Source of the DNA: a virus
Virus record (IMG/VR): IMGVR_UViG_3300021960_009431
DNA: 64,000 nt
Reading direction: 5' to 3' (one strand)
Translations under genes and position numbers: made by a program
Notes under the pieces: model-generated
Seen by the model: only the letters and a program-made list of their open reading frames with translations
Databases searched by the model: none
Told to the model about the DNA's origin: nothing
In this document: piece by piece, positions 1-64,000 of the stretch
Layout of the letters: the number at the start of each line of letters is the position of its first letter
Position numbering within the stretch: the stretch's first letter is position 1

Positions 1-1
1 T

Positions 2-643
2 TCAAATTATTTAACTGATGATCAAGCATTACAAGAAGTAAAAGAATTATTTGGAGAAGATATTACTTCGCCTAGACAATTTTCTTTTGAGGCAGGTAGA
101 TATAAAGAGGTGTGGAAAAATAATTGTATAGCTATAGGACTATCACAAGGCTTTATTGAACCGTTAGAAGCCACATCAATATATGTTTCTTGTGTTTCGT
201 TAATTACCGCACTATCAAACTTCTATAAATTAGAAAAGAGAGATCAACTTTTTATAGATGAATACAATAATATATTTGCAAAAAGAATGCAAGAAATATT
301 AGATTTTATCTATTTTCATTACATAACAGATAGAACTGATACTGATTTTTGGAAACACTTTACTATTAGAAATAAAGTTCCTGACTCATTAAAAGAAAAA
401 TTATCAACATGGCAAAAAAGATTACCAGTTGAATCTGATTTAAATCATAAAGCAATTTTTGGATTACATAGTTGGTTAATGATTGGTACGGGTAATAATT
501 TTATAAACAAAGACCGTTACCAACAAGAAATATTTGACTATAATAACTTTAATATCAATATCGAAGAGTATAATAAAAGAAAAGAACGTGCTGTTAATGA
601 TAGCATATTACACAAAGATTTTTTAAATATATTAAAAAAGTAG
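2..643 (+). CDS. prnA: Tryptophan halogenase-like flavin-dependent halogenase, C-terminal part (5' end outside window)
   Basis: Frame is open from position 2 (SNYLTDDQAL...FEAGRYKEVWKNNCIAIGLSQGFIEPLEATSI...HY.TDRTDTDFW). The GLSxGFxEPLEAT and HY-x3-RxDTxFW motifs are typical of PrnA. Confidence 0.85.
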   Translation, partial: SNYLTDDQALQEVKELFGEDITSPRQFSFEAGRYKEVWKNNCIAIGLSQGFIEPLEATSIYVSCVSLITALSNFYKLEKRDQLFIDEYNNIFAKRMQEILDFIYFHYITDRTDTDFWKHFTIRNKVPDSLKEKLSTWQKRLPVESDLNHKAIFGLHSWLMIGTGNNFINKDRYQQEIFDYNNFNINIEEYNKRKERAVNDSILHKDFLNILKK

Positions 644-672
644 TTGCCTTTTATTTCATTTGTTCCTATAAT
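644..672 (+). promoter_or_regulatory. Sigma70-type (early) promoter TTGCCT-N17-TATAAT
   Basis: TTGCCT 644-649, 17-nt spacer, TATAAT 667-672. Same architecture at 2305, 51314, 53621 and 36771(-). Confidence 0.7.
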
Positions 673-700
673 ATGGTATAAAATGAAATAAGGATTTATT

Positions 701-1270
701 ATGAATAATGTGATATTAACAGATGCCGATGGCGTACTTCTTAACTGGGAGTACGCCTTCGATTGTTGGATGGAAGAGAAAGGTTATACACCTTTAACTC
801 GAGACATCTATGATGTAAATTCTCGATATGGATTAGATAAAGAAGAAAAAGATTTACTAGTGAGGTCTTTTAACGAGTCAGCTGCAATTGGCTTTCTTCC
901 TCCTCTACGTGATGCTATTCATTATGTGCGTAAGCTACATGAAGAGCATGGTTATATTTTTCGAGTAATTACATCGCTTAGTCTCAATAAGCATGCTGGA
1001 CGTCTTCGTCAGAAGAACTTATTTAAGTTGTTTGGTACTGCTATTGATGACGTTCTGTGCTTGGATACAGGTGCAGATAAAGACGAAGCTTTAGCACCTT
1101 ATAAAGATTCAGGTATGATTTGGATCGAAGATAAGCCTGAGAATGCTGATCTTGGTGCTGAGCTTGGTCTTACATCTTATTTGATTGAACATAAACATAA
1201 TATGAATCATGATAACAATGATGTTACTATCGTAAAGAACTGGAAAGAGCTTTATGAGTTGATCTCCTAG
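701..1270 (+). CDS. HAD-superfamily 5'-nucleotidase-like protein (T4 gp30.2-like)
   Basis: N-terminal DxDGVL motif and WIEDK motif IV. Confidence 0.7.
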   Translation: MNNVILTDADGVLLNWEYAFDCWMEEKGYTPLTRDIYDVNSRYGLDKEEKDLLVRSFNESAAIGFLPPLRDAIHYVRKLHEEHGYIFRVITSLSLNKHAGRLRQKNLFKLFGTAIDDVLCLDTGADKDEALAPYKDSGMIWIEDKPENADLGAELGLTSYLIEHKHNMNHDNNDVTIVKNWKELYELIS

Positions 1271-1306
1271 TATGGTAAAAATACCATACTTTTTATTTAT
1301 TTTTTA
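1269..1306 (+). terminator. Intrinsic terminator
   Basis: AGTATGGTA-aaaa-TACCATACT stem followed by a T-rich run. Confidence 0.6.
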
Positions 1307-1350
1307 GTTTCAGGGAAAAAATAAACCTATACTACTAAATAAAATTGTTA

Positions 1351-1608
1351 ACGTTGAAGCAACGTAGACGTATTCTGGACCTGGGGGCGGTACCCAGCAG
1401 CTCCACCAAGTGTACATTTAATGAGTGTATAGTTGATGGGGCTGAAATAGGATCGACAGGTGCGAAAGTGAAGTGGAGTTAACCGGATGACTGCGTTATT
1501 GGTCAACAACTACAAATGCAAACGATAATTTTGCACCATCTGGTTATGCACTAGCTGCATAGGCACAGGGGGAGGCCACTGCCTAGCAACAGAAGTGTGG
1601 CGTTCAAC
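1351..1608 (+). ncRNA. ssrA: Circularly permuted (two-piece) tmRNA, alphaproteobacterial type; tag (A)ANDNFAPSGYALAA
   Basis: Acceptor piece: T-arm CTGGG-GGCGGTA-CCCAG, then CAGCTCC-A-CCA ending at 1408. Intervening spacer 1409-1437. Coding piece begins GGGGCTGAAATAGGATCGAC at 1438 and pairs with CAGCTCC including a G3.U70 pair. Tag ORF 1518-1562 (GCA AAC GAT AAT TTT ... GCT GCA TAG). 3' TAGCAACAGAA motif. Outer ends approximate. Confidence 0.93.
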
Positions 1609-1625
1609 TATAAGAGGAGATCATT

Positions 1626-1859
1626 ATGGAAGTTCTAAACAAAGTAAAATCATGGGCAGGTGCTCTAGCTGAGGTTGGTCTTAGCGTAGCAGCTCTTGCA
1701 ATCATACTAGAAGTCCTAGGTATGGGTAACATGCCATTCATGCCAGAAGGTATGAGCGTAGTAGATAATGTTTCAGCTATGATATCAGGTCTAGGTTCAC
1801 AAGGTGTGATGGGTTTGATCGCTGTTTGGGTTCTATATGAAATCTGGAATCGTAAATAA
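1626..1859 (+). CDS. Small two-helix membrane protein
   Basis: GAGGAG RBS; two hydrophobic segments. Confidence 0.75.
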   Translation: MEVLNKVKSWAGALAEVGLSVAALAIILEVLGMGNMPFMPEGMSVVDNVSAMISGLGSQGVMGLIAVWVLYEIWNRK

Positions 1860-1875
1860 TAAGAAAGAACGATAA

Positions 1876-2250
1876 ATGAAAGTTTTAACTACAGCTGCAG
1901 TTGCAGCTACTTTTTTAACTACTGCAGCTTATGCTGTAGACCTGGGTAACGGATTGACTGTAGGTGGTGAGCTGGATGCTCATTGGGCAGTTGATGCTGA
2001 AGCACTGTCAATGACATTAACACCTGAAATTGGTTATAATGCATGGGGTAATGATTTTACTGCGTCTACAGATTTGGATGTATACAAAAATGAAGATGTA
2101 GTTATTGGTGATGCATTTGACTCACTAGTAGTTGACTTCAAAGTGACACGTCCATGGATGTCAAATATTGAATTGTATGGGGAAACTTCTTGGGATTTCG
2201 ATGCTGAAGAGCGTGGAGAGATTTCAGTAGGTGCAACATTCTCATTTTAA
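1876..2250 (+). CDS. Secreted outer-membrane beta-barrel/porin-like protein
   Basis: Sec signal peptide ending AYA; amphipathic beta strands; C-terminal VGATFSF beta-signal with terminal Phe. Confidence 0.65.
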   Translation: MKVLTTAAVAATFLTTAAYAVDLGNGLTVGGELDAHWAVDAEALSMTLTPEIGYNAWGNDFTASTDLDVYKNEDVVIGDAFDSLVVDFKVTRPWMSNIELYGETSWDFDAEERGEISVGATFSF

Positions 2251-2268
2251 TTTATAGATAAACAAATG

Positions 2269-2293
2269 AAAAGGGGCTCAGGCCCCTTTTTTT
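2269..2293 (+). terminator. Intrinsic terminator
   Basis: AAAAGGGGC-tcag-GCCCCTTTT followed by a T run. Confidence 0.85.
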
Positions 2294-2304
2294 GTATAAA
2301 ACAG

Positions 2305-2333
2305 TTGCCTTCTGTTGTGAATTATATTATTAT
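2305..2333 (+). promoter_or_regulatory. Sigma70-type promoter TTGCCT-N17-TATTAT
   Basis: Preceded by TAAAACAG, exactly as in the uvsY promoter at 51306. Confidence 0.6.
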
Positions 2334-2358
2334 AATATAACGAGCAGGAGAGAAAAAA

Positions 2359-2880
2359 ATGAAATACTTGGTAAAAGTACTTTCAGCTATTTTAATAGCT
2401 GTGTCATCTACTTTTTTATTTGCAACTACTAATATTGTATTAGCAGATGCTGAAAAAAGAGGGATGGATAAAAATGAAATAGAGTGTCTTGCACTTAATA
2501 TCTATTTCGAAACTAGCGCAGTATCTTTAGCAGACGCAATTGCAGTTTCAGATGTTGTAATGAATAGAATCAACTCAACACGTTACCCTGATACTGTTTG
2601 TGAAGTAGTGAAGCAAGGGCATAAACATCCTAACGGTGCAATGAAGAGACATCAATGTCAGTTTAGTTGGTATTGTGATGGTAAATCCGATACACCAAAT
2701 AATTATGAAGCTTGGGAAAGATCTAGAACAGTAGCTTATGATATGTATATAAACAAAACATATATTGGTATTACTGAAGGCTCTACCCATTATCATGCTA
2801 ACTATGTTTCACCAGCTTGGGCTAAGCAATTACAAAGAATTACTCGAGTAGGTTCTCATATCTTTTATAGGCAGAATTAA
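2359..2880 (+). CDS. SleB-like cell wall hydrolase (Hydrolase_2)
   Basis: CLALNIYFE, VVMNR, YPDTVCEVV, CQFSW, THYHANYVSPAW and HIFY motifs; N-terminal signal/anchor. Confidence 0.9.
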   Translation: MKYLVKVLSAILIAVSSTFLFATTNIVLADAEKRGMDKNEIECLALNIYFETSAVSLADAIAVSDVVMNRINSTRYPDTVCEVVKQGHKHPNGAMKRHQCQFSWYCDGKSDTPNNYEAWERSRTVAYDMYINKTYIGITEGSTHYHANYVSPAWAKQLQRITRVGSHIFYRQN

Positions 2881-3659
2881 TGAAGTATGTTTTAGTGACT
2901 GGAGGATTTGATCCTCTGCATTCTGGTCATATTGAATATTTTAAAGCAGCGAAAAATCTAGGACATAAACTTATTGTAGGTTTAAACTCAGATGAATGGT
3001 TAACAAGAAAAAAAGGTAAACCTTTCTTGCCGTTTGAAGAAAGAGCAGCTATAATAAAAGAATTACAGATGGTTGATGAAGTCATCAAGTTCATTGATAA
3101 AGATGATACAGCTTGTAATGCTATCTATAAAGCTCTAACTATAGCAGGAAGTCATAATGATGTTATTTTTGCTAATGGTGGAGATAGAGAAAATAATAAT
3201 ACACCTGAATATAAATTATACAAAAATACATACGGTTTGAAATTTGCTTGGGGTGTTGGTGGTAACGATAAAATTAATTCGTCTAGCTGGATTTTAGATG
3301 AATGGAAAACTCAAAAGACTGAGCGTGATTGGGGTTACTGGAGAGTATTAGACGATAAGCAACCTGATGTAGGTATTAAAGTAAAAGAATTAGTTATTGA
3401 ACCAGGTTGTAACTTAAGTGATCAAAAGCATTACAGTCGTTCAGAGCACTGGTATATTCTTGAAGGCGATTTACAAATCGATTTAGAATATCCAAATGGG
3501 GAATGGCAAATACAGATGTTATCTCAACATACTACATTTGTAATACCTCAAGGCACATGGCATAAAACAACTAATATAGGTAAAACAAAAGCTCACATTC
3601 TCGAAGTTCAATATGGAGAGAAATGTGTAGAGGAGGATATAGAGCGTAGAAATGGTTGA
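2880..3659 (+). CDS. Cytidylyltransferase (RfaE/TagD-like) fused to a mannose-6-phosphate isomerase-type cupin
   Basis: GGFDPLHSGH (HxGH) and ANGGDR; C-terminal ERDWG...Q.H..RSEHW...EVQYG...EEDIER. Confidence 0.85.
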   Translation: MKYVLVTGGFDPLHSGHIEYFKAAKNLGHKLIVGLNSDEWLTRKKGKPFLPFEERAAIIKELQMVDEVIKFIDKDDTACNAIYKALTIAGSHNDVIFANGGDRENNNTPEYKLYKNTYGLKFAWGVGGNDKINSSSWILDEWKTQKTERDWGYWRVLDDKQPDVGIKVKELVIEPGCNLSDQKHYSRSEHWYILEGDLQIDLEYPNGEWQIQMLSQHTTFVIPQGTWHKTTNIGKTKAHILEVQYGEKCVEEDIERRNG

Positions 3660-3876
3660 AATAATGAACACACAAGCTTTTTCAATGAAAATTGAACAAG
3701 TTGTTAAAGATAAAAGAATAGGTTATTTCGATGCTGTATTATGGTATTGTGAGCAAAACGAAATAGAAATTGAAACAGGTGCTAAACTAATTAACACTAT
3801 TATAAAGAAAAAGATAGAAGCAGAAGCTTCTGATGCTAATCTACTAAAAGAAAAGTCAGCTAAGTTGCCTGTATAA
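3652..3876 (+). CDS. gp33: Late-promoter transcription coactivator gp33
   Basis: FS.KIE...YFDAVL.YCEQNEIEIE...KIEAEA...LP pattern; T4 synteny 33-59-32. Confidence 0.85.
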   Translation: MVEIMNTQAFSMKIEQVVKDKRIGYFDAVLWYCEQNEIEIETGAKLINTIIKKKIEAEASDANLLKEKSAKLPV

Positions 3877-4490
3877 TGAATAATATATACGAAGGTCTGA
3901 ATGCTTATAAAACTTATCTAGCGATCAGAAACCACTTCAATACTGATTATGATTATTTTAAATATAAAGGAAAGTTGAAAGTATCAAATGACAGTTTCCT
4001 TAAAAGACGTGACAAATTTTTCTTCGCTAAGCTGGAGCGAAATTATCGCAATAACGAGCTCGTCTATTTCTTTGTCGCTAATTTTCTTGATAATGATAGT
4101 AGTTGGTCTGGTTCTTTGGTTGGATCAGAGAGCGAAAAAAAATATTTAGAATGGCGTAAACGTATTGAAAGTTTGAAGTACATCTTTAAGACGGAGTGTG
4201 AAAAAATACAAAATGAAATCGATTATAAAGATATTAACTTCGACGAGTTTTTTAGAGTTTTGGACTCCAATCATCCTCGTCTTCTTAATTGGCAACTTGG
4301 TAGCCATATTAGTCTTGAGACATTTACTATCATGGATGGGATATTAAATTTCACAAAACAGTGGAACTCTCACCTAAAAGATGATATAATGTATTATACA
4401 GTTAGAGATAAATCTAGCAAGTATAAACCTTTCTTACAAGTTGACCTACAAGCTTATAGAAAGATTATGAAGAATGTATTTACTAGCTAA
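3876..4490 (+). CDS. gp59: Helicase loader gp59
   Basis: YKTYLAIRNHF..YDYFKY.GK, RRDKFFF, ISLET and KYKPFL motifs. Confidence 0.9.
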   Translation: MNNIYEGLNAYKTYLAIRNHFNTDYDYFKYKGKLKVSNDSFLKRRDKFFFAKLERNYRNNELVYFFVANFLDNDSSWSGSLVGSESEKKYLEWRKRIESLKYIFKTECEKIQNEIDYKDINFDEFFRVLDSNHPRLLNWQLGSHISLETFTIMDGILNFTKQWNSHLKDDIMYYTVRDKSSKYKPFLQVDLQAYRKIMKNVFTS

Positions 4491-4552
4491 ATACTATTAT
4501 ATTATGATTATTGTGGATAAGAAACTATACATCGCATATATGGAGAATACAT

Positions 4553-5452
4553 ATGACAAGTTCATTCGCAGAGCTTAAATCAGCTCGAAAGACTTCACTC
4601 GAAGCACTTATTTCAGAAACTAATAAACTAAACAGTAATGAAGGTACTGCACGTTCAGTAGATGATCGCTGGTGGAAACCTGAAGTAGATAAAGCAGGTA
4701 ATGGCTATGCTGTTATTCGTTTTCTACCTGCACCTGAAGGTGAAGATATGCCTTGGGTGCGTATCTTTAATCATGGTTTTCAAGGACCAGGTGGTTGGTA
4801 TATTGAAGACTCTTTAACCACTCTTAATAAAAAAGATCCTGTATCTGAACATAATTCTATGCTTTGGAATTCAGGTATTGAATCTAATAAAGATGTTGTA
4901 CGTAAACAGAAACGTCGATTGAATTATTATGCTAACATTTATGTTGTAAAAGATCCTTCTAATCCAGCTAATGAAGGTAAAGTGTTTCTTTACAAGTTCG
5001 GAAAGAAAATCTTTGACAAGCTTAATGAAGCAATGAACCCTGAGTTTGAAGATGAGTCACCAATGAATCCTTTTGATCTATGGGAAGGTGCTAACTTTAA
5101 GCTTAAAATTCGTCAGGTAGAAGGGTATCGTAATTATGATAAGTCAGAGTTTGACTCATCATCCGCATTACTTGATGATGACGATACTATGGAAAAAGTA
5201 TGGAAGTCAGAAAACTCTCTACAAGAGTTTCTAGATCCTAAAAACTTTAAGTCATATGATGAGCTTAAAGCTAAACTAAATCGCGTACTTGGTCTTGATG
5301 GATCATCTGGTAGTACAACTAAAGCAGATGAAATTGAAATCGAAAGTGCTCCAGCTCAAAAAGCTGCTCCTGCACCTTCATTCACATCTAAGACTGATGA
5401 CGATGATGACGACAGTATGTCTTTCTTTGAAAAGTTAGCTGCTGACGACTAA
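4553..5452 (+). CDS. gp32: Single-stranded DNA binding protein gp32
   Basis: DKAGNGYAVIRFLP, HGFQGPGGWYIE, FGKKIFDK motifs and acidic tail. Start moved to ATG 4553, which follows a GGAG RBS. Confidence 0.95.
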   Translation: MTSSFAELKSARKTSLEALISETNKLNSNEGTARSVDDRWWKPEVDKAGNGYAVIRFLPAPEGEDMPWVRIFNHGFQGPGGWYIEDSLTTLNKKDPVSEHNSMLWNSGIESNKDVVRKQKRRLNYYANIYVVKDPSNPANEGKVFLYKFGKKIFDKLNEAMNPEFEDESPMNPFDLWEGANFKLKIRQVEGYRNYDKSEFDSSSALLDDDDTMEKVWKSENSLQEFLDPKNFKSYDELKAKLNRVLGLDGSSGSTTKADEIEIESAPAQKAAPAPSFTSKTDDDDDDSMSFFEKLAADD

Positions 5453-5549
5453 AAAATCCTATGTATGGAAGTGGCCCTCTAACATAGGTCGGTAAAAGCA
5501 CTGGTACCGGATAACCCAGTCGGTTGCTGCATACGTGAAATGCAGATAG

Positions 5550-5580
5550 AAAGAGGGGCACCTAGGAAGGCCCCTCTTTT
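5550..5580. terminator. Bidirectional intrinsic terminator between convergent genes
   Basis: AAAGAGGGGC...GCCCCTCTTTT. Confidence 0.8.
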
Positions 5581-5583
5581 GAT

Positions 5584-8400
5584 TTATGCAAAACGACTCA
5601 TAGCAGCTGAAGTATAACTTGTATCAACTCTTACATTTCTAGCAGCTGCTGTTCTTGCTGCACCGCTACCTCTACCTGCAATCATTTGACTATTATCAAT
5701 ATTATTAACTACAGTAGTAACTGGTACGTTAATTTGATTTGACATCGTTGCTAAACTCATTGCTGAAGGTGTAACTGTTGGTTTATCTATGGTATCTAAA
5801 GAAGCAATAGCAGGTGCACTAGGTAATGAACCTATCTCAAATTCTCCAGCAGGTAGCGGGGCAGTTCTAAATACAGTACCTCCAAGAGTTACTCCACCGC
5901 CTCTTATCATATCATCCCTATAACCTATATTAGTTCCAGCTCCATAAGCACCAGTAGCTGCAGCTGTAAAGTCTTTCTGATCCCTAGATACTTTTGGTAA
6001 AACATTGATTGCAGCTTCAGCAATATCTGCTTGAGACTCAACACCCGGTCCTTCCAAAAACATTGGACTGGGCTGCCGTCCATTTGCTGATGTTCCAGTG
6101 ACTGCTTGAAATTGATTTTTAGCTACTAAAGCTCCTATAATACTGCCATCTGGGTGATCTTGATATTGAGTACGAGCACGGTTTAATATTGACCCCATAA
6201 TCATACCTTTTTCTACTGTATAATCACCGCCGGTTTGAGCTGAAGATTCAGCATAAACTGCTCTAACCAGATAATTTAATTCAACATCAGATACAGGTCG
6301 TCCTAGATATTGTTCTATAGCTTCACGAGGTGTGAGCTCTGCAGAAGGTATTACATCATCTTGAGGCGTAGCTTGAAGATAATCAGAAATTTCTGATTGT
6401 GGAACAAATGTATCATTAAATGTACCTATAGGGTATTGATCATAATTACCAGTCACTGGTAGATCACCACCACCATATATATAATCTGTATCAGAAATAG
6501 CATCAAGAGCATTGTATTCCATACCAGGTGCTACATTACCTTGCATCCCCGGCAGTCTACCCGATGAAACTTTACCAATTGGGTTACTTCCTGGAGCAAA
6601 TCCTAACTCTCTATTAACAGTAGCATCAATAGCTGGTTGCATATCTATTTGATCTTCAGCATCAAGTGCCCATAATAATAAAGATCTAACTATATAATCT
6701 CCACTAATATATCCAGCAATACCAGCAATTGCACCTGTTAGTGGAGCAAATGGACCACCTATTAATGCTCCAGCAGCTGCAGCTAACACACTTACTGTTA
6801 GTCCGGCAAATTCTCCTGACACCATTGCCACTTTTTGAGTAGTACTAAGCGTATCATCTGTTAAAATATAATATGTAGAACCAGCAGCAAATGCAACACT
6901 CAATCCAGGCACTTTACCTAACAGTTTATTTAATTTTGGGTATTTCGAAAGAGCACTTCTCTTAGCATCATCTATTGAAGCAAACGTGCCAGGTTTTTGT
7001 CCACCTGCTCCTGTTGCACCGGGTGCTACTCTATATCTTTGCATTTTTTTATCAAAGACATATCCAGATTGCCTTAACGGTGTTTTTGCAGCGCTTAGAG
7101 CTAAAGCAGCTGCAGTACCCACAGCAGCACTATCCATCAATTTATTAAATTCACCTTCTATAGATTCATCTAAATTTTCATCAATATTAGTATCAGATTC
7201 ATCTTCATTAAATAAATCTGCTATACCTAATCTATTGAATGTATAAGCTGCTATTGCAGTTGCAGCGGTTGCAATAAGAAGACCTTTACTTCTACCTAAC
7301 AATCTAGGTTTTAAAGCTTTAGCTCCTTTTGGAGCTTTTTCTTTACCAGCATTTGCTGCTCCAGCTGCTAAAGCTAAAGGTGTTAAAGCAACTGTACCCA
7401 TTGCTAATGCACTTGCAATCAATGCTCCATATTCTGATAAGGTTTCACTTTCTAAGAAATCAAATAGTTCATCTTCATTGTCAGGTTCAAAGAAATCATC
7501 TAATCCAAAATAATTAAATGCAAAGTAAGCCATTGCACCTGCTAATGGTATTATTAATTTTCCCTTTACACCTTTTGCTCCAAATAAAGATGTAGCTAAT
7601 CTTGCTCCTAAGAAAAGGCTTGTTGCAGTACCTGCATTTACTAAACCTTCACCGGTTATTTCTACTCCAGTTTTTTCTTTAAATATTTTAAAAAATTCAG
7701 TTTCGAAATCAGTTTCTAAAGTTTTAATTCCTTCATCAATTGCATCCGCTACATCTTGATTAGCTTCAGGATTAAAGAATGCATTTAGTCCTAGATAGCC
7801 TAGCATAAAGGTTGCCATAGCGAGAGGAATTGTTTTAAACTTAGCCCCTCCCATTAAGAATGCAACTAAACCAGCTCCTGCAGCGGCGGATGCTACAGGA
7901 TTATTTTGTATAGCGCCTGCTAAACCACCATTACCATCTTCTCCAAAGATTAATGAATCGAATTTATCTCCGGCACTTTTCTTAAATTCATCATATGCCT
8001 CATCACCAGCTAACTCATCTTTAAAATCATCTAATCCAAAATATCTATAAGCTGCTGTCCCAAGTATACCTAATAAACCAGCAGTAATAAGACCTCTTAA
8101 TAGACCACCTCTTGCTGTTGTATCTAGAGAACCAATAGCAGCAGGTCCCGTTTCACTTTCCATTCTAGCTGAAGCTTGTTGTAAACGGTCTTCTTCTCTT
8201 TGTTGTTCAGTTAATCTTAATTCTTCGTCTTCTTTTGCTAAACTATCTACGCGCATTTGTTCAGCGAGAGTATCTGATTGAACAGTAAGAATATCTACGA
8301 CACTTTCTAAGCGCGTATTAGATTGTATAAGAGTACTTCTTATATCTTCGAGTAATGTGGAATTATTTTCCAAATACTCTCTTACTGCGACGTCAGCCAT
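5584..8400 (-). CDS. Tape-measure/hub-like (gp29-like) protein with C-terminal SleB/Hydrolase_2-type lytic domain
   Basis: Long Ala/Gly-rich helical and hydrophobic stretches; LVRAVYAES...ILNRAR...KNQFQAV hydrolase motif; lies downstream of gp26/gp51. Confidence 0.65.
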   Translation of the reverse strand: MADVAVREYLENNSTLLEDIRSTLIQSNTRLESVVDILTVQSDTLAEQMRVDSLAKEDEELRLTEQQREEDRLQQASARMESETGPAAIGSLDTTARGGLLRGLITAGLLGILGTAAYRYFGLDDFKDELAGDEAYDEFKKSAGDKFDSLIFGEDGNGGLAGAIQNNPVASAAAGAGLVAFLMGGAKFKTIPLAMATFMLGYLGLNAFFNPEANQDVADAIDEGIKTLETDFETEFFKIFKEKTGVEITGEGLVNAGTATSLFLGARLATSLFGAKGVKGKLIIPLAGAMAYFAFNYFGLDDFFEPDNEDELFDFLESETLSEYGALIASALAMGTVALTPLALAAGAANAGKEKAPKGAKALKPRLLGRSKGLLIATAATAIAAYTFNRLGIADLFNEDESDTNIDENLDESIEGEFNKLMDSAAVGTAAALALSAAKTPLRQSGYVFDKKMQRYRVAPGATGAGGQKPGTFASIDDAKRSALSKYPKLNKLLGKVPGLSVAFAAGSTYYILTDDTLSTTQKVAMVSGEFAGLTVSVLAAAAGALIGGPFAPLTGAIAGIAGYISGDYIVRSLLLWALDAEDQIDMQPAIDATVNRELGFAPGSNPIGKVSSGRLPGMQGNVAPGMEYNALDAISDTDYIYGGGDLPVTGNYDQYPIGTFNDTFVPQSEISDYLQATPQDDVIPSAELTPREAIEQYLGRPVSDVELNYLVRAVYAESSAQTGGDYTVEKGMIMGSILNRARTQYQDHPDGSIIGALVAKNQFQAVTGTSANGRQPSPMFLEGPGVESQADIAEAAINVLPKVSRDQKDFTAAATGAYGAGTNIGYRDDMIRGGGVTLGGTVFRTAPLPAGEFEIGSLPSAPAIASLDTIDKPTVTPSAMSLATMSNQINVPVTTVVNNIDNSQMIAGRGSGAARTAAARNVRVDTSYTSAAMSRFA

Positions 8401-8581
8401 TTTGCTCTCTCTGTTTCTCTATTTTTTCTAGATAGGTTTTTAACATATCAATATAAACATCACGCTCAAAAGGTATCATATTTTCTATTTCTTCTAACGA
8501 ATATTTATGATGTTGCATCAAATTAAAATTCGTATAGTACATGTTCGCTAAGCTGTTATGGCTTAGCGCTACATAAAAAAA
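8393..8581 (-). CDS. gp51: Baseplate hub assembly catalyst gp51 (start uncertain: ATG 8542 or entry by -1 frameshift from gp26)
   Basis: TNFNLMQHHKYSLEEIENMIPFERDVY motif. Confidence 0.85.
   Translation of the reverse strand, partial: FFYVALSHNSLANMYYTNFNLMQHHKYSLEEIENMIPFERDVYIDMLKTYLEKIEKQREQNG
8546..8581 (-). promoter_or_regulatory. Putative programmed -1 ribosomal frameshift signal
   Basis: Minus strand: T TTT TTT slippery heptamer, 6-nt spacer ATGTAG, perfect 8-bp hairpin CGCTAAGC-cataaca-GCTTAGCG. Confidence 0.65.
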
Positions 8582-9291
8582 CTGTTCAGACCACGTAAAG
8601 GTATGAACTCCTCCTTCCCACACTCTGCACATGTATAGGTAATGTTATGACCAATGTAAGGCATAGTTTTATAAAAGTCAGCTAATTTATTAAATTGTTT
8701 GCTATTTAACTGCTCAACAAATTCCATTAATTCTTCTTTAGTACTATTTTCATGTACATCATCATTGTCAAAAATTATTGAAATATTTTCAGCAAAAAAA
8801 CGTAAAATATTTTCAACGTTACTATCACTAAGTTTTTCCTGGGCTTTGTTTAAACCTGTAATAGTTGGGTATTTCATTACTACACCTACATCATCTGTAA
8901 GCATAATTTTATTATCGTGCTCTTCAGGAAATATAACTTCTACTTCTTCTAAATTTAATTCATATTCAGTAGTATGTTTACATTCACTTTCACCAGGATG
9001 GCGTAAAGAAAGCTTTACAAGATTATTTACTGATCTTGCTCTAATTTGTAAAAACAAATATTCAATATCAAAATTAGGAAGATTAACAATTCTTTTTTCA
9101 TCTAACTTAACACAGCTAGTTAAAATATTAACTACTGCGTTAGTTATTTCTTCTTGATCATTTCCTTCTAATGCCATTAAAAGAAGCTTTTCTTCTTTCA
9201 CAAGGAAAGGTCTAAAATACACTTCTTCTTTTGTAGACGGTATAATCGCTTTAAATTCAGGCACTGCGATTTTTGGTAAAGCCATATTCAC
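8569..9291 (-). CDS. gp26: Baseplate hub assembly chaperone gp26
   Basis: MALPK...FRPFLVKEEKLLLMA, FDIEYLFLQIRARSV, GVVMKYP, C..C..GL.SFF motifs. Confidence 0.9.
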   Translation of the reverse strand: MNMALPKIAVPEFKAIIPSTKEEVYFRPFLVKEEKLLLMALEGNDQEEITNAVVNILTSCVKLDEKRIVNLPNFDIEYLFLQIRARSVNNLVKLSLRHPGESECKHTTEYELNLEEVEVIFPEEHDNKIMLTDDVGVVMKYPTITGLNKAQEKLSDSNVENILRFFAENISIIFDNDDVHENSTKEELMEFVEQLNSKQFNKLADFYKTMPYIGHNITYTCAECGKEEFIPLRGLNSFFM

Positions 9292-9302
9292 TCCATATTA
9301 TA

Positions 9303-10040
9303 TTAAGTAATAGTAAAACCATTAGTATTAAAAGTTGAAATTCCAGTTAATGTTGTAAAGTCAGGAAGTCCTACATCTCCTAAAAAGTCATCAAATATAT
9401 CTGTAACACCAGATATACCTAAACCACTTCTTGCACCTCCACCCTGTGCACCTCTGCCAAGTGAAGGTTCATTCATATCAGTAAAGTACTTGTAAGAAAA
9501 TTGCACATTAAGTTTATGAAACTCTTCACTGTTCCAATTTAGTGGAAGCGAGTTAATAATGATAGGATATGCTTCTCTTAAAGTTATAGCATATGTAGGT
9601 GTACCTTCCTGATTGTATTGAATAATTAAAACATCAGAAATATAATCACTATAATATCCTATACTTTGATGTCTTCTAATATTTTGTTGTCTATTATGAT
9701 TTCCTACAACTATATTTTGCCAAGAAGTAAATAATTTTTTCTCATTTAAATTGGCATCACAAATCATTGAAATATTTACATCTGGGTAAACTACACCATA
9801 CCCTCTCTTTTCAGACAATCCATAACCAGTCGATTTATAATCTGATGACACAATTGATCTACCAGGAAACTCTGCTGAATCGATTCTAAACCTTAAAGGA
9901 TTCAAAGCTGATTTTGCATCATCAGAAAGTAAAGTTTTGCGCGGCAATGATAACCACATTTCAAAATGACTTTGCTTTGATACTTTATTACTATTTTCAC
10001 CTGTAATATTTGATCTGAATGTATTTACATTGAAAGGCAT
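9303..10040 (-). CDS. gp54: Baseplate tail-tube initiator gp54 (gp19-like fold)
   Basis: SAEFPGR, LREAYP.IINSLPLNW, LNVQFSYKY motifs. Confidence 0.7.
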   Translation of the reverse strand: MPFNVNTFRSNITGENSNKVSKQSHFEMWLSLPRKTLLSDDAKSALNPLRFRIDSAEFPGRSIVSSDYKSTGYGLSEKRGYGVVYPDVNISMICDANLNEKKLFTSWQNIVVGNHNRQQNIRRHQSIGYYSDYISDVLIIQYNQEGTPTYAITLREAYPIIINSLPLNWNSEEFHKLNVQFSYKYFTDMNEPSLGRGAQGGGARSGLGISGVTDIFDDFLGDVGLPDFTTLTGISTFNTNGFTIT

Positions 10041-10630
10041 TATACAACCATCTCCATACTTCTGTTATAGACTTGAGAACTGCTTGCTTTTTGAAATCTC
10101 TGCAAGGGCATAAACAATGCCATATCCCATTCTACGGGATCTATTTTTATTCTTCTTGATTTAATATGAGAGTTTAAATAATGTTTTACACAAGGTTTAA
10201 ATAATTTATATCTAGCTGATCTTTTTAATAATTGATAGCTCAGTTTTAATGTTGTAGATTCATCATAACGTTTATCTGTAGTTAAAGAATATAAAGCATC
10301 CATTAACATTGCTCTTTGTCGTAACGGTAGATAATGTAGGTTGAGCCCTAAGAAGCCACGTTCTCTCGGTTCAATTGGGAAAACTAGAGGAAAGGTATCA
10401 TAGTATGGAAGTTTACGTTTAAACTTAGGGTCATATTGAAATAGCATCATAGATCCTATCTCGTAACCTCTAACTACCTTAGATTGATTTTCTCTCATAA
10501 GCTTAGAAGGTGTCACATCTACTTTTTCTGCCTCTTTACGAAACCAACGTCGTGCAGCTTGAGTACGTGCAGGTACATGTCCTGCTCGAACACCTTTAGT
10601 TATTATATTATCAAATACGTAAGATACCAC
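10040..10630 (-). CDS. gp2: DNA end protector gp2
   Basis: YDPK.K.KLPYYDTFPLVFP, GFLGLNLHYLP, PCVKHYL motifs. Confidence 0.92.
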   Translation of the reverse strand: MVSYVFDNIITKGVRAGHVPARTQAARRWFRKEAEKVDVTPSKLMRENQSKVVRGYEIGSMMLFQYDPKFKRKLPYYDTFPLVFPIEPRERGFLGLNLHYLPLRQRAMLMDALYSLTTDKRYDESTTLKLSYQLLKRSARYKLFKPCVKHYLNSHIKSRRIKIDPVEWDMALFMPLQRFQKASSSQVYNRSMEMVV

Positions 10631-10662
10631 TTTATATTCCTATAGTCTTTTAGTTATTTATC

Positions 10663-11103
10663 TTACTTTCGACCAAGTTCATTCTCAGTTATGATTTGAA
10701 ATTTCCATTTACGATCTTTACAAAACTCTTGAGCAGCTTTCCACTTTGCCTCATTAACTAAATAGGTAGTAACTTCATTAAGAAATCTTCTAGTTTTTCT
10801 TTTTGGAATTTTAGGTTCTTGAGTTTGTTTGAAAGGTTTGACTTCAATTAATGTAGTTTGTACACCGTTATTAGTTTTTGCTTTAATAACAAAGTCTACA
10901 AAATATCTATGTATGCGTCTATCAAGAGGTGATCTATATGGTATTACTATCTCTTCTGATCCCCACTCAAGTATATTAGGATTGTTGTCAAAGTAAACCA
11001 TACACTGTCTTTCCCAGGAACTGCGATAAACAATGTTGGTTGGATCGCCTAAATACTTACTAGGAAACTTAGGTTTATATTTACCTTTATAGGTTTTAGT
11101 CAT
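10663..11103 (-). CDS. gp4: Head completion nuclease gp4 (TnsA-like)
   Basis: YKGKYKP..P.KYLGDPTNIVYRSSWE, HRYFVDF, IEVKP, NEAKW motifs. Confidence 0.92.
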   Translation of the reverse strand: MTKTYKGKYKPKFPSKYLGDPTNIVYRSSWERQCMVYFDNNPNILEWGSEEIVIPYRSPLDRRIHRYFVDFVIKAKTNNGVQTTLIEVKPFKQTQEPKIPKRKTRRFLNEVTTYLVNEAKWKAAQEFCKDRKWKFQIITENELGRK

Positions 11104-11114
11104 AGGAATAACAA

Positions 11115-12128
11115 ATGATTGCAGGTATTGATTTATCGGGAATTACGTCTGGTGGTGGTCCACTTATCAAATTAGATTTAGGTGGCGGTGGTACTTACAA
11201 TGTCAGAAAGTTTCCTGATGACATTGCAGATACACCATACTTCATTGTATTTAGGGCTATTAGCACATCGTTTAGTCCAGCTTCTTTTCTTGGTAAAAAT
11301 GTTTTTAAAAAAGCAAAACCAATCGGTAACAGTTTAGGTTTTAATATTGGTAAAGTTGGTATAAATGTAGGTCTGCCTAGTGCATCTAAAGGCTGGGCTT
11401 TACCTATTCCATCTAACTTAGCAACAAGTTATAATGCAAGATATTCAAATGAGTCATTAGGTGCAGTAGGTAATCTAGGACAAAGATTAGGAAGATCAGG
11501 AAGTATGCCTGAGGACTTTAGTGCTGAATCAATTGAACAGTCAGTTAAAGATGCAATTGATGGCGCAGGTCTTTCTGCGGAAGATGCAAAAGGTGTAGCT
11601 GCTAGTACAGGAATACAAGCGGTACAAAGTGGCGCAGCTGCAGCTGGTATTGCAACTAAAATATTAGGTGGAGGTAACATTTCAGCTCTTGGTGCTGCAG
11701 GTGTTACAAGCGCTTTAACTGGTTTACTTCAAGGTGCAGGTATAGCAAGAAACCCTCATCTAGCAACAGTGTTTACTGGTGTTGATTTTAAAACTCATAC
11801 TTTTCAATACAAACTTATTGCAAAAAATAAGAAAGAAAGTGATACTTTAAGAGATATGATTTTCTCTTTTAAGAAAGCTATGGCACCTAAGTATACTTTA
11901 GGCGATCATGTATTTCAGTATCCAGATCAATTTGATATTTCTCTTGCTGCTGGTCAATACTTATTTAAATTTGGTAGATCAGTTTTAACTCAATTTGATG
12001 TAAACTACACCGGTGAAGGTACTCCAGCATTTTTTGAAGAGACAGGCGCACCTTATAGTATAACATTAAATATGTCATTTCAAGAAACAGAAATTGTTAC
12101 TAAACGAGAAATTAATCAGGGTCGATAA
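11115..12128 (+). CDS. gp48: Baseplate tail-tube cap gp48
   Basis: NP...FTGVDFKTHTFQYKL..KN.KES, YPDQFDI, LNMSFQETEI motifs. Confidence 0.8.
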   Translation: MIAGIDLSGITSGGGPLIKLDLGGGGTYNVRKFPDDIADTPYFIVFRAISTSFSPASFLGKNVFKKAKPIGNSLGFNIGKVGINVGLPSASKGWALPIPSNLATSYNARYSNESLGAVGNLGQRLGRSGSMPEDFSAESIEQSVKDAIDGAGLSAEDAKGVAASTGIQAVQSGAAAAGIATKILGGGNISALGAAGVTSALTGLLQGAGIARNPHLATVFTGVDFKTHTFQYKLIAKNKKESDTLRDMIFSFKKAMAPKYTLGDHVFQYPDQFDISLAAGQYLFKFGRSVLTQFDVNYTGEGTPAFFEETGAPYSITLNMSFQETEIVTKREINQGR

Positions 12129-12698
12129 ATGCCATTCTATTTCGAAAATTTTCCAAAAGTATCTTATGATATAGATAAAACTGGTAATAAAATTGACGTA
12201 ACAAATTTATTTGTTAGGTATAAAATAGTAGATGCTTTTAAAAAGCAACCGGCTGTATATTATGACTATAACATAAAAGATGGAGAGCGTCCAGATGTAA
12301 TCGCTGCAAAATATTATGAAGATGCTTCACTAGACTGGATAATTTTACTAGCTAATAATATTATTGATCCACAATTTGAATGGCCATTAGATAGAAAATC
12401 ATTTGAAAATTATGTAAAAAAGAAATATGGAAGTATAGCTACTGCTAAAGAGCAAACACATCACTACGAGCAAATTACTCAACAACAATCAGTGTTATTT
12501 GATGGTACTATTGTGCCAGAAGAATTTCATGAAATAGATTTAACTACATATGACACTCTTGCTGCTGGAGATAAAAGAATTGTTACTTCGTATGAATATG
12601 AAGATAGAGTTAATGAAGCAAAAAGAAATATAAAATTATTAAGTGAAGACTATGTGTTAATGTTACTAACACAGATAAGAGAGAGTCTTGAAGAATGA
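12129..12698 (+). CDS. gp53: Baseplate wedge subunit gp53
   Basis: YFENFP, IKDGERPDVIA..YY...LDWIILLANNIIDP..EWP, YEYE...NEAKRNIKLL motifs. Confidence 0.9.
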   Translation: MPFYFENFPKVSYDIDKTGNKIDVTNLFVRYKIVDAFKKQPAVYYDYNIKDGERPDVIAAKYYEDASLDWIILLANNIIDPQFEWPLDRKSFENYVKKKYGSIATAKEQTHHYEQITQQQSVLFDGTIVPEEFHEIDLTTYDTLAAGDKRIVTSYEYEDRVNEAKRNIKLLSEDYVLMLLTQIRESLEE

Positions 12699-14293
12699 TT
12701 GGTAATGCAGGTACCCCGTATAGCGGTGGTATAGTACCTAATGTAACTATTATTGCGGACAACGGTAGCAAGACTGTTACTAAAGATATTACACCGTTAG
12801 TTTTAGAATTTAATATTAATCAAAGTATATTTGAAAATTCTATGACTTGTGATATTTCTTTACTTGACGCTGCTGGTACAATTTTTGAAGAACTACAAAT
12901 GTCTGGTCAAGAAATCGTTCGGATAAGCTTATCATCAGGGGGTGGTGGGAAAGCTTATGTATTTAGAATTTATAAAATAAATAAGCCGCAACCATTACAG
13001 GAAAGATCTTACGCTCTAACTTTATATGGTGTTAGTCCTTCGTTTGAAAAAAGTATTAACTCTGCTATATTTAATTACTATACTAATTTAACAGGTGATC
13101 AAATTGTAACTGAAGTAATGAATGAACACATTACTGCAGATTCTAAATTAATTGTAGAGCCAGGTGAAAATGTTCTAACTTATACTGCAGCTGGACACTC
13201 TCCGTTTGAATTCATTAATATGGTAGCAAGGGATACTCAATCAGCACAGTATCCAGATTCTTCTTCTTATCTATTTTTTGAAAATGCTGATGGATATAAT
13301 TTTGTTACAGTAAATTCTTTATTAGATAAAGACCCAGTAGCTGAATTTTACTTTGCTGACCCTGAGACTTCTCAAAGCAACGGTAAAAATTATATTGCTG
13401 GTATCACTTGGCATCATACTGCAGATGCTTTGAAAGGCTTACAAAACGGGTTATATGATAATACAGTAGCTGCTATTGATCCAATAACTAAAACATACAG
13501 AGAGTATACATTTAATTATGCTCAAGAAAATGATAAATTAACTCATATTAAAAGAAGTGGGCGACCATTAGTTAAACCCAAAGCTTTCGGTGGTGCATAT
13601 ATGGGTGACGCTCTTACAGGAGAATCTCATGTTAGGTTTATTGAAACTGATTTTAATACAGAAATTGAAAATCAATCCATTGATGATAGAATAAGTGAAA
13701 CAGTAGATCCTCATAAGTTTCATTCTAGAGTTATTCATAATTATTTACCAGCTCAAGTTGCGCAAATGGCCTCGCTACAACAACATCGCATGGATATAAC
13801 AGCTACCTATGTGCCTAGTATTACAGCTGGTGATCTTATTAATATATTCTTACCTAATAACACAGGTTCAGATAGTAGATATGCCCCCTATTTTTCAATG
13901 TATGGTCAACGCAGCCCTACATTTTTAGTTTTAGAAAATATAATAACTTTTGAAGCTCAGAATGGTAATATATATTCTACACTTAAAACAGCTAAGGAGT
14001 CGTTAGGTGAAAGACTTGCTGGTCCAGGGCCTGCAGGGCTAATAGAAAATTTATTAAGCTCATTGTTCGGTCAAGATAAAAACTCTACACCAAATGCATC
14101 TGGTGAAACTAGAACAGAAAATCAAACTCAAACATATGAAGAAGCAGGTGAGTCTGTTGAGGGGCAGTTATTGACTGATGAAGACGGTAATAAAGGATTA
14201 TCTTATTCTACATTAACGCCTTTAGAAAAACAATATGCATTAGAAAAAGAGTATGCTGATGCTGATACTTACCCAGATGATACATTCGAATAG
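12695..14293 (+). CDS. Putative baseplate hub protein (gp27-like)
   Basis: Position between gp53 and gp5; YLFFENADGYNF..VNSL motif. Confidence 0.55.
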   Translation: MIGNAGTPYSGGIVPNVTIIADNGSKTVTKDITPLVLEFNINQSIFENSMTCDISLLDAAGTIFEELQMSGQEIVRISLSSGGGGKAYVFRIYKINKPQPLQERSYALTLYGVSPSFEKSINSAIFNYYTNLTGDQIVTEVMNEHITADSKLIVEPGENVLTYTAAGHSPFEFINMVARDTQSAQYPDSSSYLFFENADGYNFVTVNSLLDKDPVAEFYFADPETSQSNGKNYIAGITWHHTADALKGLQNGLYDNTVAAIDPITKTYREYTFNYAQENDKLTHIKRSGRPLVKPKAFGGAYMGDALTGESHVRFIETDFNTEIENQSIDDRISETVDPHKFHSRVIHNYLPAQVAQMASLQQHRMDITATYVPSITAGDLINIFLPNNTGSDSRYAPYFSMYGQRSPTFLVLENIITFEAQNGNIYSTLKTAKESLGERLAGPGPAGLIENLLSSLFGQDKNSTPNASGETRTENQTQTYEEAGESVEGQLLTDEDGNKGLSYSTLTPLEKQYALEKEYADADTYPDDTFE

Positions 14294-14300
14294 GTGATAA

Positions 14301-15308
14301 ATGGATTTCTCAAAAGATTTTTTAGGTTATAATTTTATATGGTTTATCGGAGAAGTAGAGGACAGAAATGATCCACTTAGACTTGGTCGTGTAAAGGTAA
14401 GATGTTTTGGTTGGCATTCTACAGATAAAGAATTACAACCTACTAAAAACCTTCCGTGGGCAAGTACAATTCAACCTGTAACAACTCCAGCAAATAGTGC
14501 GTCTGGTTTAACTAAAGGAGTATGGGTATTTGGTTTCTTTTTAGATGGAGATCGAGCACAAAAACCTATGATTATGGGTCATATACCTGGTTATAGATTT
14601 GGATCACCTGGTGAATCAGAATTATCAAGAGCAGCTAGAAATGAAGCTGAATATCTCCCGCCCGGTGATGTATTAAGAGACGGTACTATACTAGAAGAAG
14701 TAATAGTTGACCCTAACGAAGAACAACCAGATGATCCAAAGACTGGTCAAGTAAATAAATGGTCAGAACCAGCTAGACCTACTGATGCTGTTTATCCTAC
14801 TGCTACTGTTAATGCACATGAATCAGGAACTTATACGCAAATTGCTGGGTCAGGTAGATATACTATTCAAACCAATAACGGTAGTTATATTGAAATTGAT
14901 GCAGGTGGTAACGGTAAATGGAAAGTTATTACAGATAATTATGAAATTGTAGGTGGTAGTAAATATGTAGATGTTAGCGGTACAGTTAATATGCATGTTA
15001 AAGGCAATGTGGTAAATAATATTGAAGGTAATTTAGTTGAAAATATTACTGGAAATGTTATTAGAAATATTACAGGTACTTTAACTGAAACTGTTACTGA
15101 AGATGTGACCTACATTAATGAAGCAAAAAGAACTGAACAAATAACAGGTGATGTTAGTATTATAAACGAAGCAAAAAGAACTGAGCAGGTGACTGGTGCA
15201 ATGAAAGAGACATTTGGTGCTGGATTATCTACTAATGTAACTGGTGCATCAACATCATCATCTAGTGGTGCTGTTAAGATCACTGGTTCAACTATTGATT
15301 TGAATTGA
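14301..15308 (+). CDS. gp5: Baseplate hub/central spike gp5 (OB fold plus beta-helix, no lysozyme domain)
   Basis: WFIGEVEDRNDP.RLGRVKVRCFGWH, GVWVFGFFLDG, HESG motifs; VxG beta-helix repeats; GSTIDLN end. Confidence 0.9.
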   Translation: MDFSKDFLGYNFIWFIGEVEDRNDPLRLGRVKVRCFGWHSTDKELQPTKNLPWASTIQPVTTPANSASGLTKGVWVFGFFLDGDRAQKPMIMGHIPGYRFGSPGESELSRAARNEAEYLPPGDVLRDGTILEEVIVDPNEEQPDDPKTGQVNKWSEPARPTDAVYPTATVNAHESGTYTQIAGSGRYTIQTNNGSYIEIDAGGNGKWKVITDNYEIVGGSKYVDVSGTVNMHVKGNVVNNIEGNLVENITGNVIRNITGTLTETVTEDVTYINEAKRTEQITGDVSIINEAKRTEQVTGAMKETFGAGLSTNVTGASTSSSSGAVKITGSTIDLN

Positions 15309-15316
15309 GGTAAAAC

Positions 15317-15607
15317 ATGCCAGCTATAACAAGAGTGGGTGATGCACACGTAGGCCATGCCAGTCCAACACCAAGCCCGTTTCATAAAGGGGCATACAGT
15401 GCAGGATCAGGTAACGTGAAAGTAAACGGTAAAGCAGTAGTACGTGTTGGTGACCCTGTATCCTGTGGAGATGCAGCAGCTGCAGGTAGTGGGACTGTTA
15501 AAGTAAATGGAATACCTGTTCATAGAGTCGGAGACGCTACTACAGGTCATGGAAGCTGGGTACCAAATGCATCTGCTGCTGGTTCCTCTAACGTAAACGC
15601 AGGATAA
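15317..15607 (+). CDS. PAAR spike-tip protein (gp5.4)
   Basis: Repeated RVGD / VKVNG.PV.RVGD units; follows gp5. Confidence 0.9.
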   Translation: MPAITRVGDAHVGHASPTPSPFHKGAYSAGSGNVKVNGKAVVRVGDPVSCGDAAAAGSGTVKVNGIPVHRVGDATTGHGSWVPNASAAGSSNVNAG

Positions 15608-15611
15608 TTAT

Positions 15612-15785
15612 ATGACACATGAAATGATCGTCTCATTATTTGAGACTTATATAAAAGAAAATGAAAAATTTGAAGTTGGTAACAAAGCAGCGGGTACAAG
15701 AGCAAGAAAAGCTTTATCTGAAATAGGTAAACTAGCAAAAAGTAGACGTCAAGAGATCCAAGTTGTAAAAAATAATGATAAATAG
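15612..15785 (+). CDS. Histone H1-like Hc1-family small basic protein (57 aa, not in ORF track)
   Basis: MTHEMIVSLFETYIKENEKFEVGNKAAGTRARKALSEIGKLAKSRRQEIQVVKNNDK*; GNKAAGTRARK signature; AGGA upstream. Confidence 0.8.
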   Translation: MTHEMIVSLFETYIKENEKFEVGNKAAGTRARKALSEIGKLAKSRRQEIQVVKNNDK

Positions 15786-15804
15786 ATAAAAGATAGAGGC
15801 TTAC

Positions 15805-16212
15805 ATGTCTGCAGCAAACCCGCTAACTAATGAAGTAAGATTCAGCGATTTAAGTATTGCGTTTACACCTCACCCGGTGACAGGTCGACCTGTGGTCAAA
15901 AAAAATGCTCAAGCAGTTATTAGCGCATTAAAGAATCTTATCTTAACTAATCAATTTGAACGGCCATACGAGCCAGGTTTTGGCTCTAATATTAGAAACA
16001 GATTATTTGAAAATTTTGATCCTGTAGAAGCGATTAACTTAGAAGAAGATATACGACTTGCAATAGAAAATTTTGAGCCTAGAGTTGAAATAAATGAAAT
16101 AAAAGTTATAAGCAGTCCTGATACTAATACTGTTTCTGTGAATATTAGTTTCTTTGTTGTTAATCAGGCTGATCCAGAAGAACTACAATTAGACATAGAG
16201 AGAGTCCGGTAA
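15805..16212 (+). CDS. gp25: Baseplate wedge subunit gp25
   Basis: FSDL...F..HP, NLILTN.FERPY.PGFGS, IENFEPRV motifs. Confidence 0.92.
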   Translation: MSAANPLTNEVRFSDLSIAFTPHPVTGRPVVKKNAQAVISALKNLILTNQFERPYEPGFGSNIRNRLFENFDPVEAINLEEDIRLAIENFEPRVEINEIKVISSPDTNTVSVNISFFVVNQADPEELQLDIERVR

Positions 16213-18065
16213 TGCCTGCTAATAACGCGCTGTTACTTTCAGATATAAATTTTGATGATATTAAGAGCAATCTTAAAACATTTTTATCTAATCAAACTGA
16301 ACTAGGAGATTATGATTATGAATCTTCTACTATGCAGACACTTATAAATCTGCTATCATATAACACGTATATGAACTCATACTATCTTAATATGGTAGGC
16401 AATGAGATGTTTCTTGATTCTGCACAAATCCGCAGTAATATTGTATCGCGCGCAAAAATGTTGAACTATACACCGCGATCAGCTCAAGGTCCTACAGCTA
16501 CTGTACAAGTAGTAATAACACCTACCGATACACCAGATTTTATTACTTTAAGTAAAGATATTAAATTTAAAACAACTATAGATGGTTCTCAATACATTTT
16601 TGTTGCTACTGATACAAAAACTATAAATGCTGATTCAGGTGTATATTCAACTAATATTAATATAGTAGAGGGTCGGCCTTTTACATTTCGATATACTGTA
16701 AACAATGCTGAACTTACTCGTTATGTTATACCAGCGGATAATGTAGATACAAGAAGTATTGTTGTTAAAGTACAAACTTCTTCTGCAGATTCTACTGTTA
16801 CTACATTTAATAACGCAGACAGTTTAACAACAGTGTCTGGAACCACAGACGCATACTTTTTAAAAGAAAACGAAGACGGTCGTTATGAGCTAGAATTTGG
16901 TGATGGTGTTTTAGGTTCTGCATTAGATGACGGTAATGTAGTGATAATTGATTATAGAATATGTAATGGATCTGGTGCTCAAGGAGCAAATAATTTTACA
17001 TCAGTTGATAATATTGATGGATACAGTAATATTACTGTCAACCATGTATCGAGAGCACAAGGTGGTGGTGATAAAGAAACATTACAGTCTATCAAATTTA
17101 ATGCACCAAAAAATTATGAAGCTCAAAACAGAGCTGTGACTCGTAAAGACTATGAAACATTAGTAAAGAATCAATTTGCAGATATTCAAACTGTATCAGT
17201 ATGGGGAGGTGAAGACAATACTCCACCTATTTACGGTAGAGTCTATGTTTCTGTAAAGCCGCTTTTAGGTACACTATTAGCTGAAGACAGAAAATCAACT
17301 ATAGCAGATTATTTGAAAGAAAAAAATGTACTAACTATTGAGCCTATTATAGTAGATCCAACTTATCTTTATGTTAAACCTGCAATATTGGTAAAGTATA
17401 ATCCTGATTTAACTTCAGATAATGCAGGCGCAATTACTACCTTAATTCAAAATGCAGTAATTCATTATGAAACTAATAAATTAGGGTTATTTGGTCAAAA
17501 TTATATTAATTCTCAATTAGTAAAAGATATCTATGACACTAATACGTCAATAACATCAATTGAGATAGATGTAAAAATAGAGAAAAAATTTAAGCCTAAT
17601 ACAGCAGTAAGAACTACCTATCAAATACCTTTTAGCAACGCTCTTTATAATCCACACTCTGGTCACAAATACGCTATCAGTTCTACTAAATTTACATATG
17701 AAGGTAGTGCTAATAGTTATTTTGATGATGACGGTAATGGAAATTTAAGAATATACACTCTTACTGAGGCAGGAGCGCGCTCTTATTCTAATAATACTGC
17801 AGGTTCAATTAACTATTTGACAGGACTTGTAACCATTAATGATATAATAATTACAGCTTTTGATGGTGATGGTGTTATTATTACAGCTGATCCAGACAGA
17901 GATGATGTTGATGGAATAAGAAACCAACTATTATTAATAAAAGATGCAACAATTAGTTTATATGATGCTAAGCTGCAACAGACAGTATCAACCATATCTT
18001 CAATTAATACTGAGGGTACCACAACAACAATACCTGAAACTGGTGTTATAACAACGGTATACTAA
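16212..18065 (+). CDS. gp6: Baseplate wedge subunit gp6
   Basis: FDDIKSNLKTFL, EMFLDSA, FGDGVLG, QNRAVT..DY, VWGGE motifs. Confidence 0.93.
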   Translation: MPANNALLLSDINFDDIKSNLKTFLSNQTELGDYDYESSTMQTLINLLSYNTYMNSYYLNMVGNEMFLDSAQIRSNIVSRAKMLNYTPRSAQGPTATVQVVITPTDTPDFITLSKDIKFKTTIDGSQYIFVATDTKTINADSGVYSTNINIVEGRPFTFRYTVNNAELTRYVIPADNVDTRSIVVKVQTSSADSTVTTFNNADSLTTVSGTTDAYFLKENEDGRYELEFGDGVLGSALDDGNVVIIDYRICNGSGAQGANNFTSVDNIDGYSNITVNHVSRAQGGGDKETLQSIKFNAPKNYEAQNRAVTRKDYETLVKNQFADIQTVSVWGGEDNTPPIYGRVYVSVKPLLGTLLAEDRKSTIADYLKEKNVLTIEPIIVDPTYLYVKPAILVKYNPDLTSDNAGAITTLIQNAVIHYETNKLGLFGQNYINSQLVKDIYDTNTSITSIEIDVKIEKKFKPNTAVRTTYQIPFSNALYNPHSGHKYAISSTKFTYEGSANSYFDDDGNGNLRIYTLTEAGARSYSNNTAGSINYLTGLVTINDIIITAFDGDGVIITADPDRDDVDGIRNQLLLIKDATISLYDAKLQQTVSTISSINTEGTTTTIPETGVITTVY

Positions 18066-20560
18066 TGGCTACGGATAATAAAACATCAGTACTAGTAAAT
18101 TCTCTACTACCTGAGTTTTTAGATACAGAAGGACCTAAGTTTCAAGCGTTCGTAAAAGCGTATTACGAATGGATGGAAACAACCGGTCAAATGACTGATC
18201 ACTCTAAAAATATATTAAATAATCAAGATATAGATCAAGCCGCAGAAGAATTTTTAAAATATTTTAAAAGAGAAGTATTAACTGATTTTCCAGAAGAGAT
18301 ATTAGCAGATAAAAGGCTTGTATACAAAAAAATTAAAGACTTGTATAGATCTAAAGGTTCAGAAGAATCTTATAAGCTGTTATTTCGTATTCTATATGAT
18401 GAAGAGGTTGATTTTTATTACCCTGGTCAAGATTTATTAAGAGCATCAGATGGACGTTGGATTCAAGAAACTTCTATAAGACTAACAAAACCTTTTAGAG
18501 GTGATCCTGATTTACTAGCAGGTGAAATTAAAGGTAGGACATCTGGAGCGACTGCAAAAGTAGAACGAGTACAAAACATTTTTGTAGATAATATTGAAAC
18601 ATATGAAGTGTTTGTAACTAATATTGAAGGTACTTTTTTAGATGCCGAAGAAGTGGATAACACCGCTAATAATATATCTGGTACACTTATATCAAGATCG
18701 GGTACTTTACAGAATGTAATTATAACTGATGGCGGCTCAGGACATCAAAGAAATGATTTAGTAACTATTACTAGTGCATCAGGTACAGGTGGACGTGGTA
18801 CTATTACTATTACTACAGGTGGAGCAATTAACAAAGTTGCTGTAACTAATACAGGTTCTGGTTTTGTACGTACTGATCCTCTAATAATTAATAACACCAC
18901 TCGTTCTGCTGTTGATGCGACAGCAGCCGGTCTCTTATCAGCACCTATTGAATATACTGGTCGTTATAACGATGTAAAAGGTTTTCTATCATGGAGTAAT
19001 AAGCTTCAAGATAATAGATATTATCAAGAATATTCTTATGTGTTAAGATCATCACAGGTATTAAATACCTATAAAGAGATTGTAAAAGATGTAGTACATC
19101 CAGCTGGTAAAAGACTTTTTGGCGATGTTTTAATAGATGTAAATATTGATAATACAAGCACATTCGGTATTACTAATCAATTTATTAATTATCAGGAATT
19201 TAATTTAGAAGATGCTATATTTATTCCTCAAGTAGTGTCTGCATCTATTGAACAGTATGAGTCTTCTGGAGATGATGGTGCTATTGTACCACGTCCAGAG
19301 ATTGAAATTGAACAAATTGAAACATTCTTTGATATTGATATTCCTGATGCAGGAACTGGTTATCAGGTTGAAATCGAACTACAAGCTGCTCAACAGTCTG
19401 CATTATTAGCAGCAGATGCTATTATTTCTGCTCAAATTATTTTCATTATACAAGACGTTACTCTTAATACAAGAACTGCTAATTTAGCATTAATACAGTT
19501 AAATGAAGTTTGGTCACCAACTGATCCTGAGACAGATCCTCAATTTGCAAATACAGGTGCGCTTTGGTTAACACCTAACGGTGAGTATTTAACCCCTCAA
19601 ACAGCATCTAATATTCAATTGTTAAGTGATGTAGCAGTTGGATTACATACATTTGGTGTACCAGATGCTACACCTACACTCTCGTTAATTTCTGTAAATA
19701 ATGCTATAATGCCATACAGCTCTTTACCAATTTACGCTTTAGAAGATAAATTGCAAGACGGCTGGGGTCTCAATGAATACTCATCGCCAAGAACAAATAT
19801 AGGCACATATAGTGCAAACACATTAAATAATAGTGTTTCTGATTTTGAAACTAATTTCCCAGGTGTGCCTAGCGATTGGACAGTAGGTTATTCACCGCTT
19901 GAAGTTTCTTCTATAACCTCAACAACAAGTGTACCAACAGACAGTACATTTAATTTTGAGTTTAATGCATTTAGATTAATAGGTGATATACCTGTAGATG
20001 AACTAGACGATAATGTTATTGATCCATTCTATACTAATAAGGACTTTAATTTTGAATTAACTATACCTCTTATTAATTCATTTGGTGATTTCCATCACTT
20101 CCAACAAGCTACAGGTACAATTAATACTGTATTTGTAAATGATTTACTTCTAGCTAACAGCACAGCAATTGCTGATTATCAAGATTACCAACTTCAAGTA
20201 GCTGGTACTAATAGAGTAATTGAAGGTATTGGAACACGATTTGATCTAGAAGCAGAAGCTAATAGTCAAGTGATGCTACGTTATAATGCTAACCCAGCAA
20301 CATTTATTTACAACAAAATTGATACATTAATAGATTCTAATACACTTATACTTACATCTAATGTAGCTGTAAATGTAACTGGTGGAGATATTTTCTTTAC
20401 ACCATTTAAGGTGTATGAAGTACTTATAAATACAGGTATAAATAGTACAGATATTCCAAATGATGCACTTATCAGAATTACAAACACGTTCTCATTTGAT
20501 AGCGCAAATACAACGTTTGATAGTGCAAATACAACTTTTGATCAGATAGAGATAAATTGA
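18065..20560 (+). CDS. gp7: Baseplate wedge initiator gp7-like
   Basis: F.KAYYEW, YRSKGS..S..LLFRILY, SDGRW, LQDNRYYQEYSYV, VHPAG motifs; C-terminal TFDSANT repeats. Confidence 0.8.
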   Translation: MATDNKTSVLVNSLLPEFLDTEGPKFQAFVKAYYEWMETTGQMTDHSKNILNNQDIDQAAEEFLKYFKREVLTDFPEEILADKRLVYKKIKDLYRSKGSEESYKLLFRILYDEEVDFYYPGQDLLRASDGRWIQETSIRLTKPFRGDPDLLAGEIKGRTSGATAKVERVQNIFVDNIETYEVFVTNIEGTFLDAEEVDNTANNISGTLISRSGTLQNVIITDGGSGHQRNDLVTITSASGTGGRGTITITTGGAINKVAVTNTGSGFVRTDPLIINNTTRSAVDATAAGLLSAPIEYTGRYNDVKGFLSWSNKLQDNRYYQEYSYVLRSSQVLNTYKEIVKDVVHPAGKRLFGDVLIDVNIDNTSTFGITNQFINYQEFNLEDAIFIPQVVSASIEQYESSGDDGAIVPRPEIEIEQIETFFDIDIPDAGTGYQVEIELQAAQQSALLAADAIISAQIIFIIQDVTLNTRTANLALIQLNEVWSPTDPETDPQFANTGALWLTPNGEYLTPQTASNIQLLSDVAVGLHTFGVPDATPTLSLISVNNAIMPYSSLPIYALEDKLQDGWGLNEYSSPRTNIGTYSANTLNNSVSDFETNFPGVPSDWTVGYSPLEVSSITSTTSVPTDSTFNFEFNAFRLIGDIPVDELDDNVIDPFYTNKDFNFELTIPLINSFGDFHHFQQATGTINTVFVNDLLLANSTAIADYQDYQLQVAGTNRVIEGIGTRFDLEAEANSQVMLRYNANPATFIYNKIDTLIDSNTLILTSNVAVNVTGGDIFFTPFKVYEVLINTGINSTDIPNDALIRITNTFSFDSANTTFDSANTTFDQIEIN

Positions 20561-20567
20561 GGAGCTA

Positions 20568-21872
20568 ATGGCTAAGTCAACAATTTTAGTAGGAAGTTCA
20601 GCTGACGATGGTTCAGGTGACAGCTTACGTAACGGCGGTATTAAAATTAATAATAACTTCACTGAAGTGTATAATGCACTTGGTGACGGTACAAATATTG
20701 TTAATATAGCTTCTAATACCTATGTTAATACAACATTTGAAACTAAAGCTATAGCTCTTGCAGCTAATACTGCACAAAATAGTTTGATTAACGATAGATT
20801 GCAAGTTGCTAATGCAAGCGTATTGTATCAAACTAAAGCTGTAGCTCTTACAACTAACAACGCTGTAGTTAATTTAATTAATGATAGAATGCAAGTTGCT
20901 AATACTGTTAATTTAGTAAATGATAGATTGCAAGTTACTAATGCTAATATTACATTTGAAACAAAAGCAGTTGCGTTAGCAGCTAATACTACACAAAATA
21001 ATTTAATCAATGATAGATTACAAGTAGCTAATGCAGATGTTTTATATCAAACTAAAGCTATTGCATTAAGTACTAACACTACATTAGTTACATTAATTAA
21101 TAATCAAACAAAAACTAGATTACAAGTTGCAAACGCTGCAGTAATTTATGCAACTAAAGCTACTGCTCTTTCATCAAACAACTCATTAATTAATTTAATT
21201 AATGACAGAATGCAAGTTGCAAACGCTGAATCAATAGGTATTAGTTCTGCCACTTGGGTAGATGCAAATGATACTATTACATTTACAAGGCCTGATGGAA
21301 CATCACCCGATGCATTAGATATAAAAATTACAGGGTTTGGTGGAGCAGGAGCTACGCAAAACGTTTATGCTACTATAACAGGTGATTCAGGATCAACCAC
21401 CTCTAATGTTGCTAAAGATACACTAACTATTTCAGGAAATAATGGTATTGAAACTTTTGTATCTGGAGACACTTTAAAAGCCCATCTTCATAGATATGAA
21501 CCTTCTATAGCATCACTAGAAGTATCAGCTAATGGATCAGCAGGATATTTATTTGGAAGTCATTATCCTACAGCTCTTGGAAACAATCCAACAATATTTG
21601 CTATTAGTGGAACTACATTAGCGATTGATACAAGAGGGTTAAGTGCCCACCCGTTTGCTATACAGGATGCTGGTGGCAATAATTATAGTAATAATTTAAT
21701 TTATGTTGCTGGTAACGGTGCAGTTAGTGAAGGTGCAGCTGCTCAAGGTAAATACGGTGGAATTCTTTATTGGAGAATCCCGTACAATGTAACCGGTAAT
21801 TTTAAGTATGTGTGTACCGCTCACCCTGCTATGAACGGCGTAATAACAATAAAAAATATTGCTTCTATTTAA
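20568..21872 (+). CDS. Baseplate/fiber protein: gp9/gp10-like N-terminus, coiled-coil repeats, C-terminal cupredoxin-like domain
   Basis: DDGSGDSLR.GG.KINNNF.EVY N-terminus; LINDRLQVAN repeats; HPF...YVCTAHPAMNG. Confidence 0.65.
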   Translation: MAKSTILVGSSADDGSGDSLRNGGIKINNNFTEVYNALGDGTNIVNIASNTYVNTTFETKAIALAANTAQNSLINDRLQVANASVLYQTKAVALTTNNAVVNLINDRMQVANTVNLVNDRLQVTNANITFETKAVALAANTTQNNLINDRLQVANADVLYQTKAIALSTNTTLVTLINNQTKTRLQVANAAVIYATKATALSSNNSLINLINDRMQVANAESIGISSATWVDANDTITFTRPDGTSPDALDIKITGFGGAGATQNVYATITGDSGSTTSNVAKDTLTISGNNGIETFVSGDTLKAHLHRYEPSIASLEVSANGSAGYLFGSHYPTALGNNPTIFAISGTTLAIDTRGLSAHPFAIQDAGGNNYSNNLIYVAGNGAVSEGAAAQGKYGGILYWRIPYNVTGNFKYVCTAHPAMNGVITIKNIASI

Positions 21873-21908
21873 TATAAATAGATAAAAATATATTCGGAGA
21901 ACAAACAG

Positions 21909-23444
21909 ATGCCAGGTATTGTAACCAAACGATTTAGAATTCATAATGCTGAACAGTTTCAGGAAGCATTTAGTGAAGCTGTAGATACAAAAATGTATCT
22001 TTTTATTGCTCGTGTTAATACATGGGATAATGGAGACACTGAACCCACACCAGTTGATACTATTAGAGAGTCAAGATTTGAGCCGTGGCGGCAGATGATT
22101 GCAGCAAAACGTGTTCAAGAATCTGATGTATCTTTTTGTGTGCCTCGTTATAACTGGACGTCCGGTACTGTATATTCCGAATATAGCGATACTGATAGTG
22201 GTATGTACGGTAATCAGTTTTATGTCATGACCACTGATTTTAATGTGTATAAATGTTTGTTTAATGATAGAGGTGCAGCATCTACAGTAAAGCCAACTGG
22301 TACTAGCACTTCTATATTCCGTACATCTGATGGTTACAAATGGAAATTTATGTATTCTGTGTCAGCAGCTGATGTTCTCAAGTTTGTTACAACATCATTT
22401 ATTCCTGTAAAAACATTGACAGCAGATGATGGTACTACACAATGGGATATTCAGCAAGCTGCTACTAATAATTCTATTGATATTATTGATGTTACTGCTA
22501 ATGGTTCAGGTTATGCATATAGAGCAAATACTTTTGGTAGTGTAACTAACTCGTCTGTAGTTGTTCTTGATTCAAGTGCTAGTGCAGTTGATGAAGCTTA
22601 CACTGGCTCAGCTATCTATATTTCAGCAGGTTTAGGATCAGGTCAGCTTGCTAATGTTTCAGCATATATTGGTTCATCTAAAACATTAACTTTATCACCA
22701 GCATTTACTACTACTCCAAACAGTACAAGCTCCTACCATATTGGTCCAAAAATTCTAATTACTGGAGATGGTGTACCGGATAGTGCAAAAGCTTATGCTA
22801 ATGCAAGTAGTGGTCAAATTTCTCATATCAATATGATAAGTGTAGGATCTGGTTTCTCTAAAGCTAACGTTCAAATTTCTGGCACAGGTGGTACCGGCGG
22901 TAAAGGTGTTGCAAGATTGTCTCCTCCAGGCGGTCATGGATCAGACCCAGTTGGTGAATTAGGTGGCTTTAATGTAATGTTAAATGTACGTTTAGAAGGT
23001 ACAGAGGGTGGTAATTTTCCGACAAATAATGACTTCCGCACAATCGGAATTCTAAAAGACCCGTTAACTGCTAATGATATTGCAGCTAATGCAGCTGCTT
23101 ATGATACTACAACTAAACTCACTGTAACAAGTATAGCAAGTGGGCCGTTCTTCCAAGATGAAATTGTAAGAGGTACTGCTAACGGTGCTATAGGAAGAGT
23201 AGTAGAGTTTGCTAATACTAACGCTGCTGGTACCGCAGGTGTACTTAAAATAACTGATGTGGCTGGTACATTTGAAACAGAAACTATTACTGGTAATACT
23301 ACATCAGCTACTGCTACTATAGCATCAATTACTAGCAGTGAATTAAAAGCTTACTCAGGGGACATAATCTACAGAGAAAATCGGTCAGTGACAAGTAGAT
23401 CATCTGATCAGGTTGAAGATATTAAGATTGTTGTCCGCTACTAA
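21909..23444 (+). CDS. gp8: Baseplate wedge subunit gp8
   Basis: FR..NA, PRYNW.SGT.Y, FYVM...NVYKCL.N, DGYKWKFMY, GHGSDPV.ELG, R..DQ.EDIKIV motifs. Confidence 0.88.
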   Translation: MPGIVTKRFRIHNAEQFQEAFSEAVDTKMYLFIARVNTWDNGDTEPTPVDTIRESRFEPWRQMIAAKRVQESDVSFCVPRYNWTSGTVYSEYSDTDSGMYGNQFYVMTTDFNVYKCLFNDRGAASTVKPTGTSTSIFRTSDGYKWKFMYSVSAADVLKFVTTSFIPVKTLTADDGTTQWDIQQAATNNSIDIIDVTANGSGYAYRANTFGSVTNSSVVVLDSSASAVDEAYTGSAIYISAGLGSGQLANVSAYIGSSKTLTLSPAFTTTPNSTSSYHIGPKILITGDGVPDSAKAYANASSGQISHINMISVGSGFSKANVQISGTGGTGGKGVARLSPPGGHGSDPVGELGGFNVMLNVRLEGTEGGNFPTNNDFRTIGILKDPLTANDIAANAAAYDTTTKLTVTSIASGPFFQDEIVRGTANGAIGRVVEFANTNAAGTAGVLKITDVAGTFETETITGNTTSATATIASITSSELKAYSGDIIYRENRSVTSRSSDQVEDIKIVVRY

Positions 23445-23462
23445 ACTAAAGGTTGAATAATA

Positions 23463-26400
23463 ATGGCACGAGCTAACACTGCCTCTCTAGATACGAATTT
23501 TAATGTAGATCCGTATTACGACGACTTTGATGAAACAAAAAACTTTCACAGAGTTTTATATCGTCCCGGGTTTGCTGTTCAAGCTAGAGAGCTTACACAA
23601 ATGCAAACTATTTTGCAAAATCAAATCGATAGATTTGGTGAGCATATATTTAGAGAAGGAAGTGTAGTATCCGGTTTAGAAGTTAATTATGATGATGAAT
23701 ATAACTTTGTTAAAGTAAGAGACGGTGATAATACAGGTAACACTTTAGTATTATCTGATGGTGTTGGAAAATATATTACTGGTGCTACTTCTAATGTTAC
23801 AGCTATTGTTATTGATACTATTGATGGTTCAGAAGCAGATAGTCCTAATACAAAAACTCTTTATGTAAAATATATTGATACTGGTACTCAAGGTACATCA
23901 GGTAATACTACTTTTTCTTCTGGTGAAAGATTAATTGCTAATAGTGGTAGTTTTACCGCTAATGTTATTAGTTCAGGTGTAACTACTGGTTCAGGTAGTC
24001 ATATTAAAATTGAAGAAGGTATTATCTTTGCAAAAGATCATTTCATAAAAATACCATCAGCTAATCTTTTATTAGGTAGATACTCTTCTAATGTAAGCTA
24101 TAAAATAGGATTTAATATAGCAGAAGAAATAGTAACTTCAGCAGGAGATACTTCTCTTTTAGATCCATCTCAAGGTTCATTTAACTATACAGCACCTGGT
24201 GCAAATAGATTAAAATTAAATCCATCAGTAGCAAAATATGAATTAACTGCTAATACTGGCGATGATTTTGTAGAAATTTACAGAGTACAAGAAGCGCACA
24301 CTGCTCTTAATAATGAAAAACCAAGATATTCAGAAATAAGAGATTATTTTGCACAAAGAACTCATGACATTAACGGTGATTTTATTGTAAAAGGTCTTGG
24401 TGTACGTTTAAGAGAGCATTTAGAGCAAGCTAATAATCAAGGTGTTTATTCTGTTGCAAATGGCGGAGATAGTACAAAATTAGTTGTAGATATTGATCCA
24501 GGTAAAGCTTACGTTGGTGGTTATGATATCGAAAACTTAATTACAGCTCATGTAAATACAACTAAATCAACTGATTTTAATTCTATTGAAGCTTCAACTG
24601 TATCTGCTAACTATGGTAATTATGTGGTAGTAAAAGAAGTTTCCGGTGCATGGGATGTTAACACTCATGACATAGTTAACTTACATAAAGGTTTTGCACG
24701 GTCAGTTTCTAACACACTTTACTCTACATCTGCACCAGCTGGTGATTTATTAGGTACTGCTCGAGTAAGAGCTTTAGAATATGTTTCTGGTACTAAAGGC
24801 GATTCTGAAGCAAAATATAATATGTATTTGTATGACGTCAAAACTACAGCTAATACATTTAGTGAAGTAAGATCAATAAGAATAGATAATTCAGCAGGAA
24901 GTCAAGCTAATGGTATTGCTGATGTTATAGTAAGCTCTGCTAATACTGCTTCGTTTAACGAAAACACTTTTAATAGAGCAGTTTTTAGATTGCCTGCAAA
25001 AGCAGTTAAAAGACTAAGAGATACTACAGGTAATATTGATACTAATTTTCAATTCTTAAAAAGCTTTGATGTTACTATTGCGGCGGATGGTACATTCAGT
25101 GTTGCTACTGGAGCAGCAGATGAGACATATCCATTTTCAGCAGGTGCATTAAATGCAACACAGAAAAACGCAGGTTTTTATGTAGTACTTAATGCTAATA
25201 CAGCTAGTACAAGCACTGTAGATACGGGTTCTATGGCTAATATGGCCAATACTGTAACCGGTCTTACCTCAGCGGCAACTAAATTTAATGTTGGTGATAG
25301 AATTCAACTAGCTGATTATGCTAATAATTTTACTGTATCATCTGTTTCTTCTACATCGTTAACTACTTTAGAACCTGCTCTTGCAGCAATTTCTTCTAAA
25401 GGTGTTGTCAAAAAGTTTAATAAAGGTCAAGTTATTGACATGTCGGGTGTTGGAGGAGATAATGGTTCAAGAACAGTGACGATTGCTTCAGCAACTTCTG
25501 CTACTTTTGATATACAAGAAACTTTGACAGGTACTGCTACTGCTACTGTTATAACGGAATTGACTAAAGTAGATGGTAGAGAGATCGCTAAAAACTTTAA
25601 CTCTAACCGTTTTGTAGAAGTTACAGTTAATGCGTCTGATGGAACAACCAATACAACCGGTCCTTGGAATCTCGGTCTTTCTGATATTCACGAAATAACT
25701 GAAGTAAGAAAACAAACAGGTAATACAGCATTTACTGCAGTAACTCAAGGTACAGATGTGACTGCTAACTTTTTACTCGATAACGGGCAAAAAGATAATA
25801 TGTATGATCATGGTAAATTAAAATTAAAACCAGGTTCGTCAGCATCAGCTGGTGATGTTTATCTAGTAAAATTAAATTACTTTACTCATGATACATCGCA
25901 AGGTGTTGGATACTTTTCTGTAGATTCTTATCCTATTGACGATGTATTAGTTTCTAATACAACTGCAATTACTACACAAGAAATACCTTTATTTGTATCA
26001 CCAGCAAGCGGCAATCTTCTTGATCTAAGAGACTGTATTGATATTAGACCAAGAATTACAGATACAGCTGCAGATGCAACATCTGTAGGTGCAGCAACTA
26101 CAAACCCTGCTACAAGTACTACTATTGTCTCACCTTCAGGTGGTTTGAGATTTATGGCTCCTAATGAAAATCTAACTGCAGATTTAGATTATTATCTAGG
26201 AAGAAATGATAAAATTTCACTATCACCGTCAGGAGATATTAGAGTTACTAAAGGTAAATCATCAATTAACCCAGTAACACCAGAAGAGCCAAGCGGACAT
26301 CTACCTCTTGCAACTGTATATGTGCAACCATTTCCATCTCTTGCACCTGATACAGCTAAAAACTTTAATAGATATGATCTTTCTGCATATATTGAACCGA

Positions 26401-29400
26401 TTAAATCTAGACGATTTACAATGCAAGATATTGGTAACATAAAAACTCGTTTAGATAAAGTAGAATATTATACTAGATTATCTTTAGCAGAGCAAGAAGC
26501 TAAAAATTTAAATTTTGCTGACGGTAATGGTATAGATAGATTTAAAAATGGAATGATAGTTGATACCTTCACTGGTCATAATATTGGTGATGTTGGTAAT
26601 CCAGATTATGCTGCTGCTATTGATAAATTAAAAGGTGAATTGAGACCTCAGTTTAAATTAAATAGTATACAACTTGATTCTCAAACAGCTAATAGTTCTA
26701 ATTTAGTATTAGGACCAAGTGATGCTACTTTAACAGTTAGTGGTACAGCTACTTTTACAGTTGGTGAAACTATTACCGCCGGCGCTGCATCAGGTAAGCT
26801 AGTCTATCAGGTAGGTCGTAAACTTTACTTAGAACAAGTATCTGGTACATTTTCTACATCTACAACAGCATCTGGTGGTTCAAGTTCTTCGAGTGGAGCA
26901 ATATCAGCAGTTTCAACCTCAGGTAATGGTTTACTAGCTACACTACCTTATACTCATTTATCAGTTATTGATCAACCTTCTGCTACAACAACACGAAATG
27001 CCGCTGGTTTATTCTGGTCATTTATTGGTAATATTTCACTTTCTCCAGATACTGATATGTGGGTTGATACTACAACAGCTCCAGATATTCAGCTTAATTT
27101 TGAGTCTAATTTAGATAACTGGCCTGGATTAGAAAACTCCTGGCAAACAGAATGGAATAACTGGCAAACTACAGGTACAGGTGTAAGTTCAAGTTCTTTT
27201 AATTCTACAAGAGAGACAAGAGTACGTAGTGCAACTGGGTTGCCAGCTGGAGGAAATAGAGTAGCTGATGTAGATACTATTTTTCGAGAAACTACAACCA
27301 ACCAAGTGCGTAGTGTAACTACAAGTCAATCTCGTACAGGTATATCAACTGGTATTGAAATTCAATCTCAAACAGAACGCACTGGTCCTAGAGTAATTGA
27401 TACTAATTTAATTCCGTTTATGAGATCTAGAATTGTTCAAGTAACAGGTAGAGGTTTTAAACCTAATACTAAATTATATTCTTTCTTTGATGGTACCGAT
27501 GTTTCAGCATTTGTTACACCAACAACATCTGCATTTGCAAATACTGCAGTTGAAGGAGGAAGCTTATTCTCTAATAGTGAAGGTGATGTTTATGCAGAGT
27601 TTAGAATACCTGCAAGTGGCAATTTAAGATTTAAAGTTGGTGATAGATTATTTCGTTTAACTGATAATGTTACAAATGCTTCTGGTGCCGGTTTAACTAC
27701 AACATCTGGTGAAGCTTTATATTCAGCTAGAGGTTTAAGTCAGACTGTACAAGATACAGTTATATCAACTAGATTGCCTCAGCTAGCAACTAGAACTGTT
27801 TCTGAATCAAGAAGCTTTACTTCAAGCGCTGTAGTTTCAAGTCAATTAACTGCTAGAGAACCTGTAAGAAACGAAGTTACTTGGAGACAAGTTCCTCGAC
27901 CTCGACCACGTGACCCAATTGCGCAAACATTTATTATAGATAATAGTGCAAGAGGTGTTTCATCAAGTGGAGCATTTCTATCTAAAATAGATCTATTCTT
28001 TGGTTCAAAAGATAGTTCCCGTCCAGTTTTTATTGAAATAAGAGAAGTAGATCCTACATCATCATTTATTACTAATAAAATTGTTCCATTTTCTGAAGTT
28101 ATAATAGAAGCAGCTGATATTAATACAAGCTCAGACGGCTCATCACCAACACCAGTTAATTTTAAAACACCTATTCACTTGAAAGATCAAACTGAATATG
28201 CTGTAGTAATTAAACCAGGTGCAGATAATCCTGATACTACTCTTTTTGTATCACGTTTAGGTGGTAATGATTTAATTACAGGGGAAAGAATAGTTAAACA
28301 GCCATATGTTGGTACAATGTATGCTTCTTCTAATAACAAAGCTTGGAATGCTATTCAAGAAGAAGATCTTAAATTTAAACTATATATTGCTCAATTTACT
28401 ACAGGCACAACTGCAGCTACTGTATTTAAAAACAAAGATATTGATTTTATGAAGATCAATAATGGTGCTAATACATTTAATACGATTGGAGAGAGTATTC
28501 ATGGCGAGACAACTCTTACATTAAGTAATGGTATAACAGTAAATTCAAATATGGTTCTTGTTGGTAATACATCTGGAGCAAATTGTGTGGTTACTTCTAA
28601 TAACTCAGGAACAACTTCAATAAGAGTGAAAGATGTATCATTAACTAAATTTACTACAGGTGAGCATATTAATGTAAAAATTAATAATGTAAAACAAGCA
28701 GATTTTGGTACTATTAGCGGACAGTCAACCGCTACAGGTAAGATAGCTTACTATGATAGAGTAAACGAATCTGGTAATACTATTATTCATGTTGATAATG
28801 TTTCTGGAACATTTACTAATGGACATCAAATAAAAGGTCAAACAAATAGTAAAACTGCTACTATTGAAAGTATAGATGTTCTTGAAGTAGATACTTTACA
28901 TCTTAATTCAAGTTATGTATCATTTGATAATACGACAGTATCACCTTTTATAAAATTAAATACTTCAAAAACAGCTAGAGATAGTGCTTTTAGAAGAATT
29001 GAAGATAATGAAAATGAGGAATTTACTACACCTAGATTTGTACTTTCTAAATCAATAGAAAATGCAAATATTAGTGGAGAAAAATCTGCAGAATTTAAAT
29101 ATGAATTTAGTACTACTGATCCTAATTTATCTCCAATGTTTGATATTGAAAGAGTTCAAGCTATTGTAGTAAATAATAAAATTAACAACGATTCTACAGG
29201 TGAAACCTCAGCCTCAGGTGGTAATGCTGAAGCTAGATATATGACAAGAATACTAGAATTAGCAGATGGCCAAGATGCTGAAGATATTAAAGTAAAACTT
29301 AATGCATATAAACCTTCAGGTACTGATGTAAAAGTTTATTATAAAATACTTCATAAGGATGACAGTGACTTTTTTGATGATCGAAGCTGGGTAGCTATGG

Positions 29401-29642
29401 GTCAAGATACTACTTCAACGGTTATATCAAGTAGTGAAAATAACGAAGACTTTAAAGTATATGATTTTAGTATACCTTCAGCTGAATTATCTGGTCCTTT
29501 AAGTCAAGTTCAATATACTAATAGTGACGGTATTATATATACTGGTTTTAAGTATATGTCAATTAAAATAGTTTTAACTTCTTCTAATCAAGGTTTAGTA
29601 CCTAGAGTTAAAGATTTAATGGCAATAGCACTACAAATTTAA
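23463..29642 (+). CDS. Large VrlC-like (DUF4815) virion structural protein
   Basis: PYYDDFD..KNFHRVLYRPG.AVQARELTQ.Q, APGA.RLK, DRFKNG..VD.F, DPIAQTF, EDLKF, PRVKDL.AIAL motifs. Confidence 0.85.
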   Translation: MARANTASLDTNFNVDPYYDDFDETKNFHRVLYRPGFAVQARELTQMQTILQNQIDRFGEHIFREGSVVSGLEVNYDDEYNFVKVRDGDNTGNTLVLSDGVGKYITGATSNVTAIVIDTIDGSEADSPNTKTLYVKYIDTGTQGTSGNTTFSSGERLIANSGSFTANVISSGVTTGSGSHIKIEEGIIFAKDHFIKIPSANLLLGRYSSNVSYKIGFNIAEEIVTSAGDTSLLDPSQGSFNYTAPGANRLKLNPSVAKYELTANTGDDFVEIYRVQEAHTALNNEKPRYSEIRDYFAQRTHDINGDFIVKGLGVRLREHLEQANNQGVYSVANGGDSTKLVVDIDPGKAYVGGYDIENLITAHVNTTKSTDFNSIEASTVSANYGNYVVVKEVSGAWDVNTHDIVNLHKGFARSVSNTLYSTSAPAGDLLGTARVRALEYVSGTKGDSEAKYNMYLYDVKTTANTFSEVRSIRIDNSAGSQANGIADVIVSSANTASFNENTFNRAVFRLPAKAVKRLRDTTGNIDTNFQFLKSFDVTIAADGTFSVATGAADETYPFSAGALNATQKNAGFYVVLNANTASTSTVDTGSMANMANTVTGLTSAATKFNVGDRIQLADYANNFTVSSVSSTSLTTLEPALAAISSKGVVKKFNKGQVIDMSGVGGDNGSRTVTIASATSATFDIQETLTGTATATVITELTKVDGREIAKNFNSNRFVEVTVNASDGTTNTTGPWNLGLSDIHEITEVRKQTGNTAFTAVTQGTDVTANFLLDNGQKDNMYDHGKLKLKPGSSASAGDVYLVKLNYFTHDTSQGVGYFSVDSYPIDDVLVSNTTAITTQEIPLFVSPASGNLLDLRDCIDIRPRITDTAADATSVGAATTNPATSTTIVSPSGGLRFMAPNENLTADLDYYLGRNDKISLSPSGDIRVTKGKSSINPVTPEEPSGHLPLATVYVQPFPSLAPDTAKNFNRYDLSAYIEPIKSRRFTMQDIGNIKTRLDKVEYYTRLSLAEQEAKNLNFADGNGIDRFKNGMIVDTFTGHNIGDVGNPDYAAAIDKLKGELRPQFKLNSIQLDSQTANSSNLVLGPSDATLTVSGTATFTVGETITAGAASGKLVYQVGRKLYLEQVSGTFSTSTTASGGSSSSSGAISAVSTSGNGLLATLPYTHLSVIDQPSATTTRNAAGLFWSFIGNISLSPDTDMWVDTTTAPDIQLNFESNLDNWPGLENSWQTEWNNWQTTGTGVSSSSFNSTRETRVRSATGLPAGGNRVADVDTIFRETTTNQVRSVTTSQSRTGISTGIEIQSQTERTGPRVIDTNLIPFMRSRIVQVTGRGFKPNTKLYSFFDGTDVSAFVTPTTSAFANTAVEGGSLFSNSEGDVYAEFRIPASGNLRFKVGDRLFRLTDNVTNASGAGLTTTSGEALYSARGLSQTVQDTVISTRLPQLATRTVSESRSFTSSAVVSSQLTAREPVRNEVTWRQVPRPRPRDPIAQTFIIDNSARGVSSSGAFLSKIDLFFGSKDSSRPVFIEIREVDPTSSFITNKIVPFSEVIIEAADINTSSDGSSPTPVNFKTPIHLKDQTEYAVVIKPGADNPDTTLFVSRLGGNDLITGERIVKQPYVGTMYASSNNKAWNAIQEEDLKFKLYIAQFTTGTTAATVFKNKDIDFMKINNGANTFNTIGESIHGETTLTLSNGITVNSNMVLVGNTSGANCVVTSNNSGTTSIRVKDVSLTKFTTGEHINVKINNVKQADFGTISGQSTATGKIAYYDRVNESGNTIIHVDNVSGTFTNGHQIKGQTNSKTATIESIDVLEVDTLHLNSSYVSFDNTTVSPFIKLNTSKTARDSAFRRIEDNENEEFTTPRFVLSKSIENANISGEKSAEFKYEFSTTDPNLSPMFDIERVQAIVVNNKINNDSTGETSASGGNAEARYMTRILELADGQDAEDIKVKLNAYKPSGTDVKVYYKILHKDDSDFFDDRSWVAMGQDTTSTVISSSENNEDFKVYDFSIPSAELSGPLSQVQYTNSDGIIYTGFKYMSIKIVLTSSNQGLVPRVKDLMAIALQI

Positions 29643-29643
29643 T

Positions 29644-29865
29644 ATGAAATACACAAAAGTAGAAAATGAACCTAATTTTATTAGAGATAATAGTAGTAGA
29701 GGTATATTAAATACTGACAACAGTGGTTTAATTGCGTATAAAATGCAAAAAAAAACGAGGTTAAATCAAGACAGTAAAATAAATAAATTAACAGAAGATG
29801 TAGATGAGTTAAAAAGTAATATTTCAGAAATCAAAAATCTTTTAGTTTCTCTTTTAGATAAATAA
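29644..29865 (+). CDS. Small conserved coiled-coil protein following VrlC-like gene
   Basis: KVE.EPN.IRD..S.GILN...ELKSNISEIKNLL pattern. Confidence 0.7.
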   Translation: MKYTKVENEPNFIRDNSSRGILNTDNSGLIAYKMQKKTRLNQDSKINKLTEDVDELKSNISEIKNLLVSLLDK

Positions 29866-29907
29866 ATAGGAATATAGCTCTTTAATTAAAAAGATAGGAA
29901 TAGACAT

Positions 29908-31230
29908 ATGCCATTATACAATTCAGGAACACTTATTGCCGACGTGCAATTAACAGACACGTTTAACACCTGGCGTACACGGTTTAACAACGCATTGGCT
30001 GATGCATCAGGTATTACAGCGAATAACACTTTTACTGGTCAATTAAATACATTTACAAAAAATGTAGATATAGACGGGCCATTGAATGCTCCTATTCTCA
30101 CATCTAATAACGCTGTTATTCAGAGCCTTAATGCTTCGTTTTTTGATCTCGATGGAGATATGACAGCTGATGTTATTACAGCAAACAGCGTAGCAGGCAC
30201 TCTCACAACAGCAGCTCAAGGAAATATTACTTCTCTTGGCACACTAACTACACTTACAGTAGACAACGTAATAGTAAATGGTACTACAATAGGTCATACT
30301 AGTGATACTGATCTAATGACTTTAGCTTCTGGTGTAGTAACAGTTGCAGGAGAATTATCTGCTACTACTTTAGATATTGGTGGTACAAATATTTCAGCTA
30401 CAGCAGCTGAAATTAACCAGATTGCAGGTATTACGGATGGTACAGCAGCTGCTAACAAAGCAATGATACCTGATGCTAATATTGATATTACAGCAATTAG
30501 AAATCTTACGACAACAGGTAATATTGTTGTAGGTGGTAACTTTACTGTTAATGGTACAACTTCAACAGTATCTTCAACCAATACAGTAGTTAGCGATAAC
30601 TTAATTGAATTAAATAACGGTGCATCGTCTAACGCAAATGATTCAGGTATTGTTATTGAACGTGGTTCAACTGGTGATAACGCATTTATTGGTTGGGATG
30701 AATCAGCTGATAGATTTATTGTAGGTACAACGACTGCTACTGGAGCTGATACTGGTAACCTTTCGATTACTAAAGGAACACTTAATGCAGATCTTGCTGG
30801 TGATGTAACTGGTACTATTCAAACTGCAGCTCAAGCTAACATTACATCTGTTGGTACATTAACAAGTTTGACTTTAGGTGGTACTTTGAACATGGGAGGC
30901 AATTCTCTTCAAAACGCCACATATACAGATTTACACCCTACTACTCATGTCCTTTCTAACAGTGATTTAGCAATTGACTTTTCTATTCCGCTTAACAAAA
31001 TGGTAATGGATTCTGCTAGAACATTTACAGAAGAAAATAAAGCAGCGGGTAGAATGATTACTATGTTGTTGGATACGTCAACATCAGATCATGACCCAAC
31101 GTTTTCATCTAATATAAAATGGCATGGTGCAGAAACACCGACATGGGATGACTATCGGTATTGGATTATCAGTATGGTTTGTCTAGATTCAACTACTGTA
31201 TTTGCTTCTGCAACAGGTCATGATACTTAA
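29908..31230 (+). CDS. Tail fiber-like structural protein
   Basis: TDTFNTWR N-terminus; TAAQ.NITS.GTLT.L repeats; DNLIELN/GIVIERG/GWDES fiber motifs. Confidence 0.7.
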   Translation: MPLYNSGTLIADVQLTDTFNTWRTRFNNALADASGITANNTFTGQLNTFTKNVDIDGPLNAPILTSNNAVIQSLNASFFDLDGDMTADVITANSVAGTLTTAAQGNITSLGTLTTLTVDNVIVNGTTIGHTSDTDLMTLASGVVTVAGELSATTLDIGGTNISATAAEINQIAGITDGTAAANKAMIPDANIDITAIRNLTTTGNIVVGGNFTVNGTTSTVSSTNTVVSDNLIELNNGASSNANDSGIVIERGSTGDNAFIGWDESADRFIVGTTTATGADTGNLSITKGTLNADLAGDVTGTIQTAAQANITSVGTLTSLTLGGTLNMGGNSLQNATYTDLHPTTHVLSNSDLAIDFSIPLNKMVMDSARTFTEENKAAGRMITMLLDTSTSDHDPTFSSNIKWHGAETPTWDDYRYWIISMVCLDSTTVFASATGHDT

Positions 31231-31245
31231 TAAGGAGAATTAACT

Positions 31246-32070
31246 ATGAGTTTACCGCACTCTTTTTTAGCTGGAAGAACTGGTCTAGGTGGTGTTGATG
31301 TAGTAACAACATCAAATTTTAGCACATATTGGTCCAAAACTCAAGGCGACACTGGCGCCAGTCATGGGCTTACCACATCTAATGGTATAGTTAATCAAAT
31401 CCAGCAGAACGGAGAATACAATGGTGTAGGTGGAACTTGGGATATGGATTCTTCGGTTGCCACGGGCGATAATTTCCGCGTATGGGTTCAAGGTGGAGGT
31501 GGTTCTACTGTTAGTGTTTGGGGTGGCGGCCCAGGTGGCGGCGGTGGCTATATGGATTTTACATATAATGGTGGACAAGCTACATGGAAAGCAGGTGGGG
31601 CTGAAGGTGGCTGGCCAAGTTACAGCGTACCGCAAATAACCGATTCTCAATTCAGTTTAGGTGGTAATTCCTTAACAGCTACCCGGGGTCGAGGCCAAAC
31701 AGGTGGCGCCGGTTCGGCAACAACATCTGGAACAGTTTCTGGTAGCCACGGTGGCGGCGCAACGGTTGGCAGCCAAAGCACTTGGGGTGGCGGAGGAGGG
31801 GGTGGTACCTCTCAGACTGGTGGTCAAGCATTTAATTGGGGCGGCGGTGGCGGCGGTGGCAACTATGGCGCCGGTGGCGGTCAATCTGGTTATGGAGCTG
31901 GCGGTACCGGCGGAGGTGCACCGCGCGGAGGCGGTTCTGGCGGCTATGGAGGTGGTGGCGCTGGTATGGATCTCGGTGGCGGTGGTCCTGGCCGTCTCAT
32001 AATCCAATGGAATCCTTCAGGCGCTCAAGATGCTCGACAGACACCACACAATGTTTCAATTAATGCTTAA
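31246..32070 (+). CDS. Glycine-rich fiber-associated/adhesin-like protein
   Basis: AGGAG RBS; many GGGGG tracts; markedly higher GC than flanks. Confidence 0.65.
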   Translation: MSLPHSFLAGRTGLGGVDVVTTSNFSTYWSKTQGDTGASHGLTTSNGIVNQIQQNGEYNGVGGTWDMDSSVATGDNFRVWVQGGGGSTVSVWGGGPGGGGGYMDFTYNGGQATWKAGGAEGGWPSYSVPQITDSQFSLGGNSLTATRGRGQTGGAGSATTSGTVSGSHGGGATVGSQSTWGGGGGGGTSQTGGQAFNWGGGGGGGNYGAGGGQSGYGAGGTGGGAPRGGGSGGYGGGGAGMDLGGGGPGRLIIQWNPSGAQDARQTPHNVSINA

Positions 32071-32089
32071 AAATATATAATGGTTTATT

Positions 32090-32473
32090 ATGTTACACAA
32101 ACAATATGCTGCGAGAAGTGAAGATTTTTTCACTGAAGTAAAAGTTCAAGATTGTTATAATTTAGTTAATACAAAAAAATATTGTATATTTGTGTTATAT
32201 GATTTTGAACAAGAATGGCACAATTCCACATATCACATAAGAGAAGCATCTGAAGATTATCTTAGTGCTATAGAAAGATTATCTGTAATATTTAATAAAG
32301 ACTGGCATTATTATAAAATTGATTTTAATAAAATAGAAACTGTACTTTTTGAGCCCTTGCATTTACCTGCAGCTTATGCTTTTATAAATGGAGAGCGAAA
32401 AGCCAGTTTTGGCGGACAAATGCCTTCTGATGAATCTATAATTAAATATTTTAAAACTCTTGAAAATGGATAA
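32090..32473 (+). CDS. Thioredoxin-fold-like protein lacking CxxC
   Basis: C-terminal LPAAYAFINGERKASFGG resembles the Trx cis-Pro/beta-hairpin. Confidence 0.45.
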   Translation: MLHKQYAARSEDFFTEVKVQDCYNLVNTKKYCIFVLYDFEQEWHNSTYHIREASEDYLSAIERLSVIFNKDWHYYKIDFNKIETVLFEPLHLPAAYAFINGERKASFGGQMPSDESIIKYFKTLENG

Positions 32474-32478
32474 CCAGA

Positions 32479-33456
32479 GTGAATATATTAGTAAATGGTT
32501 ACAATATTGACAGTGTTGTATTTAATGTTATACTCAATAATGTACATATTGATTTAATTGATAATAAAAATAGAGAGTTAAATGGTTTTGAGATAGTACC
32601 TGACTTTTTATTTAATGAATTCTGTGAAATATCTAATCTAGATAAAAACAAATTTTTTAAACAAGAAAATTTTTATATTATAGATAAATTAGAATTATTT
32701 GAAAAAATAATTAATAATAGTCAATACAACATAGTTAATAATTATGATTTAAATAAATATGATATTCTTGTTGAATGTGAAAATGAAAAAACTATTTTTA
32801 ATATTAGTAGTTCATCTATAAATGAAAAAAATATATTTTTTGATTTTTTAGCATCATATAATGGAGCGATAGATTTAAAGAATCAACTTATCTATGAAAA
32901 AAATATATATGGTATAATTAAAACTATAATATACAATAATAAAATTAATTTAGAGCTTTTCTACAGTAGTTATCTTACTACACCTAAATTAATTAAAAGC
33001 GAAATAAAAAATTATTTAAAAAAACAATTCTCTATTCATATTCAAGATAATGATATAAACTGGTTACACAGTTTGTCTAAAAATACAAGCACAGTTTTTA
33101 ATAATAATATTTTTAAATTAAATAATGATGTTTTATTCACTCCATTCAGTCGTTACAGCAAATTAACATATATTATTATAATTGCATTAAACTTTAAAAA
33201 AATACTTAATGAATTTAAAAACGTAGGGGATATTCGTAAACTAATTAATTTAAGTAATATGAATTTACATTCAAATGTAGATAACTATCATCTTGCTTAT
33301 TTTAAAAATAAAAATTATAACAGTGAATTCTGGAATCTATATGACCAAGTTTCTTTCACTGAATATCTCAATTGTATTAAAACTAAAGAAAATTTTAATT
33401 TTTTAACTAAAAATAACCCGTTATATACATCTGCTGATTTTAAAAATATTATATAA
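32479..33456 (+). CDS. Very AT-rich hypothetical protein, possibly a degenerate halogenase/FAD-oxidoreductase
   Basis: Long ORF; eroded Rossmann-like start MNILVNG; YHLAY...NYNSEFW resembles halogenase HY..RxDTxFW. Confidence 0.45.
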   Translation: MNILVNGYNIDSVVFNVILNNVHIDLIDNKNRELNGFEIVPDFLFNEFCEISNLDKNKFFKQENFYIIDKLELFEKIINNSQYNIVNNYDLNKYDILVECENEKTIFNISSSSINEKNIFFDFLASYNGAIDLKNQLIYEKNIYGIIKTIIYNNKINLELFYSSYLTTPKLIKSEIKNYLKKQFSIHIQDNDINWLHSLSKNTSTVFNNNIFKLNNDVLFTPFSRYSKLTYIIIIALNFKKILNEFKNVGDIRKLINLSNMNLHSNVDNYHLAYFKNKNYNSEFWNLYDQVSFTEYLNCIKTKENFNFLTKNNPLYTSADFKNII

Positions 33457-33459
33457 TTT

Positions 33460-33508
33460 AACCCCTTAGATTGCTTGCTTATAAATATAGGTAAACAACT
33501 AAGGGGTT
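33460..33508 (+). promoter_or_regulatory. T4-type late promoter TATAAATA inside an RBS-sequestering hairpin
   Basis: AACCCCTTAG (33460-69) / CTAAGGGGTT (33499-508) inverted repeat around TATAAATA 33480-87. Confidence 0.75.
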
Positions 33509-33512
33509 TCCT

Positions 33513-34256
33513 ATGGCTCTACCAACTACACGTGAAGAACTAAAATCTTACTGTCTTCGTAATCTCGGTGCCCCAGTCATCGATATTAATGCTGATGCAG
33601 AGCAGCTTGAAGATAGAATAGATGAAGCAATAGAATACTATAGAGACTATCATTTTGATGGTACAGAAAGAATATTCTATAAGCACCAAGCAACAGCAGA
33701 TGATATAGCAAATGGTTATCTAACTGTGCCTGACTCTATATATGGAGTAACGGGCTGTTTTACTCTAGGTGGTACTTACTCAGTAAATAATCTATTTAAT
33801 GTTCGTTATCAGATTCACTTAAACGATTTATACGACATGCTTCAATCATCTATTGTTCCATATCAAATGGCGATGACTCATATTAATATGCTTGAAGAAA
33901 CATTTGTCGGTAAGCAACCAATTCGTTATAACAGACATACTAATAAAGTTTATATTGATACTGATTGGTCAGCTAAGATTCCAGTTGATTCATATATAAT
34001 ATTAGATTCTTATCAAATTATAGACCCTGATATAAATTCAGATATGTATAGAGATAGATGGTTGTTAAGATATACCACTCAGCTTTTTAAACGTCAATGG
34101 GGTGAAAATTTAAAGAAATTTGAAGGTTTACAAATGCCTGGTGGATTAACTTTTAACGGTCAAAAAATCTATGAAGAAGCTATGGAAGAAATTCGTAAAC
34201 TAGAAGATGAAATGATTTCAAGCTACTCACTTCCAGTTCATGACATGATAGGTTAA
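33513..34256 (+). CDS. gp13: Neck protein gp13
   Basis: YCLR.LGAPVIDIN, YHFDG, KRQWGENL.KFEG.QMPGG.TFNG motifs. Confidence 0.93.
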   Translation: MALPTTREELKSYCLRNLGAPVIDINADAEQLEDRIDEAIEYYRDYHFDGTERIFYKHQATADDIANGYLTVPDSIYGVTGCFTLGGTYSVNNLFNVRYQIHLNDLYDMLQSSIVPYQMAMTHINMLEETFVGKQPIRYNRHTNKVYIDTDWSAKIPVDSYIILDSYQIIDPDINSDMYRDRWLLRYTTQLFKRQWGENLKKFEGLQMPGGLTFNGQKIYEEAMEEIRKLEDEMISSYSLPVHDMIG

Positions 34257-34258
34257 CC

Positions 34259-35110
34259 ATGGCTACTAACAAGTATTTTAATAACTTTAGTTATGGTCGA
34301 GAACAAGATTTAGTTGAAGATTTAACGATCGAAGCAATTAAAATTTACGGTCATAATATAAAATATTTACCTCGTACTCGAGTTAACACTGATAATTTAT
34401 TCGGTGAAGATACTTTGTCCTCGTTTGACGAAGGTATCGATATTGAAATGTATATTAAAAATACTGAAGGGTTCGAAGGTGAAGGTGATTTACTTTCACG
34501 TTTTGGTTTAGAGATTAGAGATAGTGTTACATTTACTGTAGCTCGTAAACGTTTCGATCAATCTATTACATCACCTAAAATTTTAACTGAAGTAGGTTAT
34601 AATATGATATTCGAAGATGGTAGTACAACCACTCCATCAAGACAGTATCTATCTGGTTCTCAAGACACCGATGCGTTTATGCTAGAAGGCGATGATTATC
34701 TTAATACTATAAACAGACCTCAAGAAGGAGATTTAATTTACTTTCCTATGGTTGGTAAATTATTTGAGATTAAATTTGTAGAGCATGAACAAATATTTTA
34801 TCAAACTGGTAGACTTCAGACATATGATGTTCGTTGTGAATTATTTGAATACAGTTCAGAACGAATTGATACAGGTGATAGTACAATTGATGCTATAGAA
34901 GATAGATATACTCTTAATACCCTCGGGTACGAGTTCGTCCTGGAAGATCAATCAGGAGTTGTTAATCTTGAAGGCGGTGGTTCATTACTACAAGAATATA
35001 CTATTGAGACAATAGACAAATCAGCTAATAATTCTTACTTCCAACTTGAATCAGAAAGTATTTTAGACTTTAGTGAGACTAATCCGTTCTCAGAGATTGA
35101 TAGGTATTAA
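34259..35110 (+). CDS. gp14: Neck protein gp14
   Basis: EQDL.EDL..EAIKIYG, FGLEIRD, RPQEGDLIYFP, FEIKFVEHE, NPF motifs. Confidence 0.93.
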   Translation: MATNKYFNNFSYGREQDLVEDLTIEAIKIYGHNIKYLPRTRVNTDNLFGEDTLSSFDEGIDIEMYIKNTEGFEGEGDLLSRFGLEIRDSVTFTVARKRFDQSITSPKILTEVGYNMIFEDGSTTTPSRQYLSGSQDTDAFMLEGDDYLNTINRPQEGDLIYFPMVGKLFEIKFVEHEQIFYQTGRLQTYDVRCELFEYSSERIDTGDSTIDAIEDRYTLNTLGYEFVLEDQSGVVNLEGGGSLLQEYTIETIDKSANNSYFQLESESILDFSETNPFSEIDRY

Positions 35111-35112
35111 AC

Positions 35113-35910
35113 ATGTTTGGTAGAACTTTTTATCACGGTACATTAAGAAAGTTTGTAGTAGTATTTGGGAATATGTTCAACGGAATATATGTTCAGAGAT
35201 TTAATTCAAGTAATGAAAGAGTGCAAACTTTAAAAATACCTATCTCATATGGTCCTAAAGAAAAATTTCTTATACGTTTGGCTCAAGATCCCAATTTAGA
35301 TCAAGATGTAGCTATATCTCTCCCAAGAATGGGATTTGAAATGGTAGGGCTAAATTATGCAGCTAATAGAAAATTACCTTCTTCAATAAAACATTCTAAA
35401 GTTAATAGAGAAGATAACAATAATTTAACTACACAACGTATTCCTGTACCTTATGATATTCAATTTACTTTAAGTATATTTGTAAAAAATGCTGATGATG
35501 GTACACAAATATTAGAACAGATATTACCTTATTTTCAACCTGAGTGGACTAATAGCGTAAGACTTCAGCCAGAATTAGATTTAGTTTATGATGTACCTGT
35601 AATACTAAACGATGTAAATGTAGAAGATACTTATGAAGGTGATTTTGCTGCACGGAGAGCATTAATTTGGAATTTAAATTTTACTATGAAAGGTTTTATG
35701 TTTGGTCCTATATCTACTACAGGTGTTATTAGAAGATCTATAATCGACTTAGGTAATTTAAATAACACAACAGCATTAGAAAGAGTAAATTCGCAGCCAG
35801 GTTTAAAAGCTGATGGTACACCTACATCTAATAATGCACTATCAGTACCTATCAGTGATATTGATGCAGATGATGATTATGGAATTTCAACGGATATAAA
35901 TGATGTCTAA
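35113..35910 (+). CDS. gp15: Tail sheath stabilizer/terminator gp15
   Basis: FYH...K.V..FG.MFN, YGPKEKFL, LPRMGFE, QILEQILPYFQP motifs. Confidence 0.93.
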   Translation: MFGRTFYHGTLRKFVVVFGNMFNGIYVQRFNSSNERVQTLKIPISYGPKEKFLIRLAQDPNLDQDVAISLPRMGFEMVGLNYAANRKLPSSIKHSKVNREDNNNLTTQRIPVPYDIQFTLSIFVKNADDGTQILEQILPYFQPEWTNSVRLQPELDLVYDVPVILNDVNVEDTYEGDFAARRALIWNLNFTMKGFMFGPISTTGVIRRSIIDLGNLNNTTALERVNSQPGLKADGTPTSNNALSVPISDIDADDDYGISTDINDV

Positions 35911-36319
35911 AAAATCAAAGTTTGAAAATAATTTCGAAAATATATTTAATTTACCTGATAGTCCACCTTTAGTAAAAGATGTAGAGCTTGTAAAGCCTGA
36001 TACAACTAAAGATGATATTGAAAGCGATTATAAGTATGCAAGAGAAAATCTTTATAATGCTATTGAGAGAGGTTCAGATGCCTTAGAAGAGCTAGTAGAG
36101 TTAGCTAAACAAAGTCAAAGTCCTAGAGCGTTTGAAATTGTTGGTCAGATGATTAAAACTTTAACTGATTCAAATAAAGATTTGTTAGAGATTCAGAAAA
36201 AAGTAAAAGATTTAAAACGTGAAGAGAAATCTAAAGGTCCTAATAATGTAACTAATGCATTATTTGTAGGAAATACAGCTGAGCTTCAAAAAATGTTAAA
36301 GGATAATAGTGATGTATGA
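35900..36319 (+). CDS. gp16: Terminase small subunit gp16
   Basis: DYKYARENLY, SPRAFE, NVTNALFVG.TAELQKML motifs. Confidence 0.92.
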   Translation: MMSKKSKFENNFENIFNLPDSPPLVKDVELVKPDTTKDDIESDYKYARENLYNAIERGSDALEELVELAKQSQSPRAFEIVGQMIKTLTDSNKDLLEIQKKVKDLKREEKSKGPNNVTNALFVGNTAELQKMLKDNSDV

Positions 36320-36722
36320 GTATAGATGTAAATTGAGAAAAGTAGTAGACGGTGATACAGTAGATATTGATGTTGATTTAGGTTTCGGTGTTTGGTTACA
36401 AGATGAAAGAGTTAGATTGTATGGTATTGATACCCCCGAATCAAGAACTCGCGATTTAGAAGAAAAAAAATACGGCTTAGCCGCAAAAGAATATGTTGAG
36501 AATTTTCTGGATGATGAGTGGTTGACTCTTAAAACAAAAGAGTATGACTCTAAGGGTAAGTTTGGTAGAATATTAGGAGAACTGTGGAGAACCTCTAGTT
36601 ATGCTGATAAGTCATTAAACGATTATCTAGTTGAAAAACATCACGCCGTCCCTTATCTAGGACAGTCTAAAGAAGATATCGCTGAGCAGCATTTACTAAA
36701 TAGATCTAAACTAAATCTATAA
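36312..36722 (+). CDS. Thermonuclease (SNase-like)
   Basis: VVDGDTVD.D.DLGF, RVRLYGIDTPESRTR, GKFGRILG motifs. Confidence 0.9.
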   Translation: MYEYRCKLRKVVDGDTVDIDVDLGFGVWLQDERVRLYGIDTPESRTRDLEEKKYGLAAKEYVENFLDDEWLTLKTKEYDSKGKFGRILGELWRTSSYADKSLNDYLVEKHHAVPYLGQSKEDIAEQHLLNRSKLNL

Positions 36723-36732
36723 CCTTAAACAA

Positions 36733-36774
36733 CTACACGTTGATTATAGTATAATATGAAAAGAAGTGCAACTG
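36733..36774 (-). promoter_or_regulatory. Antisense sigma70-type promoter TTGCAC-N17-TATAAT
   Basis: Minus strand reads CAG-TTGCAC-17nt-TATAAT-cAACGTGTAGT, near-identical in key elements to the uvsY promoter. Confidence 0.7.
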
Positions 36775-36778
36775 ATAA

Positions 36779-38401
36779 ATGCCAGAAATTTACTTAGGAA
36801 ATCAAAATTTAAAAGCTGCCGGCGTTCAAGTTGAGTTTACTCAAGATAGCGTTATGGAGTATCTTAAGTGTGCTCGTGATCCTATTTACTTTATAAAAAA
36901 ACATTTACAAATTGTAAGTATTGATGAAGGTCTTGTACCATTTGAGCTCTGGGATTTCCAAGAGACGATGGTAAAAACATTTGAAGATAATCGATTTAGT
37001 ATATGTAAGTTACCTAGACAGGTTGGTAAAACCACAACTGTAGCAGCTTATATTTTATGGAAGGTATTATTTACTGAGCAATACTCAGTTGCTATTCTTG
37101 CGAATAAAATGGCTCAAGCAAGAGAAATACTTGGGCGTATACAATTAATGTATGAGCATCTACCTAAATGGATGCAACAAGGTATCGTAGAATGGAACAA
37201 AGGTAATATTAGATTAGAAAATGGTTCTGAAATACTTGCTTCTGCTACTTCATCAAGTGCTATTCGAGGTACATCTCAAAACTTAATTTATCTTGATGAG
37301 TTTGCATTTGTACCTAATAATTTACAAGAAGAGTTTTTCACATCAGTATTTCCTACTATTTCATCTGGTAAGTCGTCTAAAGTATTAATTACATCTACCC
37401 CAAATGGAATGAATATGTTCTATAAATTATGGGTAGATAGTGAAGAAAATAGAAATGATTATGAAAGGGTAGAAATTCACTGGTCTAATGTTCCAGGTAG
37501 AGATGAAAAATGGCGAGAAGAAACTATTCGAGCCACATCTGAAGAGCAGTTTAGACAAGAGTTTGAGACAGAATTTTTAGGAAGTACTAATACTTTAATT
37601 CATCCTACTGTACTAAAACGGTTAGTATTTAAATCACCTCTATATAAGAAAAATGGGTTTGATTGTTATCATGAACCAGAACCAAAAAGAAATTATATAG
37701 TAGTCTGTGATGTCTCTAGAGGTGTAGGTATGGATTATTCTGCATTTATTGTTTTTGATATTACTGAATATCCATACAGAGCAGTAGGTAAATATAGAAG
37801 TAAAGAAATATCTCCTATGATTTACCCTAATGTAATCTACGACACGGCTCGAAAATATAATAATGCATTTGTATTAGTAGAAGTTAATGATATTGGTGAA
37901 CAAGTTTCTAATATATTATATCAAGATTTAGAATATGAGAATATGTTAAGTACTGTGTATAGAAGTGGAACACAACATATATCAGCTGGTTTTGCTGGAA
38001 GACAGCAAATGGGAGTTAGAACTACAAAAGCTGTTAAGCGCGTAGGGTGTTCAACTCTTAAAGATATGGTAGAACAAGATAAGCTTATAATTGAAGATTA
38101 TGATTATATATTTGAACTGTCTAACTTTGTATCACGTAAAGAAAGTTATGAAGCTGAAGAAGGAATGCATGATGATTTAGTTATGTGTTCAGTTTTATTT
38201 GCTTGGTTAGTTCGTCAAGAATATTTTAAGGATATAACAAATGATGATTTGAGAAAAAGACTTTATGAAGAAAATCAGCGAATGATTGAAGAAGATATAC
38301 TTCCTTTTGGTTTTTATGACGATGGACAAGAAGAAGAAGGTATTATAAATATTGATGAAAGAAGAATCGGCTGGTCTTTGCCAGACAACCGTGATTTGTG
38401 A
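36779..38401 (+). CDS. gp17: Terminase large subunit gp17
   Basis: RQVGKTT Walker A, LDEFAF Walker B, TSTPNG, DVSRG...DYSAF, HDDLVM motifs. Confidence 0.96.
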   Translation: MPEIYLGNQNLKAAGVQVEFTQDSVMEYLKCARDPIYFIKKHLQIVSIDEGLVPFELWDFQETMVKTFEDNRFSICKLPRQVGKTTTVAAYILWKVLFTEQYSVAILANKMAQAREILGRIQLMYEHLPKWMQQGIVEWNKGNIRLENGSEILASATSSSAIRGTSQNLIYLDEFAFVPNNLQEEFFTSVFPTISSGKSSKVLITSTPNGMNMFYKLWVDSEENRNDYERVEIHWSNVPGRDEKWREETIRATSEEQFRQEFETEFLGSTNTLIHPTVLKRLVFKSPLYKKNGFDCYHEPEPKRNYIVVCDVSRGVGMDYSAFIVFDITEYPYRAVGKYRSKEISPMIYPNVIYDTARKYNNAFVLVEVNDIGEQVSNILYQDLEYENMLSTVYRSGTQHISAGFAGRQQMGVRTTKAVKRVGCSTLKDMVEQDKLIIEDYDYIFELSNFVSRKESYEAEEGMHDDLVMCSVLFAWLVRQEYFKDITNDDLRKRLYEENQRMIEEDILPFGFYDDGQEEEGIINIDERRIGWSLPDNRDL

Positions 38402-38413
38402 AAGACATAATAT

Positions 38414-38421
38414 TATAAATA
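38414..38421 (+). promoter_or_regulatory. T4-type late promoter TATAAATA (gp18)
   Basis: Exact consensus; other copies at 21873, 33480, 41428, 46591, 46602, 48071, 49250; gp55 and gp33 are present. Confidence 0.8.
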
Positions 38422-38458
38422 AAAAGAGAATTAAAAGCCTCATTAAAGGAGAATAATC

Positions 38459-40381
38459 ATGCCATTTCAAGTATCACCGGGCATCAATGTCAGTGAAATT
38501 GATCTTACTGCGGTTGTTCCTGCTGTTTCTACAACTACTGCAGGCATCGCTGGTCATTATCGTTGGGGGCCTGTTAATACGGCCACATTGATATCCTCAG
38601 AAGATAACCTGGTTAGTCAATTTGGAAAACCAGTGACAGCGACCGCAACAGACTTTTTTACTGCAGCCAACTTTTTAGCATACGGTAATGCATTGTTTGT
38701 TACACGTGCTGAAAATGCAACAATGTCAAACGCACATTGTAACGCAGCTAATACAGTTGTAACAAGAATAGATAGTGATGAAGATTATGATAATAATCAT
38801 GCGTCAGGAACGTCTAATGTAGGACGATTTATTGCTAAATTCCCAGGTGAGTTAGGTAACTCACTAAAAGTATCAGTGTGTGCTTCAGCTGCTGCATATA
38901 AATCAACATTGACTGGAACATTTAGTGTAACATCGAATACAACTACTATTACATTTTCTGCTAACCAATCATCTGCAATTGCAGCAGGTGATTTGCTAGA
39001 AATTGGTTCATCTACAGGTGCAAAACAAACACGTAAAATTGAATCAGTAGCTGCAAACGGTACCTCAGCAACGCTATCCTCACGCTATACAGGGGATACG
39101 TTGTCAGCTAATACATCACTTACACGTAAGTGGGAATATGCTGTAAATACAGATAGAGCGCCAGGTACATCACAATCAGCGACTAATGCAGGTGCATCTG
39201 CTGATGAACTTCATATTGTAGTTGCAGATGAAGACGGACTATGGACTGGTACTAAAGGTCAAGTGCTGGAAGTATTTCAAAACCTATCTATGGCTTCAGA
39301 TGCAAGAACAGATGAAGGCGCAGGTAACTTTTACAAAACAGTAATTAATAATAATTCTAGATATCTATGGTGGGCTGCACACACCAGTGTAGGTACAAAT
39401 GCAGGTACATCAGTAAATGGTGGAACTACATATACAGGCTCGACTACTCCATTAACTGATTCATTAGTCAATGGCGTCGACGGTTCAGCACCTACTAACG
39501 CAAACCTAATTACAGCTTATGATAACTTTAAATCATCAGAAGATATCGATTTATCCTTTGTACTAGGTTCTGGTAACGGTCAAACAGTAGCAACTCATAT
39601 TATTGATAATATAGCTAACACAAGAAAAGATTTGCTAGCTGTTATTTCACCACCTAGAAGTGCTGTAGTTAATAATAGCACATATGAAGGTAAAGAACAA
39701 GCAGATATTATTGCATATCGCGATACACTAACATCATCTTCTTATGTAACACTGGATTCTGGTTGGAAATATCAATACGACAAATATAATGATGTATACA
39801 GATATGTTCCAGCTAATGGAGATACAGCAGGTCTAATGGTCCGTGCTGATTCAACTAATGATCCATGGTTCTCACCAGCTGGTTTTAGTCGTGGTCAGAT
39901 GAAAAATGTTATTAAACTTGCTTATAACCCGAGTAAAGCTGATAGAGACGAATTGTATAAGAACGGTATTAACCCTGTAGTTACTTTCCCAGGACAAGGT
40001 ACTGTATTGTACGGCGACAAAACAATGCTTGCTGCACCAAGTGCGTTTGATAGAATTAATGTAAGAAGACTATTCATTGTTCTAGAAAAAGCAATTACAC
40101 TTGCATCTCAATCAACCTTATTCGAATTCAATGATGAATTTACAAGATCTCAATTTAGAAATCTGGTAGAACCATTCCTTAGAGAAGTACAAGGACGAAG
40201 AGGTATCTCAGACTTTAAAGTAGTTTGTGATGGTACTAACAACACCGGAGAAGTAATAGATAGAAATGAATTTGTAGGTGATATTTACATTAAACCTGCA
40301 CGTTCTATCAACTTTATCCAATTAAACTTCGTAGCAGTAAGAACTGGGGTAGAATTCTCAGAAATCGTTGGTCAAGTATAA
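38459..40381 (+). CDS. gp18: Tail sheath protein gp18
   Basis: SPGI.V.EIDLT, WFSPAG..RG, AFDRINVRRLF, IYIKPARSINFI.LNFVA motifs. Confidence 0.96.
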   Translation: MPFQVSPGINVSEIDLTAVVPAVSTTTAGIAGHYRWGPVNTATLISSEDNLVSQFGKPVTATATDFFTAANFLAYGNALFVTRAENATMSNAHCNAANTVVTRIDSDEDYDNNHASGTSNVGRFIAKFPGELGNSLKVSVCASAAAYKSTLTGTFSVTSNTTTITFSANQSSAIAAGDLLEIGSSTGAKQTRKIESVAANGTSATLSSRYTGDTLSANTSLTRKWEYAVNTDRAPGTSQSATNAGASADELHIVVADEDGLWTGTKGQVLEVFQNLSMASDARTDEGAGNFYKTVINNNSRYLWWAAHTSVGTNAGTSVNGGTTYTGSTTPLTDSLVNGVDGSAPTNANLITAYDNFKSSEDIDLSFVLGSGNGQTVATHIIDNIANTRKDLLAVISPPRSAVVNNSTYEGKEQADIIAYRDTLTSSSYVTLDSGWKYQYDKYNDVYRYVPANGDTAGLMVRADSTNDPWFSPAGFSRGQMKNVIKLAYNPSKADRDELYKNGINPVVTFPGQGTVLYGDKTMLAAPSAFDRINVRRLFIVLEKAITLASQSTLFEFNDEFTRSQFRNLVEPFLREVQGRRGISDFKVVCDGTNNTGEVIDRNEFVGDIYIKPARSINFIQLNFVAVRTGVEFSEIVGQV

Positions 40382-40412
40382 TAAATACATATAAAGGTTA
40401 AGGAGAAAAACT

Positions 40413-40964
40413 ATGGCTTTTAACATTAACGATTTCAGAGGGGAACTTGAGTTTGGAGGAGCCCGCTCCTCCCTCTTTGAAGTCACAATGACAAATCCGC
40501 TAAACGCGGCTGGGGACAGCAAGTTTAGATTTCTTTGTCGTGCTGCACAAGTTCCAGCGGCTACAGTAGGGGTTGTAACGACCCCTTACTTCGGTCGTCA
40601 GGTAAAGCACGCTGGAAACAGAACTTTCGATCCATGGACAGTAACTATTATTAATGATGAAGATTTTCTTATTCGAAATGCTTTAGAGCAATGGAATACT
40701 GAAATTAACACATTAGAAGGTAACGTAAGAACACCGTCTGCTGGCGTAGCTACATATAAGACAGGCGCTGCTGATGTTATTCAATATAGCAAAGCAGGTG
40801 GTGCAATTAGATCTTATAAGTTTGTAGGTATGTGGTGTTCAGATCTATCAGCGATGGATTTGAGCTGGGATTCTGAAGCAATTCAAGAATTCACTGCTAC
40901 TTTCCAATATGATTATTGGGTTCCAGGAACTATTGGATCTACAACCGCTTCGGCAGTAGTATAA
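40413..40964 (+). CDS. gp19: Tail tube protein gp19
   Basis: GGAR..LFEV, AGNRTF.PWTVTIINDEDF, EFTATFQYDYW motifs. Confidence 0.95.
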   Translation: MAFNINDFRGELEFGGARSSLFEVTMTNPLNAAGDSKFRFLCRAAQVPAATVGVVTTPYFGRQVKHAGNRTFDPWTVTIINDEDFLIRNALEQWNTEINTLEGNVRTPSAGVATYKTGAADVIQYSKAGGAIRSYKFVGMWCSDLSAMDLSWDSEAIQEFTATFQYDYWVPGTIGSTTASAVV

Positions 40965-40984
40965 CAGAAACGAGGTAGTATATT

Positions 40985-41392
40985 ATGGCTAACCAGCTAT
41001 ATCCTAAAGCAAAAGAGGATTTTCTTGCAGGTAATTTGAATTTATCTAGTAATACTGTAACAATTGCATTAATAGATACTGATGTTTACACATTTAGTAG
41101 TGCACATGAGGACAGGGCAGATATTCCTAACTCAGCAGTTGTTTCAACATCAGCTTTAGCTAATAAAGCTATTACTAATGGTGTTTTTGATGCAGATGAC
41201 GCTACTTTTAGCTCAGTATCTGGTGCGAACTGTGAGGCATTAATCCTTTACCATACCGACGCAGAAGGCGGTAATGCAACATCGAGATTAATCGCTTATA
41301 TTGACACTGCTACAGGTCTTCCAATCCTACCTAACGGTGGTGATATTACTGTACGATTCTCGAGTGGTGCAAGTAAAATCTTTGCTCTTTAA
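40985..41392 (+). CDS. Putative minor virion structural protein
   Basis: GAGG RBS; MAN.LY.KAKE.FL.G...GVFDADD...LIAYID...GLP..PNGGDITV pattern seen in tail-associated phage proteins. Confidence 0.55.
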   Translation: MANQLYPKAKEDFLAGNLNLSSNTVTIALIDTDVYTFSSAHEDRADIPNSAVVSTSALANKAITNGVFDADDATFSSVSGANCEALILYHTDAEGGNATSRLIAYIDTATGLPILPNGGDITVRFSSGASKIFAL

Positions 41393-41418
41393 CTGAGTAA
41401 CACCTGAAAACCTAGGAG

Positions 41419-41451
41419 AGGGGGTACTATAAATATAGTATACCCCCTTTT
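41419..41451 (+). terminator. Terminator hairpin containing late promoter TATAAATA (41428-41435)
   Basis: AGGGGGTA...TACCCCCT followed by TTT. Confidence 0.7.
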
Positions 41452-41468
41452 CTATATCGAGGATAAAA

Positions 41469-43106
41469 ATGGAACTATTTGGGTTTGAGATAAAGAGAGC
41501 TGATCAAAACGAAAGAGAGCAGCTCCAAGCTATCGTGCCGCAAACACATGAAGATGGTGCAACTGAGGTTTCTACCAATGCAGCAGGTGTGTTTGGTGGT
41601 ACATATGGAACTTATGTTGATATTGAAGGTAAAGCTAAAGATGAAGCTGACCTTGTTACAAAATATCGACAAATGGCATTACAGCCAGAATGTGATTTTG
41701 CAATTGAAGATATTATCAATGATGCTATTATCATGGATGATAATGTTTACCCGGTTGAACTTGTACTAGATGAGACCGATCTTCCTAATAGAGTAAAAAA
41801 GCTAGTAAGAGAAGAATTTAATAGACTTCTCTACACATTAGATTTTGGTAATAAAGCTTACGAAATTTTCAGACGTTGGTATGTAGATGGCCGTCTATAT
41901 TATCAAATTGTCATAGATGAAAAAGATGTGCGTGACGGAATAAAAGAGTTGCGTTATATTGATCCCCGTAAAATTAAAAAAATTAGAAAACAGAATAAAA
42001 AGAAAGATCCTAAATCAGGAGCAACTTTATATACTAGTACTGATGAATTTTATTTTTATAATCCTAAAGGAATGGCATCACAAGATAAAGGTGTACGAAT
42101 TGCAAAAGATAGTATTTGCCATGTAACATCTGGGCTTGTAGATCCTATGAATAAGCTTACACTAGGACATTTACATAAAGCAATTAAACCTATGAACCAG
42201 TTGCGAATGCTTGAAGATGCAACTGTAATCTATCGTTTATCAAGAGCACCTGAACGTCGAATTTTCTATATTGACGTAGGTAACCTTCCTAAAGCAAAAG
42301 CTGAACAATATCTTCGTGATATGATGGTTAAGCATAAAAATAAATTAGTTTATGATGCTAATACTGGTGAAGTAAGAGATGATAGACGTCATATGACAAT
42401 GCTCGAAGATTTCTGGTTACCACGAAGAGAAGGTGGTAGAGGGACAGAAATTACTACCTTACCTGGCGGACAAAACTTAGGTGAGTTAGATGATGTTTTA
42501 TATTTTCAGAAAAAACTTTATAAGTCATTAAATGTACCTGTTAGTAGACTAGAAGCCGAAGTTAATTTTAATATTGGCAGATCTACTGAAATTTCTAGAG
42601 ATGAAATTAAATTTCAAAAATTTATTAATAGAATAAGAAATAAATTTGCTGTTTTATTTGATAATTTATTAGAAACCCATTTAGTGCTTCGTGGCATTAT
42701 GACTAAAACAGAATGGGAACAAATACGTAATAATATTACATACGATTTTGTTAATGATAACCACTTTGAAGAGCTCAAAGAGGGTGAAATCATGGCAGAG
42801 AGGTTAAGAATTTTAGGTGAAGTAGACCCACTTGTAGGTAAATATTTTTCTTTATCCTGGGTACGTAAAAACGTGCTAAGAATGACAGAAGAAGAAATTG
42901 ATACTATGCAGAGAGAGATTGATTTAGAATCTGAAGAAAATCCAGAAGAAGATATATCAATTGAAGAACCACAAGAGGAAGAAATATTTCCAGAGTATAA
43001 ACCTGAAAAAGACCTAACTGAGGAAGAAAAACGTCTTGTAGAAAGTATGACTAAATTCTATGACTCTTTCTCATCTCAGGAAGACATAGATAATGGATCA
43101 AGTTGA
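41469..43106 (+). CDS. gp20: Portal protein gp20
   Basis: FRRWYVDGR, YRLSRAPERRIFYIDVGNLP, EDFWLPRREGGRGTEI motifs. Confidence 0.96.
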   Translation: MELFGFEIKRADQNEREQLQAIVPQTHEDGATEVSTNAAGVFGGTYGTYVDIEGKAKDEADLVTKYRQMALQPECDFAIEDIINDAIIMDDNVYPVELVLDETDLPNRVKKLVREEFNRLLYTLDFGNKAYEIFRRWYVDGRLYYQIVIDEKDVRDGIKELRYIDPRKIKKIRKQNKKKDPKSGATLYTSTDEFYFYNPKGMASQDKGVRIAKDSICHVTSGLVDPMNKLTLGHLHKAIKPMNQLRMLEDATVIYRLSRAPERRIFYIDVGNLPKAKAEQYLRDMMVKHKNKLVYDANTGEVRDDRRHMTMLEDFWLPRREGGRGTEITTLPGGQNLGELDDVLYFQKKLYKSLNVPVSRLEAEVNFNIGRSTEISRDEIKFQKFINRIRNKFAVLFDNLLETHLVLRGIMTKTEWEQIRNNITYDFVNDNHFEELKEGEIMAERLRILGEVDPLVGKYFSLSWVRKNVLRMTEEEIDTMQREIDLESEENPEEDISIEEPQEEEIFPEYKPEKDLTEEEKRLVESMTKFYDSFSSQEDIDNGSS

Positions 43107-45003
43107 ACACGCTAAATTACTTGCAGCTCTTTTAGGAGTTCTTAAAAAAGAAAGTAGTAAGGTAAAAAGTGCTTTACTCGAAGAACTTCATTCTGAACTA
43201 CAAAAAATTGAACCTCCTGAACCTATTTTAGTAGAAGGGCCTGAGGGTCCTCAAGGTGAGATAGGTCCAGAAGGTCCTCGTGGTTTTATTGGTGAGCAAG
43301 GTATAAAGGGTATACAAGGTCTTGTTGGAGAAACTGGTCCTAAAGGTGAGCAAGGCTTGCCTGGTAAACATATCACAGAAGCACAATTAAACGAAAACGG
43401 TCATTTATTTCTTTATCGTGATGACGGTGTACAATTTCCTATTGGCAACGTTATTGGTGAACAGGGACTAACAGGTCCAATAGGGCCCCAAGGCGAAAAA
43501 GGAGATGTAGGTGAAACCGGGATTCAGGGCGAGCAGGGTATTCCAGGCGAGGTCGGGCCGAAGGGAGATAGAGGAGTGGATGGTCTACAAGGACCAGTCG
43601 GACCTCAAGGTGAAAGTGGAGAAAAAGGTGAACAAGGAATCGTTGGTCCGAAAGGCGATAAAGGCGATACTGGGTTAACCGGACCAAAAGGTGATCGTGG
43701 TGAAACGGGTTTACCAGGTCCAGCTGGTTTACAAGGACCTAAAGGTGATAAAGGTGATCCAGGAGAGCAAGGTCCGCAAGGTGATCCTGGTATGGATGGT
43801 GAAACACCAGATATAGAACCTTATCTTAAAAAAGTAACCGATGAACAGAAAAAATTTCAAGATAATATTAGACGCACTATTACAAGATCTTCATTTGGAA
43901 GTTCATCCGGTGGAGGTGAAGTACGTTTAGAATTTTTAGATGATGTTGATAGAGACACTGCAAAAGTAAATAATAAGTTTTTAAAATATGATAGTGCATC
44001 TGGAAAATGGGTCGGTGCAGATGCTGCTAGTGGCTCCACTGATGCTGACACAGTTTCATTTGCTGTAAAAAATGGTTCTGGAGTAACTCTTGCAAAAGGT
44101 ACACCTGTTTATGCAAATACAGCATTAGGTGCTTCGGGTAAAACTGTAGTAGGTGCAGCTGATGCTGCTATTTCAGGTAGAATGCCTGCTATTGGTGTAT
44201 TATCACAAGAATTAGCTAATAACGGTGAAGGTGATCTTCTCGTAGTTGGTGTCATGGAAAATCTAGACACATCATCATTTAACGTCGGTCAAGTTTTATA
44301 TGTTGCTCCAGGTGGTACAGGACTAACAACTACAAGACCATCTGATCCCAATCATTTAATACAAAACGTAGCAAAGGTTACAAGAAGCCAATCTCATACT
44401 GGGCAAATACTTGTTGAAGGCTCAGGCCGTACAAATGATATTCCAAACGGATTTACTGTCACAGGTAATATTACAGCAAATAACGTAAAAACATTAGTAG
44501 CTGGAGATAATATTACGTTAACCAAAAACTCCTCTTCTATAGTTATTGCTTCTACTGCTTCAGGTGGAGGAGGTGGCAGTGGTTCTGCTAATCTATTAAA
44601 CGTTACAACTAATATAATACCTACATCAAATAATACGCTAGATATAGGTACTACTACTAAAAGATTTCGCGATTTATTTTTGTCTGGCCAGACTATTAAT
44701 CTTGGAGGAGCTACTATTTCCTCAGATGGTACTGGGCAAATAGCTATTTCAGGAACAGGAGCTACTCTACCTGCTAATTCAAGAGTGCAAGTTTCCGGTT
44801 CAGAAAAAACTATTGCTACGGTAAGTGAGACCGGTGTGGTTGAACAATTAGTTCCGTTATTTACACAAGCTAGTGGATTAACTGCTCCTGCTAATACATT
44901 CGTTTTTAGAGCTGATGCTACTACGAGAGTCTTTTCTTCATTTGTCCTAAATAATGGTAGTACAATTGGTGCAACCGATAAAGAAGCACTATTTTTATTT
45001 TAA
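43093..45003 (+). CDS. Collagen-like (Gly-X-Y) fiber protein
   Basis: Two Gly-X-Y tracts (~43237-43365 and ~43455-43805); GGGEVRLEFLDDV motif; C-terminal fiber-like domains. Confidence 0.8.
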   Translation: MDQVEHAKLLAALLGVLKKESSKVKSALLEELHSELQKIEPPEPILVEGPEGPQGEIGPEGPRGFIGEQGIKGIQGLVGETGPKGEQGLPGKHITEAQLNENGHLFLYRDDGVQFPIGNVIGEQGLTGPIGPQGEKGDVGETGIQGEQGIPGEVGPKGDRGVDGLQGPVGPQGESGEKGEQGIVGPKGDKGDTGLTGPKGDRGETGLPGPAGLQGPKGDKGDPGEQGPQGDPGMDGETPDIEPYLKKVTDEQKKFQDNIRRTITRSSFGSSSGGGEVRLEFLDDVDRDTAKVNNKFLKYDSASGKWVGADAASGSTDADTVSFAVKNGSGVTLAKGTPVYANTALGASGKTVVGAADAAISGRMPAIGVLSQELANNGEGDLLVVGVMENLDTSSFNVGQVLYVAPGGTGLTTTRPSDPNHLIQNVAKVTRSQSHTGQILVEGSGRTNDIPNGFTVTGNITANNVKTLVAGDNITLTKNSSSIVIASTASGGGGGSGSANLLNVTTNIIPTSNNTLDIGTTTKRFRDLFLSGQTINLGGATISSDGTGQIAISGTGATLPANSRVQVSGSEKTIATVSETGVVEQLVPLFTQASGLTAPANTFVFRADATTRVFSSFVLNNGSTIGATDKEALFLF

Positions 45004-45012
45004 GGTAATAAA

Positions 45013-46587
45013 ATGGCAATTAAAGTTCCTATAAGAACAGTCTTTGATTCATCTGACAACGCTATTGGTTTGTCTGAGTTTCAACCAGGTGATGCTGTAG
45101 GTACCACACATGGCGGTACTGGACTTACAAGTTTAGGTTCAGCTGGCCAGGTTTTACAGGTAAATTCAGGTGGTAACGGTTTTGAATTTGGTTCTAAAAC
45201 ATTAGTAAACCTTGATCCTTATTTGCAAGTAGCAAATGCTAATGTAAATTTTGTTACTAAAGCTACTGCTTTAACTACTAATAACGCTATAATTAATTTA
45301 ATTAATGATAGAATGCAAGTTGCAAATGTTAGTAGTTTAGTTACTACTGAGGTAAATGCATTAGTAGATAGTGCTCCAGGAGCATTAAATACATTAAATG
45401 AGTTAGCTGCTGCTTTAGGTGATGATGCTAATTTTTCTACTACTATTACAAATAATCTCGCAACTAAAGCTTCAAATACATATGTTAATGCACAAATAGG
45501 TGCTTCTAACACTAGTATAAGAAATTATACAAATACAACATTTGAAACTAAAGCTGTAGCTTTAGCGTCTAATAATGCTTTAATTAGTTTAATTAATGAT
45601 AGACTACAAGTTGCAAATGCTGCAGCATTATATCAAACTATAGCTATTGAAAGAGCTGCTCTTGCCAACACTAATACTAGATTAAATGTTTTAGAAGCAG
45701 GTGGCGCATTAGCGACAAATACATATATTGTTGCAAACTATCTTCAAAAAACAAGTACTGCTTCACAAAGTACGCAAGCTGAATTGAGAATAGATAGTAC
45801 TTCAGATACTACTGGTGTACATATTAACGATGGTTCTATTGAATTATTTACTAATACTGGCTCAGAAGCTTTTGTAGATTTTTATTGTGAAGTAAATAAT
45901 GCTCATAGAACAAGATTAAAATCAGCTGCTCACACAGATTATACAGGAAACATAGATTTAGTCTTACCAGTGACTAACGGTGTGCTAGCTACCCAAGAGT
46001 ATGCAGCGTCTAACTCTTATGTAAACACTACATTTGAAACTAAAGCGGTTGCACTAGCTTCAAATACAGCAATGAAAAATCTTGTTGATGATAGACTACA
46101 AGTAGCGAATGCTGCTATACTTTATGAGACAAAAGCAACCGCATTAACTTCAAATAATAATCTATTATCATTAATTAACGACCGTATTCAAGTTGCAAAC
46201 GTAGCTTCATCTATTAGACCTGGAGTTTCTACCGTTACTTCAAATACAACTGTAGATGCAACTGATCACAACAATGCTATTATAATTAATAGTTCTGACA
46301 CTATAGTAATTACTATAGCCGTGTCAAGCAGCCTAACAGTAGGTGACACATTTAAATTTTATCCAGTTGGATCAGGTGATATTCAGATAAATCTAAATTC
46401 TAGTGATCAATTTCTTGGAACCACTCTATCTACAACTACAATTAGTGCATATTCAGATGTACAAGTAAATGCATTACAAAGCACTGCAATTCAAGATGGA
46501 TCATTTAGAGACTTTGTCTCTACTGGATTATATACAAAAGTAGAATTGTTATATGCTGGTAGTGGAAATTTTGTTCTAACAAAATAA
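45013..46587 (+). CDS. Fiber-like structural protein with LINDRLQVAN repeats
   Basis: APGALNTLNELAAALGDDANF fiber motif; repeats shared with the ORF at 20568. Confidence 0.7.
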   Translation: MAIKVPIRTVFDSSDNAIGLSEFQPGDAVGTTHGGTGLTSLGSAGQVLQVNSGGNGFEFGSKTLVNLDPYLQVANANVNFVTKATALTTNNAIINLINDRMQVANVSSLVTTEVNALVDSAPGALNTLNELAAALGDDANFSTTITNNLATKASNTYVNAQIGASNTSIRNYTNTTFETKAVALASNNALISLINDRLQVANAAALYQTIAIERAALANTNTRLNVLEAGGALATNTYIVANYLQKTSTASQSTQAELRIDSTSDTTGVHINDGSIELFTNTGSEAFVDFYCEVNNAHRTRLKSAAHTDYTGNIDLVLPVTNGVLATQEYAASNSYVNTTFETKAVALASNTAMKNLVDDRLQVANAAILYETKATALTSNNNLLSLINDRIQVANVASSIRPGVSTVTSNTTVDATDHNNAIIINSSDTIVITIAVSSSLTVGDTFKFYPVGSGDIQINLNSSDQFLGTTLSTTTISAYSDVQVNALQSTAIQDGSFRDFVSTGLYTKVELLYAGSGNFVLTK

Positions 46588-46627
46588 AATTATAAATAAT
46601 GTATAAATATATGAAAAGGAGCTTATA

Positions 46628-46855
46628 ATGCCTTATGAAGTTGCAGATGCTATTAGAGCATCAACAGATGATAATACATCTGTATTCCAAGATGCTGTAA
46701 ATAGTATCTTAGCTGATAAATTACGTGAACGTATCGGTGTTGAAAAAGTTGCAGTGTCGCAATCTATGTTTGCAGAACCTGACTTTGAATCTGATGAAGC
46801 TTCAGAAGAAGAATTAGAAACAGAAATAGACGGAGAATCAGATGAAAACATTTAA
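46628..46855 (+). CDS. Prohead core protein (gp67-like)
   Basis: Small and acidic; position upstream of gp21; tandem late promoters. Confidence 0.55.
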   Translation: MPYEVADAIRASTDDNTSVFQDAVNSILADKLRERIGVEKVAVSQSMFAEPDFESDEASEEELETEIDGESDENI

Positions 46856-47171
46856 AGAACTTATGGAAGCTCCGGGCTCACCAGCACAAGATAATAAAGG
46901 TGAAAAAGATGATGAGAAAGAGGTAAAAGGTTATAAACCTCGTTCTAAAGGTGAAGAAGATTTTGCTAAAGCACATACTGTAGATATAACAGGACACCCT
47001 GTTGCTACAGTAGCTCAGTTTAAAGGAACTACTGATGGTGGTGACCCTGAAAAAACTCATAAAGGTGGTAAACAGCATCCAGGAGAAAAAAATCCTGTAA
47101 TGCAAGGCTCGTCAAAAGTTAGAGAAAACTTTTCTAATTTTGTAAAGGTAGAAGATCATGGCGACAATTAA
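46842..47171 (+). CDS. Putative internal head/core protein with capsid-targeting-like N-terminus
   Basis: N-terminus MKTFKELMEA resembles the T4 internal-protein CTS (MKTYQEFIAE). Confidence 0.5.
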   Translation: MKTFKELMEAPGSPAQDNKGEKDDEKEVKGYKPRSKGEEDFAKAHTVDITGHPVATVAQFKGTTDGGDPEKTHKGGKQHPGEKNPVMQGSSKVRENFSNFVKVEDHGDN

Positions 47172-47421
47172 ACTACTAGGAAATTCAACAGCTCTTGGCT
47201 CAGCTACTAATCTTGGCAGCGCTACTATGGTACGCGTTGTTAATACAAACGCTGCTGAGCAAACAGTTACTGTAGCTAATACCGTAGGTCCAGCAAATGG
47301 CGGTGGTATTGGTGGTACTGTAGTAATTGAAGCAGGGCAATCAGAAATAATTGTAAAAGAACCTACCGATACTATTCAATCTGTTGCAACAGTATTAGGT
47401 ACAAAGGTAGCAAGGTACTAA
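47158..47421 (+). CDS. Small conserved head-module protein
   Basis: Coupled ORF between core genes and gp21. Confidence 0.6.
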   Translation: MATIKLLGNSTALGSATNLGSATMVRVVNTNAAEQTVTVANTVGPANGGGIGGTVVIEAGQSEIIVKEPTDTIQSVATVLGTKVARY

Positions 47422-47422
47422 C

Positions 47423-48067
47423 ATGAAACTCATATGCGAAGTAAACGAAGAGCTAGAGTATATTGCTGAAGATGCTAGTGAAGGTAAAACTCACAAGATA
47501 AAAGGTATCTTTATGCAAGGAGATATTACGAACCGTAATGGTCGTAGATACCCTATGCAAACTTTAATTAAAGAAGTAAAAAGATATCAAAAAGAGTATA
47601 TCGATAAAAAGCGTGCTTTCGGCGAGTTGGGTCACCCCCAGGGTCCAACAATCAATTTAGACCGTGTATCGCATATGATTACTAATCTTACACCAGAAGG
47701 ATCTAATATTATTGGTGAAGCTAAAATTTTAGACACGCCAATGGGTAATATTGTAAAGAACCTTATGAATGAAGGAGCTACTATTGGTGTTTCTTCTCGT
47801 GGTATGGGTTCTTTAAAAGAGAAGAACGGTGTAGCAGAAGTACAAAAAGATTTCTATCTAGCAACAGCAGCTGATATTGTTGCAGATCCTTCCGCTCCTA
47901 ATGCATTTGTAGAAGGTATTATGGAAGGTAAAGAATGGGTTTGGGAAAATGGTATTCTTCGTGAGAAGACTATCAACGACTACAAACAAATAATCGAAAA
48001 GACCTCATCTAAAGACTTAGCAGAAACTAAAATGCGTGTCTTTGAGGACTTCATCTCAAAACTTTAA
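47423..48067 (+). CDS. gp21: Prohead protease gp21
   Basis: NRNGR.YP, GELGHP, GVSSRGMGSL, DIVADPSAP.AFV motifs. Confidence 0.95.
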   Translation: MKLICEVNEELEYIAEDASEGKTHKIKGIFMQGDITNRNGRRYPMQTLIKEVKRYQKEYIDKKRAFGELGHPQGPTINLDRVSHMITNLTPEGSNIIGEAKILDTPMGNIVKNLMNEGATIGVSSRGMGSLKEKNGVAEVQKDFYLATAADIVADPSAPNAFVEGIMEGKEWVWENGILREKTINDYKQIIEKTSSKDLAETKMRVFEDFISKL

Positions 48068-48111
48068 TATTATAAATAATAGAGAATAATCCATCAAAGG
48101 AGAAAATAACG

Positions 48112-49245
48112 ATGTCTGATCAAGATCTACAAATGAGAGAAGAAGACCTCGTCGTTGCAGAAGAAGAGCAATTAGATGAGTTCAAAGCTTCTATGGGTGA
48201 TCCATCTGAGGTTCCTGGACCTACTGGTTCAAAAGCCAAAGCGCCTGGAAAATCTAAAAATGTTACAGATGATCCAGCAGATTCACCAACTGCGGTTAAA
48301 CCAGAAAAAGGTCAAGAACCTAAAACTAAAATGGGTATGATCCAAGCAATGGTTGATCGTATGAATGGTATGAAGAAAGCTGATCTTCAAGCTTCATATG
48401 GTAAAATGAATGCTGCTATGATGCATAAAGAAGATTTGGATACTGAAGATACAGTTGAAGAAAATGTAGAAGTAGTTAAAGCTGGTCATAAAATTACAGC
48501 AGATGATATTGATATTCAAGAAGATATCAAAGCTGTATTTTCTAATGACGAAGAGCTTTCAGAAGAGTTTAAAGAAGCTGCTACTACTATTTTCGAAGCC
48601 GCTGTTGTATCAAAAGTAAACGAACAACTAGAAAAATATGTTGTTGACATTGAGTCAGAGCTTAACGAAGAAAAGACAAAACTTGAAGAAGAGATGTCTG
48701 CTAAACTAGACCAGTATTTAGACTACGTAGTAGAAAACTGGATGGAAGAAAATCGTTTAGCTGTTGAATCAGGTGTAAAATCAGAACTAGTAGATGATTT
48801 CATTACTGGACTAAAAGATCTATTTAATGAGCACTATATTGAAATTCCAGACGATAAAGTAGATGTCGTTGAAGAATTAGCTGCTCGTGCTGAAGATCTA
48901 GAAAATCGTCTAGATGAAGAAATTAAAAAGAATGCTGCTTTTAATGCTCAAATTTCAGAGCATGCGAGAGCCGACTTATTCGCAGAAGCTTGCGAATCCT
49001 TGACAGAGACTCAAAAAGAAAAGTTTAAGACTCTGTCTGAAGGTATTGAATTCGTTAATGAAGAAACGTACGTTGAAAAACTAGAAACTCTGAAGAAAAG
49101 CTATTTTAGCGAATCAGTTGAGTCAACAGCATCAACAAGTGACTTTGATGACGCTGAGCCCCTTGAAGAGGAAGCTAAAGAGCCTCGAATTGAGCCAGAA
49201 ATGTCCGCTTATGTCAATGCCATTTCAAGATCACTGAAAAAATAA
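48112..49245 (+). CDS. gp22: Prohead scaffold gp22
   Basis: LSEEFK..A.TIFEAAV, YLDYVVENWM.EN, LKKSYF, MSAY motifs. Confidence 0.93.
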   Translation: MSDQDLQMREEDLVVAEEEQLDEFKASMGDPSEVPGPTGSKAKAPGKSKNVTDDPADSPTAVKPEKGQEPKTKMGMIQAMVDRMNGMKKADLQASYGKMNAAMMHKEDLDTEDTVEENVEVVKAGHKITADDIDIQEDIKAVFSNDEELSEEFKEAATTIFEAAVVSKVNEQLEKYVVDIESELNEEKTKLEEEMSAKLDQYLDYVVENWMEENRLAVESGVKSELVDDFITGLKDLFNEHYIEIPDDKVDVVEELAARAEDLENRLDEEIKKNAAFNAQISEHARADLFAEACESLTETQKEKFKTLSEGIEFVNEETYVEKLETLKKSYFSESVESTASTSDFDDAEPLEEEAKEPRIEPEMSAYVNAISRSLKK

Positions 49246-49292
49246 AAATTATAAATAATATTAGATTTGGAAAACCTTAAAGGAGAAATCAA

Positions 49293-50687
49293 ATGCAATA
49301 TGTATCTGAAGAACTAATGCAGAAGTGGCAACCGGTTCTTGAGCATAACGATCTTCCAGAGATCAAAGACGCTCATCGTCGTTCTGTCACAGCTACATTG
49401 TTAGAAAACCAAACCCGTGCTTCAAGAGAAGCTGCACAGGGTTCAGGTGGCTACTCAATGCCATCGCTCTTGGGCGAGGCAGCACCTACAAACGCAATGG
49501 GTGCATCATCTTCTACAGCCGGAGACGGTAGCGTAGATATTTTTGACCCAGTACTGATCTCACTAGTACGTAGATCAATGCCAAACCTTATCGCTTATGA
49601 TATTGCTGGTGTTCAGCCTATGACTGGACCAACTGGTCTTATTTTTGCGATGCGTGCACGTTACTCAGGTCAAGCTGGTACCGAAGCAATGTACAACGAA
49701 GCAGACACAGACTTTTCTAAGTCAGCTGCTGGTAACACACTATCTGGTTTTGCTCTTGATGAGTCAACTGGTGACGGTGTAACAACTGGTCAGACAGGTT
49801 CTGATCCAACAGCTCGCGCATCTGCTAACGGCTACACAGTAGCACAAGGTATGTCAACAGCACAAGCAGAAGCCATGGGTGATGCAGGTAACAATGCATT
49901 CCAAGAGATGGCCTTCTCAATTGAGAAAGTATCTGTAACAGCAGTTTCACGTGCTCTTAAAGCTGAGTACACAATGGAACTTGCACAAGATCTTAGAGCA
50001 GTACACGGCCTTGATGCTGAAACTGAACTAGCAAATATCTTGTCAGCTGAAATTCTTGCTGAGATCAACAGAGAAGTAGTTAGAACTATTAACTATACTG
50101 CTACTGCTGGTGCACAAGACAACACAGCAACTGCTGGTACATTTAACCTTGACGTTGATTCAAACGGCCGTTGGTCAGTTGAAAGATTTAAAGGTATGAT
50201 TTTCCAAATCGAGCGTGAAGCGAATCAAATCGCAAAAGACACTCGTAGAGGGAAAGGTAACATGCTAATTTGTTCTTCAGACGTTGCGTCTGCTTTGCAA
50301 ATGGCTGGTGTACTAGATTATACTCCTGCTCTATCTGCTAGCTTGAATGTAGATGATACAGGTAATACATTTGCAGGTATCTTGAACGGTCGTATTAGAG
50401 TATACATCGATCCATACTTCTCAAGTGCATCTGGTAACCATTACATGACAGTAGGTTATAAAGGTTCTAGCGCATTCGATGCTGGTCTTTTCTACTGCCC
50501 ATATGTACCACTACAGATGGTAAGAGCCGTTGGCGAAAATACTTTCCAACCAAAAATCGGGTTTAAAACTCGTTACGGTATGGTTGCTAATCCATTCGCT
50601 AAAGGTGCTTCTGCTGGTAACGGTTCTATCGCATTTGCTGATAAGAACGTATACTACAGATTGGTTTCAGTCGCAAACCTAATGTAA
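49293..50687 (+). CDS. gp23: Major capsid protein gp23
   Basis: LISLVRRSMPNLIAYD..GVQPM.GPTGLIFAMR, ALKAEYTMELAQDL, FQPKIGFKTRYG motifs. Confidence 0.97.
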   Translation: MQYVSEELMQKWQPVLEHNDLPEIKDAHRRSVTATLLENQTRASREAAQGSGGYSMPSLLGEAAPTNAMGASSSTAGDGSVDIFDPVLISLVRRSMPNLIAYDIAGVQPMTGPTGLIFAMRARYSGQAGTEAMYNEADTDFSKSAAGNTLSGFALDESTGDGVTTGQTGSDPTARASANGYTVAQGMSTAQAEAMGDAGNNAFQEMAFSIEKVSVTAVSRALKAEYTMELAQDLRAVHGLDAETELANILSAEILAEINREVVRTINYTATAGAQDNTATAGTFNLDVDSNGRWSVERFKGMIFQIEREANQIAKDTRRGKGNMLICSSDVASALQMAGVLDYTPALSASLNVDDTGNTFAGILNGRIRVYIDPYFSSASGNHYMTVGYKGSSAFDAGLFYCPYVPLQMVRAVGENTFQPKIGFKTRYGMVANPFAKGASAGNGSIAFADKNVYYRLVSVANLM

Positions 50688-50716
50688 TAATAAGAGTAGG
50701 GTTAACCTACCTCCAC

Positions 50717-50743
50717 AAGGGCCTCTTCGGAGGCCCTTTTTTT
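50717..50743 (+). terminator. Intrinsic terminator with cUUCGg tetraloop
   Basis: AAGGGCCTC-TTCG-GAGGCCCTT followed by a T run. Confidence 0.92.
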
Positions 50744-50777
50744 ATGCCTAAATATACAAAACAACTGAGGTATTAAA

Positions 50778-51308
50778 ATGGCTGAACAAGGCGCATTATA
50801 TCAACAACCTGATAATAAAAATTTATTATCACCTACAGGTTTTAGATTTCAATTAAACCGTACTCCTAATGTAAACTATTTTACATATAGTGTACCTATA
50901 CCTACTCTAACCCTTGGAGAGATCGATACTGAGAACCCTAACGTTAGATTACCATTTCCTGGTGATAAGATACGTTTTGAACCTTTGTCTATTAGATTTA
51001 GAGTAGATGAAGATTTAGAAAATTACTTAGAAATACATAATTGGTTAATAAGTTTAGGTTACCCAGAAGATATTTCCAACTCTGGTTATGGTAAGGGAGC
51101 TTATAATACTAGTGGTGCAGTTTTTTCAGATGGTAGTTTGTTAATTCTCTCTAGTCATCAAAATACTAATTTAAGAATTAATTTTAAAAACTTATTTCCT
51201 ATTTCTTTAACTGAGTTGAACTTTGATGCCTCTTTAACTGATATAGAATATTTAGAAGCTACTGCTACTTTTAGATATGGTTTATATGAAATAGAAAAAG
51301 TACAATAA
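50778..51308 (+). CDS. gp3: Tail tube terminator/completion protein gp3
   Basis: LSP.GF.F, PGDKI.FEPL..RF.VDEDLENY.EIHNW, FP.SL motifs. Confidence 0.88.
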   Translation: MAEQGALYQQPDNKNLLSPTGFRFQLNRTPNVNYFTYSVPIPTLTLGEIDTENPNVRLPFPGDKIRFEPLSIRFRVDEDLENYLEIHNWLISLGYPEDISNSGYGKGAYNTSGAVFSDGSLLILSSHQNTNLRINFKNLFPISLTELNFDASLTDIEYLEATATFRYGLYEIEKVQ

Positions 51309-51313
51309 AACAG

Positions 51314-51352
51314 TTGCACTACCGGGATTTTAAGCCTATAATAAACGTGTAG
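51314..51352 (+). promoter_or_regulatory. uvsY promoter TTGCAC-N17-TATAAT
   Basis: TTGCAC 51314-19, TATAAT 51337-42, followed by AAACGTGTAGT. Confidence 0.75.
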
Positions 51353-51379
51353 TGTTTTTAAGACTGGATAATATATATT

Positions 51380-51820
51380 ATGAATATTGAAGAGATCATG
51401 GATATGTGGACTCAAGATGCTAGGATCGATGATGTTGATCTAGATCGTGAAAGTTTAGGAGTACCTAACCTCCATGCCAAGTACTTAAAGGTACTTTATC
51501 AACAGAAGCTTAAGCTTCGTAAATTAAACATTCAGAAAAAAACGTTAGTGAAGGTACTCGGTGAGTACTATAAGGGTGATCTTAATAACCCTGAGGATCT
51601 TAAGGACATCCAGCGAGAACCATGGTCTCGCACCATTCTTAAGGCAGATATAAATAGTTATGTAGATAGTGATGAAGAAATGATTAAACTCCTTACTAAG
51701 CTTGCTTATCAAGAGGAGGTGGTGTTGTTATTGGAAGATATAATGAAGAATATTAATAATAGGACCTTCCATATAAAAAATGCAATCGAGTGGAGAAAGC
51801 TTACCAACTTCGGTATTTAG
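51380..51820 (+). CDS. uvsY: Recombination mediator UvsY
   Basis: W..D..ID...L..ES..VP.LHAKY, INNR.F.IKNAIEW motifs. Confidence 0.92.
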   Translation: MNIEEIMDMWTQDARIDDVDLDRESLGVPNLHAKYLKVLYQQKLKLRKLNIQKKTLVKVLGEYYKGDLNNPEDLKDIQREPWSRTILKADINSYVDSDEEMIKLLTKLAYQEEVVLLLEDIMKNINNRTFHIKNAIEWRKLTNFGI

Positions 51821-53270
51821 AGAATTGATTACATTATCCAAAGTGAATGAAACATATTTAAGAGTTGAAGGCTCTGGCGGCGTACGACGTGAATTGAATG
51901 AATTCTTTTCTTTCTATGCTCCAGGGTATAAATTTATGCCTGCTTATCGTAACAAATTTTGGGATGGTAAGATAAGGTTATTTGATGGTAATAAAAATAC
52001 AACATATCTCGGTCTACTACCTTATATAAAAGCTTTTTGTAAAGATAGAGATTATGATATAGAGTTTGATGAAGAGTTAGAATATTGTAATGAATGCTCT
52101 CTTTCTGAAGTAGATGAATTTGCATCTACATTAAATTTACCTTTCCAGCCTAGAGAATATCAAACAGAAGCGGTTGCTCACTGTATTCGTGAGAATAGAG
52201 CAATGATACTATCACCTACAGCTTCTGGTAAGTCTCTTATTATATACTTACTTACACAATTTTATCAAGAACATAAAACATTAATTATTGTACCAACTGT
52301 ATCTCTTGTTACACAGATGGCTGGAGACTTTAAAGACTATGGTTATAAAGGTAATTGTAAGTTAATTACAGCTGGTGTTGATAAACATAATATAGACGAA
52401 CGTATTACTGTTACTACTTGGCAGTCAATATATAAAATGCCTAAAGCTTGGTTTGATCAATTTGAAGTAGTTGTAGGTGATGAAGCTCATTTATTTAAAG
52501 CTAAATCTCTTACCTCTATTATGACTAAGCTTACAGACTGTAAATATCGTTTTGGATTTACAGGTACATTAGATGGTACTGAAACTCATAAATTAGTATT
52601 AGAAGGTTTATTTGGTACTGTAAAAAGCTTTGTAAAAACAAAAGATCTAATTGAATCTGGTACAGTAGCAGATTTAAAAATTAAAATTTTAGTCTTGAAA
52701 TATGCTGAAGAAACAGCTAAAATTAATAAAGATAATAAATTTCAAGATGAAATGGATTTTATTGTAAGAAATGAAAAACGTAATAAATTTATTACTAATC
52801 TAGCTAAATCATTAAACGGTAATACTCTTATACTATTTCAATACGTTGAGAAGCATGGTAAGGAATTATATGCACAGATTGAGAGATCCCTAAATACTAG
52901 TAGAAAAGTATTTTTTGTTTTTGGTGGTGTTGATGCTGAGACACGAGAAAGTGTTAGACAAATCGCAGAACGTGAAGACGATGCAGTCATTATTGCATCT
53001 TATGGAACGTTTAGTACCGGTGTCAACATTAAAAATTTACACAATGTTATATTTGCGTCCCCGTCCAAATCTCGAATTAGAAATTTACAATCTATTGGTC
53101 GAGGCCTCAGAAAATCCGAAACAAAAGAGGCAATGACATTATATGATATTGCTGATGATTTGCAATATAAGAAAAAAGTAAATTATACTCTCAGACATCT
53201 ATATGAGAGAGTAAAAATATATAACGAAGAACAATTCCAATATAAAATTTATAAAATAAAATTGGAGTAG
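51780..53270 (+). CDS. uvsW: RNA-DNA/DNA helicase UvsW (true start may be TTG 51825)
   Basis: WDGKIRLF, SPTASGKS, DEAH, QSIGRGLR motifs. Confidence 0.95.
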   Translation: MQSSGESLPTSVFRELITLSKVNETYLRVEGSGGVRRELNEFFSFYAPGYKFMPAYRNKFWDGKIRLFDGNKNTTYLGLLPYIKAFCKDRDYDIEFDEELEYCNECSLSEVDEFASTLNLPFQPREYQTEAVAHCIRENRAMILSPTASGKSLIIYLLTQFYQEHKTLIIVPTVSLVTQMAGDFKDYGYKGNCKLITAGVDKHNIDERITVTTWQSIYKMPKAWFDQFEVVVGDEAHLFKAKSLTSIMTKLTDCKYRFGFTGTLDGTETHKLVLEGLFGTVKSFVKTKDLIESGTVADLKIKILVLKYAEETAKINKDNKFQDEMDFIVRNEKRNKFITNLAKSLNGNTLILFQYVEKHGKELYAQIERSLNTSRKVFFVFGGVDAETRESVRQIAEREDDAVIIASYGTFSTGVNIKNLHNVIFASPSKSRIRNLQSIGRGLRKSETKEAMTLYDIADDLQYKKKVNYTLRHLYERVKIYNEEQFQYKIYKIKLE

Positions 53271-53272
53271 AT

Positions 53273-53620
53273 ATGCATCAAGGTCTCAAAGTACTAAAAT
53301 TAACTTCCGGTGATACTATCGTAGGTCATTGCACTACAAGAAAATCAAGCTCTATCATACAGGTAAATGATCCTGTACAGTTCACAATGATGTATAGAGG
53401 AGATAGTTCAGGCACATTAGTAGCTCAACAATGGTTAGAAACTGATGAGAAATCTTTTTCTATACATAAAATGCAAATTGTAGCAGTTGCTGAACCTAAT
53501 GATATGTTAAAAGAGTATTATTTAAATAGTTTAGAAGATCTATCACAAATATATGAAGAAGATTATGAAGATATAGAAGAACTAGTTAACTTCGATATAG
53601 ATAAACAAACTATTCATTAG
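53273..53620 (+). CDS. Conserved hypothetical (Sm-like) protein between uvsW and gp55
   Basis: VLKLTSGDTIVG start; conserved synteny in marine T4-likes. Confidence 0.55.
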   Translation: MHQGLKVLKLTSGDTIVGHCTTRKSSSIIQVNDPVQFTMMYRGDSSGTLVAQQWLETDEKSFSIHKMQIVAVAEPNDMLKEYYLNSLEDLSQIYEEDYEDIEELVNFDIDKQTIH

Positions 53621-53649
53621 TTGCATTTTAATAAAAAGTATTATATAAT
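53621..53649 (+). promoter_or_regulatory. Sigma70-type promoter TTGCAT-N17-TATAAT for the gp55-47-46 operon
   Basis: TTGCAT 53621-26, TATAAT 53644-49. Confidence 0.7.
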
Positions 53650-53677
53650 ATAATTGTATTCTTAACAAGGTATAATA

Positions 53678-54241
53678 ATGGCTAAACGTAAAAGAAATGA
53701 ATATGTAAATAATAAAGATTTTTTAGCAGCATTAATTAAGTACCGTGATGATGTAAGGGAAGCAGAAGCTTCTAATAAATCTAGACCACGCGTCCCTAAT
53801 TATGTAGGTGAGTGTATAATGAAAATTGCAACTCATTTAGCACGCAAACCTAACTTTATAAATTATACATTTAAAGATGATATGATATCAGACGGTATTG
53901 AAAATTGTTTGCAGTACATCGATAATTTTAATCCAGATAAATCAAATAACCCGTTTGCTTATTTTACTCAAATTATATGGTTTGCATTTTTACGTAGAAT
54001 TCAGAAAGAGAAAAAATTATTATATGTAAAATATAAAATGACTGAAAACGTAAATATGATGGAGATGACGTCAGATCGACAAGGCCATGATATTGGTGGT
54101 AACTTTAATGATAGTATTAAAATGAGTGAATGGTCAACCGAGTATATGAGTAATTTTATAAATGACTTCGAAGAGACAAAGCGTCGCAAAGTCAATAAAC
54201 GTGAGCAGAAAAAAATAGATGAAAATAGCGCTAGTAACTGA
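53678..54241 (+). CDS. gp55: Late sigma factor gp55
   Basis: YVNNKDF, PNFINYTFKDDMISDGIENC, NPFAYFTQI...AFLRRI.KEKK motifs. Confidence 0.95.
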   Translation: MAKRKRNEYVNNKDFLAALIKYRDDVREAEASNKSRPRVPNYVGECIMKIATHLARKPNFINYTFKDDMISDGIENCLQYIDNFNPDKSNNPFAYFTQIIWFAFLRRIQKEKKLLYVKYKMTENVNMMEMTSDRQGHDIGGNFNDSIKMSEWSTEYMSNFINDFEETKRRKVNKREQKKIDENSASN

Positions 54242-55289
54242 TACGCACTTTGGTGCTCGTAATGATAATACAGCGTTTGCAGACTATTTCGGAAAATTTT
54301 ATACAGATATTTTCTTTCCATATCTAAAAGAGAATAATATTGATACTATTATTCATCTAGGCGATATCGTAGATAGACGCAAATATATTAATTACCAAAC
54401 CCAAGCTCATATGCAAAAAGCTTTCATTGATCCTGTCATTGAAAACAATTACACTATGCATGTGATTATTGGTAATCATGATACGTATTATAAAAATACT
54501 AATGAAATAAACTCAATGCAGCAGTTATATGGTACTACTGGGTATGAGAAAATTAAATGGTATGATAATAATCCAGCAGTAATAAATTTTGACGGTTGTG
54601 ATATTATGCTTCTACCTTGGTTGTGTAGTAATAATATTGAGCCTTTTATGAAAGAAGTAGATAAAACTACAGCTCAAGTATTATTCGGTCATCTTGAGCT
54701 TAAAGGTTTTGAGATGTATAGAGGTGCAATTAATGATCACGGTTTTGATAGTTCTCTTTTCAATAAGTTTGATATTGTATGCTCTGGACATTTTCACCAT
54801 AAAAGTACAGTCGGCAATATTAACTATCTCGGCTCTCCTTACGAAATTACTTGGTCGGACTTTGATGATCCTCGCGGCTTTCATATTTTTGATACTGATA
54901 GTAGGGCAATAGAGTTCGTTAAAAATCCATATACAATGTTTAATAAAATATTCTATGATGATGAAAATCAGACTATGGAATATGTTGTTAATCAAAACTA
55001 TGAGCGTTTAGCAAATAGTTATGTTAAAGTGATTATTAAGAATAAAACTAATCCTTATTGGTTTGACATGTTTATGGAGAAGCTTGAAAAAGTAAATCCT
55101 ATTCATATTCAAGTTGTAGAAGATCATTTGAATCTCGATCTAGAATCAGATGATGATATTGTAAGTGAAGCAGAAGATACTATGACTATTCTGCACAAGT
55201 ATATTGATAATCTAGAAGTTAATGTAAATAAGACACAACTAGAGACAACAATAAAAGATTTATATTCTGAAGCACTATCGGTGAGTTAA
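54219..55289 (+). CDS. gp47: Recombination endonuclease subunit gp47 (Mre11-like)
   Basis: DTHFG, HLGD, GNHD, GHLE, SGHFH motifs. Confidence 0.95.
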   Translation: MKIALVTDTHFGARNDNTAFADYFGKFYTDIFFPYLKENNIDTIIHLGDIVDRRKYINYQTQAHMQKAFIDPVIENNYTMHVIIGNHDTYYKNTNEINSMQQLYGTTGYEKIKWYDNNPAVINFDGCDIMLLPWLCSNNIEPFMKEVDKTTAQVLFGHLELKGFEMYRGAINDHGFDSSLFNKFDIVCSGHFHHKSTVGNINYLGSPYEITWSDFDDPRGFHIFDTDSRAIEFVKNPYTMFNKIFYDDENQTMEYVVNQNYERLANSYVKVIIKNKTNPYWFDMFMEKLEKVNPIHIQVVEDHLNLDLESDDDIVSEAEDTMTILHKYIDNLEVNVNKTQLETTIKDLYSEALSVS

Positions 55290-57004
55290 TGATCTATTTT
55301 AAATATCTTCGTTGGAAGAATTTTCTTTCAACTGGAAATGTATTTACTGAATTAAAATTAGATAAAGCAAAATCTACTCTTGTAGTAGGTGAAAATGGTG
55401 CTGGTAAAAGTACTATGCTCGACGCTTTGTCCTTTGCTCTGTATGGTAAACCGTTTCGTAAAATTAATAAACCTCAACTTATGAATACTATTAACCAAAA
55501 AGGTTTAGAAGTGCAAGTTGAGTTTCGTGTTGGTAAAAAAGAATATATGATCGTACGAGGTGTCAAACCTAATAAGTTTGAGATTTATGAGAACGATAAA
55601 ATTATTAATCAAGATGCAGCAGCTAGAGATTATCAAGAAGTCTTAGAAAAAAATATTCTTAAACTTAATCATAAATCCTTTAGTCAGATTGTTGTACTAG
55701 GTAGTAGTACGTTTGTTCCTTTTATGCAACTTCCTTCAATGCATCGTAGAGAAGTTATTGAAGACTTACTTGATATTCAAATTTTCTCTACGATGAACAC
55801 TCTTTTAAAAGATAAAGTAAATAATAATAAATCTGAAATTCTTGATAACGACTATAATATTAATCTTGCTGAAGAAAAGATTAAAATGCAGCACCAGTAT
55901 ATTAATGAGTTAAAGCAAAACACTGAGAAGCGCGTTAATGAAGCTAAGGTAAAAGTAGTCAAAGCAGAAAAAGAAAAACAAGAATATAATACGTTAATAG
56001 ATACTCTTCAAGATCAAGTTAATATATTACAAGAAAGTATTTCTGATTTTGAAAGCTTAACTAAAAAGAAATCTAAGGTAGAGCAGCTAGAATATAAACT
56101 TCAAGAAAAAATTAAAAAGCTTGAACATGATATTGAGTTCTATCAAGATCATGATAACTGTCCTGTGTGTAAGCAAGACATCGAAGAAGACTTTAAAGAT
56201 CAGACGATTGAAGAAAAAGAAACTTCATTAAATGAGACTGTAAATGGTTTTAATCAGTTAAGAGAAGAATGGCAATCGATTAATAATCGTATACAAGAAA
56301 TCTCTGAAGTACAGTTAGATATTTCGTCTAAGCAGAATGAAATTAGCAGTAACAATTCTCACATCAATGCTTTAAATAAACTTATTGACAGTATTAATGA
56401 AGATATTACCAGTATTGATGATAGCGATAAATCAGATAAGTCAGATAAAAAGAAATTAGAGACATTAGAAAAAGCTTTAGTTAAACTACAATCTTATAAA
56501 GAAGAAATAATAAATGAGCGATCTGTTTTAGATATTGCATCGATGATTCTTAAAGATTCTGGTATTAAAACTCGTATTATTAAACAATATATTCCAGTAA
56601 TGAATAAACTTATTAATAAGTATCTTGCTGCAATGGATTTCTTTGTTGACTTTCAGCTTGATGAAAACTTTAATGAAACTATAAAGAGTAGGTTCCGAGA
56701 TGTATTTTCCTATGCTTCCTTCTCAGAAGGTGAAAAGATGCGTATTGATCTTGCGTTATTGTTTACTTGGAGAGCTGTATCAAAGTTACGTAACTCAGTA
56801 AGTACTAATCTTCTTATTATGGATGAAGTATTTGACTCATCTTTAGATAATACTGGTACAGAAGAGTTTTTAAAGATACTAAATGACTTGACTTCTGATA
56901 CAAATGTCTTTATAATAAGTCATAAAGGTGATCAACTCTATGATAAATTTCATAGTGTTATTCGTTTTGAGAAGCATAAAAACTTTAGTAGGGTTGCAGC
57001 ATGA
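55289..57004 (+). CDS. gp46: Recombination endonuclease subunit gp46 (Rad50-like)
   Basis: GENGAGKST, CPVC hook, FSEGEKMRID, DEVFDSSLD motifs. Confidence 0.95.
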   Translation: MIYFKYLRWKNFLSTGNVFTELKLDKAKSTLVVGENGAGKSTMLDALSFALYGKPFRKINKPQLMNTINQKGLEVQVEFRVGKKEYMIVRGVKPNKFEIYENDKIINQDAAARDYQEVLEKNILKLNHKSFSQIVVLGSSTFVPFMQLPSMHRREVIEDLLDIQIFSTMNTLLKDKVNNNKSEILDNDYNINLAEEKIKMQHQYINELKQNTEKRVNEAKVKVVKAEKEKQEYNTLIDTLQDQVNILQESISDFESLTKKKSKVEQLEYKLQEKIKKLEHDIEFYQDHDNCPVCKQDIEEDFKDQTIEEKETSLNETVNGFNQLREEWQSINNRIQEISEVQLDISSKQNEISSNNSHINALNKLIDSINEDITSIDDSDKSDKSDKKKLETLEKALVKLQSYKEEIINERSVLDIASMILKDSGIKTRIIKQYIPVMNKLINKYLAAMDFFVDFQLDENFNETIKSRFRDVFSYASFSEGEKMRIDLALLFTWRAVSKLRNSVSTNLLIMDEVFDSSLDNTGTEEFLKILNDLTSDTNVFIISHKGDQLYDKFHSVIRFEKHKNFSRVAA

Positions 57005-57537
57005 TAATGAATTTAGTGAAATCAAATGATCCAATATTAAAACAGAAATGTGAAATGTTTGATTTTGATAATCCACCGATGGATCCATTAAAATTAGCGC
57101 TTGACTTAAGAGAGAGTATGATATATCATAAGGGTATTGGTTTATCTGCTTGTCAGGTTGGTATACCATATAGAGTATTTGTTGCTGGTGATCCAGGTGA
57201 TATTGATAATATTAAAGTATTTTTTAATCCGAGAGTAGTTGATGCATCGGATCAAAAAGTTTTGATAGAGGAAGGATGCTTATCTTTCCCTGGTTTGTTT
57301 ATGAAGGTAAAACGTCCAGCCACAGTACGACTTCGATTTGCTGATCCTAGAGGTACAATAGCTACAGAGACATATGAAGGTGTACCAGCACGAGCTATTC
57401 TACATGAATATGATCATATGGATGGTATATTGTTTCATAATCGTGCTAATTCATATCATAGAGATCAAGCAAAAAAACAGAAAAAAAAGTTAGATAGGCT
57501 TCGCGAAGCTAATAAAAAGAAGCTAAGTAAAGTATAA
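57001..57537 (+). CDS. def: Peptide deformylase
   Basis: GIGLSACQVG, EGCLSFPG, HEYDH motifs. Confidence 0.93.
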   Translation: MIMNLVKSNDPILKQKCEMFDFDNPPMDPLKLALDLRESMIYHKGIGLSACQVGIPYRVFVAGDPGDIDNIKVFFNPRVVDASDQKVLIEEGCLSFPGLFMKVKRPATVRLRFADPRGTIATETYEGVPARAILHEYDHMDGILFHNRANSYHRDQAKKQKKKLDRLREANKKKLSKV

Positions 57538-57539
57538 TC

Positions 57540-57575
57540 AGTAGTGCCCTTCCACTGCTTAACTAAAACTAGGAG
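57540..57575 (+). promoter_or_regulatory. Riboswitch-like stem-loop/pseudoknot leader of queE
   Basis: AGTAGTG/CACTGCT stem; loop CCCTTC complementary to SD GGAG; A-rich linker TAACTAAAACTA. Confidence 0.4.
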
Positions 57576-57581
57576 TTCTAA

Positions 57582-58523
57582 ATGTCCCCGAAAGAATATA
57601 CGTATTCTGAGATCTTTCATTCTATTCAAGGTGAAGGTCATTATACCGGTGTTCCAACTGCATGGATAAGATTTTTCTTATGTAATTTACAGTGCGATGG
57701 ATTCGGTCAAGATCATCCAACTAAACCAGAAACCTGGGATCTACCATATAAAGATTTTGATTCTCACTCTGTAACAAGAGTAGAGGATTTACCGGTATGG
57801 TCAAAGGGTTGTGATTCTTCTTATACCTGGTCTAAAAAGTTTAGACATTTAATGGGTAAAGCTACAGGAGCTGAACTAGCTCAAAAGCTAGTCAATATTA
57901 TGAAGAATGAGCATAACCCTGAAGGTTGGTTCTTACACCCGTTATCTAAACAGCATAACCATTTATGTATTACAGGTGGTGAACCTCTAATGCGTCATGC
58001 TCAATTGGCGTTTATAGACATATATAAAACTTTAGAAGAAATGCCAGGTGGTCCATTACCTGATACTCATTTTTACTCTCCTAATAATTTACCTGCAAGT
58101 ATAACTTGGGAAACTAATGGTACTCAACCATTAACAGAAGATTTCAAAAATCTTGTAGATAGTCCTTTATTTAGACCTGAAGCTTTCTTTTCCGTATCTC
58201 CTAAACTCTGGACTGTAGCAGGAGAACAACGAAAGAAAGCAATTAAACCTGAAACTGTAAAAGAATATTATGATATTTCTAAAAACGGTCAGCTTAAATT
58301 TGTAGTAGGTCAAACTAAAGAAGAGTGGGAAGAGTTAGACGAAGTAGTTAATTTGTTTAGAGACGCAGGAGTTAAATATCCTGTATGGATCATGCCTGTA
58401 GGAGCAAGATCAGAAGAGCAAGAAGCCACTGCTGGTGATGTAGCTAAAATGGCATTCGAAAGAGGTTATAATGTCTCTGGAAGAATGCATGTTTATTTAT
58501 TTGGAAACGCAATAGGAACATAA
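57582..58523 (+). CDS. queE: 7-carboxy-7-deazaguanine synthase (radical SAM)
   Basis: SEIFHSIQGEG, CNLQC...GCDS, ITGGEP, ETNGT, SVSPKL motifs. Confidence 0.92.
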   Translation: MSPKEYTYSEIFHSIQGEGHYTGVPTAWIRFFLCNLQCDGFGQDHPTKPETWDLPYKDFDSHSVTRVEDLPVWSKGCDSSYTWSKKFRHLMGKATGAELAQKLVNIMKNEHNPEGWFLHPLSKQHNHLCITGGEPLMRHAQLAFIDIYKTLEEMPGGPLPDTHFYSPNNLPASITWETNGTQPLTEDFKNLVDSPLFRPEAFFSVSPKLWTVAGEQRKKAIKPETVKEYYDISKNGQLKFVVGQTKEEWEELDEVVNLFRDAGVKYPVWIMPVGARSEEQEATAGDVAKMAFERGYNVSGRMHVYLFGNAIGT

Positions 58524-58524
58524 C

Positions 58525-58968
58525 ATGGCATATTATAGTACAAAAACTTACGGACATAATATCGGGCTTTCTGCTGTCTTTAGACAACCTAAAGCTCATT
58601 CTCATTGTAAATTTTTACATGGGTATAGCTTAGCATTTAAGTTTACTTTTGGTGCTAGTAATTTAGACGAAAGAAACTGGGTAGTAGATTTTGGAGGTTT
58701 AAAAACTCTAAAAAAATGGCTAGAAGACAGCTTTGATCATAAACTAGTATTAGATAGAGATGATCCAATGATGTATAAGTTTGCTGAATTAGAAAATGCT
58801 GGTCTAGCTGAGATTACTGTTTTAGATGGTGTGGGTGTAGAAAGGTTTGCTGAGCATGCATGGAAGTTTGCAGACGATCTTGTAACAGAAGCTTCCGATG
58901 GTAGATGTTGGTGTGAGTCAGTAGAATGTTCAGAACATGGCGCTAATAGTGGAATATATAGGAGATAA
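58525..58968 (+). CDS. queD: 6-carboxytetrahydropterin synthase
   Basis: HCKFLHGY, WVVDFG, FDH motifs. Confidence 0.9.
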   Translation: MAYYSTKTYGHNIGLSAVFRQPKAHSHCKFLHGYSLAFKFTFGASNLDERNWVVDFGGLKTLKKWLEDSFDHKLVLDRDDPMMYKFAELENAGLAEITVLDGVGVERFAEHAWKFADDLVTEASDGRCWCESVECSEHGANSGIYRR

Positions 58969-58970
58969 AA

Positions 58971-59654
58971 ATGAAGCACAGCGAAGTTATTAAACAACGT
59001 ATTGAAGAAGCTGGTATTAGATATTGGGCTGGTGATAACATTAGTGATGTATTACAAGATGGTGATAAAGAATTAATTATTGAAGAAGCTACAAAAGCTT
59101 TCGAAAATGTGCTTGACTCTTTACTAATAGATCGTTATAATGATCCTAATAGTATGGATACAGGTAGACGGTTAGCTAAGATGTATGTAAATGAAGTCAT
59201 GAGCGGAAGATATAATATAATGCCTAAAGTATCAGCTTTTCCTAATGAAGGAGAAGATCGATATACAGGTATGCTAGTTATACGTTCTGAAGTAAAAAGT
59301 ATGTGTTCTCACCATCATCAACCAGTTACAGGGGTTGCTTATATTGGTGTTATACCTGGTCAAAAAGTAATAGGACTTTCTAAGTATACTCGTATTGCTC
59401 AATGGTGTGCACGTAGAGGTACATTGCAGGAAGAACTATGTAATGACATTGCTCGTGAGATCCGTAAAGCTACTGACAGTGAAGATGTAGCTGTTTATGT
59501 ACAAGCTACTCACGGGTGCTGTGAGAATAGAGGTATTATGGCTCATAGTTCTCTAACTCAAACTACTGTATTACATGGAGAATTTAATAACGGAGATGTT
59601 AAAAAAGAGTTTTTTGATAATATAAAATTACAGCAGGAGTTTGCTCCAAGATGA
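58971..59654 (+). CDS. folE: GTP cyclohydrolase I
   Basis: SMCSHH, GLSKY.R, LQEE, HGC...RG motifs. Confidence 0.95.
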   Translation: MKHSEVIKQRIEEAGIRYWAGDNISDVLQDGDKELIIEEATKAFENVLDSLLIDRYNDPNSMDTGRRLAKMYVNEVMSGRYNIMPKVSAFPNEGEDRYTGMLVIRSEVKSMCSHHHQPVTGVAYIGVIPGQKVIGLSKYTRIAQWCARRGTLQEELCNDIAREIRKATDSEDVAVYVQATHGCCENRGIMAHSSLTQTTVLHGEFNNGDVKKEFFDNIKLQQEFAPR

Positions 59655-59812
59655 ATCATATGAATGTATCTTTTGTAAAAAGTGGTATACGAATAGGAGC
59701 TTGTATTTTAGGAATAACACTTCAAAGTATAACAGCGTTATGTTTTTTCTTGCTATTTGCCGAAATATTAGGTATAATAGAAGAAGTTGTAGATAAACGT
59801 GAGGAGAAATAA
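59651..59812 (+). CDS. 53-aa membrane protein (not in ORF track)
   Basis: MNHMNVSFVKSGIRIGACILGITLQSITALCFFLLFAEILGIIEEVVDKREEK*; coupled by ATGA and TAATG overlaps on both sides. Confidence 0.75.
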   Translation: MNHMNVSFVKSGIRIGACILGITLQSITALCFFLLFAEILGIIEEVVDKREEK

Positions 59813-60594
59813 TGAAAATAGCGCATGAAGCTCCATTAAGTATCTTTGATCAAGTACAGGAGTTAACTGATTATGATTATGCTCTTGTACATCTATTTGA
59901 AGAGAATGATGATTATTTTAATAAATTTATAGAAGCAAGAGATAAAGGTAGAGAGATCATTCTTGATAATTCTATCTTTGAACTCGGTACAGCATGGGAT
60001 AGTGATAGATTTGCTTACTGGGTAGAGAAACTAAAACCTGATTGGTATATTGTACCTGATGTATTAGATAATAAAGACGCTACAATTGATAGCTTTGATG
60101 CGTTCATAGAAAAGTATCCTAACTTACCTGGAAAACGTATTGCTGTCGCTCAAGGTACTACTTATGAAGAGTTAGTTGATTGCTACGAATATCTTGCATA
60201 TCATAATAAAGTAGATAAGATTGGTTTATCATTTAACCATCCGTTTTTTCAAGAATTAAATTTGCATAACAAATACTTTAATATGATGTTTGGAAGACAG
60301 ATGACTCTAACATCAATGCTAGAAGATAAAATTATTAATAAAGATAAACCGCATCATCTATTAGGATGTGGTCTACCTCAGGAGTTTAGAGACTATGTAG
60401 ACTATAAATGGATTGATTCTATTGATACATCTAATCCTGTTATGCACGGTATTAAAAATGTACGTTACTTAGAGCATGGTTTAGAAGATAAAGAATCAGT
60501 AAAAATGTTTACTATAATGGACGATAATGTTCTTGCATCTTGGGACGATATAGCTTATAATATAGAGAAGTTTAGAGGTTTCTGTAGTGGATAG
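59812..60594 (+). CDS. Divergent TGT-fold 7-deazaguanine transglycosylase (DpdA3-like)
   Basis: ILDNSIFELG, PDVL, VAQG, HLLG and SIDTS align with TGT/DpdA DSG-F, PD, VQG, HxxG and D-S motifs; embedded in the que cluster. Confidence 0.65.
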   Translation: MKIAHEAPLSIFDQVQELTDYDYALVHLFEENDDYFNKFIEARDKGREIILDNSIFELGTAWDSDRFAYWVEKLKPDWYIVPDVLDNKDATIDSFDAFIEKYPNLPGKRIAVAQGTTYEELVDCYEYLAYHNKVDKIGLSFNHPFFQELNLHNKYFNMMFGRQMTLTSMLEDKIINKDKPHHLLGCGLPQEFRDYVDYKWIDSIDTSNPVMHGIKNVRYLEHGLEDKESVKMFTIMDDNVLASWDDIAYNIEKFRGFCSG

Positions 60595-61117
60595 ATGGAT
60601 TGCTTTATTTTCTCAAACTGGTTCTGAAATAGTAGATATAGCAAATCAGCTGGGAGTTTGGCCAGATCGTATTTTTACTGATAATAAAAATATAGAAGAT
60701 ATAAACGTTAAGCTTAAAAATAAAATAGTGGTAATGTCTCATAATGGTATAGAAGAGACACTACAATATACAAGTGATATGACAGGTAATACTTTAGTTA
60801 CTCTTCATGGTTATCTACGTATATTAAGTCCTAAAACATGTAATGTAGGTCTATCAATTTATAACGGTCATCCAGCTTATATCTCTAAACATCCAGAACT
60901 TAAAGGAAAAGATCCTCAAGAGATGATTTGGAGTGATAGAGATAATTATGATTTTATTGGCTCTACGGTTCATAGAGTGATTGCTGACGTAGATGCTGGA
61001 GCTATTGAAGAAGAAAGTATAAGGAAAAATACTTGCAATTCTAAAGAAGAGCTGTATAATACATTAAGAAAAACATCTTTAGATGCTTGGATTAATTTTT
61101 TAAAGGATAAATTATGA
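60587..61117 (+). CDS. PurN-like formyltransferase (putative preQ1 formyltransferase, DpdN-like)
   Basis: ALFSQTGS, LHGYLRIL, NGHPA, GSTVH.V...VDAG formyl-THF transferase motifs. Confidence 0.8.
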   Translation: MDRWIALFSQTGSEIVDIANQLGVWPDRIFTDNKNIEDINVKLKNKIVVMSHNGIEETLQYTSDMTGNTLVTLHGYLRILSPKTCNVGLSIYNGHPAYISKHPELKGKDPQEMIWSDRDNYDFIGSTVHRVIADVDAGAIEEESIRKNTCNSKEELYNTLRKTSLDAWINFLKDKL

Positions 61118-61449
61118 GTAAAAAAGATAAAAGCTTTTTTGAAACGTTGACTGTGTCTGTAGATAATACTGATGTTGAACCTACAATTACTTTAGGTGAA
61201 ATTGATGAAGATGGTGAGCCTCGTCCTAATCATTATAGTCAAGATCCTAATTCTATAGAATGTATTGAAGTTATTAAGCAGTTGTGTAAGGAACATCAGA
61301 ACGATCCTTTTACTGACTATAATAGATATCAAGCGTTCAAATATCTTTGGCGTATGGGTAAGAAAGATGATGTATTGTTTGATTTAAATAAAGCTATTAC
61401 ATTTTTGGAGTTTGCAAGGAAAGCATTAGAGGATGAACGTAATGGATGA
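61114..61449 (+). CDS. DUF3310 / T7 gp1.7-like nucleotide kinase domain protein
   Basis: PNHY...IECIEVI...KYLWR.GKK...DLNKA..FL motif. Confidence 0.8.
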   Translation: MSKKDKSFFETLTVSVDNTDVEPTITLGEIDEDGEPRPNHYSQDPNSIECIEVIKQLCKEHQNDPFTDYNRYQAFKYLWRMGKKDDVLFDLNKAITFLEFARKALEDERNG

Positions 61450-62374
61450 AATTGAAAAAATTGCTAGTAAGGTATTAGGTAAAACGTCTGACGGATCTAC
61501 TATGATGCGTTATGAAACACCAGATGATATAGATGCTTCTTTACTCGTAGGCGTACCTAGACATCTCAATCGCACTGGTTACGGTATTAGTAATGACGGT
61601 TCAGAGTTATTTCATGGTATTGATGCTTGGAACGGTTATGAGTTTAGTTGTTTATTAGATAATGGATTTCCTGTTTCAGGTCTTCTTAAATGGAACTACC
61701 CTTCAGATTCAGAATGTATTGTTGAATCTAAATCTGCTAAGTTATATCTCAACTCTTTTAATATGGTTAAGATGGGGAAAACAGTTGAAGAAGCTATAGC
61801 TAATGTAGAACAGAAAATTGATGAAGATATGGCACCTGTACTTGGTATTAGTGATGAATGGGACTTAAATGTATGTCTACATATGAATGAGGATCATACA
61901 TCACGTCCTATTTCAGGAACATTTATTCCACTTGAAGAAATTGTAGATGTAGCATCTATTGAATTTGATCATTATAATGAAGATCCAGAAATTATTAAAT
62001 TAGAAGTAAATGAAGATTATAGAGATATTAAATATCAATCTAAATCTCTTCGCTCTAATTGTCGAGTAACTAACCAGCCTGACTGGGGTGATATCTTTAT
62101 TCATATAAAAGGTGATCGTATTCCTACACCTGAATCTTTATTGCAATATATTGTAAGTATGCGTAAAGAAAATCATTTCCATGAGGAAATATGTGAGTGT
62201 GTTTATAAACGTTTACATGATCTTTGTGGTCCAGAAGAATTAGTGGTTGCATGTCTATATACACGTCGTGGTGGTATTGATATTAATCCAGTAAGAGCAA
62301 GTAGTCCTCAATTACTTACTCAACATCCGATCACCGACGCATTTAATATGTGTGATAAAACTATGCGTCAGTAA
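61433..62374 (+). CDS. queF: NADPH-dependent preQ0 reductase QueF, bimodular type (start may be 61442)
   Basis: IVESKS.KLYLNSF, LRSNCRVTNQPDWG, FHEE, YTRRGGIDINP.R motifs. Confidence 0.93.
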   Translation: MNVMDEIEKIASKVLGKTSDGSTMMRYETPDDIDASLLVGVPRHLNRTGYGISNDGSELFHGIDAWNGYEFSCLLDNGFPVSGLLKWNYPSDSECIVESKSAKLYLNSFNMVKMGKTVEEAIANVEQKIDEDMAPVLGISDEWDLNVCLHMNEDHTSRPISGTFIPLEEIVDVASIEFDHYNEDPEIIKLEVNEDYRDIKYQSKSLRSNCRVTNQPDWGDIFIHIKGDRIPTPESLLQYIVSMRKENHFHEEICECVYKRLHDLCGPEELVVACLYTRRGGIDINPVRASSPQLLTQHPITDAFNMCDKTMRQ

Positions 62375-62419
62375 GTGGTTCATGAAAGCTAACCACTTTA
62401 AAAAACATACCGCTTTCAT
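62373..62419 (+). promoter_or_regulatory. preQ1-I-like riboswitch / H-type pseudoknot upstream of queC
   Basis: AGTGG-TTCATGAAAGCTAA-CCACT-TTAAAAAACAT; loop ATGAAAGC pairs with GCTTTCAT next to the GGAG RBS. Confidence 0.55.
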
Positions 62420-62432
62420 ATTGGAGAACTAA

Positions 62433-63248
62433 ATGAAAAATATCGTTGTATCATTATCTGGAGGAATGGACTCCTCTACTCTACTGTTGCGCGCTATCAA
62501 AGAGGTAGGTGCAAGTAATGTAACAGCTTTGTCATTTGATTATGGACAGAAGCACGTTTGTGAATTAGAACGTGCTAAAGAAATAGTAAACTATCTTGCA
62601 GTACATGGGCATACAATCAGGTATCAAGTTATTAAACTTGATGGTATTACTGAGTTGTTATCTTCAGCCCTTGTATCTGGAGGTGCAGATGTGCCTGAAG
62701 GTCATTATGCAGAAGATAATATGAAGCAGACGGTTGTACCTAATCGTAATAAAATCTTTGCTTCATTAGTTCAAGCTGTTGCTTTATCTGTAGTAAAAAA
62801 TACTGAACAAGAAACAGCTATTGCATTAGGTATTCATGCCGGTGATCATGCAATTTACCCTGATTGTCGTCAAGAGTTTCGTGATGCAGATGATGAAGCA
62901 TTTCGAATTGGTAACTGGGATGCTGATAAAGTAACTTATTTTACTCCTTATCTTGAAGGTGATAAGTTCGATATTCTAAAAGACGGTGAAGTACTTTGCG
63001 AGCAGCTAGGTTTAGACTTTGATGAAGTTTATTCTCGTACAAACACCTCATACAAACCTTTACAGATTGATGGAGTGTGGTTCTCTGATTATAAGAGTTC
63101 TTCTTCTGTCGAACGTCTGGAAGCGTTTATTAAACTAGGACGTCCTGATCCTGTCGCATATGCTGACGAAACAGGTCCTGTTCCTTATGAGATAGCTAGA
63201 GCACATGCTCAGCTAGTACTCAAGGAATATCAAAGTAACGCAGCATGA
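62433..63248 (+). CDS. queC: 7-cyano-7-deazaguanine synthase
   Basis: SLSGGMDS PP-loop, FDYGQKH, VPNRN, YPDCR motifs. Confidence 0.93.
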   Translation: MKNIVVSLSGGMDSSTLLLRAIKEVGASNVTALSFDYGQKHVCELERAKEIVNYLAVHGHTIRYQVIKLDGITELLSSALVSGGADVPEGHYAEDNMKQTVVPNRNKIFASLVQAVALSVVKNTEQETAIALGIHAGDHAIYPDCRQEFRDADDEAFRIGNWDADKVTYFTPYLEGDKFDILKDGEVLCEQLGLDFDEVYSRTNTSYKPLQIDGVWFSDYKSSSSVERLEAFIKLGRPDPVAYADETGPVPYEIARAHAQLVLKEYQSNAA

Positions 63249-63259
63249 AAGGATAATAA

Positions 63260-63868
63260 ATGCTGAAACAAATGTTTAATCTCGAAGCAGTAGATCGATC
63301 TCTATTGTGGAAACTGGTACTTACACATCTAGTAATCATTGCTGCTTCAAACTATATTGTTCAATTTAGTGGTATGATTTTTGGTTACCACTTTACATGG
63401 GCAATGTTTATCTTCCCACTTGTAGTGATTGCTACTGACTTAACTATCCGATTAACTAATAAGTATCAAGCTCGAATGGTAGTAGCTATTGCTTTTATTC
63501 CAGCTATTTTTATTAGCTCTTATATTGCTACTCCAATGATTGGATTAGCTAGTGCTCTTGCATATCTAGTAGGTCAGTTATTTGATGTATCTGTCTTTCA
63601 GAAAATTAGAGAAGCATTTACAGAACGTTGGTGGGTAGCACCTGCAGTATCAACGTTTGTTGCTAATATTGTTGATACCTATCTATTCTTCTGGGCAGCA
63701 TTCGCATATGGCAATGATGAGTTTATGGCAGCTAATTGGTTAGAAATTGCTACTGTAGATGTAATCTTTAAAATTATCGTATCATTTGTAATGTTCTTAC
63801 CTATATACGGTGTACTACTTCGATATCTACGTACACGTATGGAAGTAGGTACAGGTGGAACTTATTAA
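63260..63868 (+). CDS. yhhQ: preQ0/preQ1 transporter (VUT/YhhQ family)
   Basis: IIAASNYIVQ, TWAMFIFP...ATDLT.R, ASALAYL.GQ.FDV.VF, DTY.FF motifs; multiple TM helices. Confidence 0.9.
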   Translation: MLKQMFNLEAVDRSLLWKLVLTHLVIIAASNYIVQFSGMIFGYHFTWAMFIFPLVVIATDLTIRLTNKYQARMVVAIAFIPAIFISSYIATPMIGLASALAYLVGQLFDVSVFQKIREAFTERWWVAPAVSTFVANIVDTYLFFWAAFAYGNDEFMAANWLEIATVDVIFKIIVSFVMFLPIYGVLLRYLRTRMEVGTGGTY

Positions 63869-63883
63869 AAATAAGGTTATATA

Positions 63884-64000
63884 ATGACAATGATTAATAT
63901 CGGAGGCAGTAATGCTGCCTCCTCTTTAACTAACGTTCAAGAAAAAGACGTTCAACCTAATGCAGTTGATTTGCGGGTTGATAAAATTCTAAAGATTCTC
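63884..64000 (+). CDS. dCTP deaminase/dUTPase-family protein, N-terminus (truncated by window)
   Basis: MTMINIGGSNAASSLTNVQEKDVQPNAVDLRVDKI; QPxxxDLR motif. Confidence 0.65.
   Translation, partial: MTMINIGGSNAASSLTNVQEKDVQPNAVDLRVDKILKIL

Follow-up and report, generated by a model that had tools for sequence, protein, structure and literature searches.

A conserved H-type pseudoknot lies in the leader of queC in an uncultured T4-like marine myophage, where it takes up about 46 nt (62374-62419, + strand) of the window, by which we mean the whole 64,000-nt stretch of phage DNA analysed here. It is a real, selected RNA structure and an uncatalogued control RNA: it shares both fold plan and gene context with the class I preQ1 riboswitch (preQ1-I, Rfam RF00522), yet it fails the tests of membership in that family. 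As the best explanation, which we hold tentatively, this preQ1-I-like pseudoknot would exert cis-acting translational control over queC (and yhhQ), most likely by being stabilized by a metabolite.

The phage encodes terminase, portal, sheath, baseplate and major head proteins, the last of these sharing 65% identity with its counterparts in Pelagibacter phage Mosig and Methylophilales phage Melnitz. Its 7-deazaguanine DNA-modification genes form a tightly packed operon (Table 1) in the order queE, queD, folE, a small ORF, the gene for a 260-aa protein, a PurN-like formyltransferase gene, a DUF3310 gene, queF, queC and yhhQ. The junctions in this operon overlap or are at most 11 nt long, with the sole exception of the 58-nt spacer between queF and queC, which holds the element; the queF stop codon (UAA, 62372-62374) overlaps the first base of P1. 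The yhhQ gene starts 11 nt after queC, and is probably co-expressed with it.

Several other features of this phage deserve mention. The 260-aa protein has no family match and a faint similarity to the DNA-guanine transglycosylase 7ui4 (E 0.37), and it may be a divergent DpdA. The 7-deazaguanine module is complete and includes QueF and a PurN-like formyltransferase, which is the gene set tied to formyl-dPreQ1 DNA in Flavobacterium phage immuto (PMC10516641). Between the peptide deformylase gene and queE is a 6-bp G/C-rich hairpin (CAGUAGUGCCCUUCCACUG), which is preceded by GTATAAT and lies 25 nt before the queE start. The phage also encodes a protein with a weak likeness to sigma-70 region 2, and a permuted tmRNA of the two-piece, alphaproteobacterial type (Rfam alpha_tmRNA, 117.9 bits; tmRNA_permuted, 123.5 bits), whose tag according to ARAGORN is ANDNFAPSGYALAA and for which there was no DNA match among 50,697 cultured-phage records. 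This permuted tmRNA hints at an alphaproteobacterial host; related pelagimyophages and methylophages are also reported to carry tmRNA genes.

Table 1. Positions in the window of the parts of the queC-leader element and of the other features discussed in the text.
Feature	Position	Strand	Remarks
Permuted tmRNA	1301-1653	+	
Weak sigma-70 region-2-like protein	53678-54241	+	
Peptide deformylase gene	57001-57537	+	Pfam 6.3e-37
G/C-rich hairpin	57539-57557	+	
7-Deazaguanine DNA-modification operon	57582-63868	+	
260-aa protein	59812-60594	+	
PurN-like formyltransferase	60587-61117	+	Part of 7-deazaguanine module
queF (NADPH-dependent preQ0 reductase)	61433-62374	+	Pfam QueF_N and QueF; NCBIfam TIGR03138
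P1 5' strand, AGUGG	62374-62378	+	Pairs with 62393-62397
L1, UUCAU	62379-62383	+	Leading UU in 43 of 44 sequences; AU in L061
P2 5' strand core, GAAAGC	62384-62389	+	Extends to 62382-62389, AUGAAAGC, in this phage
L2, UAA	62390-62392	+	Last A at the position of the preQ1-I specificity cytosine
P1 3' strand, CCACU	62393-62397	+	Pairs with 62374-62378
L3, UUAAAAAACAUACC	62398-62411	+	Conserved 5' NUAAA and 3' AYAC(N), variable middle
P2 3' strand core, GCUUUC	62412-62417	+	Extends to 62419 in this phage
queC Shine-Dalgarno (SD), GGAG	62423-62426	+	3 nt past extended P2, outside P2
queC (7-cyano-7-deazaguanine synthase)	62433-63248	+	AUG at 62433; Pfam QueC 2.1e-36
yhhQ-type preQ0/preQ1 transporter	63260-63868	+	Pfam Vut_1/YhhQ; NCBIfam PRK11212 / TIGR00697

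From 5' to 3' the element runs P1 (5 bp), L1 (UUYAU), P2a, L2 (UAA), P1b, L3 (14-15 nt, NUAAA...AYAC-N) and P2b, with a P2 of 6-8 bp, and its consensus reads AGUGG / UUYAU / six A-rich positions ending in C / UAA / CCACU / N-U-A-A-A...A-Y-A-C-N / G(N)5. The hairpin loop (62379-62392) ends in UAA, and UUAAAAAACAU occupies 62398-62408. An earlier note on this DNA had read the site as a look-alike of a preQ1-I riboswitch with an altered specificity base; the strings that it quoted are all present in the queF-queC spacer where it had placed them, and AUGAAAGC in the loop is perfectly complementary to GCUUUCAU (62412-62419), the 8-bp partner to which it had drawn attention.

We gathered relatives by QueC searches in IMG/VR and by motif scans of viral, metagenome and genome collections, and obtained the element in 43 distinct versions from viral and metagenome contigs, plus one doubtful look-alike. 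Across the 43 aligned relatives (MAFFT alignment A1), P1 was 99.1% paired. The long helix from the loop to the 3' segment (GAAAGC/GCUUUC) was 89.9% paired on A1 and about 99% paired in the correct register; what mispairing is left on A1 comes from seven sequences that have an extra base in L3, a loop of 14 nt in 35 sequences and of 15 nt in eight. In a structure-aware register, all six P2 pairs form in 42 of 44 sequences, and do so through 17 distinct P2 sequence combinations (e.g. GAAUGC/GCAUUC, UAGAAC/GUUCUA, AAGUCC/GGACUU, AAACUC/GAGUUU, GAUAAC/GUUAUC and AAGCUC/GAGCUU). Slid registers drop to 35-55% paired, and when a P2a was set against the 3' region from a sequence with a different P2a, six of six pairs formed in only 10.6% of cases. 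The covariation check in related phage queC leaders that the earlier note had suggested finds the structure kept, with changes on both sides in seven of the 11 pairs and a level of covariation that none of 500 shuffles reached. Its central claim of a conserved, phage-borne structured RNA of preQ1-I-like layout in the queC leader is thus upheld by these relatives, in which P1 and the long helix both covary. Since G-U pairs are seen only in the + sense, the functional molecule is the + strand RNA.

Conservation is not confined to the helices. The terminal C-G pair of P2 is invariant, P1 pair 3 is UA in 40 sequences and AU in four, and pair 5 is GC in 38, GU in five and AU in one. Alignment A1 has 14 invariant columns, clustered in L1, L2, L3 and at helix ends and junctions, and the near-invariant positions are the UU of L1, the terminal C-G of P2, the UAA of L2 (43 of 44 sequences, with UAU in one) and the start and end of L3, where a conserved AYAC precedes a variable base (C, U, GU or GC) 5' of P2b. 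Across the same loci, QueC identity falls as low as 67%. The UU of L1 can pair with the AA of L2, giving a P1 of 7 bp, and in L061 both sides are changed, to AU/AU; a scan with the L1 and L2 positions left open found L061 alone, so that this extension of P1 rests on one compensatory case.

Some relatives form a sub-class (L035:2938-2980, L040:2942-2983, L044:1966-2008, L168:2926-2969 and L497) in which P1b opens with U in place of C, making a G-U pair (A-U in L168), and L3 also differs (..AAUCNNAAUACY); in most of their contigs neither queF nor the formyltransferase is nearby. This sub-class could be a lineage only, or a functional variant. In the queF-less contigs of the window's class (class A), whose records are only 4-6% complete, queF was not found, an absence that is no firm guide to the ligand. 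The doubtful look-alike (L407:566-612, metagenome contig ODAI010661058.1), a weak match to the class-A model (43 bits), lies before a Lys/Ala-rich small ORF and not before queC; it is probably unrelated, and was excluded.

The genomic position of the element is fixed with respect to queC and to no other gene. By tblastn it lies directly 5' of queC in every locus that holds downstream sequence, and is preceded by queF in most loci or else by a DUF3310 gene, a denV-like glycosylase gene or a kinase gene; the gene after queC is yhhQ or a dCTP-deaminase-like gene. Among 185,579 species genomes the search pattern matched 77 times, and the one true match was on a 1.9-kb contig with queF and queC that had been binned into a MAG; within reach of that pattern, the element is phage-borne. 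In 34 of 43 loci the stop codon of the upstream gene reaches into the beginning of P1, 0-2 nt from its start; in three it lies 4 nt before P1, and in five it is inside the knot. Ribosomes that terminate there must therefore unfold the structure.

A second pseudoknot, of the same plan and different sequence, lies directly before queC in Flavobacterium phage immuto and many of its relatives (class B). In immuto it reads AACGU-UU-GCC-UAU-ACGUU-UAAAAUACCU-GGC, and at E <= 1 it escapes the covariance model built for the window's class. Class B shows covariation of its own in P1 and P2 (e.g. AGGAU/AUCCU, and GCCCC/GGGGU in L077). The DNA of immuto carries formyl-dPreQ1 in place of G, with the PurN-like formyltransferase DpdN as the predicted maker (PMC10516641). 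Among homologous leaders in cultured phages, that of immuto is this class B knot, and that of Vibrio phage 2.275.O was rejected, as it holds unrelated hairpins and no PreQ1 match.

At Rfam gathering thresholds, the tmRNA was the sole match in the window, and RF00522 was not found. In a permissive scan (Rfam 15, including preQ1-II, preQ1-III, SAM-II and SAM-V; E <= 10) of the 201 nt at 62300-62500, RF00522 was the best match and aligned end to end at 21.4 bits (E = 0.02), 18 bits below its gathering cut-off of 39 bits; none of the other families did better than E about 1, and these other matches were to unrelated sRNA or snoRNA models. The preQ1-I likeness claimed in the earlier note is therefore measurable, and the Infernal-type PreQ1 check that it had called for does return this family first, but at a score short of membership. 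The relatives behave similarly. RF00522 is the best Rfam match of L047 (20.3 bits) and only relatives with an AAAAAAC tract reach about 20 bits, while the class-A elements of L019, L012 and L035 have no match and most relatives score nothing. Of 50 further phage records with queC, eight being at least 90% complete, none had a PreQ1 match over the cut-off, and the B. subtilis control passed; a sub-threshold match in the record of L099 falls inside an ORF and was set aside as noise.

At the position of the specificity cytosine the family has A in 43 of 44 sequences, U in one and C in none, so the altered base reported earlier is confirmed and is fixed in the family. In principle, the element could be a true preQ1-I aptamer with a short P2 (AUG/CAU), its C-to-A change retuning it to another deazapurine and the long pairing being a competing fold. 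Both pairings exist in this phage, where RF00522 aligns along its whole length (21.4 bits). However, the short P2, which the earlier note had taken to covary, is only 60% paired in the relatives: its A-U pair holds in 14 and fails in 21 of 35 informative sequences, and a double change occurs in one of its three pairs. Most relatives, as noted, have no RF00522 match at all. We consider this reading very improbable, the least likely of those discussed here, and of the two alternative pseudoknots once suggested only the long pairing covaries. More generally, a plain preQ1-I that has exchanged its specificity base is disfavoured by several features: P2 is 6-8 bp long, the SD is outside it, no conserved A adjoins P2b, and L1 U and L2 A can pair. 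A displaced specificity cytosine, C22, with a 4-bp P1 is likewise disfavoured, as C22 varies as a pair with G7 (GC 38, GU 5 and AU 1, the last in L168).

How might such an element act on queC? Across leaders P2 is separated from the GGAG by 3-13 nt, and the AUG of the relatives follows 13-23 nt after the end of the P2b core. We found no excess of promoter or terminator signals, so transcriptional control is unsupported and was rejected. For the translational control that we favour, we infer the following sequence of events, including ligand binding, the kind of ligand and the direction of control. A preQ1-I ancestor would have lost its ligand-reading cytosine and its short, SD-containing P2, and taken a long new P2. 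When an intermediate of the 7-deazaguanine pathway accumulates, it would stabilize the pseudoknot, which, ending just 5' of the ribosome-binding site, would lower 30S loading, so that translation of queC and of the downstream yhhQ would be controlled in cis. Given that the SD is 3-13 nt outside P2, a mechanism of occlusion is not evident. The opposite sign of control, a translational ON switch in which P2b is an anti-RBS or anti-start strand captured by P2a as the knot forms, appears improbable. In the commonest sub-family, sequestering P2b does raise the predicted accessibility of the RBS from about 0.33 to 0.61, but P2b forms no more stable a hairpin with the RBS than a shuffled P2b does (mean z +0.24, 29 distinct leaders), and the sequence around the start codon does not change in step with P2b.

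Whether the favoured translational control would involve a ligand is finely balanced. On the one hand, a ligand is favoured by a riboswitch-like pattern of conservation, by genes that are classic targets of such regulation, by the probable descent from preQ1-I and by the sister motif in phages whose hosts do not use an SD. On the other hand, it is disfavoured by the missing cytosine, by a P2 that is long and probably stable by itself, and by the pairing of L1 UU with L2 AA, which would fill the canonical pocket. The knot may therefore be stable when free of ligand, and the canonical pocket may be closed. We thus regard a new 7-deazaguanine-sensing riboswitch as possible but somewhat doubtful, and a constitutive or protein-bound element as about as likely. 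The fuller proposal, that a phage-specific riboswitch class built from the preQ1-I fold would, though lacking the canonical cytosine, sense preQ0, CDG or a preQ1 derivative and provide metabolite feedback on the base that replaces G, is one in which we place less confidence still.

Without a ligand, the element could, first, be a derivative of preQ1-I in which U-A pairing has shut the pocket and the long P2 keeps the fold constitutive. Such an element would set translation of queC-yhhQ relative to queF, uncouple the cistrons or stabilize the downstream mRNA. The length of P2, the extension of P1 to 7 bp (with AU/AU on both sides in L061) and the upstream stop codons that in 42 of 43 loci oblige terminating ribosomes to melt the knot are all consistent with this, and we found no alternative pairing that could serve as an expression platform. 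Nonetheless, a spacer or stabilizer does not usually need as many as 14 unpaired or junction positions kept invariant over deep divergence, the immuto-type motif cannot form the U-A extension (its L1 U is opposite an L2 U), and an element tied so strictly to queC alone suggests control specific to the pathway. We judge this alternative unlikely, although it is the strongest of those weighed against the metabolite-stabilized knot.

A protein could also take the place of the ligand. The pseudoknot in the leader of T4 gene 32 is an autoregulatory operator, at which the single-strand-binding protein gp32 nucleates, and in a similar way a phage protein (e.g. QueC, QueF or a DpdA-like transglycosylase) or a host protein might repress queC from a translational operator. 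Conserved loops and junctions between covarying stems would suit a protein site as well as a ligand pocket, and the knot stands immediately 5' of an A/U-rich ribosome site. Against this, the loci examined show no candidate RNA-binding protein co-varying with the element, whose sole constant neighbour is queC, and a host protein is hard to reconcile with the same plan in phages of SD-using and of Bacteroidota hosts. We rate a protein-bound operator as rather less probable again than the constitutive fold, and retain stabilization by a metabolite as our working explanation.

In phages whose DNA has 7-deazaguanines in place of guanine, the flux required through FolE-QueD-QueE-QueC is very large. 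In the literature searched, we found nothing on how that flux is controlled in G-replacing phages, and no riboswitch or leader pseudoknot described in phage 7-deazaguanine modules; the Dp-1 genome paper, which was outside this search (Sabri and colleagues, 2011), reportedly discussed preQ1 riboswitches. Cui and colleagues, in their 2023 work on fdPreQ1 and DpdN, do not mention riboswitches (PMC10516641). A conserved RNA tied to queC across phage lineages is a small and concrete object for experimental tests. If it binds a ligand, it would show how nature can rebuild the smallest known riboswitch fold with the specificity base gone; otherwise, a riboswitch would have been turned into a constitutive or protein-bound element. 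Either outcome would inform both riboswitch evolution and the annotation of phage DNA-modification modules.

Among known systems, the T4 gene 32 leader resembles the queC element in being a phage H-type pseudoknot 5' of an unstructured, A/U-rich ribosome site, and differs in its link to a single-strand-binding protein, which is not evident here. The immuto-type knot shares with the window's class a 5-bp P1, a P2a ending in C, an L2 of UAU or UAA, an L3 ending in AAUACC(U) and a P2b starting with G, but its P2 is only 3-5 bp (GCC/GGC), its L3 about 10 nt and its P1 of another sequence, and its leader has no SD, as expected for Bacteroidota hosts.

In preQ1-I itself, all three types strictly conserve the preQ1-reading cytosine (PMC11625349), along with the G-C pair of the floor, a U within L1 and an A within L3 (PMC11625349, PMC10622847). 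Of these features only the L1 U is clearly retained here: the cytosine is absent, the floor pair varies (GC 38, GU 5, AU 1), and the base just before P2b varies, after a conserved AYAC. The P2 of preQ1-I is 3-4 bp long, compared with 6-8 bp here, made with a segment 14-15 nt downstream; translational preQ1-I riboswitches hold the SD within P2, whereas the GGAG here is outside it, and transcriptional ones have a terminator, which is not present. Yet, like the leaders of B. subtilis queC, T. tengcongensis and E. coli yhhQ, the element is an H-type pseudoknot with a 5-bp, G/C-rich P1, which in L047 and L055 is AGAGG/CCUCU, the very P1 quoted for B. subtilis in the earlier note. In both, UU(C) directly follows P1a and an A-rich tail follows P1b, and both occupy the leader of queC and yhhQ, the classic genes under preQ1-I control (PMC10622847). 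Because its plan, its P1, L1 and L3 sequences and its gene context are those of the class I preQ1 riboswitch, the element probably descends from it.
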